Origin: Caedibacter taeniospiralis
GTDB lineage: Bacteria; Pseudomonadota; Gammaproteobacteria; Francisellales; Francisellaceae
Direction of reading: 5' to 3'
NCBI RefSeq assembly: GCF_002803295.2
Contig: NZ_PGGB02000009.1
Coordinates: 21,318 to 53,317 of the forward strand
Length of the DNA stretch: 32,000 nucleotides
Below are positions 1 through 32,000 of this stretch, one piece after another (positions within the stretch are counted from its first letter, which is position 1; the number at the start of each line of letters is the position of its first letter). The position numbers and the translations under genes are program-made. The notes beneath the pieces are model-generated. The model saw nothing but the letters and a program-made list of their open reading frames with translations. It was not told the origin of the DNA and did no database searches.

Positions 1-2
1 AA

Positions 3-275
3 ACTGCACATTTATTGGAATATGCAGATAAGGGTTTTGTCTCCCCTGTATTAGTTGATAGTACCGTCCTGACACAGATCTATAATGGTGTCTACGGTTA
101 CCTTGGCTATCAAAATCTTTCTGATCAATATGACAAGCATTATAGGAACGAGTATATTGTTTTAGGTAATAAGAGTCAGGAAGGATTAAATAGGGATAAA
201 CAGGGTGCCTCGGGCCTCATGATAGATTTTGTATATCCATACACAAAATCGAATCGGCTATCCTCGGCGGTATAA
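3..275 (+). CDS. hypothetical protein, 5' end outside window; frame stops just inside the GC-rich repeat
   Basis: The frame is open from nt 3 (the ORF track lists it from TTG at 15). I recognise no motif. TAA at 273-275 lies a few nt inside the repeat block that starts at 268, so the native 3' end may have been displaced. Confidence 0.35.
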   Translation, partial: TAHLLEYADKGFVSPVLVDSTVLTQIYNGVYGYLGYQNLSDQYDKHYRNEYIVLGNKSQEGLNRDKQGASGLMIDFVYPYTKSNRLSSAV

Positions 276-569
276 ATTTTGCCCGGGCCGCCCGCCTCAA
301 CGGTGCTTGTCCTCACAAATTCGCTACGCTCATTCCGAACAGACAACACGTTTCCGATTCTACTCTACGCCTTGGGTAAAAGCTTTTTCACAGACTTCGC
401 TCTGGCGCCTTCGGCACGCGGTATAAATTTTGCCCGGGCCGCCCGCCTCAACGGTGCTTGTCCTCACAAATTCGCTACGCTCATTCCGAACAGACAACAC
501 GTTTCCGATTCTACTCTACGCCTTGGGTAAAAGCTTTTTCACAGACTTCGCTCTGGCGCCTTCGGCACG
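268..569 (+). repeat. two head-to-tail copies of a 151-bp GC-rich unit (268-418 and 419-569), identical by eye
   Basis: Direct comparison shows cggtataaattttgcccgggccgcccgcctcaacggtgcttgtcc...ctctggcgccttcggcacg occurring twice with period 151. Track ORFs 229-426, 279-530 and 430-705 are only translations of this repeat. Confidence 0.95.
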
Positions 570-643
570 TCGCTTGCTGATCAACAGCGCAAGGCTACCC
601 GGGTCTACTCGCCCTCGCGTTCCGCTATCCATGGCTCGCAGCG
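569..643 (+). repeat. 75-bp segment, copy L; exact reverse complement of 31926-32000
   Basis: gtcgcttgctgatcaacagcgcaaggctacccgggtctactcgccctcgcgttccgctatccatggctcgcagcg directly abuts the second 151-bp unit. I checked the reverse complement of the last 75 nt of the window base by base. Confidence 0.95.
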
Positions 644-664
644 GAGGTAGAACAGCACCATCCC

Positions 665-1453
665 ATGTTCCAAGAAATCAACTATGCTATAGAGCTTCTA
701 TATGATCAGTTGAGCAAATCTGCAGAGGTTGATATCAGTAAAATTGCACAGGCATTGGTTAATTCACGCCATATTAATTCAATCGTACGGGCTATAAAAC
801 ATTATGAAAATCATAAATTTAACGCGCTTTTGCCCAACAACCCTGACAATGCAGCGTTTAACGCCATCAACCAAAGCCTGCTGCCACTTTATACTTATTT
901 AAAAGATCACAATATCAAGCTTGAGAGCTTTATTGGTGACTTGAATAAAATGAGAATAGCCAAAGTTGAGTTGAACGAAAAACTGGAGAATTTACTTGAG
1001 CTTATAACAAACAATACAGACAAGACAAAAGCCCCACTGAATAGTTATCTTTACACCTATTACCAGGAAGGGACTGTTCAGGTTGGTGATAAACAGATCA
1101 AGGTATGTTTGCCAAGATGTGTTCTGGATGCGTATGATCCTGCTTCTGCTAGTAAGAATACGGGATCATATAATCTGCAAACAGTGGTCAACAATCTTAA
1201 AGAAGCCTTAGAAGAAGCTAGTGATAGTGTTCTCCAAACGCCCATCGCAAAAATTAACGACACGAGAAAGAGTCTGGATAAATGTTATGAGGTAGTCTTA
1301 AAAAAACCATTTAAAGAACAACTCGAGCATGATGGTAAAGTGCTATTTGAAAAGGCTCCGAACAACGAGTTAAACAAAGACTCGAAAAACATGGAGTGGC
1401 TGTTTTGTGATAATAACGGAAAAGAGAAGAATGTGAGTCTAGACAACGCATAA
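665..1453 (+). CDS. hypothetical protein (orphan, K/E/N-rich, effector-like composition)
   Basis: 262-aa ORF with coding-like composition throughout and no recognisable motif. The frame is also open upstream to 581, inside the repeat, so the ATG at 665 may not be the ancestral start. Confidence 0.55.
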   Translation: MFQEINYAIELLYDQLSKSAEVDISKIAQALVNSRHINSIVRAIKHYENHKFNALLPNNPDNAAFNAINQSLLPLYTYLKDHNIKLESFIGDLNKMRIAKVELNEKLENLLELITNNTDKTKAPLNSYLYTYYQEGTVQVGDKQIKVCLPRCVLDAYDPASASKNTGSYNLQTVVNNLKEALEEASDSVLQTPIAKINDTRKSLDKCYEVVLKKPFKEQLEHDGKVLFEKAPNNELNKDSKNMEWLFCDNNGKEKNVSLDNA

Positions 1454-2723
1454 CAGGCAGATCACGTACCCTAAACTGCCAAGACAGTTTTCTGAAAATT
1501 CCTCTCACACCTGATTTTAGTGCCATTAGCCTTATGAATACTCGAGACCCTTCAGATAGGGGTATAAATCCCCACTTAGGCTTTTCTCTATCAAGCGGGA
1601 ACTTGCCCGCTACGCTGGCGAGCATCGTGAAAAGCACCTCGCCTGAGGTTGATTTTATATAAGGATGCGGATGGGTATAGCTATTAGCCTCAAGACTCTG
1701 TGCCGCTCCGCATAGCCCCCACTGATCAGTAATTCCCTTAAAATAACTTTCTTCAATCTTGCCACTGATTAATTTTGCATAAGAAGCATGAGTAACCCAG
1801 TTATGATAATTAATATAGTGATAGAACGCCCAATAACCAGAACCACCTATATCAGCATTGTTCCAGGTCATTCTTACGACATAAAGAGGAGCGGGGGCAA
1901 AGTGGCGCTGTCCTAATCTGCCCATAGCCGTCAAAATTTCCCGCTCTTCACTATCTCTATCCTCCCACGCTACATTACTATGAATAGTTTTATATGTGCT
2001 AAACGCTATCGAAATACCATTAGTGTTAATCGTAAAGCCATCTAAAAGGTCATTCGACACAGCACCCAGCTGATTTGGGCTTAGGCGAAAAAATGGCATT
2101 TGATAAAGATGTTCATTAAGCGACTCCTCAAACGCCCGTTTATTTTTGGCTTGCTCTTCTTCCAGCTTTATTTTCGAAAGTGCTAAATCCTCCTTATGCT
2201 GTTCCAGCTGATTATACAAAGTAGCCACCTTTTCACTAACCCCGTCAGTTTGATAGAGATACTTATTCAGAAATTCGTCAAACGCTAACACATGTTTGAC
2301 CTGTTCTTCTTCAAGTTTTCTTTTCGAAAGCGCTAAATCCTCCTTATGCCCTTCTAGCTGATTATACAAAGTAGCTACCTTTTGATTAACCTCGTTAGTT
2401 TGATAACGATAGTCACCCAGAAACTCATTAAATGCTAACGTATGCTTGGCTTGTTCCTCTTCTAGCTTTATTTTGGAAAGGGCTAAATCCTCCTTATGCT
2501 GTTCCAGCTGACTACGCAAGCTGTCTATTGTTTCCTTTGTGTCGTCGTAATAAACGGAGCTGACTGTTACATCACCACTGACTTCGAGATCATTTTCCTT
2601 ATTTTCTCCCACGATCTCATATTCATCACCAATCTCAGACCCTGGGTGGGCGAAAGCATAATTCGCTGTTGTTGGTATACTTAAAGCACACAAGCCTAAA
2701 CAGACGCTAAGCCTGACATACAT
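1311..2723 (-). CDS. secreted coiled-coil repeat protein with orphan C-terminal domain
   Basis: Start chosen at the ATG giving MYVRLSVCLGLCALSIPTTANYAFA-HPG, a Sec signal peptide with an AxA-like site. It has three ~50-aa repeats (LEQHKEDLALSKIKLEEEQAK...). The last ~47 aa overlap the convergent ORF 665-1453 and look non-coding in composition. Confidence 0.7.
   Translation of the reverse strand: MYVRLSVCLGLCALSIPTTANYAFAHPGSEIGDEYEIVGENKENDLEVSGDVTVSSVYYDDTKETIDSLRSQLEQHKEDLALSKIKLEEEQAKHTLAFNEFLGDYRYQTNEVNQKVATLYNQLEGHKEDLALSKRKLEEEQVKHVLAFDEFLNKYLYQTDGVSEKVATLYNQLEQHKEDLALSKIKLEEEQAKNKRAFEESLNEHLYQMPFFRLSPNQLGAVSNDLLDGFTINTNGISIAFSTYKTIHSNVAWEDRDSEEREILTAMGRLGQRHFAPAPLYVVRMTWNNADIGGSGYWAFYHYINYHNWVTHASYAKLISGKIEESYFKGITDQWGLCGAAQSLEANSYTHPHPYIKSTSGEVLFTMLASVAGKFPLDREKPKWGFIPLSEGSRVFIRLMALKSGVRGIFRKLSWQFRVRDLPVMRCLDSHSSLFRYYHKTATPCFSSLCLTRCSEPFQIALYHHARVVL
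2105..2525 (-). repeat. three in-frame tandem repeats, period 150 bp, inside CDS 1311-2723
   Basis: The anchor gctaaatcctccttatgc recurs at 2182, 2332 and 2482 (period exactly 150). The units are diverged and the third copy is partial. Confidence 0.9.
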
Positions 2724-3205
2724 GCTCTTAACTTGACTCTTTTCGATAGATACTCCCTGTTGATCAAACCCATCCCGCAAATACCCTGCGCGATTACTCT
2801 TCTTGACTACTTCGGCGTCCTCGCACAATAACACCTCGACGACAGAGCTTCACATTGCCTGCACATCGACACGTAAAACCATCCAAAGACACCATGCGAC
2901 TTAGAGTACCAATGTAGGACTTAGGACTCTCAGCCACGACACCCGATGGTAGCACGCGGAATAAGAGCGAAGTAAGTAAATTAAAGTCATAACGAGAAAC
3001 AGAAGGCGTGATATGGTAAAGTTTCGTTTCGTGTAGTACTTGGGCTCTGGCTATCTTTCCGCCCATTACTAAGTGTGGGTTGTCAGTGTGACGGACACCG
3101 ATTACTCACACCGACACGCTTGGGCGAGTTATTTGCCCACTGATGTGCAACTTCGTGTCGCACGTGGAAATTTCGTCTAAGCCCTTTAATGTAATCCTTT
3201 TAGCT

Positions 3206-4603
3206 TCAGATATAGCAGGCTTTTGCAACCTGATTTTGGTACTCCACAAGTGCTTGCCCAAGTTCTTGATCAGCTGCTACACCCGATGCTAATAGGGTAT
3301 TTGTTAGGGCAACAATATCTGTTCCACCAGCTAACCTAAGGCGCAAAGCATCAGCGGAAACACCAGTTAATAAGCTATGCACGGTGATCACTTTGGTGGC
3401 ACCTGCATTCTCGACATCAATCAATCGCGCCCCACTTAGGCCGTTTAAAATCGAAATAACTGTACTGTTGTTAGGCGTTGTAGCTGTGGTAATTAACTCC
3501 CTTAAGCGGTCAATATTTTCAGGACCCGACCAGGTTCCGTGCGAGCCCGGTCCTGCCAAGTTGGGCGAGTCGTGCGCATTAGCTGACGTATTGTGCGTAA
3601 TTGCTGGCTGCCCTGTTTCCAGTATGGTTAAGTGACCGTCTAGTACTCTTGAATTCCCTGCCACCCCACTTGTAACACCATCCGCGATTAATGGATGGTA
3701 TTTGACTATGACATTATCCTGGTTGCCTGTACCTATCGGCACTAAAAGTCGACCTAACTTCTGCTGTGCAACAAAGTAGACAAGCGTATTACCACAACGC
3801 GTTTCCATGGCAAGTGGTGTATTGGTCACTTGACTATCGTAAGTGTGAATCAAAGGTACGTTAAACGGATATACAAATTGTGCACCCGTCGTAGCGTCTA
3901 GCCAAGCAGCGGCATCTTCCTCACTAATATTTGCCGTATGATAAGCAGCTTCCAAAAGCACGCCTATGTTAGCACCAGCTGCTGCTGCAACAGCAGCAGT
4001 GAGTGGATTATTGACAACCGACACGGGGATGGTTTGACGGACAACCTCTCCTGTTACGGTATTGGTCGCATCAATGGTTATCATCAGCTGCTCGGCGCGA
4101 TAGCCGTTTGCACTATCTAGTACGTGTCCTCTGCGAGTTAGCACATTAACAGTTAATTGGCAGTCAGCACCATAGTGCAGTGTTCTTCCAGCACAGGTAT
4201 TTGTAACAACGTCTATACCAACTGGAACAGTGAAACTAAGGCTATACGGATCACCACTGCCTACCGTCATCACTCCGCTTTGGCGAACATCAAGGGTGTA
4301 GGTATTTTGATTAATAGCCGACGCCAGTAATGCTTTTTGGTTATTCACATCGCTTGCAACATGAACTGTTGTTGGGGTAACCCCGCCAGCAGTGTCACCG
4401 CCACCTCCGCCACCGCATCCACTGAGACCTCCTGCTACAGCTAAAGTAGCTAGCAAATACCTCGCAGCATGTTTGCGGAAGCGTGTGACATAGTCGTAAG
4501 TTTCGGCATTACTGACCAGGCTTATGCACTTTTTTTTATCAACACCTTTAGCGCACTGCGCTAGAGATGAAGCGATTTTTAATTGATTTTTTTCTGCTTT
4601 CAC
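3206..4603 (-). CDS. orphan lipoprotein
   Basis: 465-aa ORF with a lipobox, LLATLAVAGGLSG-C, followed by a GGGGGG linker. About 45 aa precede the signal peptide and there is no closer in-frame ATG. The gene is visibly GC-richer than its neighbours. Confidence 0.65.
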   Translation of the reverse strand: MKAEKNQLKIASSLAQCAKGVDKKKCISLVSNAETYDYVTRFRKHAARYLLATLAVAGGLSGCGGGGGGDTAGGVTPTTVHVASDVNNQKALLASAINQNTYTLDVRQSGVMTVGSGDPYSLSFTVPVGIDVVTNTCAGRTLHYGADCQLTVNVLTRRGHVLDSANGYRAEQLMITIDATNTVTGEVVRQTIPVSVVNNPLTAAVAAAAGANIGVLLEAAYHTANISEEDAAAWLDATTGAQFVYPFNVPLIHTYDSQVTNTPLAMETRCGNTLVYFVAQQKLGRLLVPIGTGNQDNVIVKYHPLIADGVTSGVAGNSRVLDGHLTILETGQPAITHNTSANAHDSPNLAGPGSHGTWSGPENIDRLRELITTATTPNNSTVISILNGLSGARLIDVENAGATKVITVHSLLTGVSADALRLRLAGGTDIVALTNTLLASGVAADQELGQALVEYQNQVAKACYI

Positions 4604-4624
4604 ATTAATTCGTCATTTGTTACG

Positions 4625-6370
4625 TTAATCAGTTGGATCTACCGTTTGGGTAATGCTGGTTTGCCTGACACATACCTTATGTAAAATAGCGTCAATGGTA
4701 TAAGGGATATGTTCTTTTTTCTGGGTGCGGCGACATTTATACTCGATCATATCCTCTTCCAGGGTTTGCTCCCCAATAATGAGCTGATGAGGGATCCCGA
4801 TTAAATCTGCATCGGCAAACATAATGCCTGCACGCTCCTTTCTGTCATCAAATAGAACGTCAAACCCTGCGGCACGCAAATCATTATGAAGTTTGGTGGC
4901 AACTTCAAACACTTTACTTGATCTGTGCATATTCATTGGAATAATTGCAATATCAAAAGGCGCAATTTCGCCTGACCAGATAATGCCATCTTTATCATGC
5001 GATTGCTCAATAGCTGCAGCAATAACTCGCGAGACACCAAAGCCATAACAGCCCATGATTAAATCCTGCTTTTTGCCATTTTCGTCAAGGATACTGGCAC
5101 CCATTGCTTTGGAGTAGTGATCACCCAGTTGGAAAATATGCCCCACTTCAATGCCGCTGGTTTGCTGGAGAACCCCCTTCCCATCAGGGGATAAATCTCC
5201 AATGACAACATTGCGGATATCAGCAAGCTCATAGCTTGCAATATCACGCCCCCAGTTGACGCCAAAAAGATGAAAATCATCTTCATTGGCGCCGCAGACA
5301 AAATCACTGAGCATCGCAGCACTATAATCAACAATGACAGGGATCGGAGCATTGACAGGTCCAAGTGATCCTGCGCTGGCTTTAAATACCACTTGAATCT
5401 CCTGATCACTGGCGAAAGTAAATGGTGCCGTAATCTGCAGCAGTTTTCCTACCTTGATTTCATTCAGCTCATGGTCACCTCGCACGACTAGTGCAAAGAG
5501 CTTATTATGGCTGTCTTTAATCACAAGCATTTTAACCGTTTTGATACTCGCAAGGTTAAATTGCTGACAAATATCATTGATCGTTTTGAGTTTCGGCGTA
5601 GCTCTTTTTTCTAATGCTTGGGCTGGCTTGGCACGCTGACTCAAATCGGGCTTTAAATATTCGGCCATTTCAATATTAGCCGCGTAATCACTTTGGTCAC
5701 TATAGCAAACAATATCCTCGCCAGCGGCAGCCAGCACCTGAAATTCATGCGTTTTACTGCCGCCGATGGCGCCCGCATCGGCGTTGACAACGCGAAACTC
5801 AAGTCCTATGCGTCGCAGAATATTACAATATGCCGTGTGCATTTTTTGATAAGTCTCTTCTAGACACTCGTAGCTGCTGTGAAAAGAATAAGCATCTTTC
5901 ATGATGAATTCACGCGCACGCATAACGCCAAAGCGTGGACGGATCTCATCACGGAACTTCGTTTGAATCTGATATAGATTCAGAGGGAGTTGCTTGTAGC
6001 TTTTTATTTCCTTACGCGCAATATCAACGATGGGCTCCTCATGGGTCGGACCATAACAGAAATCACGATGATGGCGATCCTGCATTTTTAGAAGCTCTGG
6101 TCCAAATTTTTGCCAGCGATGGGTTTCTTGTAATAGCTCAGCAGGCAGGATGCTCGGCATTAATATCTCGCAAGCGCCCGCCTTATCCATTTCCTCGCGG
6201 ACAATGGTCTTAACTTTTTGCAGCACTTTCATGCCCGTAGGCAGCCATTGATAAATGCCTGAGGCAAGTTTACGGATAAGCCCTGCTCTTAGCATGTACT
6301 GGTGACTGATCAGTTCAGCATCTTTAGGTGTTTCTTTTTCCGTGGCAAGTAAGGTTTGTGAGACTCTCAT
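4625..6370 (-). CDS. proS: proline--tRNA ligase (bacterial type with editing insertion)
   Basis: 581 aa. The N-terminus [46 protein letters not shown] and the overall length are typical of bacterial ProRS. Confidence 0.95.
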
Positions 6371-6516
6371 AATTTATGATTCAAAGGACGATAGGCGCTC
6401 ATATTAGTTCGTTTTTTCGGCGGGTTCAAGCAGATTTACAGAAAAACAGTTGACGCTTAGGTTGATAGCAAGGATATTAACGAGTTATTTAGTTTTTCAA
6501 TAGACCTGTACGCATA

Positions 6517-7170
6517 GTGATTGAGATATATATACTGAAACTTGCTTGTTTTGCTGAGCAGCAGGCAATGGCTGACCTGCCTGCGCAAATCACGCTTAAA
6601 GCCACAGAATTCAAGCTGGTAAAAAAACGAATAGAATATCTGGCTTCGCAGTGGCTGCGCCATAGGGTGTTGAGTCAATACCTGGACGGTAAGTCAGATA
6701 AATTGCGGTTTGCAACAACACACTCAGGACGACCTTATCTTCTTGACAGTGACATTGATTTTAATATCAGCCACACCACGGACTATGTGGTTATGGCAGT
6801 AGCTAAAGGGCAGAAAGTGGGCATTGATGTACAAATTAAAAAGGAAAAAATTGATGCCTTAGCCATTGCTAAGCAATACTTTGCAGAAAGTGAATACAAA
6901 GCATTACTCGCCGTGACTGACTTAACGCAAAGGAGTAATCAGTTTTATTGGTTATGGGCATATAAAGAAGCCAGCTTAAAACTTACAGGTGAAGGGATAG
7001 TCCATGGTTTGGATCGTTATGCTTTCGATGTAGATAGCAATGGAAAGCTTAAGTCAGTGATCCTTGCACAGCGAACTTTTACCTATTTTAGTTATGCTTT
7101 GGATCAAAACACACTGATGTGTCTTGCCTTTGAAAATAAAAATAGCCCGATAAACTTATGCTATTTGTGA
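6517..7170 (+). CDS. 4'-phosphopantetheinyl transferase, Sfp/EntD type
   Basis: Motifs FNISHT, GIDVQ and WAYKEASLKLTGEG are present. The GTG start at 6517 gives an IEIYILKL N-terminus like Sfp. ATG at 6568 is an alternative start. Confidence 0.8.
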   Translation: MIEIYILKLACFAEQQAMADLPAQITLKATEFKLVKKRIEYLASQWLRHRVLSQYLDGKSDKLRFATTHSGRPYLLDSDIDFNISHTTDYVVMAVAKGQKVGIDVQIKKEKIDALAIAKQYFAESEYKALLAVTDLTQRSNQFYWLWAYKEASLKLTGEGIVHGLDRYAFDVDSNGKLKSVILAQRTFTYFSYALDQNTLMCLAFENKNSPINLCYL

Positions 7171-7225
7171 ATATACAACCATTACGGTATAGTGCCTTTT
7201 GTTTTTGAATCAATGTATTTTGCCG

Positions 7226-7786
7226 ATGAAGATTAATAAAGACGACATAGACATAATGGTTTCTCTGCTAAAAGAAAATAAGGTGCTGGCATTGCCAACG
7301 GAGTCGGTTTATGGCCTAAGTTCGGTGCTTGAACCCAAAGCAGTGCAAAAGATTATGATACTTAAAAAGCGTAGCCACAATAAGGGATTTATTGTGCTAT
7401 CAGGGGAAATAGAGCATTTACTGAGCGTTATTGATACGAGTCTGCTAAATGATATGCAGATTGCGAGACTCAAAAAAAAACACAACCGCGCAACAACCTG
7501 GATTGTACCAGTAAAGCCAGAATTTCGCTGGCTGACTGGACAGTTTGACAGCATTGCCGTGCGCCTGACTTCACATCCGCTTTTAAGCGAATTAACGCTG
7601 AAGCTTGATCGACCAATTATTTCAACGAGCGCAAATATTTCCGACATGCCTGCGGCAACTTCAGCAGCGGAGGTGAAAAAATATTTTGCCGATCAGGTTG
7701 ATTATGTTTATGTGCAAACTAATTTTGTTGCAGCTAAACCGTCGCGATTAATTAATTTATTGACAGAAGAAGTATTAAGGGATTAG
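7226..7786 (+). CDS. tsaC: L-threonylcarbamoyladenylate synthase (YrdC/TsaC)
   Basis: YrdC-domain signature LALPTESVYGLS plus ISTSAN. The first ATG in the ORF is at 7226. Confidence 0.85.
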   Translation: MKINKDDIDIMVSLLKENKVLALPTESVYGLSSVLEPKAVQKIMILKKRSHNKGFIVLSGEIEHLLSVIDTSLLNDMQIARLKKKHNRATTWIVPVKPEFRWLTGQFDSIAVRLTSHPLLSELTLKLDRPIISTSANISDMPAATSAAEVKKYFADQVDYVYVQTNFVAAKPSRLINLLTEEVLRD

Positions 7787-7899
7787 TAGAGATCAAGCCT
7801 AAGCAATAAAAATCATAAATCATCATCCAGCGCTAGGCGATGCTCAAATTAGTTTCTATACTGGGCGCTATTGGACATCAATACGGACTTAAATTAGGT

Positions 7900-8670
7900 A
7901 TGAAAAAGTTATTTGGTTCACTGGAAAAAAAAGGGAAAGGTATGAATGCAGATTCTGAATTGATGGGGAATAAGGTTCCACAAGAGAAGAAATCACCAAT
8001 GACCAGGCAGCAAAAATTAATGGTGCTTGGTGGTGTTATACTTCTGTGTATTTTGGTGTTTCAGCTGTTTACCATGAGCGATCAAAAAGAGGCTCAAGCA
8101 CAGCACCAAGCCGTGCAACTGCATATTGAAGATCAGGCAGGAGTAACCAGAAATACACTTGCTGATATTATTCATGCCGAAACCGAGCAGATACGTAGAT
8201 CAGCAGATGCAAAAGTGACTGAGTTACAGCAAATGATCCTAAATAACAGCACGGAAGTAATAACTCAGCTGCAACAATTGCAAATGAAGTTGGATGAAGT
8301 ACAAAAGCAAACCAAGAGTTTTGATAAACTCAGTGATGAGTTAGTGCAAAAACTTTCGGCAAAATTACAACACGCTCCCGCAGCCAAAGCAGGTATTGAA
8401 AAAACAGACAGCGTTCACACCATCCCTTTTGCCAGTTCAACTGCAGACAAACTGGCAACAAACTACCGAATTTATTCAGTCAATAGTTATGGTTTGGTGC
8501 TTCAAGCCGAAGATGGAACTTTTACAATTGCAAATATTGGGAAAGTATTACCAAATCTTGGTGAAATCACTTCAATGACGACCAATGAAGTGGTTGCGGG
8601 AGATTACAAAATCATTGCTAATCCTGCTGGATTTAAGGTCAATGAAACGGCTGCAATTTCTAACTATTAG
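7900..8670 (+). CDS. bitopic inner-membrane protein with periplasmic coiled coil and beta-rich C-terminal domain
   Basis: Single TM (LMVLGGVILLCILVFQLF) and a Q/L-rich coiled coil. The start is uncertain (ATG 7840, 7900 or 7942). Confidence 0.6.
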   Translation: MKKLFGSLEKKGKGMNADSELMGNKVPQEKKSPMTRQQKLMVLGGVILLCILVFQLFTMSDQKEAQAQHQAVQLHIEDQAGVTRNTLADIIHAETEQIRRSADAKVTELQQMILNNSTEVITQLQQLQMKLDEVQKQTKSFDKLSDELVQKLSAKLQHAPAAKAGIEKTDSVHTIPFASSTADKLATNYRIYSVNSYGLVLQAEDGTFTIANIGKVLPNLGEITSMTTNEVVAGDYKIIANPAGFKVNETAAISNY

Positions 8671-8770
8671 TGGAGTAATACGGCGTATCAGATACTACAA
8701 TCAGACTTGTGCTGCGTGGTGAGTTCATGGATAATCGTGCCCATAAGCTTCTTCTGGATACACCTAAAAA

Positions 8771-9628
8771 ATGCAACAGCAAACCATTAATCACCTCATT
8801 GAAGTATCGGGTCTTGGTTTACACTCAGGGACTGAGGTTAAGATGCGATTACTTCCTGCAGCCGTAGATGCTGGAATCGTGTTTAGACGTATAGACTTGC
8901 CCCCTATAAGAGAAATCAAGATCACGCCCTTTAATATCACTGAGGCGATCATGTGCACGCTTTTGGTATCACCTGAGGATAAGACCGTTTCTGTTGCCAC
9001 GATTGAACACTTAATGTCGGCATTATGTATGTTTAGTATTGATAATGTCATTGTAGAAATTGATGCGCCCGAGCTGCCTGTGATCGATGGTAGCAGTATT
9101 GCGTTTGTCAGGGCTTTTGAAGAAACAGGGGTTAAGACCCAAGATAAAAAGCGTCATCTGCTCAAAGTGCTAAAATCTGTGCGCGTTGAAGAAGAAGACA
9201 AATTTGCTGAGGTGCATCCTGCGAACAAAACCAGTTATCGCTTTGAAATCAAATGGGATCATCCTGTGATTGCAAATACTCCTGCCATAGTTGAATTCTC
9301 AGGTGATAAACAAATGTATATTGATCACGTTGCCAAGGCGCGTACTTTTGGCTTTGTCGATCAGCTTGATTATTTGCACGCAAATAATCTGGCCAAAGGA
9401 GCCTCCCTTGATAATGCCGTTGGCATTACCAACGAGGGCATTGCTAACCCAGAGGGCTTAAGATATCCCGATGAATTTGTGAAGCACAAGCTCTTAGATG
9501 CCATTGGCGATTTTTATGTGGGCGGTGCAATCTTGGGTCGTTTTAATTGTTACAAGTCAGGGCATACACTCAATAATAAACTTTTAAGAGCATTGTTTGC
9601 TGACAAGAGTGCCTGGGAATATGTTTAA
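8771..9628 (+). CDS. lpxC: UDP-3-O-acyl-N-acetylglucosamine deacetylase
   Basis: 285 aa with TIEHLMSAL and HKLLDAIGD motifs characteristic of LpxC. Confidence 0.93.
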   Translation: MQQQTINHLIEVSGLGLHSGTEVKMRLLPAAVDAGIVFRRIDLPPIREIKITPFNITEAIMCTLLVSPEDKTVSVATIEHLMSALCMFSIDNVIVEIDAPELPVIDGSSIAFVRAFEETGVKTQDKKRHLLKVLKSVRVEEEDKFAEVHPANKTSYRFEIKWDHPVIANTPAIVEFSGDKQMYIDHVAKARTFGFVDQLDYLHANNLAKGASLDNAVGITNEGIANPEGLRYPDEFVKHKLLDAIGDFYVGGAILGRFNCYKSGHTLNNKLLRALFADKSAWEYV

Positions 9629-9767
9629 AACGTTAGGGACTTATTGAACACGCCTATGCAAGCGGAGATCTTGTCAAAGCCTAATTTTGGTAGCAATAAA
9701 AGTAGCTAAAGTCTGAGAAATTCGTTATGCTTTAGCAAGGTTTAGCAAGTTCAAAGTGATTATTTAA

Positions 9768-10418
9768 ATGGCAAAGCGGTTATTGATTTTATTGATTACC
9801 TTATGTTTGATTGCTGGTGGCGCATATTATTTTTTTGGCGCGCATGAAAAAAGTAATATAAATCAGGCAAAATTAAATCAGCCCGATCCAGCAGCAACTG
9901 GACTGTACCAGATCCTGCAAACTGCTCATTTTATTGAGCAGGGACAGCAAAATGCCCCGCATCGCATGTATGTGATTTTTGATCCTAATTGCATTTTCTG
10001 CCATGCGCTTTTTGAAGCATCACAAAAACAAGTTGATACGGGGAAGTTGGCTATTCGCTGGGTACCCATCGGTGTTATGAAACGCTCAAGTCCGTTAAAA
10101 GTGATGGCTATTTTGAGTGCTGCATCACCCATTGACGCACTTAAACAAAATGAAGCTCGGTTTAACGATGCTCAAGAGGAAGGGGGCATTCCCCCTATCG
10201 TCAATCCTGGTGCCAGGGAGATTGCGCAGTTTAACCATAACATGACCATCTTAAAAGGGCTGATTAATTCTGTACCAGTGGTGGTGTACAAAAATGCGCA
10301 AGATCAGCCAAGAATCAGTGGCGGTTCGTTATTGCCACTGCAAGCTGACAAAGCATCATTGGCAAAAAATGAACAAAAAGCAGATGAATTTATCAAAACT
10401 GTTGGCAAGAGCTGGTAG
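9768..10418 (+). CDS. periplasmic thiol:disulfide interchange protein, DsbG/DsbC family
   Basis: N-terminal signal/TM segment. A CxxC active site (FDPNCIFCHALF) sits in a thioredoxin-like context. Confidence 0.65.
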   Translation: MAKRLLILLITLCLIAGGAYYFFGAHEKSNINQAKLNQPDPAATGLYQILQTAHFIEQGQQNAPHRMYVIFDPNCIFCHALFEASQKQVDTGKLAIRWVPIGVMKRSSPLKVMAILSAASPIDALKQNEARFNDAQEEGGIPPIVNPGAREIAQFNHNMTILKGLINSVPVVVYKNAQDQPRISGGSLLPLQADKASLAKNEQKADEFIKTVGKSW

Positions 10419-10480
10419 TACGATGATGGTTATTATTGCCTTAATTTCAGTATCAATAATCTTAAAGTGAATGAGTCCAA

Positions 10481-11590
10481 ATGAGCGCGCAATATTACCT
10501 GGGTATTATGTCAGGGACCAGCATGGATGCTATTGATTGTGTGGTCACTGGGTTTGATACGACTAACTTTCAATTAATCGCACATTCCAGCTTCTCCTAT
10601 CCTGGAAAGATAAGAGACAGAATAAATCAGATTTATCAAAATAATTACAGTGTATCGCTCAATGATCTTGGCGATTTGGATTACACCTTAGGCGCGGTCT
10701 ATGCGGAATGCGTCAATAAGCTACTGGCTTTGCATAAGCTTGATAAAGCACAAATCAAAGCGATAGGCTGCCATGGTCAGACAGTCTATCATCACCCAGA
10801 AGGTGAGATAAAATTCAGTATTCAACTGGGCAGTGGCAATGTGCTCTCGGCACAGACGGGACTCCCAGTGATCAATGATTTTCGCAACAAAGATATGATT
10901 TTTGGGGGGCAAGGTGCTCCCTTGGTGCCTTTGTTTCATCAAGCTTTCTTTGCACATGAGTCGAATCCACGAGTTATTTTAAATCTAGGAGGTATTGCCA
11001 ATATCTCCTGCCTGCATCCACATAAACCACTTATTGGATTTGACACGGGACCCGCAAATACTTTGATTGATCAGTGGATTAAAAAGCATAAGCACAAGCC
11101 TTTTGATGACAGTGGCTCATGGGGAAGGGGTGGAGTTATTCAAATCACAGTTTTAGATAAAATGCTCGCTGATCCTTATTTTGCCAAAGAAGCACCAAAG
11201 AGTACAGGACTCGAATACTTTAACTTAAACTGGCTCAATCAGTTTTTATCAGGCGATGAAAAGCCACAAGATATTCAAGCAACCTTGCACGCTTTGACTA
11301 CGCAATCCATCGCACAGCAGCTCGTGAAAGCACAGCCAGATACAAAAGAAATTTATGTTTGTGGCGGAGGTGCTCGCAATCACTTTTTGTTAGAACTTTT
11401 AAAAACATTGCTGCCAAACATTACCATAAAGCCAATTAAGCACCTGGGCATTGATGAGGAATGGATTGAGGCGGTGGCGTTTGCATGGTTTGCCTATTGC
11501 CATATTAACCGCATTAAAATCCCTTTCTCTATGACAACTGGAAGTAGGGAAGATAGTGTGGCAGGAACCTGGCATTTTTTAACTAAGTAA
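10481..11590 (+). CDS. anmK: anhydro-N-acetylmuramic acid kinase
   Basis: 369 aa with the N-terminal GIMSGTSMDAID motif. It lies adjacent to ampG, as expected for peptidoglycan recycling. Confidence 0.92.
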   Translation: MSAQYYLGIMSGTSMDAIDCVVTGFDTTNFQLIAHSSFSYPGKIRDRINQIYQNNYSVSLNDLGDLDYTLGAVYAECVNKLLALHKLDKAQIKAIGCHGQTVYHHPEGEIKFSIQLGSGNVLSAQTGLPVINDFRNKDMIFGGQGAPLVPLFHQAFFAHESNPRVILNLGGIANISCLHPHKPLIGFDTGPANTLIDQWIKKHKHKPFDDSGSWGRGGVIQITVLDKMLADPYFAKEAPKSTGLEYFNLNWLNQFLSGDEKPQDIQATLHALTTQSIAQQLVKAQPDTKEIYVCGGGARNHFLLELLKTLLPNITIKPIKHLGIDEEWIEAVAFAWFAYCHINRIKIPFSMTTGSREDSVAGTWHFLTK

Positions 11591-11600
11591 GGGGAAAACA

Positions 11601-12887
11601 ATGAACCTGAGTTTTTCACAGCAGCTAAAAGCAGCCACTATTGATAGCGTTGCTGGTTTATTTAAAAGTCGCAAAATGCTGGTGATGTTTCTTTTGGGTT
11701 ACTCATCTGGTTTACCTTTGATGCTAACGGCGTCTTCACTCACGCTTTGGTATAAAGAGTCGGGTATTAGCATCAAAGATATTGGGTTACTAACCCTTGT
11801 GGCACTGCCATATACAATAAAGTATCTTTGGTCCCCCATCATTGATCGCATAAGTTTTAAATATCTGGGACACAGAAAGGGCTGGATCCTACTGATGCAG
11901 ATCCTGCTGATCTTTTGCGTGTTTTTATTAAGCCAGTTTTCTCCTGTGCAATCACCACTGATCATTGCATGGATTGCCTTGGCAATCTGTTTTTTCTCAG
12001 CAACACAAGATATCGCGATTAATGCTTATCAAACAGAAGTATTGAATGAAGATGAGCGCGCCTTGGGAAGTGCAGTGTCGGTGCTGGGTTACAGAGTGGC
12101 GATGATGGTAACGGGTGCCTTATTATTGATTTTTGTGCAGTATTTTGATAATGACTGGCAAAAGGGGATGTTGATGCTTCTGCCTTTTTTTGTAATTGCC
12201 ATAACGGGGACTTTTCTGGCACAAGAGGCTCAAGTGAGAAATCAGCCAAAAACCTTTGCCGATGCGGTAATCTTGCCGTTTTACGATTTTTTTACCCGTC
12301 GTGGCTTTGGTGTTGCAATCGCTGTGTTACTGGTTATTATTTTTTACAAATTTGGTGATGCGTTAGCTTTTTCCCTTAATACCGTATTTTTTTCAGAGCT
12401 TGGGTTTGATAAAACCACCATTGCACTTTCGTATAAAACCAATGCACTTGTCTTTACCCTCATTGGGCTTGTGTTGGGTGGAATGCTTGCTAAGGGATTT
12501 GGCTTGTTTCGTACCTTTTTAGTGTTTAGTCTCATGATGGCAACAGCCAATCTAATGTATATGTGGTTGGCATTTGTTGGTCAAAATTATTATCTGATGG
12601 TCATCTCGGTTGCCGTTGAATATATGGTAGGAGCCATGGGTACGGCAGTCCTTGTCGCAATGATTATGAGTCTAGTGAATAAAAGCTTCTCCGCAACACA
12701 GTTTGCGGTGTTAAGCTCCATCGACTCTTTAGGTCGGGTGCTCGTAGGTCCACTGGCGGGGAATATACAAGCAAACTGGGGATGGGAGGTATTGTTTTTC
12801 AGCAGTTTTCTGATCGGTATCATGGTCACCTGTGGCATCTGGCTTGCGCGCAGGCACATTATGTTGATGGCAGACCTGCATGGGTAG
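11601..12887 (+). CDS. ampG: muropeptide permease (MFS)
   Basis: 428-aa polytopic MFS protein. The LGYSSGLPL motif near the N-terminus is typical of AmpG. Confidence 0.88.
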   Translation: MNLSFSQQLKAATIDSVAGLFKSRKMLVMFLLGYSSGLPLMLTASSLTLWYKESGISIKDIGLLTLVALPYTIKYLWSPIIDRISFKYLGHRKGWILLMQILLIFCVFLLSQFSPVQSPLIIAWIALAICFFSATQDIAINAYQTEVLNEDERALGSAVSVLGYRVAMMVTGALLLIFVQYFDNDWQKGMLMLLPFFVIAITGTFLAQEAQVRNQPKTFADAVILPFYDFFTRRGFGVAIAVLLVIIFYKFGDALAFSLNTVFFSELGFDKTTIALSYKTNALVFTLIGLVLGGMLAKGFGLFRTFLVFSLMMATANLMYMWLAFVGQNYYLMVISVAVEYMVGAMGTAVLVAMIMSLVNKSFSATQFAVLSSIDSLGRVLVGPLAGNIQANWGWEVLFFSSFLIGIMVTCGIWLARRHIMLMADLHG

Positions 12888-12914
12888 AATAAAAGTGTAT
12901 TTGGATTGAGTGAT

Positions 12915-13733
12915 ATGAGAAAACAAACAATATTGATTACAGGGTGTTCGCATGGTGGTATTGGCTATGCTACAGCGAAATATTTAAAGACGCTTGGGCA
13001 CTGCGTTTTTGCCTGTGCAAGACAGCAAACGGACGTTGAGCACCTCATAAGCGAAGGATTTGATGCTTATTTGATGGATGTTAGAAATGATGAGCAAATT
13101 AATGCGGTATTAGCCGATATATTAAGAAAAACAGATAATAAGCTCGATGCTCTGTTTAATAATGCAGGATACGCGCAGGCTGGCGCGCTTGAAGATCTTC
13201 CAACCGAATATCTACGAGAACAATTTGAGACAAACGTATTTGCTTTGCACAAACTCACCCGAGTGATACTAAAGGTCATGCGCAAACAAGGATATGGAAA
13301 AATTATCCAACATGGCTCTGTTTTGGGTTTGGTTTCCCTCAAATATAGAGGGGCATATAATGCAAGTAAATACGCAATCGAGGGTATTGCTGACACTATG
13401 CGTCAGGAGTTAAAAGGCTCAAACATATATATGAGCACATTAAATACGGGTCCTATTACGAGCAAGATCAGGGAAAACTCAATGGAAACTGTAAAAAATA
13501 TCGATCTGAAAGACTCGGTGCATATCAGGGAATATGAGAAAATAATGACAGGAAAACATAAACCTGTGCCATTTAATAAAGAAGTGATTGCTGTCGCCAA
13601 AGTGATTGAGAAAATACTTGAAGCCAAAAAACCTGCTCCTAGGTATAGCATCACTAAATTCACGCTACTTGCAAAGCTGCTCAAAAGAGTGCTGCCAACC
13701 AGAGCGTTAGATTATATTTTAAATAAATTTTAA
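12915..13733 (+). CDS. short-chain dehydrogenase/reductase
   Basis: TGCSHGGIG (TGxxxGxG) and YNASK (YxxxK) motifs. ATG at 12915 is preferred over TTG at 12906. Confidence 0.85.
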   Translation: MRKQTILITGCSHGGIGYATAKYLKTLGHCVFACARQQTDVEHLISEGFDAYLMDVRNDEQINAVLADILRKTDNKLDALFNNAGYAQAGALEDLPTEYLREQFETNVFALHKLTRVILKVMRKQGYGKIIQHGSVLGLVSLKYRGAYNASKYAIEGIADTMRQELKGSNIYMSTLNTGPITSKIRENSMETVKNIDLKDSVHIREYEKIMTGKHKPVPFNKEVIAVAKVIEKILEAKKPAPRYSITKFTLLAKLLKRVLPTRALDYILNKF

Positions 13734-13849
13734 AAGTATAGAAATGCTTGCAAAGCTGCTGGAAAAGCCGTTGACAGTGCTTTTCAGCACGACAGAACGC
13801 AATAGTCAGAAATAAATATAATCACCGCCAAAATAAATGAGGGTCGAAA

Positions 13850-14227
13850 ATGAAAGAAATTGTGCAAACTAATCATGCCCCACAAGCCATAGGTCCCTAC
13901 GTGCAGGCAATTAAGGCAAATGGAGTGCTTTACACATCTGGTCAAATCCCATTGTTGGCTAATGGCGAACTGATAAATGGTGGTATTCACGAGCAGACCA
14001 GACAAGTCATGCTGAACTTAAAAGCGGTCATTGAAGCGGCAGGAAGCTCCATGGGAAGAGTCATAAAAACCACATGCTTTATTAAAAACATGGATGACTT
14101 TGCCTTGTTTAACGAAGTATATGCTTCATTTTTTGATGGAATCACTCCGCCTGCACGCTCTTGTGTTGAGGTAACCAGACTACCAAAAAATGTGCTTATC
14201 GAGGTTGAAGCGATTGTTATGCTGTGA
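13850..14227 (+). CDS. ridA: RidA/YjgF family enamine/imine deaminase
   Basis: 125 aa. APQAIGPYVQAIKANGVLYTSGQIPL and C-terminal RSCVEV...VEIEAI are typical of the family. Confidence 0.9.
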   Translation: MKEIVQTNHAPQAIGPYVQAIKANGVLYTSGQIPLLANGELINGGIHEQTRQVMLNLKAVIEAAGSSMGRVIKTTCFIKNMDDFALFNEVYASFFDGITPPARSCVEVTRLPKNVLIEVEAIVML

Positions 14228-14341
14228 AAAAATCTTAATGTGATTAAAATATAATCAAAATTTATAGAAATGGTAAATATCGCACAAAGATTTAGTTAAA
14301 CTCCTATTTATTTCGGTTTTGCTTTTGTCCATACTGACACT

Positions 14342-14535
14342 CAAGCAACGGATGGCAACCTTAACGGATGAAGGTAGAAATGGATAGCCCCTCCCCCGCA
14401 TGGATGAATTGATGAGGATAAGGATATCCTGAAAACTAAAGGATAAAGTAAAGGAAGACATGGATAGCACTCCACCCACATGGATGAATTGGTTAGGATA
14501 GGGATATCCTGAAAACCTGACATTTTTCTCTTTGT
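14342..14535 (+). ncRNA. candidate CsrA/RsmA-titrating sRNA (RsmY/RsmZ/CsrB-like); boundaries approximate
   Basis: There are 12 GGA triplets on the + strand within 14350-14504, against 3-4 on the opposite strand. Several sit in an A(N)GGAUG context (acGGAtg x2, catGGAtga x2). Two hairpins present AGGA/GGGA in the loop (agga-taaggata-tcct at 14415-14430, agga-tagggata-tcct at 14495-14510). The last hairpin is followed by a T5 run at 14523-14527. There is no credible ORF. Confidence 0.45.
14380..14516 (+). repeat. two diverged 57-nt direct repeats, period 80 bp, each ending in a GATATC-centred palindrome
   Basis: Copy 1: atggatagcccctcccccgcatggatgaattgatgaggataaggatatcctgaaaac (14380-14436). 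Copy 2: atggatagcactccacccacatggatgaattggttaggatagggatatcctgaaaac (14460-14516). Confidence 0.85.
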
Positions 14536-15638
14536 TCCCTAATCCCCCATTCGATGTGTTCTAGCAATAATGAATGGTTGATGTACTTATTTCTAGCGTG
14601 ATACAGAATGCCAAGAATTTCAGCCGAAGCTGGGGCATTACCTAATGCAACGTATACATTTCTAAGCCAGGACTGGTAACCAATTCGGCGAATTGCTGAG
14701 CCTTCAGTGTGCTTCAAGAAATCTTCTTCTGACCATTGTGAGAGGGAAATGAGAGTCTGGTTGGTTAAATATGCTCGCGCCAAAAAATCATTTTCGCATG
14801 TTATTGGTGCATTTTTATTGATGGGACACACAAGCTGGCAATCATCACAACCGTAGATACGATTACCAATGGCCTGGCGATATTCCATCGGAATAACCCC
14901 TTTATTTTCAATAGTTAAGTATGAAATACACTTGTTGGCATCGATCATTCGATTTTCAACGATGGCGTTAGTTGGACAAGCCTTAATACAGGCCTGGCAT
15001 TTGCCACACTGATCGTGGGGCTTTGGTTGGGTAAATGCGCTAAAATCAAGACTGGAATAAATGCAGCCGATGAAGAAAAAAGAGCCCTCCGTGGGATGGA
15101 GCAAGTTACTGTTTTTGCCTATCCAGCCAAGTCCAGCCTTTTCGGCTAAGGGCTTTTCAAATACTGGTGCACTATCAGTGAAAACACGAGCCGCATATTC
15201 AGGGAAAAGCGTTTGAATATACTCAGATAATTTCACAAGTTTATTGCGTAAAACTTTATGGTAGTCTCTGCCGTGGGCGTAGATGGAAATAGCTGCCTTA
15301 TCAGAGGGCGTGCTTAATTTTTTACGAATATTTTTAATATCATAGCTTTGCGGTAAATAATTCAATCTCACAACGATAACGCTTTTAGTACCTGCGACAA
15401 GCTCCTCTGGCGTGTAACGTTTGCTGCCATGTTTGGTCATATACTCAAGCTCAGCGTGATAACCCTGTTCAATCCACAGGTGATATTTGGGAATATACTC
15501 ACTCAGGTTGCAATCGGTTGCACCAATATCAGAAAAATTAAGAGTTTTAAGTGCAAAGTCTTTAATGCGACTCCATTGTGTCGTGCTTACGTTACGCATT
15601 GTGTTGTCTGCTGTGAATTCAAGCACTTCTGACGGCAT
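14493..15638 (-). CDS. queG: epoxyqueuosine reductase
   Basis: Two 4Fe-4S motifs ([12 protein letters not shown] and CDDCQLVCP) and a QueG-like N-terminal domain. Start set at MPSEVLEF (15638) because the longer track ORF runs through the tRNA-Ser gene. Confidence 0.88.
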
Positions 15639-15715
15639 TGCAAGATTTCTTCTGCGCCAAAAGCTATTGTATCGATTGGTGTTAAAAGGTTTTGCGAGTG
15701 TGAAATCATTGGTTA

Positions 15716-15803
<88 letters not shown>

Positions 15804-16062
15804 GAATGTGCGCCAATTATAACGGCAATTTTGCAAATAGAAAGATGCTCATTTCATTTTTTTCCAAAAAAATAACACCCACAATTGCCATGATTGTAAT
15901 TTATACAGCAGCTTTACAAAAACGCCTAAATCATAAATTTAGCCCTTCTATTTAACCAGCTGACATGATAGAATCGCCACGCTTAAATTTTTAGGTTTAA
16001 ACCAACCTAAACAGAATCAGCAAAACTGAGTAGTTAATAATAAATAATTTAAGGTAACAAAG

Positions 16063-16491
16063 ATGAAAACGTTTAGCGCTAAGGACGATCAAGTCAAAAG
16101 AGAATGGCTTTTGATCGATGCAAATGGTAAAACTTTAGGTCGCCTTGCAACTGAAGTTGCAAGACGCCTTCGCGGCAAACACAAGGCTGAATACACACCA
16201 CACGTTGATACGGGTGACTATATTATCGTTATCAATGCTGAGAAAGTTGCGGTAACAGGCAACAAGCAAAAAGATAAAATCTACTACCACCACACAGGCT
16301 ATATTGGCGGTCTTAAGTCTATTTCTTTTGAAAAGCTGATAGCACAACATCCAGAGCGTGCAATTGAAACTGCTGTTAAGGGCATGCTTCCTAAGAATCC
16401 TTTAGGTCGCGCGATGTACAAAAAGCTAAAAGTTTATGCTGGTGAATCTCACCCACATACAGCGCAACAACCACAAGTTTTAGAAATATAA
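16063..16491 (+). CDS. rplM: 50S ribosomal protein L13
   Basis: 142 aa. The sequence MKTFSAK...[29 protein letters not shown] is typical of L13. Confidence 0.97.
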
Positions 16492-16506
16492 GATAGGATA
16501 GGAACA

Positions 16507-16899
16507 ATGACTCAAGCATACAATTACGGTACTGGTCGTCGCAAAAGCTCAGTTGCTCGTGTTTTTATGAAAAAAGGCACTGGCAGCATTATTGTTAACG
16601 GGTTACCACTAGATGACTACTTCGGACGTAAGACCGCAAGCATGATAGTAAGACAACCACTTGAATTAACCAGCACACTAGAAAGTTTTGACTTCAAAAT
16701 CAATGTTCATGGTGGCGGAGAAACAGGTCAATCAGGAGCAATTCGCTTAGGAATTGCGCGCGCTTTGGTTGATTTTGATGAAACTTTGAAGCCTGAGCTT
16801 CGTCAGGCTGGCTTTATCACTCGCGACTCTCGTAAAGTTGAACGTAAGAAAGTGGGCTTCAGAAAAGCACGTAGAAAACGTCAATTCTCCAAGCGTTAA
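16507..16899 (+). CDS. rpsI: 30S ribosomal protein S9
   Basis: 130 aa with [13 protein letters not shown] and the C-terminal [11 protein letters not shown] typical of S9. Confidence 0.97.
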
Positions 16900-16940
16900 G
16901 AAAATATCTTTATTTTTCGTATAACTTTGTATTTATTCAA

Positions 16941-16976
16941 AAGCCCAGCTGGCACATGCCAAGCGGGGCTTTTTTG
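16941..16976 (+). terminator. rho-independent terminator after rplM-rpsI
   Basis: Imperfect GC-rich hairpin aagcccagctgg-cacat-gccaagcggggct followed by TTTTTT. Confidence 0.7.
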
Positions 16977-17085
16977 TTATCACCACACATTTCTGCGCAC
17001 TGAAATGGTGCAAAATGACTGGTGAGTGGTATATAATGCGCAAGCTAATGTAAATAACTCCAGTAAACAAGGATAATTGGGATAA

Positions 17086-17691
17086 ATGTCTGCTCAAAAC
17101 AAACGATCATCAATGACTTTATATACCAATAGTAACGATCCTTTTTGTCACAGAATTAAGATGATTCTTGCCGAAAAAGATATCAGCGCAGATATCATTG
17201 ATGTAACTGTTGAAAATAAATTGGAGGAGCTCTATGAGCTTAATCCTTATGGCAAGGTGCCCACACTGATGACTAAAGATCTTATCGTCTACGAGCCCAA
17301 TATTATCTTTGAATACTTAGAAGAGCGATTCCCCTACCCGCCTTTGTTATCTGTATTTCCACTTGAACGCGCCCAAGCGCGCATGTTATCGAAAAAGATT
17401 GATACTGAATGGATGCCTTTTTTAATCAACGCACTTAATGCCGAAAATGAGGATATGAGGCAGGCAAATAAAATTGCACTGCTAAAAGCACTATTCTCAC
17501 TGAATCCGATTTTAAGCAGGCAGCCTTACTTGTTGGGAGAAGACTTCAGCATCGTAGACTGCTCCTTAGCCGTTATTTTATATAATCTCCCCAAATTAGA
17601 TATTCGTTTGCCTGAGAAGGCAATGCCACTGATTAAATATGCTAAGCGCTTGTTTGCACGTGTTTCATTTAGAAAAAGTATTAGAAACTAA
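17086..17691 (+). CDS. sspA: stringent starvation protein A (GST-like)
   Basis: 201-aa GST fold, immediately followed by sspB (the conserved pair). Confidence 0.9.
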   Translation: MSAQNKRSSMTLYTNSNDPFCHRIKMILAEKDISADIIDVTVENKLEELYELNPYGKVPTLMTKDLIVYEPNIIFEYLEERFPYPPLLSVFPLERAQARMLSKKIDTEWMPFLINALNAENEDMRQANKIALLKALFSLNPILSRQPYLLGEDFSIVDCSLAVILYNLPKLDIRLPEKAMPLIKYAKRLFARVSFRKSIRN

Positions 17692-17708
17692 AAGAAAGGA
17701 AAAATCCC

Positions 17709-18116
17709 ATGCCAATGCTACGCGCTTATTTGATTGAACCTGTGTATGACTGGATAATAGATCACGACCTGACTCCCTACCTGCTGATAGACACCGAATA
17801 CGATGGCGTTATTTTGCCTGAGAACTATGTCGATGACGATGGGAAAATACTGTTGAATATATCTCCCGAAGCGATTGAACGGTTTGACTGTGATGATTAC
17901 TACATCCGTTTCGATGCAACTTTTGATGGTAAAATCATGTCGCTTCAAATCCCGATTGAAGCCGTACTTGAGCTCTATGCTGGCGAAACTTCTCAAGGTC
18001 TTTATGCCAGAGAGTTTGGCTATGGTATTGATATTTATGAGGGGGAGACCGAGAATGATGTCAATCCACCAAAAGACAAGCCGAAACAAGGCGGCAGTGG
18101 TCTGCGCCTTGTCTGA
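17709..18116 (+). CDS. sspB: ClpXP adaptor, stringent starvation protein B
   Basis: N-terminal [25 protein letters not shown], followed by an acidic linker and the C-terminal ClpX-binding tail GGSGLRLV. Confidence 0.9.
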
Positions 18117-18120
18117 TAAC

Positions 18121-19041
18121 ATGGTAACGCCATACGATATTCAACCAGTTAGACGCTATTTACTTCAACTACAGGATGACATTTGCCATCAACTACAACA
18201 AATCGATGGTAGCGGGTTTCATGAAGATAACTGGCCATACCAGAATGGCGAAGGTGGCGGACGTACTCGCATACTGGAGAATGGTCAGGTCATTGAAAAA
18301 GGCGGGATTAATTTTTCCCACATTCAAGGACAAACCCTACCTGAAGCTATCCTTAGCATGAAACCTGAGCTAACAGGATTTTCGTTTCAGGCTATGGGAG
18401 TCTCCCTTGTTATTCACCCTTTAAACCCATACGCACCCACCTCACACATGAACGTACGTTTTTTTATTGCTGAAAAAGAAGGTGAAAATCCAGTCTGGTG
18501 GTTTGGTGGTGGCTTCGATTTAACGCCTTTTTATGGTTTTGAAGAAGATTGCATTCACTGGCACACCATGGCATATGATGCGTGTCAAGGCTTTGGTGAT
18601 GATCTTTATACCAGATATAAAAAGCAATGTGATGAATATTTTTATCTTCCTCATAGAAATGAATGTCGCGGTGTTGGTGGACTCTTCTTTGATTATTTAA
18701 ATCAATGGAATTTTGAACAGTGCTTCGCCTTTACGCGCTCTATTGGCAATCATTATATTAAGGCTTATGCTCCTATCTTGGAAAAACGCAAAGATACTCC
18801 TTATGGCGAGCGTGAGCGTGAGTTTCAGCTATATCGCCGCGGACGCTATGTCGAATTTAATCTTGTGATTGATCGCGGAACCCATTTTGGGCTGCAATCA
18901 GCAGGACGCACGGAATCCATTCTCATGTCACTGCCCCCTTTGGTTAAATGGATTTATAACTACCACCCTAGAGCAGGTTCTGCCGAAGAAAAACTCTATA
19001 CGGATTTTTTACCGATCAAAGATTGGCTGAGACGGAAATGA
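18121..19041 (+). CDS. hemF: oxygen-dependent coproporphyrinogen-III oxidase
   Basis: [15 protein letters not shown] and [21 protein letters not shown] motifs. ATG at 18121 follows the sspB stop. The track ORF from 17875 is an artefactual upstream extension. Confidence 0.93.
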
Positions 19042-19306
19042 CTCACTGCAGCATTCTATAGTGCGATTTTCACGCTAGAATCCCTTAGTTACGTGATCCT
19101 AAAGCATGGCTTAAAATTTGATTGCGTATTAACCACTGTTTAACTTGCATTTAGCACTCCTTTTTGCTGTAATTCCTCGGCGGTCAAAACGTGATCACTT
19201 TAGTTTTGACCCACAGCCCACTTGGTCGTATGACTACAAACCTTGGTCATGAATGCAGTGGTTGATATATGAAGCAAGTGATTGAGTTAAACCAGAGGAG
19301 TTAGCT

Positions 19307-19630
19307 ATGTTAGATCTTGATATCGAACTGACTAAAGACACTAAGACCGCCTTTCAGCAACCAGCGATTGAGCAGGATGGCGCACTCGTGCGTAATGTTT
19401 ATGTCCTTAATGACGACTTCACGCCAATGGAGTTTGTGCTTGAGGTAGTGCAGAATGTTTTTAAACTTGGGTCTCAAAATGCTGAAAGGGTAACTATGGA
19501 AGCGCATTATAAAGGCAAGGCGTTATGTGGGAAATATCCCAAAGACCTTGCTGAAACAATGGCTTGCAAAGCAATGGATATTGCCCAAAAAGCAGGTCAC
19601 CCCCTGATGCTTATCACCAGTAGAGCTTGA
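19307..19630 (+). CDS. clpS: ATP-dependent Clp protease adaptor ClpS
   Basis: 107 aa. The core YVLNDDFTPMEFVLEVVQNVF is typical of ClpS, and the gene sits upstream of clpA. Confidence 0.93.
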   Translation: MLDLDIELTKDTKTAFQQPAIEQDGALVRNVYVLNDDFTPMEFVLEVVQNVFKLGSQNAERVTMEAHYKGKALCGKYPKDLAETMACKAMDIAQKAGHPLMLITSRA

Positions 19631-19662
19631 CGCTCTTTCCCTGGTCTTTTAATTTTTTTCGC

Positions 19663-19697
19663 AAAAAAAACTCGAAACTGGTAATTCGAGTTTTTTT
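19663..19697 (+). terminator. A-tract/hairpin/T-tract between clpS and clpA (terminator or attenuator)
   Basis: aaaaaaaactcgaa-actggta-ttcgagttttttt. A 7-bp stem is extended by A/T-tract pairing, giving a symmetric, bidirectional-looking structure. Confidence 0.55.
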
Positions 19698-19753
19698 GTG
19701 CCTGTATTTCGTTTATCATTGTGCAAGGAAACACAAACAATTACAGGCGTTGT

Positions 19754-21982
19754 ATGCTAAGTAAGGAACTCGAACAAACGTTAAATCAAGCATTTCAGCA
19801 TGCCAGAGACCTGAAACATGAATATTTGACGGTAGAGCATTTGCTCAGCGCGTTGGTCGATAATGCAGATGCAAAAAAAGTTTTAAAAGCTTGTGGAGCA
19901 AACCTCTCAGAGCTTAAAAATATACTCAATACTTTTATTGAACAGTCCACCCCAAAAATTACTGAAGATGGCAAAGATACTCAGCCAACTTTGGGGTTTC
20001 AACGGGTATTACAGCGTGCGGTGTTTCATGTGCAATCTTCAGGTCGTGGAGAGGTACAAGGCTCTAATGTTTTAGTTGCGATCTTCAGCGAACAAGACAG
20101 TCAGGCGGTAAATTTCTTAAAGCAGCAAAATATTACCCGCCTTGATGTTGTTAATTATTTATCACATGGAGTCTCGAATAATGGTCAGGGCAGTGCCCAG
20201 CAACCAGTTTCAAGCGCTGCGGCAGAAGAGCAAAAAGAAAAAACACCACTTGAATTATATGCGGTTAATCTTAATCAACGCGCTAGAGAAGGCAAAATTG
20301 ACCGCTTGATTGGTCGCGACTATGAAATTGAGCGTGTCACACAGGTGCTGTGTCGCAGGCGCAAGAACAATCCGCTGTTGGTTGGCGAGGCGGGTGTCGG
20401 CAAAACCGCAATTGCCGAAGGTCTTGCCAAAAGAATCGTTGATAAGCAGGTTCCTGATGTCTTAGACAACGGGACAATCTATTCGCTTGACATGGGGACG
20501 ATGCTGGCTGGGACTAAATATCGTGGCGATTTTGAAAAACGCTTTAAAGAAGTACTGAAACAGCTCCAGGAGGAAGAGGGTGCTATTTTATTTATTGATG
20601 AAATTCACACCATTGTTGGTGCAGGAGCTGCCTCTGGTGGTGTGATGGACGCCTCTAATTTAATCAAACCAGCACTTGCCTCAGGCGATTTAAAATGTAT
20701 CGGCTCTACGACCTATCAGGAATACCGCACGATTTTTGAAAAAGATCACGCACTGGCACGAAGATTTCAAAAAATTGATGTCGAGGAACCGACGATTGAG
20801 CAGACTTATGAAATCTTAAAGGGATTAAAGCCTTACTTTGAAGATCATCATAATATCAAGTACACTTTGCCCGCACTTCAAGCAGCGGCTGAGCTCTCTG
20901 CCAAATACATCACTGAGCGCTTTTTACCTGATAAAGCGATTGATGTTATCGATGAACTTGGCGCATACCAGCGCACAAGTGGTAATGCAAAAAAGAAAAA
21001 ATTAATTAATGTCACTGACGTTGAGAATATGGTGGCGCGTCTTGCGCGTATTCCTGCCAAAACAGTATCGGCATCAGATAAAAGCTCAATGGTGAACCTC
21101 GGCAAGGATTTAAGAATGCTTGTCTATGGGCAGGACGAAGCCATTGAAGCCATGGTGGATACCATTAAACTAGCCAGGGCTGGACTTCGTGATCCCAATA
21201 AACCTTGGGGATCTTTCCTTTTTGCAGGTCCTACTGGTGTTGGTAAAACCGAAGTAACTCAACAGCTTGCCAATCTTCTTGGTGTTGAGCTTTTGCGTTT
21301 TGACATGTCCGAGTATATGGAAAGGCATACTGTATCTCGTTTAATTGGTTCACCCCCAGGTTACGTGGGTTATGAAGAGGGGGGGCTACTCACCGAGGCA
21401 GTAACCAAACACCCTTATGCAGTCGTTCTGCTTGATGAAATTGAAAAGGCTCACCCTGATATTTATAATCTGCTGTTGCAAGTCATGGATCATGGCACAT
21501 TAACGGACAACAACGGCAGAAAAGCAGATTTTAGAAATATTATTTTAATTATGACCACAAACGCAGGTGCTTTTGAATTGCAAAAAAATTCCATTGGCTT
21601 TGCTAAACAGGATAGTGCTCCTGATAGTATGGATGCGTTAAAACGCATCTTCACCCCTGAGTTTAGAAACCGCCTGGATGCTGTTATTCAGTTTGCGTCA
21701 CTGTCCAAAGAGGATGTTAAGTCGGTTGTTGATAAGTTTCTCGCACAGCTCCAAGGACAGCTTGATCCTCGCGGAGTGTCGCTTGAAGTTGACGACAAAG
21801 CGAAGGAATGGCTTGCTGAGCATGGCTACGATGAGAAAATGGGCGCCCGCCCGATGGCGCGTTTAATTCAGGAAACCATTAAAAAACCGCTGGCAGAAGA
21901 AATCCTGTTTGGCAAACTTGCCAGCGGCGGACGTGCTGAATTAACGGTTAAAAATAACAAACTAGCCTTCAAATACAGTTAG
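19754..21982 (+). CDS. clpA: ATP-dependent Clp protease ATP-binding subunit ClpA
   Basis: Two AAA+ modules (GEAGVGKT and GPTGVGKT Walker A). The [15 protein letters not shown]-terminus matches the usual ClpA start. GTG at 19721 is less likely. Confidence 0.95.
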
Positions 21983-22098
21983 CACAAGCATTTTCAAAAA
22001 ATAAAAAAGCCCGCCTGAGCGCCGCTTTCATATGCTCTTTGTCGATTGTTATGCTAAAATGTCGCCCACTTTAACACCCAAAAAATGAATTTATTCTA

Positions 22099-23194
22099 AT
22101 GGAAGTAAATAGCTATAAAGTTCAGCTGAAAGAGATGAACGAACGCCTGGATACGCTTAGGGGGTATCTTTGACTTCACACACAAAAAAGAGCGTTTAGA
22201 CGAAGTACTCATGGAGCTTGAAAATCCAGAGATTTGGAATGATCCAGAGAATGCTCAGGCACTTGGCAAAGAAAAGACCGCACTTGGAATGGTAGTGGAG
22301 AATGTCTTAGAAATTGAACAAGGCATTGCCGATGGGCTTGAATTAATAGAACTTGCGCAAGAAGCAGATGATGAAAGCATTTTAACTGAAGTGGTGGCTG
22401 AAATTTCTGAGCTTGAAGCATCCCTTGCCAGGCTTGAGTTTATGCGCATGTTTAGTAACCCCATGGATCCCAATGATGCTTTTTTAGATATTCAATCAGG
22501 TTCAGGAGGAACTGAGGCACAGGATTGGGCGCAAATGCTGATGCGTATGTATTTGCGTTGGGGGGAGGCGCATGGCTTTAAAACTGAGTTGATTGAAGTA
22601 TCTGACGGCGATGTAGCAGGAATTAAAAGTTGCACGATTAGATTTGCAGGTGAGTATGCGTATGGCTGGCTTAGAACCGAAACAGGGGTGCATCGCTTAG
22701 TGCGTAAGTCGCCATTTGATTCAGGTAATCGTCGCCACACCTCATTTGCCTCTGTCTTTGTCTCTCCTGAGATCAGTGATGAAATAGAAATTGACATCAA
22801 TCCTGCTAATTTACGTATTGATACTTATCGCGCTTCAGGTGCTGGGGGACAGCATGTAAATCGAACAGATTCCGCGGTGAGAATTACCCACGAACCAACG
22901 GGTATCGTAGTGCAATGTCAAAATGATCGCTCCCAGCACAAGAATAAAGATCAGGCGATGAAGCAGCTAAAATCGAAGCTGTATGAGCTTGAAATGCAAA
23001 AGCGCAATGCCGAAAAGCAGGCTTTAGAAGCGTCTAAATCAGACATCGGCTGGGGGAGTCAGATTCGCTCGTATGTGCTTGATCAATCACGCATTAAGGA
23101 TCTTAGAACTTCAGTTGAAAATACTAATACACAGGCAGTATTAGATGGTGATTTAGATCGCTTTATTGAAGCCAGTTTAAAAATGGGTTTGTGA
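22099..23194 (+). CDS. prfB: peptide chain release factor 2, requires programmed +1 frameshift at 22168-22174
   Basis: ORF0 is [27 protein letters not shown] (22099-22173). Its continuation is in the +1 frame from 22172 ([20 protein letters not shown]...). SPF (KSPFDS) and GGQ (GAGGQHVN) motifs are present. Confidence 0.95.
22159..22174 (+). promoter_or_regulatory. RF2 autoregulatory frameshift site
   Basis: Internal SD-like AGGGGG, then TAT CTT TGA C, the canonical CUU-UGA-C slippery/stop context. Confidence 0.9.
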
Positions 23195-23289
23195 TTGGGA
23201 GGTTAGTAAAATTCTACCTACGTTAATGTAAGGACATATGCAATATTGTTGGCAGTAAAAGAAATAAAATAAATCGGCTTAGGCAAATT

Positions 23290-23386
23290 TTCCGCCCAAA
23301 CAAAAGTCACGGTCATTCCCGCGAAGGCGGGAATCCAGCTTTTAAATGACTCCTGCAACCTCGCACAGGGTGACAGTGGGCGGGAA
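23290..23386. repeat. REP/MITE-like nested palindromic element in the prfB-lysS spacer
   Basis: Core palindrome attcccgc-gaag-gcgggaat (23315-23334). It is nested inside outer inverted arms ttccgccca...gtcac (23290-23310) and gtgac..tgggcgggaa (23370-23386). Confidence 0.7.
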
Positions 23387-23435
23387 GATGGTCGGAGTCA
23401 ATAAATCAAAGCAAAAGTTAAGTTAGGTAATAGCA

Positions 23436-24974
23436 ATGACAGAGCAAATGCAGAGTAAAGTATTGAGCAAAGAAGAAGCACAAATCGAAGAAAATAACCA
23501 GATTCAGGTGCGAAAAGAGAAGCTTCAAGCACATACCAGGGTTAATAATGGCATTGGTTTTGCCAATGACTTTAAGCCCGACGCTGCTGCTGCGTGTTTA
23601 CGGGCAAAGTATGGCGCGATGGAAAAAGCCGAACTTGAGGCGCTAGCGCATAAACCTTACGCCAAAATCGCAGGTCGCATTATGCTTAAACGTATCATGG
23701 GTAAAGCTTCCTTTATCACGCTGCAAGATATGTCAGGACGTATTCAAGCCTATATTCGCAAAAATGATTTGACAGCAGGTGAATACGAGCGCTTTACCGA
23801 TCATTGGGATCTGGGAGATATTGTTGGTATTGAAGGCACATTGTTTAAAACCAACACAGGCGAGCTTTCTGTTCACGCAACGAGTATTAAACTATTAACC
23901 AAAGCCATTCGCCCGCTTCCTGATAAATTCCATGGCTTATCGGACCAGGAGATGCGTTATCGTCAGCGCTATGTTGATTTGATGACCAATAGCGACAGTC
24001 GCAAGGTTTTTCAAACGCGTGCCAAGATCATTCAATTTATGCGTCGTTATTTTGATGAACATCGCTTCATGGAAGTAGAAACCCCAATGATGCACGTTAT
24101 TCCAGGGGGAGCTTCCGCCAAACCATTTGCCACGCACCACAACGCCCTCGACATGCCGCTTTATTTGCGTATCGCTCCTGAGCTTTATTTAAAGCGCTTA
24201 GTCGTGGGAGGCTTTGATCGCGTGTATGAGATTAACCGCAATTTTAGAAATGAAGGCTTGTCAACGCGTCACAATCCTGAGTTTACCATGATTGAGTTTT
24301 ATCAGGCCTATGCTGATTACACAGACCTGATGGATTTAACCGAAGATCTTCTGCGTAAGATGGCACACGAGGTGTTAGGCACAACAGATATTCGTTATCA
24401 GGGTCAAAACTACGATTTGGCCAAACCTTTTGTACGCATGAGCATGTTTAATTCCATTCTGCATTTCAATCCAGATATCACCAGAGAACAGTTAGCTAAT
24501 TTTGATGAAGCCGCTGCTATTGCTAAAAAGCTTCATCTTAAAATTGAACCACATTATGGTCTAGGCAAAGTACAAACGGAAATCTTTGAAGAAACCGTTG
24601 AGCATTGCTTGATCCAGCCAACCTTTATTACCGAGTATCCAGCCGAGGTGTCACCCTTAGCGCGCAAAAATGACCATAATCCATTGATTACTGATCGTTT
24701 TGAATTCTTTATTGGCGGTCGTGAAATTGCCAATGGTTTTTCTGAGTTAAATGACTCAGAGGATCAAGCGGAGCGTTTTAAGGCGCAGGTAGCCGCCAAA
24801 GATGCAGGAGATGACGAGGCGATGTTCTATGATGCCGATTACATCCGTGCCTTAGAATATGGTCTGGCTCCAACCGCGGGTGAGGGAATTGGTATTGATC
24901 GCCTGGTCATGTTTTTTACCGATAGCGCATCCATTCGCGATGTGATCCTGTTCCCGCACATGCGACCTGAATAA
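23436..24974 (+). CDS. lysS: lysine--tRNA ligase (class II)
   Basis: 512 aa. OB-fold N-domain plus class II core ([35 protein letters not shown]). Confidence 0.95.
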
Positions 24975-25038
24975 CTCCAGTTAAAGAAGACAAACCCATA
25001 TTACGACCTAAACACCAGGAACCGATTATTACAGAAAC

Positions 25039-25063
25039 AAAAAAGGTCGCTGTCGCGACCTTT
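25039..25063. terminator. bidirectional rho-independent terminator (lysS on + strand; ancestral tRNA-Glu on - strand)
   Basis: aaaaaa-ggtcgc-tgtc-gcgacc-ttt. The T-run is stronger when read on the minus strand (ttttttg). Confidence 0.65.
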
Positions 25064-25069
25064 GAATTA

Positions 25070-25088
25070 TGGCGTCCCCAAGGGGATT
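25070..25088 (-). other. 19-nt fossil of a tRNA-Glu 3' end (putative att site, left island junction)
   Basis: The reverse complement is AATCCCCTTGGGGACGCCA: end of T-loop, T-stem 3' half, acceptor 3' half, discriminator G and CCA. As I recall it, the E. coli tRNA-Glu 3' end is AATCCCCTAGGGGACGCCA, an 18/19 match. No D-arm or anticodon arm follows, so this is a fragment and not a gene. Confidence 0.6.
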
Positions 25089-25256
25089 AGACTTATGTTA
25101 GTTAAATCTCTGTAATATATAGTTTTAATGCGTCGCACATAAAATTAGGTATACGTTTTGGCATACACATTAAAATTTCCATAATACAGCCCGTCTAATC
25201 AGACACAGCCAATACTATCACAAGGAATTATGAAAAACCATAAGGGGGATAAAATT

Positions 25257-25443
25257 CCAAGGCTGTCCCCATCTTAAATTTTAGACTTTTTCTGATTGGA
25301 ATTAGCAAAGAAATGGCTATGTCTCACGCTAAGTGTTAGTGAAATTGCTGAGAACAAAGCCTTTAATTTTGAACTTGATCTCAAATAAGCCACGCAATGT
25401 TTTTATCGTAACCAACTTACTAATTTAGATGGGACAGCCCTGG
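25257..25443. repeat. 187-bp unit bounded by ~22-bp imperfect inverted repeats
   Basis: The left arm is ccaaggctgtccccatcttaaatt (25257-25280). The reverse complement of the right arm (25422-25443) is ccagggctgtcccatctaaatt. They differ by one mismatch and two 1-nt indels. Confidence 0.75.
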
Positions 25444-25513
25444 CGGACTACTTGGACAATCTAAGGAACGGTAAAAACGTGGTTAATCTATCTGATTTCA
25501 AAACAGGATAGTT

Positions 25514-25560
25514 GATATTATGAAGTATCAGTTAGCTATACTTTCCGATATTATAATATC
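25514..25560. promoter_or_regulatory. two operator-like palindromes upstream of ORF 25573 (O1 gatattat-ga-agtatc 25514-25529; O2 gatattataatatc 25547-25560, containing a TATAAT)
   Basis: O2 is a perfect 14-bp palindrome and O1 has the same half-sites with a 2-nt spacer. Outer arms ttgatattat (25512-25521) and ataatatcaa (25553-25562) are also complementary. Confidence 0.5.
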
Positions 25561-25572
25561 AAAGATGCTTTG

Positions 25573-25842
25573 ATGAGACTTCACATCAAGCTACCAACAC
25601 GACTCACCACCGTTACTCTACATGATATGCTTTATCAATTATTGAGCCTTAAAATCACAGGCAAACCAGACAGTAAAAATCAAGTTATGAATTGGCTCAG
25701 CCAGAGGCTGTCAGATAGGCTTGGTAAATTGCCTAAACGCCGCAGTATGAATACTGGCTTATCTCAGTATGCTGTTGAGGAAATATTAGAAGAAATCGTT
25801 CAGCCAGAAATACTAAAGGAGTATGATAACGTCAACTGTTGA
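25573..25842 (+). CDS. small orphan protein, possibly ribbon-helix-helix DNA-binding
   Basis: 89 aa from ATG 25573. The N-terminal RLHIKLPTRLTTVTLHDMLYQLLSL fits a beta-strand plus helix RHH-like pattern. This assignment is weak and from memory. Confidence 0.45.
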   Translation: MRLHIKLPTRLTTVTLHDMLYQLLSLKITGKPDSKNQVMNWLSQRLSDRLGKLPKRRSMNTGLSQYAVEEILEEIVQPEILKEYDNVNC

Positions 25843-25851
25843 GGTGGTGTT

Positions 25852-25865
25852 GATACTATAGTATC
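25852..25865. promoter_or_regulatory. third operator-like palindrome O3 gatactatagtatc
   Basis: Perfect 14-bp palindrome 10 nt after the stop of ORF 25573-25842. It shares the consensus GATAYTATARTATC with O2. Confidence 0.45.
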
Positions 25866-26118
25866 GAAATGACTTATTCAATCGCCCCCATCCTCAAATT
25901 GAGGAGGTTAAAACAAGAGGTGTAATATCCACCCTCCCAGTGGGGAATGGCAATTTAAGCATATGCGTTGTGTATCCTTAAATACTTACCACTACCCTAG
26001 ACATCAATTTTATTTTAGACTATCACAACGTCTTAAACCGTGTCTAGGTTCGCTACCGAATAGCTGACTATCCACCAGTGTGGCACTGTTTAACTTTTGT
26101 GGATGCTCGGGAAAGCGA

Positions 26119-27045
26119 ATGAAATTTCCAATGAGGTATAGCCTACAAATGGCTATAGAAAAACTTCGGCTAACGGAGGTTTACACCCAACAGCAGGACA
26201 GGGTAAGGTATTTGATTGACGTGTTAAGACATGATGAAATTAGCGCTTTTAACGCTATCCCTAGTGTGTTTGGCGAAACCCGTATGATTCTTCACAGCTT
26301 GCCAGCTGATGTAGCCTATCATTTTATCAACCATGGTTTGATTAGCTATGAGAGTCACATAGATGAATATTACACCGATGCAGGTGGAAAACGCTTATCA
26401 GAGTTAATAATTAAGCTTAAAGATGAATACGACAAGGTAGGCGGCGGAGAAATTTTTTGCCGTTGCATGCCTGACATAATGGATATAGCCGACATTGCCA
26501 GTTATGGTGTTAGCAAGGATGGGTGCCAGCTTGATATTAAAAGCCTGTACTATAATTCAACCGTCTTTGACCCACGTTTTAAAGCAAGCCACCTTTTGGG
26601 CAGGAAAGAGGGGCTGGGGCGTGTTATCTGTCAACTGACCACGTTCCATAGTGTCAAGCAGGGAAATGGGATAGATAGAAATTACTTTGAATATGGCATA
26701 AAAGCCGATACTGATAGCCTATTCATTGATGCAAACGGATTTGAACTTCTCCGTGAGAAAATGGCAGGCGAAAGTAAAAAAGACAGACCCGAGGCATCGC
26801 CCCAAAAAAAGCCAAAGGAGCCAAAGGATAGTGCGCAGGTATCACCACCAACAAGCCAGGCCCTTGCATACATTAACCAGCTTATTCATGACTTCAAAGA
26901 TTCAACCTGCTATCAAAAGTATAAGGACGAAACCCAGCAGCAATTAATCAAGGACTGGCTAAAAGAAAGAGGATGCTCAGGAAGAGAGCAGGACGTTATT
27001 GCTAAACTCATTAGCGAGCATTATGGTATTAAAACCAAACGGTAA
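26119..27045 (+). CDS. orphan protein (308 aa from ATG 26119; GTG 26080 also possible)
   Basis: Long ORF with coding-like composition. It has a P/K/E-rich linker (DRPEASPQKKPKEPKDSAQVSPPTSQ) between a ~225-aa N-domain and a ~60-aa C-domain. I recognise no motif. Confidence 0.6.
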   Translation: MKFPMRYSLQMAIEKLRLTEVYTQQQDRVRYLIDVLRHDEISAFNAIPSVFGETRMILHSLPADVAYHFINHGLISYESHIDEYYTDAGGKRLSELIIKLKDEYDKVGGGEIFCRCMPDIMDIADIASYGVSKDGCQLDIKSLYYNSTVFDPRFKASHLLGRKEGLGRVICQLTTFHSVKQGNGIDRNYFEYGIKADTDSLFIDANGFELLREKMAGESKKDRPEASPQKKPKEPKDSAQVSPPTSQALAYINQLIHDFKDSTCYQKYKDETQQQLIKDWLKERGCSGREQDVIAKLISEHYGIKTKR

Positions 27046-27106
27046 AAATTATTTCTTGCCATATTAGAATCCCTTTAAATACATGCTTTTTAGCTAACTA
27101 AATTCG

Positions 27107-27132
27107 ATATTGGCAAATGGTATTGCCAATAT
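27107..27132. promoter_or_regulatory. operator-like palindrome upstream of the alpA-like gene
   Basis: atattggcaa-atggta-ttgccaatat, perfect 10-bp arms, about 120 nt upstream of ATG 27251. Confidence 0.4.
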
Positions 27133-27250
27133 TGGTGTATGGCTATTCCCATATCATTGCCCTCATAATCTCTCTCGTTAGCACACAAGACGAGGCTGAA
27201 AAGCTTCTTTAGTGTGTGAATATTTTAAATTAATTTAAGAGGGAGAAAAA

Positions 27251-27457
27251 ATGCAAAACAACATTTTAAGGTTACCAGAAATTTCAAAACACTGTGGCTT
27301 TTCACGCTCAACAGTATATCGACTAATCCAACAGGCAGACTTTCCAAAGCCAATTAAGCTGACATCACGCTCAAGCGGCTGGTTGGAGTCAGACATAAAC
27401 CAATGGATAGATAACCGCATAAAAGCGCGTGATAGCAAATTAAACAAGGGGGCGTAG
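27251..27457 (+). CDS. alpA: AlpA-family phage transcriptional regulator / excisionase-like HTH
   Basis: 68 aa. ILRLPEISKHCGFSRSTVYRLIQQADFPKPIKLTSRSSGWLESDINQWI is the classic Phage_AlpA pattern, with a strong RBS (aagagggag). Confidence 0.85.
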   Translation: MQNNILRLPEISKHCGFSRSTVYRLIQQADFPKPIKLTSRSSGWLESDINQWIDNRIKARDSKLNKGA

Positions 27458-27459
27458 TC

Positions 27460-27994
27460 ATGATCAACGTTCAAGAATATAAATCCTTTAAGCAAGCAGT
27501 ATCAGTACGAGAGCCTTACACATTTTTGGAGCCTAAAGCACAATTTACAAACGGGTGCGATAGGATGTTTGAGTATGGATTTGAGGAAAATGAGGACTAC
27601 ATCTTGCTTAACAAATTTGTTAAGCAAGATAACGGGCACGGAGGTCACAACAAGGTGGATTATTTCCTATCTATCGACTGCGCCAAAGAAATAGCAATGC
27701 TTCAGCGTAGCGATAAAGGAAAACAAGTTCGCAAGTATTTTATTGAGTGAGAAACAGCTATATGGTCTTACTAACGGCTATACGCTCACAGAGGCGATTA
27801 ATGAAATATCAAAGCAGCTCAATGAGATTAAACAAATGGGAAGCGCCTAGGGGCGAAAAGGTGCTAGCTTAAGAAGAACCAAAAGGGAAGCTAGGCGAGA
27901 ATTTAAAAGGCTGGTTAACGAGGCACAGTGCACACTTGACTTAGGCTTGTATGGGGAGTTAGGAACTAAGGGGGTAAGTTATGTTAAGCAATGA
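27460..27994 (+). pseudogene. AntA-like phage antirepressor, inactivated by one frameshift and one nonsense codon
   Basis: AntA-type N-domain (FEENEDYILL...GGHNKVDYFLSIDCAKEIAMLQRSDKGKQVRKYFIE). The frame breaks at gag-TGA (27748-27750), where the family usually reads YFIECEK. It continues in the next frame as EKQLYGLTNGYTLTEAINE...QMGSA, hits TAG at 27848-27850 (a likely former TGG), then reads GRKGASLRRTKREARREF... to 27994. Confidence 0.6.
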
Positions 27995-28559
27995 TATTCA
28001 ATTAAGTCAACGTCAATTAGGAACACTTGAAAAGTTGGTTTTAAACGGTGAGGTATCAAGGTTTGAGTTAAACCGTTATGTGGGATTATACACACCTGAA
28101 ACTATAAGACAATTACGTAACAAGGGAGGTGTTATCCATATGGTTAGAAAACCACACATTGACCGGTATGGGGTGAAGGGTTACACGGGGTTTTACAGCC
28201 TGGATAAAAGCCAGAAAGATGGTGCTAGTAACCAAATGCGAGGGGATGAAGTGATGTTTAATCATAGCTTTAAGCAAAAAATAAAAGGAAACCACGTTGG
28301 TGATTCCCTGTTTACTTCGCTCCCCACAAGGTTATACCGCGCCCTGTCGGGTGTGGAAACCCAGGCAGAAGGGCGCAATCATGCGTTAAATGGTGTCAAT
28401 ATATTTACATTATGGCCTCTTTTGTTTTTCCGAGTTGTCGGGTGGTGGCGTAAATACAAGACCCGTAAGGGGAATACCGTCGACCCTTCTTTGTTAAGGT
28501 TACCAACCCCCTGGCTTATTCTGGTAAAAACACGGGAGTCAAATCATGTCACTCAGTAA
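27981..28559 (+). CDS. phage protein with N-terminal winged-helix (HTH_39-like) domain
   Basis: aa 8-75 (LSQRQLGTLEKLVLNGEVSRFELNRYVGLYTPETIRQLRNKGGVIHMV...GYTGFYSL) fit the HTH_39 pattern. The W/R-rich C-terminal half is unusual and may be degenerate. Confidence 0.5.
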   Translation: MLSNDIQLSQRQLGTLEKLVLNGEVSRFELNRYVGLYTPETIRQLRNKGGVIHMVRKPHIDRYGVKGYTGFYSLDKSQKDGASNQMRGDEVMFNHSFKQKIKGNHVGDSLFTSLPTRLYRALSGVETQAEGRNHALNGVNIFTLWPLLFFRVVGWWRKYKTRKGNTVDPSLLRLPTPWLILVKTRESNHVTQ

Positions 28560-29463
28560 GAAATACTTTTATCTCAAGCTTAAGGATAACTTTTTTGACC
28601 GAGAAGAAATTCGCGTCATTCAAGGCTTAGAAAATGGTGATACATACGTTTGCATTATTTTGGAAATGTATTTGAGAAGCCTCAAACGCAATGGTATTTT
28701 AATGATGTCAGAGCGAATTCCCTACAGCATTAGGACGCTATCAAGTGTGTTAAAACGTCGGCAAGATGAGATCAAATATGCGATCGATTTATTCAAAGAA
28801 TTTGGGTTAGTTGAGATACTGAATTCAGGGGCTATTTTCATGGCTGATATACAAGATTTTATTGGCGAATCTTCAACAGAAGCTGATCGAAAAAGAGCTT
28901 ATAGAACGAAAATTGAAGTAGAGAAAAAAGAAAGTTTTAAACACTTGGAAAACGGGACATCTGTCCAGACAAGTGTCCGAGGCGACTCAAACAAATCCGA
29001 TGAAATCGTTCAAAAAAGACCAATGTCGGACAAATGTCCTGACGTTTCTCCACCAGAGATAGAGATAGAGTTAAAGACAGAGTTAGAGTTAGAGTTAAAA
29101 GAGAAAAACGCACGCGAGGAAAACTCGCATGCTAACGCGCAAAAAACAGACACTGAAAACGCTGACAAAAATACTCGATTTAAGAAGCCAACCATTGACG
29201 AAATTCAAACTTACGTTAATCAGCAAAATTTAATCAATTTCAACACGGGACATTTTTTCGATCATTACGAATCAAATGGCTGGATGATTGGCAGAACAAA
29301 AATGAAGAGCTGGCAGCACGCTGTGTACAACTGGCATAGACGCAGCCAGGAGTTTGGTAATTGTAACGGTAGTAACGCAAAAAACCAAAGTCAATCAATG
29401 CCTCGCACAGGGCTAGATGGCAAGAGCGGTTACTACAATGATTTGGATCAAATTCCGTTTTGA
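28546..29463 (+). CDS. phage replisome organizer
   Basis: The N-terminus KKYFYLKLKDNFFDREEIRVIQGLENGDTYVCIILEMYLRSL matches the Phage_rep_org_N pattern. The C-terminal FKKPTIDEIQTYV...FFDHYESNGWMIGRTKMKSWQHAVYNW matches the conserved phage C-terminal domain often fused to it. Confidence 0.8.
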   Translation: MSLSKKYFYLKLKDNFFDREEIRVIQGLENGDTYVCIILEMYLRSLKRNGILMMSERIPYSIRTLSSVLKRRQDEIKYAIDLFKEFGLVEILNSGAIFMADIQDFIGESSTEADRKRAYRTKIEVEKKESFKHLENGTSVQTSVRGDSNKSDEIVQKRPMSDKCPDVSPPEIEIELKTELELELKEKNAREENSHANAQKTDTENADKNTRFKKPTIDEIQTYVNQQNLINFNTGHFFDHYESNGWMIGRTKMKSWQHAVYNWHRRSQEFGNCNGSNAKNQSQSMPRTGLDGKSGYYNDLDQIPF

Positions 29464-29474
29464 GGAGAGAGAAA

Positions 29475-30203
29475 ATGCAGGTTTCAAAAATACTTAAAAA
29501 CATCAGAAACAACTCAGAAAGCAAGGCGACTGAATTATGCGAGAAACACAAGGTTGAATTTCGCTTTAAGTGTCCAACGTGTGTTAAGGAGCATGAGGCT
29601 GATAAGTTGCATGAGGCAAAGCTTGAAAAGCGAATCAAGGACAGTGGATTAGCCAAAAGGCAGTTACAGGCAAACTTTGCAAATTTTAAATCAAGTCAAG
29701 CACTTGAGCAGTGCGAAGCATGTCAAAGTTTTGCGGACAACTGGGAACAGGTATTCACTCATGGTCAATCCATGCTGATGATTGGCGGTGTTGGCACAGG
29801 GAAAACGCATTTAGCCAGTTCAATTGCCAATCAGGTCATGGCAAAACACTACGCGCACGTCAGGTACACAACCTTCATGATGATGACTTTCGCAATGCGT
29901 GATGCTCAAAATTTACATCCAAGCCTAACGGGGGTAATCAATCAGTTTACAAAACCAGAGCTGCTGATTATTGATGAAATTGGGGTAAAGGGGTCGACGG
30001 AGTACGAATTTAATTTACTTAACGGAATTTTAGATACTCGCTATGCCGAGTTATTGCCCACAATTCTCATCACGAATGCCAACTGGAATCAACTGGTTTC
30101 AATGATTGGATACAGGGCTATTTCACGATTTACTGAGACAGGTAAAAGTTTGAAATTTGGTAACGGGGATTACAGGAAAATTTTAGCAGGAGGTGCAGCA
30201 TGA
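29475..30203 (+). CDS. DnaC/IstB-like AAA+ helicase loader
   Basis: Walker A GGVGTGKTHL and Walker B LLIIDEIG. RBS gaggagag lies before ATG 29475. The gene sits directly after the replisome organizer. Confidence 0.85.
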   Translation: MQVSKILKNIRNNSESKATELCEKHKVEFRFKCPTCVKEHEADKLHEAKLEKRIKDSGLAKRQLQANFANFKSSQALEQCEACQSFADNWEQVFTHGQSMLMIGGVGTGKTHLASSIANQVMAKHYAHVRYTTFMMMTFAMRDAQNLHPSLTGVINQFTKPELLIIDEIGVKGSTEYEFNLLNGILDTRYAELLPTILITNANWNQLVSMIGYRAISRFTETGKSLKFGNGDYRKILAGGAA

Positions 30204-30553
30204 GCTTTGAAAATAGTTTTAGAGAATTAATTGCCGCTGAGATTATGCCGCTGAGTCAAAAGCTCGCGCGTCAGAATCAATTGATTGAGTTGATGGCTGA
30301 CAAGTTACAAAGGCTGGAAACCGCTAGAGGGACCACAGGTCTCAAAAAAGAACTTTTATCTCTGCGTGATGTTGAGAAGATTATCGGGCGCAAGCAGTGT
30401 TGGATTTATAAGCAAATGAACGCCAAAGAATTTCCTGCAAATTTATCCATGGGGAGCCGTGTTTTTTGGAAGCGTGAAGATATTGAGCGTTTTGTTGAGA
30501 TGACAAAAAGTGGCGAAGTTTATCAAGCCAGCAATCGAACTACGGAGGACTGA
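30200..30553 (+). CDS. AlpA/MerR-type HTH protein with N-terminal coiled coil
   Basis: The C-terminal LSLRDVEKIIGRKQCWIYKQMNAKEFPANLSMGSRVFWKREDIERFV repeats the AlpA-like pattern. An ATGA overlap with the upstream stop indicates translational coupling. Confidence 0.6.
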   Translation: MSFENSFRELIAAEIMPLSQKLARQNQLIELMADKLQRLETARGTTGLKKELLSLRDVEKIIGRKQCWIYKQMNAKEFPANLSMGSRVFWKREDIERFVEMTKSGEVYQASNRTTED

Positions 30554-30556
30554 ATC

Positions 30557-30763
30557 ATGAAAACAACTAACGAAATGTTGAAATATCGCACGCAGCGATT
30601 GATTCAGATGGATAAAGAAGAAATTGCAAACGATAAAAACGCAAATAAAGGCGATTTTAGTGACTTTTTAAAAAAGATAAACACAAAACATTACCGCAAT
30701 GACATTCGTTTAATTTTACCCTATTTACGACGCAATGCAGAGGTGTTCTGGTGTAGAAGGTAA
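30557..30763 (+). CDS. hypothetical phage protein
   Basis: 68-aa ORF with RBS ggagga 7 nt upstream. No motif recognised. Confidence 0.45.
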   Translation: MKTTNEMLKYRTQRLIQMDKEEIANDKNANKGDFSDFLKKINTKHYRNDIRLILPYLRRNAEVFWCRR

Positions 30764-31062
30764 CGAAAATGCAAAGAGCCAGGTTAGTCACATTCAGTAA
30801 GAAGTCATGTTGCACAAACTTTGATGAGTTAAGTTGGTAACATTGAACGTATAGAAGTGTGGAATACCAAACGATGAGCGTCTTGAAATCAGCACAGCAA
30901 CAGCTACTACAAAGCCAAACTTTATTAAGCATTACATTAGACGCTAATGGGGGAGGTGGGGGCTGAGTGTGTCTTCGGTGGCAAGTTTGAATTTCCATCT
31001 TTAGACGCATTTCAGGCGTGGATTGATAACGAGGGCAATTTATTCATTTAACATTTGAGGGT

Positions 31063-31824
31063 ATGAGTGAGGGAGTGAGGGGAGTGAATCAAGAAATACA
31101 AACAGCCAATAATCAGGTGCCCATGGTCACCGATGAGCAAATCGGTAAGTATCTGGAGTCAATGGGGAATAACCTCAATCCCGTGCATAGAACACAGTTT
31201 ATTGAGCTTGCCAAGGCGTTTAATTTGAATCCATTTTTAAGGCAAATCCATGGCATTGCCTACGGTGATAAGTTTAACATCGTTGTGGGTTATGAGGTTT
31301 ATATTCAACGCGCTGAGCGCAGTGGTCAACTCGCAGGTTGGAAAGCCTGGACAGACGGAAAAGCGCCAGATTTAAAAGCCTGTATCGAAATTAAGCGCAA
31401 GAACTGGGTAGAAGCGTTTTATCACGAGGTTTATTTTGATGAGTATGTGCAAAACAATCCAATGTGGAAATCTAAGCCGCGCACCATGCTTAAAAAAGTC
31501 GCGATTGCCCAAGGGTTTAGAATGGCGTTTAGCCTGGAGTTAGGCGGAATCCCCTACACGCAGGACGAGTTGCCATCGAGCGAACCCATAGATGTCACCG
31601 CAAAGCAGGAGCGCTCAAAAAAAGGACCAGCACACCCAGTGGTAAACAAACTGTTATTTAAAATCCAGGAGGCAGGGCTGGATGCTAAGGATTTTGCCAA
31701 ATTTGCGCAGTTTAAATCGGAGGATTTAGAGAGCTGTCAACATGCGTTAAATAACTTGATGGACTTAGTTAAAGCTTACAAAGAATCAAAGCAAGAAAAA
31801 GCAAGAAAAAGCAAGAAAGGGTAA
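31063..31824 (+). CDS. recT: RecT-family single-strand annealing recombinase
   Basis: FIELAKAFNLNPFLRQIHGIAYGDKFNIVVGYEVYIQRAERSG and NPMWKSKPRTMLKKVAIAQGFRMAF fit the RecT family pattern. Confidence 0.75.
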   Translation: MSEGVRGVNQEIQTANNQVPMVTDEQIGKYLESMGNNLNPVHRTQFIELAKAFNLNPFLRQIHGIAYGDKFNIVVGYEVYIQRAERSGQLAGWKAWTDGKAPDLKACIEIKRKNWVEAFYHEVYFDEYVQNNPMWKSKPRTMLKKVAIAQGFRMAFSLELGGIPYTQDELPSSEPIDVTAKQERSKKGPAHPVVNKLLFKIQEAGLDAKDFAKFAQFKSEDLESCQHALNNLMDLVKAYKESKQEKARKSKKG

Positions 31825-31830
31825 TTGACC

Positions 31831-31944
31831 ATGAAGCTTTATGATATTAATCAGGAAATTATGCAGGTTATCTGCGAAGCGGTTGACGTTGAAACAGGCG
31901 AAGTGATCGCTGAGCTTGATACCGACGCTGCGAGCCATGGATAG
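31831..31944 (+). pseudogene. Gp157-like phage gene truncated after ~32 codons by the 75-bp repeat
   Basis: MKLYDINQEIMQVICEAVDVETGEVIAELDTD resembles the N-terminus of Sipho_Gp157-type proteins, which usually sit next to recT/erf. From 31926 the sequence is the repeat, and the frame stops at TAG 31942-31944. Confidence 0.5.
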
Positions 31945-32000
31945 CGGAACGCGAGGGCGAGTAGACCCGGGTAGCCTTGCGCTGTTGATCAGCAAGCGAC
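31926..32000 (-). repeat. 75-bp segment, copy R (inverted relative to 569-643); cut by the window end
   Basis: Exact reverse complement of 569-643. Identity starts at cgctgcgagccatgg and runs to the last base of the window. Confidence 0.95.

Follow-up and report, generated by a model that had tools for sequence, protein, structure and literature searches.

The stretch of DNA analysed here, referred to below as the window, comprises 32,000 nucleotides of Caedibacter taeniospiralis (NZ_PGGB02000009.1, 21318-53317). Its gene content, including proS, lpxC, rplM-rpsI, clpA and prfB, is chromosomal and not plasmid-derived, and contigs of a Caedibacter-like organism match it at 99.6% identity. Near the left edge of the window an ORF is split by a GC-rich block, and at the right edge a prophage ORF runs into a second, inverted copy of the same sequence; a profile search found exactly these two copies in the window. 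The features at both sites are as follows.

3-200, plus strand: upstream part of the split ORF, inside which the window starts (ORF listing, in-frame rejoining)
201-643, plus strand: complete but rearranged copy of the element, 443 bp, first base C (pKAP298 and 22 further loci compared by BLAST and nhmmer)
201-266, plus strand: left arm, the variable base and element positions 1-65, invariant across the copies (alignment of copies)
208-213, plus strand: first (CCTCGG) of the three CYTCGG motifs in direct orientation (motif count)
225-250, plus strand: left subterminal hairpin GATTTTGTATAT/ATACACAAAATC, 12-nt arms that are 92% complementary, the only stem in the centroid DNA fold
267-417, plus strand: first copy of the inner segment, element positions 66-216 (repeat searches)
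418-568, plus strand: second, 100% identical copy of the inner segment (repeat searches)
569-643, plus strand: right arm, element positions 217-291, with the end CCATGGCTCGCAGCG (alignments)
644-1453, plus strand: downstream part of the same split ORF, in which a later ATG at 665 gives the listed 262-aa ORF
31831-31925, plus strand: start of a prophage ORF, next to recT, running into the antisense second copy (ORF and annotation)
31926-32000, minus strand: inverted right arm of the second copy, cut by the window end at element position 217 (repeat search, BLAST and profile)

The second copy lies in a prophage early region with genes for RecT, a replisome organiser, a DnaC-like loader and an AlpA-like protein. 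This region is part of an integrated element, an island or prophage carrying AlpA-like genes, that extends from 25065-25091 to the window end at 32000: a related strain (L004) matches the window up to 25091 and then diverges, and the point of divergence in that strain (15006-15081) falls within a tRNA-Glu gene whose 3' part alone is retained in the window. Two further repeats of other kinds were seen in the window. At 2099-2548, within an ORF on the minus strand (1311-2834), three tandem 150-bp units that are 100/79/71% identical encode, in frame, the 50-aa repeats (…LEQHKEDLALSKIKLEEEQAK…) of a 507-aa protein, which has no Pfam match and belongs only to a PHROG family of unknown function. At 14371-14516, upstream of a queG-like gene, a spacer of 80 nt separates two direct repeats of 66 nt that are 85% identical.

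Tandem Repeats Finder resolved window 267-569 into one array of period 151 with 2.0 copies, 100% matches and no indels, and a direct-repeat search returned two 100% identical units (267-417 and 418-568), followed by a 75-bp non-repeated tail (569-643). An earlier note on this DNA, made from the sequence alone, had placed a block of two units and a terminal segment at 268-643. The repeat it described is real and no product of chance, but its bounds are not those of the conserved sequence: in alignments, homology of the window to plasmid pKAP298 begins at 202 and not at 268, so that the conserved block starts at 201/202 and 66 bases had been missed, and every other copy carries window 202-266 too. 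The note had also called the block richer in GC than its surroundings, which holds (55.6% in 268-643 versus 42.2% across the whole window), and had read the ORFs over it as mere translations of the repeat, which the ORF listing bears out. It had recognised no tRNA, rRNA, CRISPR or group II intron; in agreement with this, searches for tRNA, rRNA and CRISPR gave nothing over the block, nor did the Rfam scan that the note had proposed, either at the gathering threshold or at E = 10.

When 72,556 plasmid records were searched with the block, the sole match was the C. taeniospiralis plasmid pKAP298 (NC_005915.1), in five places.

38855-39145, plus strand: pKAP298 copy, 100% identity
22037-21747, minus strand: pKAP298 copy, 100% identity
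25356-25646, plus strand: pKAP298 copy, 99.3% identity
33404-33116, minus strand: pKAP298 copy, 95.9% identity
32013-32124, plus strand: 112-bp derivative that keeps element positions 1-83 and 259-291

All full copies on pKAP298 carry one 151-bp unit. A scan with the left-end 20-mer revealed 17 more insertion sites in metagenome contigs, nearly all of them within ~125 bases of a contig end, indicating that the repeat breaks assemblies. A six-frame chimeric peptide query recovered element-encoded peptides as the C-terminal tails of three annotated proteins, namely the P4-type integrase and Cas1c of C. taeniospiralis and, from a JGI sample, a repeat protein; the loci of the integrase (L029) and of the repeat protein (L030) hold further copies. 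Beyond the plasmid there are ~20 sites in Caedibacter-like chromosomal and metagenome contigs, and the single-unit copies are 94-100% identical. No copy was found in the phage collection and the viral contigs, and among genome contigs the 20-mer gave two chance matches only (Gemmatimonadaceae, Treponemataceae), the source genome apparently lying outside that collection. As far as these searches reach, the family appears to be specific to C. taeniospiralis and close relatives. Searches of the literature with the end sequences and for Caedibacter repeats retrieved no description of the repeat; the study of pKAP298 by Jeblick and Kusch (2005) was beyond reach.

From these copies we conclude with high confidence that the block belongs to a dispersed family of mobile repeats, of which it is a rearranged copy. 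The earlier note had suggested a mobile element and asked for a copy count, and the count of ~30 sites in the sequences reached supports its lead, with a unit number that varies only in the window copy. Its concern that the block might be a contaminant or an assembly chimera can be set aside for the element itself, because pKAP298, which was Sanger-sequenced, and at least five independent assemblies contain it; a vector or other contaminant is likewise at odds with pKAP298 being the only match among the plasmids and with the lack of any phage record.

Alignment of the copies defined a canonical element of 292 bp, one variable first base plus 291 conserved bases, running from 5'-H-AGGGTGCCTCGGGCC to CCATGGCTCGCAGCG-3'. 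The window copy is organised as left arm (201-266), unit (267-417), unit (418-568) and right arm (569-643), i.e., element positions 66-216 (151 bp) are doubled head to tail, which accounts for 443 bp versus the canonical 292 bp. A single unit is present in all ten other full or nearly full copies, and the duplication is private to the window copy; two units plus a terminal segment is a private rearrangement and not, as had been proposed, the architecture of the family. The alignments thus identify window 201-643 as one element with an internal duplication rather than a composite of units. Since no other copy has more than one unit and the two units do not differ, the alignments also point to a single, very recent duplication of the inner 151 bp in the window copy, and the active homogenisation that the earlier note had offered beside a recent duplication is superfluous as an explanation.

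Of the two breakpoints of the duplication, one lies where the second CYTCGG motif ends and the other 3-4 nt past the third. This motif occurs thrice in direct orientation, at element positions 7, 61 and 208 (P ~0.0015 in mono-nucleotide shuffles, post hoc); in the window, the first occurrence is followed by those at 262-267 and 409-414 and by a duplicate of the third at 560-565. The motif reported at every unit boundary is therefore genuine in the form of three direct CYTCGG copies in the single-unit element, but its fourth member, GCTCGCAGCG, is only loosely similar. The duplication junction, GGCAC/GCGGTAT, has microhomology of at most 1 nt, which argues that the motifs did not mediate simple slippage, as this would have given a period of 147. 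The reported enrichment in palindromes did not hold up either. The excess of palindromic hexamers in 268-643 (11 versus 5.4 expected) results from counting duplicated sites twice, and the single-unit element has 8 versus 4.3 expected (P = 0.07).

It is rather improbable, in our assessment, that the 151-bp duplication (as opposed to the element) is an artefact of assembly. The duplication is seen in this one copy only, and the last base of the window (32000), which is element position 217, is equivalent in the second copy to the breakpoint at 569 in the first; the second copy may end there because the contig ends at a branch of the assembly graph, and this coincidence, which hints at such a branch, is the main reason why some doubt is reserved for the duplication. 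However, with only 1 nt of microhomology the junction does not originate from a mis-traversed k-mer graph and must be present in the reads, and the reads published for the species are 2 x 300 nt and not 151 nt long (PMC5773718).

The element has no coding capacity, as stops occur in all six frames, and promoter and terminator scans of it returned nothing, including no promoter-like site at the left end. Its two strands showed no excess folding stability over shuffled sequence (z-scores +0.45 and +0.55), nor did its separate ends when folded as DNA or RNA. The hairpin at 225-250 lies ~23 nt inside the left end, and its stability is not significant versus shuffles; an inverted-repeat search and DNA folding detected no comparable or significant hairpin at the right end. 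With a seed of 6, no inverted repeat was found to join the termini, and by eye there is only a gapped resemblance of ~15/22. Conservation is concentrated at the ends. Among ten copies, variable columns numbered 1/83 on the left (a single variable site in columns 2-84), 23/111 in the middle and 4/97 on the right, so that 5/180 columns of the ends versus 23/111 of the middle are variable (Fisher P = 1e-6). The well-conserved ends are each ~85-95 nt long, and both internally deleted copies retain both of them. Conserved ends around a variable middle form, by this comparison of copies, the pattern expected of cis-acting ends.

Sequences with partial resemblance to the left end were also observed. 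On pKAP298 (L001), an AT-rich segment at 48084-48130 on the minus strand is 81% similar to element positions 1-47, with nothing recognisable beyond it, and may be the decayed remnant of an old copy or else a left end on its own. In locus L017 (280-387, minus strand, and 2878-2913), a different small repeat starts with the element's first 25 nt (AGGGTGCCTCGGGCCTCATGATAGA) and continues as ...GGAATTACCGGCAAGTAGCC, a 36-nt relative (AGGGTGCCTTGTATCGGGAATTACGGGCAAGTAGCC) lies 83 nt away, and the GGAATTACCGGCAAGTAGCC part recurs on the other side of a 769-aa gene. The terminus AGGGTGCCT may, to judge from these sequences, be common to more than one repeat family. The L017 hybrid was considered as an autonomous relative on account of the 25 nt in common and was rejected, since it carries no ORF.

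To define what is inserted, we rejoined the halves of interrupted ORFs. In all three clear cases (the left copy of the window, the pKAP298 copy at 22037 and the integrase in L029), the halves rejoin in frame only when the element plus one nucleotide is removed. In the window, removal of 443 nt joins ORF 15-200 to 644-1453 in frame. The rebuilt L029 integrase reads ...IPMHSKVRALLLEL... and is as long as the closest intact homologues (60-64% identity), whose conserved Arg it keeps at the junction; with +4 or -2 nt in place of +1, a residue is lost or gained. The L030 copy interrupts a series of 15-nt coding repeats (GGAGGAGGAATACCT), in the order left flank ...GGAG, T, element, GAGGAATACCT, and removing T plus the element restores one exact unit. 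These reconstructions of the ORF, the integrase and the L030 repeat run indicate that the base before AGGG belongs to the insert and that no target bases were duplicated or deleted. The flanks of nine complete copies have nothing in common that could be a target-site duplication. By these reconstructions, the insert adds exactly its own length to the target, without target duplication or deletion. The rebuilt window ORF (3-200 plus 644-1453) has no homologue among 5.8 billion proteins, so that no empty site can be obtained from homologues, and cross-comparison of all flanks revealed neither a shared nor an empty site among the loci.

These junctions bear on the reading of the element as a classical MITE, i.e., a deletion derivative of a DDE insertion sequence. 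Size below 500 bp, multiple copies, lack of coding capacity and ends that are retained in internal-deletion derivatives would all suit a MITE. There is, however, no terminal inverted repeat and no target duplication at the sites that can be judged, and an element that is GC-rich and mostly intragenic is the opposite of the usual description (PMC10969869), which makes this origin very unlikely.

The extra first base was T at 13, C at 8 and A at 5 of 26 sites and never G, and L030 adds a further T, giving 27 sites without G. It partly tracks subfamilies, being T in 7/7 copies of variant B and C in three identical copies. A single extra 5' base with this preference (T > C > A) could be an untemplated addition to a cDNA, as would be expected if the element were RNA-mediated and retroposed in a SINE-like manner, copied by a resident reverse transcriptase such as that of a group II intron. 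The conserved target bases described below adjoin the 3' junction, and pKAP298 does encode a group II intron reverse transcriptase. Against retroposition, the association with subfamilies argues that the extra base is mostly inherited, all copies retain both ends with none truncated at the 5' side, and the left end lacks a promoter-like site. To our knowledge, no SINE-like retroposed element of this kind has been described in bacteria, and we regard this route as quite improbable.

The intron on pKAP298 (39185-41058) is itself decayed. Rfam places its domain V/VI at 40945-41058, maturase-like sequence continues in a different frame after the reverse transcriptase ORF (39601-40626), and D1-D4 models match at positions 101-219 only. 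The element copy at 38855-39145 occupies the place of the intron's missing 5' hundred nucleotides. A link between element and intron was tried and rejected, because a 5'-truncated intron remnant next to one copy with no sequence in common is all that connects them.

Element copies lie inside genes in both orientations, and many of the host genes are otherwise intact. Sense copies were found in the integrase, in Cas1c and in the ORF adjoining the pKAP298 terminase gene. Antisense copies removed the N-terminus of a DUF1016/YhcG nuclease (Pfam match from model position 76/137) and of a GlgC-like enzyme (from 39/245), and a third gene, encoding an integrase core (rve) and a Mu-transposase C-terminal domain, likewise extends as far as the junction. 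The type I-C cas1 (P0003) and the P4-type integrase (P0001; L029 10001-11436, beside P2-like tail genes) are each truncated by an element copy; apart from the insertion, the L029 integrase is intact, with all catalytic residues present. In L030, the copy landed in a run of long GG(I/V)PG repeats of protein P0002 (525 aa, 164-1741). This protein has a conserved core (…F.FPFNVPLI.TY…) in common with a 465-aa protein encoded in the window at 3206-4603 on the minus strand, and neither protein has a Pfam match.

Several sense copies lie in ORFs that are continuous once the element is removed, and the element ends in G, as a self-splicing intron or another structured RNA gene might. Such a reading is effectively ruled out by the antisense copies inside real genes, leaving it only a trace of probability. 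Rfam also detected no domain V/VI of group II introns in the element, its sequence lacks the Rfam match expected of a group I intron, even at E = 10, and its folding z-scores are ~+0.5; internally deleted copies exist; and the base preceding it is T, C or A instead of a conserved U.

The 27 left and 10 right flanks are mutually unrelated, and position-specific counts over 26 left and 9 right flanks revealed no conserved base directly adjoining either end. A preference emerged further away from the right end, where, in the ten right flanks that are the whole basis of this target pattern, the fourth base is G in 10/10 sites (P ~3e-7, or ~6e-6 allowing for 20 positions) and the fifth is A or T in 10/10. 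On the left, the last target base is A in 16/26 flanks counted. Two independent sites, L011 and pKAP298 39146-39152, both continue with the seven bases TATGAAG beyond the right end, and two more pairs of sites match in their first four bases (AGCG, GAGG); sharing of this kind, slightly above chance, hints at a further preference at +1 to +3.

Weak target specificity without target duplication is what a serine or tyrosine recombinase would produce when integrating a circular form into pseudo-sites, as in IS607, Tn4451 or Tn916-type elements. Several right flanks are loosely similar to the element's own left end (e.g., GAGGTAG versus HAGGGTG), and the direct CYTCGG repeats are putative binding sites for such an enzyme; a circular form would show the junction GCAGCG-N-AGGGTGCC. 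We nevertheless judge this unlikely. The identical dinucleotide that a serine recombinase would leave at both junctions is missing, there is one variable base instead of the 5-7 coupling bases of Tn916/CTnDOT-type elements, and the left target flank is unlike the element's right end.

Asymmetric ends without inverted terminal repeats or target duplication, and a subterminal hairpin ~23 nt inside the left end, are likewise features of miniature elements derived from IS200/IS605 (PATE-like), which a Y1 HUH transposase moves as single-stranded DNA. That family needs a fixed target of 4-5 nt 5' of the left end, and none was found on either side in either orientation; moreover, no similar hairpins are evident at the left and right ends and no TnpA was found among the sequences examined (pKAP298 annotation). 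We accordingly rate this derivation, too, as an outside chance.

Overall, window 201-643 is probably a copy of a short non-coding, non-autonomous element that is moved in trans without target duplication. In each family considered, the tested defining features are lacking, and it is by this exclusion that a mechanism at the DNA level is proposed. The element would be mobilised by a protein supplied in trans, which would recognise both asymmetric ends, possibly via the direct CYTCGG repeats, and would cut one base outside the conserved left end. Joining would occur at sites of loose specificity, ...A^NNNG(A/T)..., and would involve no staggered cut of the target, as might be expected of a single-strand (HUH-type) enzyme or a site-specific recombinase rather than a DDE transposase. 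To this class of mechanism we give an even chance. No autonomous partner was detected: none of the DNA examined has both ends flanking a gene, the full-length copy with a transposase that the earlier note had advised looking for was not encountered there, and the pKAP298 annotation lists no HUH protein, serine transposase or Y1 TnpA.

The variable first base, the lack of a conserved abutting base and a G three bases off the junction, taken together, fit no known family that inserts without duplication. Precise insertion without duplication, inverted ends or a fixed abutting target, combined with a free 5' base and the G at +4, could conceivably reflect a transposition chemistry without a described precedent among bacterial insertion sequences, though we would put this at the lower end of what is plausible. 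It might, for instance, depend on a new partner of the HUH or recombinase type, encoded at another place in the Caedibacter genome, or else on retroposition by a reverse transcriptase.

The element disrupts genes. Within the window it split an orphan ORF and a prophage gene, and it explains truncated genes in C. taeniospiralis and relatives, among them cas1c, the P4-type integrase, the terminase-adjacent ORF of pKAP298, the glgC-like gene and the nuclease gene, as well as the breaks of these genome assemblies at one and the same sequence. It appears to have been active recently, as judged from plasmid and chromosome copies that are 100% identical and from the absence of any site common to the strains sampled. 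Obligate endosymbionts are often assumed to be shielded from mobile DNA, and recent activity is therefore noteworthy in this endosymbiont of Paramecium. Its plasmid pKAP298 is the R-body plasmid. The repeat provides a clean, high-copy small element with junctions that match no established transposition family, and its partner enzyme, once found, could add a new mechanism or a variant of one.

Among known systems, the closest in general appearance are the prokaryotic MITEs such as Correia, Chunjie and QMITE1/2 of Coxiella burnetii. Like these, the element is non-coding, shorter than 500 bp (292 bp, with no transposase gene) and present in many copies (~30 sites) on chromosome and plasmid, has internally deleted variants, can truncate or extend host ORFs and reaches high numbers in a bacterium that is confined to its host and whose genome is decaying. 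Unlike MITEs, it lacks inverted ends, target duplication and a stable overall fold, and it is GC-rich in an AT-rich genome and mostly intragenic. PATEs and REPINs, which depend on Y1 HUH enzymes, resemble it in the absence of inverted ends and of duplication, in asymmetric ends and in a subterminal hairpin at one end; unlike them, it has neither the tetra- or pentanucleotide target at the left end that is fixed in IS200/IS605 nor an evident hairpin common to both ends, is not palindromic and has no partner gene in view.

Insertion without duplication and without inverted repeats is also known from IS607, IS110 and IS91. At an IS607 insertion both junctions carry the same dinucleotide, IS110 targets are highly specific and IS91 needs GTTC or CTTG beside one end. 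None of these junction or target hallmarks is seen in the element, in which the junction dinucleotides differ in most complete copies, ~30 target sites are unrelated and neither GTTC nor CTTG abuts an end. Helitrons have in common with it the lack of inverted repeats and duplication, asymmetric conserved ends and a preference for A 5' of the insertion point; TC...CTRR termini, a 3' hairpin near the end and a Rep/helicase partner are missing and the host is a bacterium, so that this is a resemblance only.

Small non-autonomous repeats are documented in other host-restricted bacteria, namely the QMITEs of Coxiella and the palindromic elements (RPEs) of Rickettsia (PMC5896051, PMC10969869). RPEs are, like the element, short repeats within genes of an obligate intracellular bacterium, but they are palindromic, in frame and translated, whereas the element has a net length of 292 nt (1 mod 3) that shifts the frame, contains stops in every frame and truncates its host genes. 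On the evidence of its sequence and distribution, the element behaves like the small non-autonomous repeats of host-restricted bacteria while being a member of none of the families tested.

Follow-up and report, generated by a model that had tools for sequence, protein, structure and literature searches.

The spacer between the convergent genes ridA and queG of Caedibacter taeniospiralis contains a short tract in which GGA triplets are crowded onto one strand. This arrangement raises the question of whether the tract is a gene and, if so, what its product does. A preliminary description of the sequence had proposed that it encodes a small RNA that sequesters the translational regulator CsrA, of the kind that acts under LetA in Legionella-like bacteria. 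Caedibacter is a 'killer' endosymbiont of Paramecium, and Csr-type decoy RNAs have so far not been described for its family, the Fastidiosibacteraceae.

Here we analyse the tract in the window, that is, the whole stretch of 32,000 nt to which all positions refer, together with homologous loci from related bacteria. The comparison points to a conserved, previously unannotated gene that most likely yields a small RNA. This gene, on the + strand from about 14343 to about 14530, probably specifies a decoy, or 'sponge', for CsrA. The element most likely represents a new sequence family, although the type of regulator to which it would belong is itself well known.

Results

The host and the setting of the locus

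The QueG protein encoded in the window is 98% identical to a protein named as Caedibacter taeniospiralis (a member of its 90% cluster). The closest other named homologues come from Cysteiniphilum (75% identity), Fastidiosibacter (67%), Facilibium (65%) and Francisella (~58%). C. taeniospiralis is placed in the Fastidiosibacteraceae, order Thiotrichales, and this family is the sister group of Francisella. The host is thus Caedibacter, and the Legionella-like setting assumed in the preliminary description can be set aside. The G+C content of the window, 42.2%, agrees with the 41.3% published for the 1.32-Mb endosymbiont genome (PMC7297999).

The element lies among housekeeping genes. It is preceded by proS, lpxC, anmK, genes for an MFS transporter and a short-chain dehydrogenase (SDR), and ridA (13850–14227, + strand; assigned by a Pfam match to the Ribonuc_L-PSP family), which is the upstream neighbour and lies outside the element. 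It is followed by queG, which encodes epoxyqueuosine reductase (14493–15599, − strand; identified from its open reading frame and homologues) and is convergent with the putative RNA gene, and then by tRNA-Ser, rplM-rpsI, sspA-sspB, hemF, clpS-clpA, prfB and lysS. Prophage-like genes are found from about 25.5 kb onward.

GGA triplets are concentrated on one strand

Between positions 14350 and 14504 there are 12 GGA triplets on the + strand, starting at 14350, 14366, 14382, 14402, 14416, 14422, 14441, 14453, 14462, 14482, 14496 and 14502, and 4 on the − strand. At the window-wide rate of 0.0125 per nt, about 1.9 would be expected in 155 nt, and the next-densest stretch of this length on either strand of the 32 kb contains 7. 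Our recount therefore agrees with the preliminary description, which had given 12 triplets with about 2 expected and 3–4 on the other strand. The contexts that it listed (aacGGAtgg, aacGGAtga and, twice, catGGAtgaa) are also all present. What it overlooked is a 66-nt direct repeat, considered below, which supplies half of the GGA count. Six triplets (14416, 14422, 14441, 14453, 14496 and 14502) lie in an AGGA/ARGGA context and the remaining six in an A(C/U)GGAU context.

The tract had been placed inside the ridA–queG gap. This holds for most of it: the promoter and the first ~150 nt of the element fall within the gap (14228–14492). However, the last ~35–40 nt overlap the end of queG, the stop codon of which occupies 14493–14495 on the − strand, so that the last ~12 queG codons coincide with the 3' end of the RNA gene.

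The element is conserved at the 3' end of queG

Homologues of the element were found on the opposite strand at the 3' end of queG in Cysteiniphilum litorale (L081), Cysteiniphilum halobium (L082 and L083), Fastidiosibacter lacustris (L084), two metagenome contigs (L088 and L089) and a more distant metagenome taxon with a 64% identical QueG (L132). The gene on the other side of the element is ridA in the window, L084, L089 and L132, and rpiA in Cysteiniphilum-type loci. Since rpiA replaces ridA in Cysteiniphilum while the element stays, it is queG, not ridA, with which the element is associated. Compared with the window, the non-coding segment is 84–95% identical at the DNA level, whereas the flanking coding DNA of queG and ridA is only 70–77% identical. 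That non-coding identity exceeds coding identity indicates that purifying selection acts on the non-coding sequence.

A covariance model built from close copies of the element scored these copies at 110–116 bits and the diverged L132 copy at 58.7 bits (E = 2e-15). In the window itself it matched 14343–14438 with 111.5 bits and, as a second module, 14446–14518 with 58.7 bits. The model found no match at the queG loci of F. novicida and Allofrancisella, nor in L090, a queG locus (QueG 63% identical) with an ATP/ADP translocase gene. The same was true of L001–L080, the distant gammaproteobacterial queG loci that made up the 80 matches listed in a QueG alignment search; no Fastidiosibacteraceae were among these listed matches. 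A BLAST search of plasmids with the locus gave no match. Finally, a metagenome scan for AGGATANGGATATCCTGAAA returned 40 loci, of which L121 alone, from the same species as the window, is a homologue; the others were discarded as chance-like matches, many of them apparently in coding sequence.

Conservation within the module is focused on the GGA motifs. Among six taxa, the 18 GGA columns show no variation at all, as compared with 24 variable columns of 74 elsewhere in the module (Fisher one-sided p = 0.002). Substitutions adjoin the GGA, at the C/U position directly before it, yet never strike the triplet itself, and all six module GGA are kept in the diverged L132 copy too. The relatives have 6–7 GGA per ~100 nt, a density that no other stretch on that strand of the respective locus equals. 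Persistence of the GGA pattern in related spacers had been put forward as a check on the original proposal; the triplets proved to be invariant in six other taxa.

Anatomy and predicted structure of the module

In the relatives, the element consists of one module of ~95–105 nt with six GGAU motifs. From 5' to 3', it comprises CAAYGGAUGG; AAYGGAUG, in the loop of a first stem-loop; AUGGAUAG; a run of 5–8 C; CAYGGAUGA; and a terminal hairpin, AGGAUA-NGGA-UAUCCU, the stem and loop of which contain one GGA each. Successive GGA in single-module relatives are spaced by 16, 16, 18, 15 and 6 nt, with minor variations; a spacing of ~16–18 nt is close to the optimal distance for bridging by a CsrA dimer. 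In each module, three of the GGA are preceded by a pyrimidine at −1 (AYGGAUG), unlike the CsrA SELEX consensus, which has a purine at this position.

In the window, stem-loop 1 (14356–14377, + strand; CAACCUU-AACGGAUG-AAGGUAG) presents GGA 2 in an 8-nt loop and was identified by RNAalifold and covariation. It is followed by a C-rich tract, CCCCTCCCCC (14388–14397, + strand), between GGA 3 and GGA 4; all taxa have the 5–8 C run here. Read on the queG strand, this tract is part of a terminator-like hairpin. Hairpin A (14415–14430, + strand; AGGAUA-AGGA-UAUCCU) is the counterpart of the terminal hairpin of single-module relatives, and its stem is invariant in all eight copies, with NGGA as the loop. 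This hairpin and a second one at 14495–14510 had both been described previously with 8-nt loops. The hairpins do exist, but full pairing gives 6-bp stems (AGGATA/TATCCT) and 4-nt loops (AGGA and GGGA).

Stem-loop 1 carries the signs of a maintained RNA stem. Across the taxa, 5 of its 7 pairs are changed on both sides, a value reached by 1 of 500 shuffles, with the changes coming from essentially two lineages and the alignment fitted to the model. Pairing amounts to 93.8%, compared with 26–49% in slid controls. Fastidiosibacter has a single C-G to U-A exchange, and in L132 the stem is rebuilt as UAGCUUU...AAAGCUA around an unchanged loop motif. In the six close sequences alone the covariation is not significant (90 of 500 shuffles reach the observed value), and it becomes informative once L132 is added. 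RNAalifold independently predicts both this stem-loop and the terminal hairpin.

Folding energies were no better than those of shuffled sequences in seven of eight cases (z from +0.1 to +1.4), the exception being Fastidiosibacter (z = −2.5). Since decoy RNAs are typically loosely structured, this result weighs neither for nor against the sponge model. The two loop GGA, namely GGA 2 and the last GGA, have unpaired probabilities of 0.64–1.0 in the relatives, with values of 0.0–0.9 at the other sites; of the six GGA in each module, the predicted ensemble leaves just these two reliably single-stranded.

Two other candidate features of this region were rejected. The start codon of a 7-codon coding frame (ATGGATGGC...TGA) reads ACG in place of ATG in the window and in C. 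litorale, and a DnaA box at TTATCCTCA is not conserved, Cysteiniphilum having ATATCCTAT.

The module is tandemly duplicated in Caedibacter

A direct-repeat search of the window revealed two copies of a 66-nt unit on the + strand, at 14371–14436 and 14451–14516. They are 85% identical and spaced 80 nt apart, and the second is also picked up by the covariance model. The relatives have a single copy, and on this comparison the single-module form is ancestral. Each unit contains GGA 3, the C-tract, GGA 4 and the terminal hairpin, which in the second copy is hairpin B (14495–14510, + strand; AGGAUA-GGGA-UAUCCU). The linker between the copies adds two further GGA (AAAGGAUAAAG and AAAGGAAG). The duplication is shared by the window and L121, an independent contig.

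The predicted small RNA of the window would therefore span 14343–14530 on the + strand, with a length of ~185–190 nt and 12 GGA. The prediction draws on the GGA count, the covariance model and DNA identity; the 5' end was placed from the −10 element, and the uncertain 3' end was set after a run of T residues. On visual inspection, the linker looks like the L088 3' tail (CCUUAGGAUUUUU) without the T-run. This resemblance suggests that the first copy may have lost its stop signal, such that both modules would be made as one RNA.

A conserved promoter and upstream region on the GGA strand

Conserved columns immediately upstream of the element define a −10 element on the + strand at 14330–14335, with a predicted start at about 14342–14344. 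The sequence is CATACT in the window and CATAAT in five relatives. In L132 the corresponding hexamer is TATAAT, with TTGAAT 16 nt upstream on the GGA strand, which together give a 10/12 match to the sigma-70 consensus. This promoter, taken together with the aligned −10 columns, argues that the GGA strand is the functional strand and sets the start at about 14343. The preliminary description had considered CATACT a weak candidate; its counterparts in the five relatives and the near-consensus promoter of L132 speak for it.

Copies in the main clade have no recognisable −35 element. Instead, a region from about −95 to −37 relative to the predicted start (14247–14306, + strand) is conserved as three blocks in six taxa: block A at 14247–14265 (AAATATAATCAAAATTTAT), block B at 14270–14289 (ATGGTAAATATCGCACAAAG) and block C at 14291–14306 (TTTAGTTAAACTCCTA), all on the + strand. 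Blocks B and C are partly retained even in L132, the most distant relative. This is presumably a candidate regulator-binding region, and the combination of conserved upstream blocks with the lack of a −35 element points to activator dependence.

The activator on which transcription would depend appears to be other than the canonical GacA/UvrY. A search of 13551–14736 for the 18-bp GacA/UvrY box (TGTRAG-N6-CTYACA), allowing up to three mismatches, gave no match. With no box of this type upstream, and a host that does not belong to the Legionellales, the earlier suggestion of LetA/GacA control finds no footing here; the TAGAAAT half-site cited in connection with it falls in a non-conserved stretch.

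Block B bears tentative resemblances to known sites. Its sequence (TGGYAAAT.TC.CACA) only loosely resembles the LetA consensus, and it may also be read as CRP-like (TGGCA-N6-TCACA). A sigma-54 reading, considered by eye, was rejected because the GG/GC spacing is unfit and TGGC is not conserved.

The predicted 3' end lies within queG

A possible 3' end of the RNA is marked by a T-run at 14523–14527 (+ strand), 5 nt past the extended hairpin B and inside the last queG codons. In all relatives, T-rich runs follow the terminal hairpin at a distance of 8–20 nt, within the final queG codons or immediately after them. The second hairpin and the T-run had been described as consistent with a terminator. 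Indeed, the ggtt/aacc extension of the hairpin and TTTTT at 14523–14527 are both present, but the terminator scan makes no call there; no intrinsic terminator was called on the RNA strand in the five loci scanned (the window, L081, L084, L088 and L132). Stems that could form are AUCCU...AGGAU in L088, with UUUUU after it, and CACGG...CCGUG in L084, with AUUUUGAUU after it.

In the window and L084 the queG stop codon falls within the hairpin region; in C. litorale and L132 it comes after the hairpin. Since its position varies relative to the hairpin, coding constraint does not explain why the hairpin is invariant.

The element and csrA occur together

If the RNA is a CsrA decoy, its hosts should encode CsrA. 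In the Fastidiosibacter locus L084, csrA is located at 384–572, 3.5 kb from the element, and its product is 75% identical to E. coli CsrA. CsrA proteins are also named in C. taeniospiralis, Cysteiniphilum, Facilibium and related metagenome-assembled genomes. The 32-kb Caedibacter window does not contain csrA, and we infer the presence of CsrA in its organism from the named C. taeniospiralis protein. The Fastidiosibacteraceae therefore have both the element and csrA. On the Francisella side, the queG loci of F. novicida and Allofrancisella lack the element, and no Francisella protein was among the best matches of a CsrA protein search. Francisella genomes have been reported to have no CsrA orthologue on inspection (PMC8360588). 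A GGA cluster beside csrA in Facilibium (L131) was also considered and turned out to be the complement of a tRNA-Ser gene.

Relationship to known Csr and Rsm RNAs

Kulkarni et al (2006; PMC1488887) put forward five criteria for small RNAs that regulate CsrA. Judged by these, the element has the intergenic location, the GGA density and the placement of GGA in loops or unpaired regions; where a UvrY/GacA site would be expected, a different upstream region is conserved.

A scan of the window against Rfam 15 at the gathering threshold returned a tRNA alone and no Csr/Rsm family. The covariance-model match that the preliminary description had held out as a check was thus not obtained: PrrB_RsmZ (RF00166), the sole Rfam Csr/Rsm model to give any signal, reached 15.5 bits against the 44 required (E = 0.27 in a 501-nt search). 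Five relatives compared with Rfam at E values up to 10 likewise gave no Csr/Rsm match.

The weak RsmZ signal is accompanied by several likenesses to RsmZ (PrrB_RsmZ, RF00166) and RsmY (RF00195) of Pseudomonas and to the RsmY and RsmZ RNAs of Legionella. The ancestral single module falls in the same size class of about 100–130 nt, has several GGA distributed between hairpin loops and unstructured spacers, and forms an independent gene in a spacer, in a host that encodes canonical CsrA/RsmA. In contrast to these RNAs, it has neither a TGTAAG-N6-CTTACA site upstream nor a strong rho-independent terminator, its 3' end overlaps a convergent coding gene, and its hosts are Fastidiosibacteraceae. With CsrB and CsrC of enterobacteria and Vibrio (RF00018 and RF00084) it shares the proposed titration of CsrA dimers by many GGA sites on one RNA, and also the multiplication of sites by repetition of a hairpin module, which in the window raises their number from 6 to 12. 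CsrB and CsrC are 250–420 nt in length, have 9–22 sites and depend on a UvrY box (PMC1488887); the element is shorter, resembles them neither in sequence nor by covariance model, and is preceded by a conserved region of another kind. It is also comparable to the candidates predicted in Helicobacter, P. putida and Acinetobacter, which likewise combine GGA density, location and structure with the lack of a UvrY/GacA site (PMC1488887). Unlike those candidates, however, the element has another upstream region that is strongly conserved across genera, which suggests a regulator of its own, distinct from the GacA type.

Our literature search turned up no study that connects Cysteiniphilum, Fastidiosibacter or Caedibacter with CsrA or small RNAs. 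A directional dual RNA-seq study of C. taeniospiralis has been published, and neither this locus nor small RNAs are mentioned in it (PMC7297999).

Discussion

The reading that we favour is that the element encodes a small RNA that acts as a sponge for CsrA. The invariance of the GGA motifs, their placement in loops, the compensatory changes in stem-loop 1, the conserved −10 element and the co-occurrence with CsrA all speak for this idea as it was originally put forward; its Legionella/LetA setting and the Rfam match are not supported, and the terminator is not convincing. The pyrimidine before three GGA per module also counts against the sponge reading. Transcription, the RNA ends, the binding and titration of CsrA, and the nature of the regulator are features that we infer from comparison of DNA sequences.

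In the proposed mechanism, the ancestral RNA would be a single module carrying six GGAU motifs. One would lie near the 5' end and one in the 8–10-nt loop of stem-loop 1, two further motifs in weakly structured sequence flanking the C-tract, and the last two in the stem and loop of the terminal hairpin. A CsrA dimer would span two adjacent GGA sites, such that several dimers could be bound by one RNA and withheld from the mRNAs that they target. In Caedibacter, tandem duplication of the 3' two-thirds of the module would have produced 12 GGA and about twice the capacity per transcript. Transcription would be driven by an activator acting through the blocks at about −95 to −37.

We have weighed several other explanations against this model. 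The + strand may produce a genuine small RNA that is not a decoy, working instead through base pairing, for example of the C-tract with G-rich ribosome-binding sites, or through another protein. Such an RNA would give a role to the invariant C-tract, which has no part in the sponge model, and it would sit comfortably with the lack of a canonical GacA box and of an Rfam Csr/Rsm match, as well as with the partial pairing predicted for several GGA. We nevertheless consider it unlikely, because selection targets six GGAU motifs that recur at regular intervals and in two cases occupy hairpin loops, which is the signature of a CsrA ligand (PMC1488887), and because the distribution of the element matches that of csrA. 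Additionally, an RNA acting by base pairing would have no need of six copies of one motif, and duplicating them would bring it no gain. An entirely different possibility is that the sequence serves queG, as its 3' UTR or terminator or as a cis-antisense RNA that controls queG mRNA via the convergent overlap. The promoter elements, however, are conserved on the GGA strand, and are near consensus in L132. The overlap itself is short and shifting, with the queG stop before, inside or after the terminal hairpin depending on the taxon, and conservation continues for ~100 nt past the point where a queG terminator could plausibly lie. Only on the GGA strand can the terminal hairpin be lengthened by a U-G pair, and UCC-repeat 3' UTRs have no known reader. 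These points make a queG-related function very unlikely in our view, even though the element is found at, and overlapping, the queG 3' end in all seven taxa, terminator-like hairpins on the queG strand lie within it, and the RNA strand, without a clear terminator of its own, may read into queG.

It could also be argued that the repeats matter only as DNA, either as sites for a DNA-binding protein or as the remnant of a recombination or duplication event without an RNA product. The recent tandem duplication, the arrangement of the motifs as direct repeats on one strand, and the fact that the upstream blocks also read as promoter-like on the opposite strand would all be compatible with this. Against it, compensatory changes maintain an RNA stem, the motif spacing and loop placement are kept where coding DNA is only 70–77% identical, and the ancestral single module is conserved without any duplication. 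We regard an explanation at the level of DNA as highly improbable.

What, then, would be particular about a CsrA sponge at this locus? The element leaves the understanding of how Csr systems work unchanged. Its unusual features are the non-GacA upstream region, the convergent overlap with queG and the lineage-specific doubling of sites in an obligate endosymbiont. A more far-reaching version of the sponge model would combine all of these: a Csr sponge independent of GacA/UvrY and placed under another regulator acting via the upstream blocks, retained and enlarged by duplication in an obligate Paramecium endosymbiont (1.3 Mb) and interlocked with queG. We find this combination doubtful. If it were true, transcription of a gene for tRNA queuosine and the level of free CsrA would influence each other.

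Confirmation of the RNA would supply the missing CsrA antagonist of the Fastidiosibacteraceae. It would also provide a clean case in which a regulator and its RNA antagonist are both absent from one sister lineage, Francisella, and would show that sponge capacity can be tuned by duplication of a module. Among the genera that carry the element, Cysteiniphilum has been reported to be an emerging pathogen of humans (PMC10228398) and a candidate pathogen of corals (PMC12771372).

Sequence elements flanking and overlapping the predicted RNA gene

Two of the three conserved blocks upstream of the GGA-rich RNA gene, A (14247-14265) and B (14270-14289), together hold a sigma-70-like promoter when read on the opposite strand (14277..14248, -), in which TTGCCA or TTTACC is separated by 17-18 nt from TATATT, with 9-10 of 12 positions matching. 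Sites of the same type lie on the + strand of the locus in Cysteiniphilum litorale (L081, 4282-4310), Fastidiosibacter lacustris (L084, 4249-4278) and a metagenome relative (L088, 3179-3208). The promoter-like site is directed away from the RNA gene: in Cysteiniphilum it faces rpiA, but in Fastidiosibacter, as in the window, it reads into the ridA 3' end in antisense orientation. It could be a divergent promoter or, alternatively, a site where an activator binds.

On the strand of queG, which converges with the RNA gene, the complement of the RNA gene's GGAUAG and C-tract (its C-rich run) forms a hairpin that resembles a terminator and has a T-rich tail (14481..14458, -); such a hairpin also lies on the queG strand in Fastidiosibacter (L084, 4131-4149, +). 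Since this hairpin sits within the RNA gene, queG transcription may end there. Directly upstream of queG lies tRNA-Ser(TGA) (15716-15803, -), and the mechanically called queG ORF of 447 aa passes through it. The true start of queG is probably the ATG at 15597-15599, giving a product of 368 aa.

Genomic neighbourhoods of csrA and a further GGA-dense stretch

In the Fastidiosibacter lacustris locus (L084, 1-4700) the order is tRNA-Ser (-), csrA (-), spoT/relA, queG, the RNA gene with its GGA motifs, and ridA. As all of these share 4.7 kb, a stringent-response enzyme, CsrA and the putative decoy are neighbours in this genome. Upstream of csrA in Facilibium subflavum are six tandem ORFs of 368-393 aa (L131, 674-8113), for which no Pfam family is on record.

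Metagenome contig Ga0209163_1000142 carries an unrelated GGA-dense stretch (L104, about 1210-1360, +), with 10 GGA in about 180 nt, which terminates in GGAGGATAGGGATATCCTGAAA. Against the covariance model built from close copies of the RNA gene, it reached a score of just 16 bits.

Outer parts of the window

The right part of the window (about 25500-32000) holds a prophage-like set that starts directly after lysS and comprises an AntA antirepressor, a phage replisome organiser, an IstB/DnaC-like ATPase, AlpA and RecT. At the left edge, 267-569 is a perfect tandem duplication of 151 nt (2.0 copies, 100% identity), also seen as identical 18-mers. A second repeat, with a 150-nt period (2155-2511; 2.4 copies, 82% identity), lies within a 507-aa ORF (1311-2834, -). 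Neither this ORF nor its two neighbours, of 262 aa (665-1453, +) and 465 aa (3206-4603, -), had a Pfam match, and the three products may be endosymbiont-specific proteins.

What the first reader, a model, noticed from the sequence alone, without database searches (positions are those of the whole stretch)
31831..32000. Inverted copy of the 75-bp segment truncates a phage gene, implying recent insertion
The ORF starting at 31831 has a Gp157-like N-terminus and sits where such genes normally do, next to recT. It loses its frame exactly where identity to the 569-643 segment begins (31926). A repeat that interrupts a coding sequence inside a prophage is most simply explained by transposition or insertion after prophage acquisition. 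The outer boundary of the repeat is sharply defined at both copies (...gctcgcagcg|gaggta on the left, taccga|cgctgcgagc on the right). Both flanks have TACC two nt from the junction when read in the same orientation (ctacctc| and gataccga|), which may hint at a target preference.
Basis: partly seen in the sequence, partly recalled or inferred. Interest (0 to 1): 0.65.

Follow-up and report, generated by a model that had tools for sequence, protein, structure and literature searches.

The report
Small mobile repeat splits phage gene
A 292-bp non-coding mobile repeat, present in many near-identical copies in the Paramecium endosymbiont Caedibacter taeniospiralis and its R-body plasmid, has recently jumped into a prophage Gp157 gene and split it. 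The event is ordinary, but the element has no inverted ends and makes no target duplication, which points to an unusual rolling-circle type of transposition.

Summary
Window 31926-32000 is a perfect inverted copy of 569-643. The ORF at 31831 matches the first 31 residues of the 162-aa Gp157 of a related Fastidiosibacter prophage, and similarity stops exactly at 31925.

The 75 bp is the 3' end of a 292-bp non-coding repeat. Copy 1 is window 201-643 and carries a private 151-bp tandem duplication. There are five more copies on C. taeniospiralis plasmid pKAP298 and at least 20 junctions in metagenome contigs.

A 137-aa C. taeniospiralis Gp157 protein, from a contig the same size as the window's own, starts with seven residues read from the element's other end and then continues at Gp157 residue 33. 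The gene therefore resumes straight after the element, with no duplicated residues. This is a simple, recent insertion.

Copy 1 also splits a gene, and one pKAP298 copy splits the portal gene.

The element has no terminal inverted repeats, no target duplication, no ORF and no RNA-structure signal. It always sits 5' of NNNG (G at +4 in 25/25 junctions), and its own first four bases (NAGG) fit the same rule. That is the layout of IS91-type rolling-circle elements. No transposase was found, so the mechanism is inferred.

The parts
31831..31925 (+). 5' fragment of a Sipho_Gp157-family gene: codons 1-31 plus the first two bases (GA) of codon 32
   Evidence: The 31 residues are identical to F. lacustris Gp157 (162 aa). 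DNA similarity to L002 and L003 ends at 31925.
31926..32000 (-). 3'-terminal 75 nt of element copy 2. The element's forward strand lies on the window's minus strand, and the copy continues beyond the window end.
   Evidence: It is 75/75 identical to 569-643 and to the pKAP298 copies. The element's far (5') end is inferred from the N-terminus of P0129, MRPEAPF, which is the reverse complement of AGGGTGCCTCGGGCCTCAT.
31926..31944 (+). Six element-encoded codons (DAASHG, with the GA of codon 32 supplied by 31924-31925) and the TAG stop that end the truncated Gp157 ORF
   Evidence: Translation.
201..643 (+). Element copy 1: 443 nt, made of the 292-nt element plus an internal perfect 151-nt tandem duplication (267-417 / 418-568). 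The 5' end is CAGGGTGCCTCGGGCC and the 3' end is CCATGGCTCGCAGCG.
   Evidence: The base at 201 co-varies with internal subfamily SNPs and so belongs to the element.
3..200 (+). Upstream part of a large gene of unknown function that is split by copy 1. The gene runs off the window start.
   Evidence: This is an open frame of 66 codons that joins in phase to 644-1453 once 201-643 is removed. Homologue P0196 aligns colinearly across the junction.
644..1453 (+). Downstream part of the same split gene. The mechanical ORF 665-1453 lies within it.
31084..31824 (+). RecT recombinase gene (GTG start) immediately upstream of gp157
   Evidence: Pfam RecT. It is identical to P0121, which is 246 aa on a 74,898-nt contig.
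644..647 (+). Target tetranucleotide GAGG (NNNG) immediately 3' of copy 1
   Evidence: Flank logo: G at +4 in 25/25 junctions.
31922..31925 (-). Target tetranucleotide of copy 2 (TCGG in element orientation, CCGA on the + strand)
   Evidence: The orthologous empty site in L002 reads TCCG, so the G is target-derived.

Best explanation
Shown: window 31926-32000 is the 3' end of a second, inverted copy of a 292-bp non-coding, non-autonomous mobile element. Its ends are 5'-[C/T/A]AGGGTGCCTCGGGCC...CCATGGCTCGCAGCG-3'. The element has inserted between the second base of codon 32 and codon 33 of a prophage Sipho_Gp157 gene in the Caedibacter taeniospiralis chromosome. The gene is split into a 37-codon stub and a 3' part that starts immediately after the element. 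Nothing in the target was duplicated or lost. The copies are 99-100% identical and the rest of the gene is still open, so the insertion is recent. The same element has also split the gene at window 3-200/644-1453 and the portal gene of plasmid pKAP298.

Inferred (about 0.4 on its own): the element moves by a single-strand, HUH-nuclease rolling-circle route of the IS91 type, with the enzyme supplied in trans.
- The 3' end acts like an oriIS that must be followed by a tetranucleotide NNNG.
- The 5' end acts like a terIS and itself begins with NAGG.
- In a circular intermediate the 3' end would therefore again be followed by NNNG.
- Integration takes place 5' of an NNNG in the target, usually A^(A)N(T)G.
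For: Insertion into gp157:
- The repeat is confirmed.
- The 31 N-terminal residues are identical to an intact 162-aa orthologue, and DNA homology ends at 31925.
- P0129, named 'siphovirus Gp157 family protein [Caedibacter taeniospiralis]', lies on a 74,898-nt contig. That is the same contig size as for the window's RecT (P0121). P0129 reads MRPEAPF (reverse complement of the element's 5' end) followed by residues 33-162.

Mobile, multicopy element:
- There are 5 copies in pKAP298.
- There are 20 metagenome contigs. 17 of them end 82-130 nt (mostly 120-127) into the element with a different 3' flank each, two stop inside the element with the 5' flank attached, and one holds a complete copy. This is the pattern of an assembly-breaking repeat.
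- An empty site exists in pKAP298 for the insertion seen in L012.

Genes split by other copies:
- Removing 292 nt gives the longest junction-spanning frame in 6 of 7 complete copies.
- Homologue P0196 aligns across the copy-1 junction.
- Phage portal proteins align across the pKAP298 junction.

IS91-like signature:
- No terminal inverted repeat and no target duplication.
- G at +4 in 25/25 junctions, P about 3e-18. This G is target-derived in both empty sites.
- The element's first tetranucleotide, NAGG, obeys the same rule, and its first base is polymorphic but heritable.
- IS91-family elements have two different ends, make no TSD, insert 5' of a tetranucleotide next to oriIS, have a related tetranucleotide at terIS, and transpose with only 89 + 82 bp of ends (PMC13181058; PMC10288648; PMC5876387).
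Against: - The source contig could not be retrieved. The DNA beyond 32000, the interior and length of copy 2, and the exact base at the far junction are therefore inferred from one protein sequence.
- No IS91-like (Y2) or any other candidate transposase was found in the window, in pKAP298 or in about 120 kb of metagenome flanks.
- The tetranucleotide differs from the IS91 family. IS91 members use CTTG, GTTC or GTCC, with T at position 2. Here only position 4 is fixed and C never occurs at position 1.
- Subterminal hairpins are not better than shuffled sequence.
- No significant strand bias relative to GC skew (14/21, p = 0.19) or to neighbouring gene orientation (11/21).
- One empty site has T instead of the usual A just 5' of the insertion point.
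Confidence: 0.85

Rival explanations
1. It is a classical MITE: a deletion derivative of a DDE-transposase insertion sequence (for example IS4502/IS256-like or Tn5403/Tn3-like, both on pKAP298), moved by cut-and-paste.
For: The element is small, non-coding and multicopy and occurs in both orientations. DDE transposase genes are present on pKAP298 and in the metagenome relative.
Against: The ends do not form an inverted repeat better than shuffles do (714/2000 and 347/3000). No target duplication is seen at 8 copies with both flanks known or inferred. The ends show no similarity to any other sequence in pKAP298 apart from one 47-nt relic.
Confidence: 0.04
2. It is an IS200/IS605-type derivative (a PATE-like element), moved as single-stranded DNA by a Y1 TnpA. 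On this reading the opposite strand is the active one, and the element inserts 3' of a tetranucleotide CNNN.
For: There is no TIR and no TSD, and the ends are asymmetric. Read on the other strand, the flank is C-A-W-T^ with C invariant, and the element itself ends in CCTN^. There is an 8-11-bp AT-rich hairpin about 22 nt from one end.
Against: The two ends do not carry similar hairpins, and the folding energies are not significant (z = -1.4 and +0.7). Target specificity is far looser than the fixed 4-5-nt targets of this family. There is no significant lagging-strand bias. No Y1 gene was seen.
Confidence: 0.12
3. It is moved by a site-specific or DEDD recombinase (IS110/IS1111-like, IS607-like serine, or Tn554/Tn916-like tyrosine enzyme).
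For: These families also lack a TSD and often lack a TIR. A Xer-like tyrosine recombinase is encoded on pKAP298.
Against: IS110-type elements need 10-14 nt of defined target, whereas here the flanks are diverse. No shared core di- or hexanucleotide brackets the element. No surplus 'coupling' bases are present: exactly 292 nt are added.
Confidence: 0.1
4. It is a retro-mobile, SINE-like RNA copied by the group II intron reverse transcriptase of pKAP298.
For: One copy (L001 38855-39145) lies directly 5' of a 5'-truncated group II intron in the same orientation.
Against: The 5' base that looked non-templated is inherited with subfamily SNPs. There is no RNA-structure signal and no Rfam match. The ends are precise and there is no poly-A or 3' heterogeneity. 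The adjacency is seen once only.
Confidence: 0.04
5. The gene is not really disrupted, because the segment is a self-splicing intron or a functional RNA.
For: Phage genes often carry group I/II introns. The element length is close to a multiple of three.
Against: No Rfam match even at E = 10. Folding z-scores are +0.5 on both strands. The element lies antisense in gp157 but sense in the portal gene and in the copy-1 gene. Many copies are intergenic.
Confidence: 0.02
6. It is an artefact: an assembly mis-join at a repeat, or an inversion between the two inverted copies that brought unrelated sequence next to gp157.
For: Repeats of this size break short-read assemblies, as the metagenome contigs show. 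The two copies are inverted and 31 kb apart.
Against: Each copy is flanked by the two halves of one and the same gene. That excludes an inversion between them and makes a mis-join unlikely. RecT and the 3' Gp157 fragment are recorded on a contig of the same length.
Confidence: 0.03

Closest known systems
IS91 family (IS91, IS801, IS1294; HUH Y2 rolling-circle insertion sequences) and mini-IS91 constructs
   Same: Two different ends instead of inverted repeats. No target duplication. Orientation-specific insertion 5' of a short motif that stays next to one end. A related motif at the start of the other end. About 90 + 80 bp of ends is enough for movement in trans (PMC13181058).
   Different: The motif here is NNNG, with consensus A-N-T-G, C never first and only G fixed. 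IS91 members use CTTG, GTTC or GTCC, with T always second. There is no sequence similarity to known members that I could test, no transposase was identified, and natural 292-bp non-autonomous derivatives are not a described feature of the family.
IS200/IS605 family and its non-autonomous derivatives (PATEs, REP/BIME with RAYT)
   Same: No TIR and no TSD, asymmetric ends, and a flank motif on one side only. These are single-strand HUH chemistry (PMC5876387; PMC3333891, listed).
   Different: This family needs similar subterminal hairpins at both ends and a fixed 4-5-nt target. Neither is seen here.
Bacterial MITEs (for example Correia/NEMIS, ERIC, RUP)
   Same: Size class, no coding capacity, many near-identical copies, and insertion into or next to genes.
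   Different: MITEs are defined by terminal inverted repeats and a fixed-length target duplication. Both are absent here.
Rickettsia palindromic elements (RPE), from my own knowledge
   Same: Short repeats in an obligate intracellular bacterium that are found inside protein-coding genes.
   Different: RPEs are palindromic, insert in frame and are translated. This element adds 292 nt (3n+1), introduces stops and splits the gene.

Membership tests
Sipho_Gp157 (PF05565), for the interrupted gene | Sequence match to the family, at the usual position next to recT | tested here: met
   The 37-aa stub alone gives no Pfam hit. However, its first 31 residues are identical to a 162-aa protein carrying PF05565 that directly follows RecT. 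The C. taeniospiralis 3' fragment P0129 carries PF05565.
MITE (DDE-mobilised) | Terminal inverted repeats | tested here: not met
   The best end-to-end alignment is no better than shuffles (714/2000; 347/3000).
MITE (DDE-mobilised) | Target-site duplication of fixed length | tested here: not met
   Seven copies with both flanks known show no direct repeat. The Gp157 protein resumes at residue 33 with no repeated residue.
MITE (DDE-mobilised) | Small, non-coding, multicopy | tested here: met
   The element is 292 nt. Its only long frame has no homologue among 5.8 billion proteins. At least 27 junctions were found.
IS91 family (HUH Y2, rolling circle) | Two functionally distinct ends, with no TIR and no TSD | tested here: met
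   Family definition from PMC13181058.
IS91 family (HUH Y2, rolling circle) | Oriented insertion 5' of a conserved tetranucleotide (CTTG/GTTC/GTCC) adjacent to oriIS | tested here: inconclusive
   A tetranucleotide rule exists and is strictly oriented: NNNG, with G in 25/25, T at +3 in 15/25 and A at +1 in 16/25. It is not the family's motif, since T at position 2 is not conserved.
IS91 family (HUH Y2, rolling circle) | terIS end begins at a tetranucleotide related to the target motif | tested here: met
   The element starts with C/T/A-A-G-G, which fits NNNG. The first base is polymorphic between subfamilies.
IS91 family (HUH Y2, rolling circle) | Imperfect subterminal palindromes at oriIS and terIS | tested here: inconclusive
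   Hairpins can be drawn near both ends, but their energies are within the shuffle range.
IS91 family (HUH Y2, rolling circle) | A Y2 HUH transposase (PF04986) in the same genome | not testable with these tools
   The source genome is absent from the searchable collections. None was seen in the window, pKAP298 or the metagenome flanks.
IS200/IS605-derived element | Similar subterminal hairpins at both ends and a fixed 4-5-nt target 5' of the left end | tested here: not met
   The hairpins at the two ends are unrelated and not significant. Only one flank base is invariant.
IS110/IS1111 | Insertion into a defined target of 10 nt or more | tested here: not met
   The 25 3' flanks and 9 5' flanks are diverse outside single positions.
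Group I / group II intron | Conserved ribozyme structure, always sense to the host gene | tested here: not met
   No Rfam hit at E <= 10 apart from noise. z-scores are +0.5. The element lies in both orientations relative to the split genes.

The most novel reading that the evidence does not exclude
The element represents an undescribed family of non-autonomous rolling-circle (HUH-type) transposons. It would be a natural 'mini-IS' made only of an ori-like and a ter-like end, whose sole strict sequence requirement is a G four bases beyond the ori-like end. It would have been recently active between the chromosome and the R-body plasmid of an obligate endosymbiont and in free-living or host-associated relatives. 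It may be driven by an enzyme not currently classed as a transposase, such as a plasmid or phage Rep.
Probability: 0.3. Interest if true: 0.6.

Novelty: new variant of a known kind. Interest (0 to 1): 0.4.

Why it matters
For the window itself the result is housekeeping. A prophage accessory gene and a large gene of unknown function in C. taeniospiralis are pseudogenes made by a repeat, and annotation pipelines turn the fragments into chimeric 'proteins'. P0129 and the pKAP298 CDS at 25138-25374 both appear to start with the element-encoded MRPEAP.

More broadly, the element is a clean natural data set of about 27 junctions, two empty sites and several subfamilies. It describes a transposon that leaves no duplication and has no inverted ends. 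Non-autonomous derivatives of such elements are hardly documented in bacteria, and repeat finders built around TIR and TSD miss them.

The element also shows ongoing exchange of mobile DNA between the chromosome and the killer plasmid of an obligate endosymbiont. Its inverted copies are substrates for rearrangement.

Tried and rejected
Retrieving the sequence beyond 32000:
- Exact-protein look-ups for five window or contig proteins all returned 'not on record', including RecT with the correct GTG start and the 3' Gp157 fragment.
- Two genome-contig scans and one viral-contig scan with element patterns gave nothing.
- The continuation therefore had to be inferred from protein P0129.

Properties of the element that were tested and not found:
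- Structured RNA or intron: no Rfam match at E <= 10 and no folding signal on either strand.
- Terminal or subterminal inverted repeats: not significant.
- 1-3-nt target duplications with shifted boundaries: none fits (reasoned).
- A non-templated extra base at the 5' junction: rejected, because that base is inherited with subfamily SNPs.
- Promoter- or terminator-like sites inside the element: none.
- Lagging-strand or gene-orientation bias: not significant.

Search for an autonomous parent or a transposase:
- No related ends elsewhere, apart from a 47-nt relic at L001 48084-48130.
- No matches to pKAP298 transposases next to the metagenome copies, other than a shared Tn5403-like region.
- An IS91-motif regular expression hit only a dGTPase-like ORF.
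- Pfam on ten further pKAP298 ORFs gave nothing relevant.
- The element's long reading frame has no protein homologue.

Literature:
- Nothing on this repeat was found in the held library. The pKAP298 paper itself (Jeblick and Kusch 2005) is not held.

Full report
**1. The observation**

The window ends with 75 bases (31926-32000) that are a perfect reverse complement of 569-643. The repeat finder extends the arms by six more bases (644-649 / 31920-31925), of which only four match. Those six bases are flank.

The ORF that starts at 31831 encodes MKLYDINQEIMQVICEAVDVETGEVIAELDT, then six unrelated residues (DAASHG) and a stop at 31942-31944. The gene upstream is a RecT recombinase.

**2. What the gene should look like**

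A search with RecT found close relatives (89-90% identity) in Fastidiosibacter lacustris and in two metagenome contigs. In all three loci RecT is followed directly by a 162-residue Sipho_Gp157 gene.

- The first 31 residues of the F. lacustris protein are identical to the window's stub.
- At the DNA level the 81%-identical alignment runs from window 30891 and stops exactly at 31925, one base before the repeat.
- No other part of gp157 is present in the window.

**3. Where the rest of the gene is**

The window's own contig is not retrievable. Its RecT is nevertheless listed as an unnamed member (P0121, 246 aa) of a protein cluster, on a 74,898-nt contig.

A search with the intact Gp157 returned P0129, 'siphovirus Gp157 family protein [Caedibacter taeniospiralis]', 137 aa, also on a 74,898-nt contig. 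Its sequence begins MRPEAPF and continues KLTSLKIAREAKVLNLGKF..., which is Gp157 from residue 33 to the end. MRPEAP is the translation of ATGAGGCCCGAGGCACCC, the reverse complement of the other end of the repeat element.

The gene therefore resumes immediately beyond the element. This identifies the organism, shows that the event is a simple insertion, and shows that no residue, and hence no more than two bases, is duplicated.

**4. What the repeat is**

The 75 bases are the 3' end of a longer unit. The same unit occurs at 99-100% identity four times, plus one internally deleted copy, on the R-body plasmid pKAP298 of C. taeniospiralis.

- Alignment fixes a constant 291 nt, from AGGGTGCCTCGGGCC to CCATGGCTCGCAGCG.
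- The base just before it is C, T or A. It co-varies with internal subfamily SNPs, so it belongs to the element, which is therefore 292 nt.
- In the window, copy 1 is 201-643. Its extra length comes from a perfect tandem duplication of 151 nt that no other copy has.
- One metagenome scan with a 24-mer returned 20 contigs. 17 of them stop 82-130 nt (mostly 120-127) inside the element and have a different 3' flank each, two stop inside the element with the 5' flank attached, and one holds a complete copy. This is the signature of a multicopy repeat that breaks assemblies.
- Their flanks carry chromosomal genes of a Francisella-like gammaproteobacterium (gyrA, secD, type IV pilus genes, DUF3573) and a Tn5403-like region 99% identical to pKAP298.

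**5. It splits other genes too**

Removing exactly 292 nt gives the longest open frame across the junction in six of seven complete copies.

- Copy 1: window 3-200 joins in phase to 644-1453, and a 723-aa homologue (P0196) aligns colinearly across the join.
- pKAP298: the copy at 21747-22037 sits in a P22-type portal gene. Phage portal proteins align 11-21 residues past the junction in the frame predicted by removing 292 nt.
- Overall, insertions are under-represented in open frames. 15 of 34 junctions abut a frame of at least 60 codons, against 79% of random positions, as expected if many genic insertions are removed by selection.

Each window copy is flanked by the two halves of one gene, so the 31-kb segment between the inverted copies has not been inverted.

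**6. What the element lacks**

- It has no ORF with any homologue.
- It has no Rfam match and no folding signal on either strand.
- It has no promoter- or terminator-like site.
- It has no terminal or subterminal inverted repeat beyond chance.
- It has no target-site duplication.
- It lies sense in two split genes and antisense in gp157, so it is not an intron.

**7. Insertion signature**

- Across 25 3' junctions the fourth flanking base is always G (P about 3e-18). +3 is T in 15, +1 is A in 16 and never C, and +5 is never G.
- Across nine 5' junctions the base before the element is always A.
- Two empty sites show that NNNG is target sequence rather than part of the element. They are the orthologous gp157 of F. 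lacustris (...TCCG) and pKAP298 position 12502, which is unoccupied where metagenome contig L012 carries a copy (...AATG).
- The element's own first four bases, [C/T/A]AGG, obey the same NNNG rule. If the ends were joined in a circle, the 3' end would again be followed by NNNG.

**8. Mechanism**

The combination is: two unlike ends, no duplication, strictly oriented insertion 5' of a short motif that stays beside one end, and a related motif opening the other end. This is the published architecture of IS91-family rolling-circle elements.

- In that family the oriIS is followed by CTTG or GTTC.
- The terIS starts at CTCG or GTTC.
- 89 + 82 bp of ends are enough for transposition in trans (PMC13181058).
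- General properties of HUH transposons are given in PMC10288648 and PMC5876387.

I therefore rank a trans-mobilised, IS91-like single-strand mechanism first, at about 0.4. It is an inference with several weak points:

- The motif is not the IS91 motif.
- No transposase of any kind was found with the element.
- The hairpins are not significant.
- There is no significant strand bias.

IS200/IS605-like, recombinase-type and retro-mobile alternatives remain possible at lower weight. A classical DDE MITE is contradicted by the missing TIR and TSD.

**9. Verdict**

Four corrections apply:

- There is no target duplication.
- No ORF follows.
- The 151-bp unit is a private duplication in copy 1.
- 'TACC' reduces to one invariant G.

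The event itself is ordinary pseudogenisation in an endosymbiont. The element is an uncharacterised family whose end structure and insertion signature set it apart from standard MITEs. I found no description of it in the held literature, but the original pKAP298 paper could not be read.

Noticed in passing
window 31788-31818: A perfect 10-nt tandem repeat (AAAGCAAGAA, 3.1 copies) lies at the 3' end of recT and is absent from the F. lacustris and metagenome orthologues. It changes the RecT C-terminus (...KQEKARKSKKG) and removes the recT/gp157 overlap seen in the relatives.
   Followed up: partly
window 2099-2548 (ORF 1311-2834, minus strand): Three diverged 150-nt tandem repeats (71-82% identity) lie inside a 507-aa ORF with no Pfam match. 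This is a repeat-containing protein of unknown function next to the gene split by copy 1.
   Followed up: no
window about 6000-6500: Cumulative GC skew has its minimum here, and gene orientation switches from minus (proS and the genes to its left) to plus. This could be a replication origin or terminus, or simply a strand switch. No dnaA was seen.
   Followed up: no
window 14371-14436 / 14451-14516: A 66-nt direct repeat (85% identity, 80-nt spacing) lies in the stretch just downstream of the queG-like gene.
   Followed up: no
window 15716-15803: tRNA-Ser(TGA) on the minus strand lies inside the 5' extension of the mechanical ORF 14493-15836 (queG-like). The real gene start must be downstream of the tRNA.
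   Followed up: no
L001 (pKAP298) 39146-41058: A 5'-truncated group II intron lies here: domains D1-D4 match from model position 101 at 39185-39360, a 341-aa RT ORF is at 39601-40626, and DV/DVI are at 40945-41058. It begins 40 nt after the 3' end of an element copy, in the same orientation. The missing intron 5' end suggests an element-associated deletion.
   Followed up: partly
L001 (pKAP298) 25138-25374 and protein P0129: The reverse strand of the element's 5' end supplies an outward-reading ATG (MRPEAP...). P0129 clearly starts there, and by its coordinates the pKAP298 CDS at 25138-25374 does too, giving chimeric 'proteins'. No Shine-Dalgarno sequence is evident upstream, so these are probably annotation artefacts.
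   Followed up: partly
L001 (pKAP298) 31990-32124: An internally deleted element copy (83 + 29 nt, 112 in total, joined at a GCCC microhomology) abuts a run of TTTTTGA iteron-like repeats beside the 435-aa HTH_36 protein gene, near the ParA and HU genes. This may be the plasmid's replication region.
   Followed up: no
L001 (pKAP298) 48084-48130, minus strand: A 47-nt sequence is 81% identical to the first 47 nt of the element and starts at the same AGGGTG. It lies upstream of a hypothetical gene and shows no similarity beyond that point. It may be a relic of an older relative or the source of the element's 5' module.
   Followed up: partly
L011, L012 (metagenome contigs JACCDZ01...): These contigs carry Tn3-family transposase and Xer-like recombinase genes 98-99% identical to Tn5403 of pKAP298, but with the segment 8772-10186 of pKAP298 missing. 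L012 also has an element copy at a site that is empty in pKAP298.
   Followed up: partly
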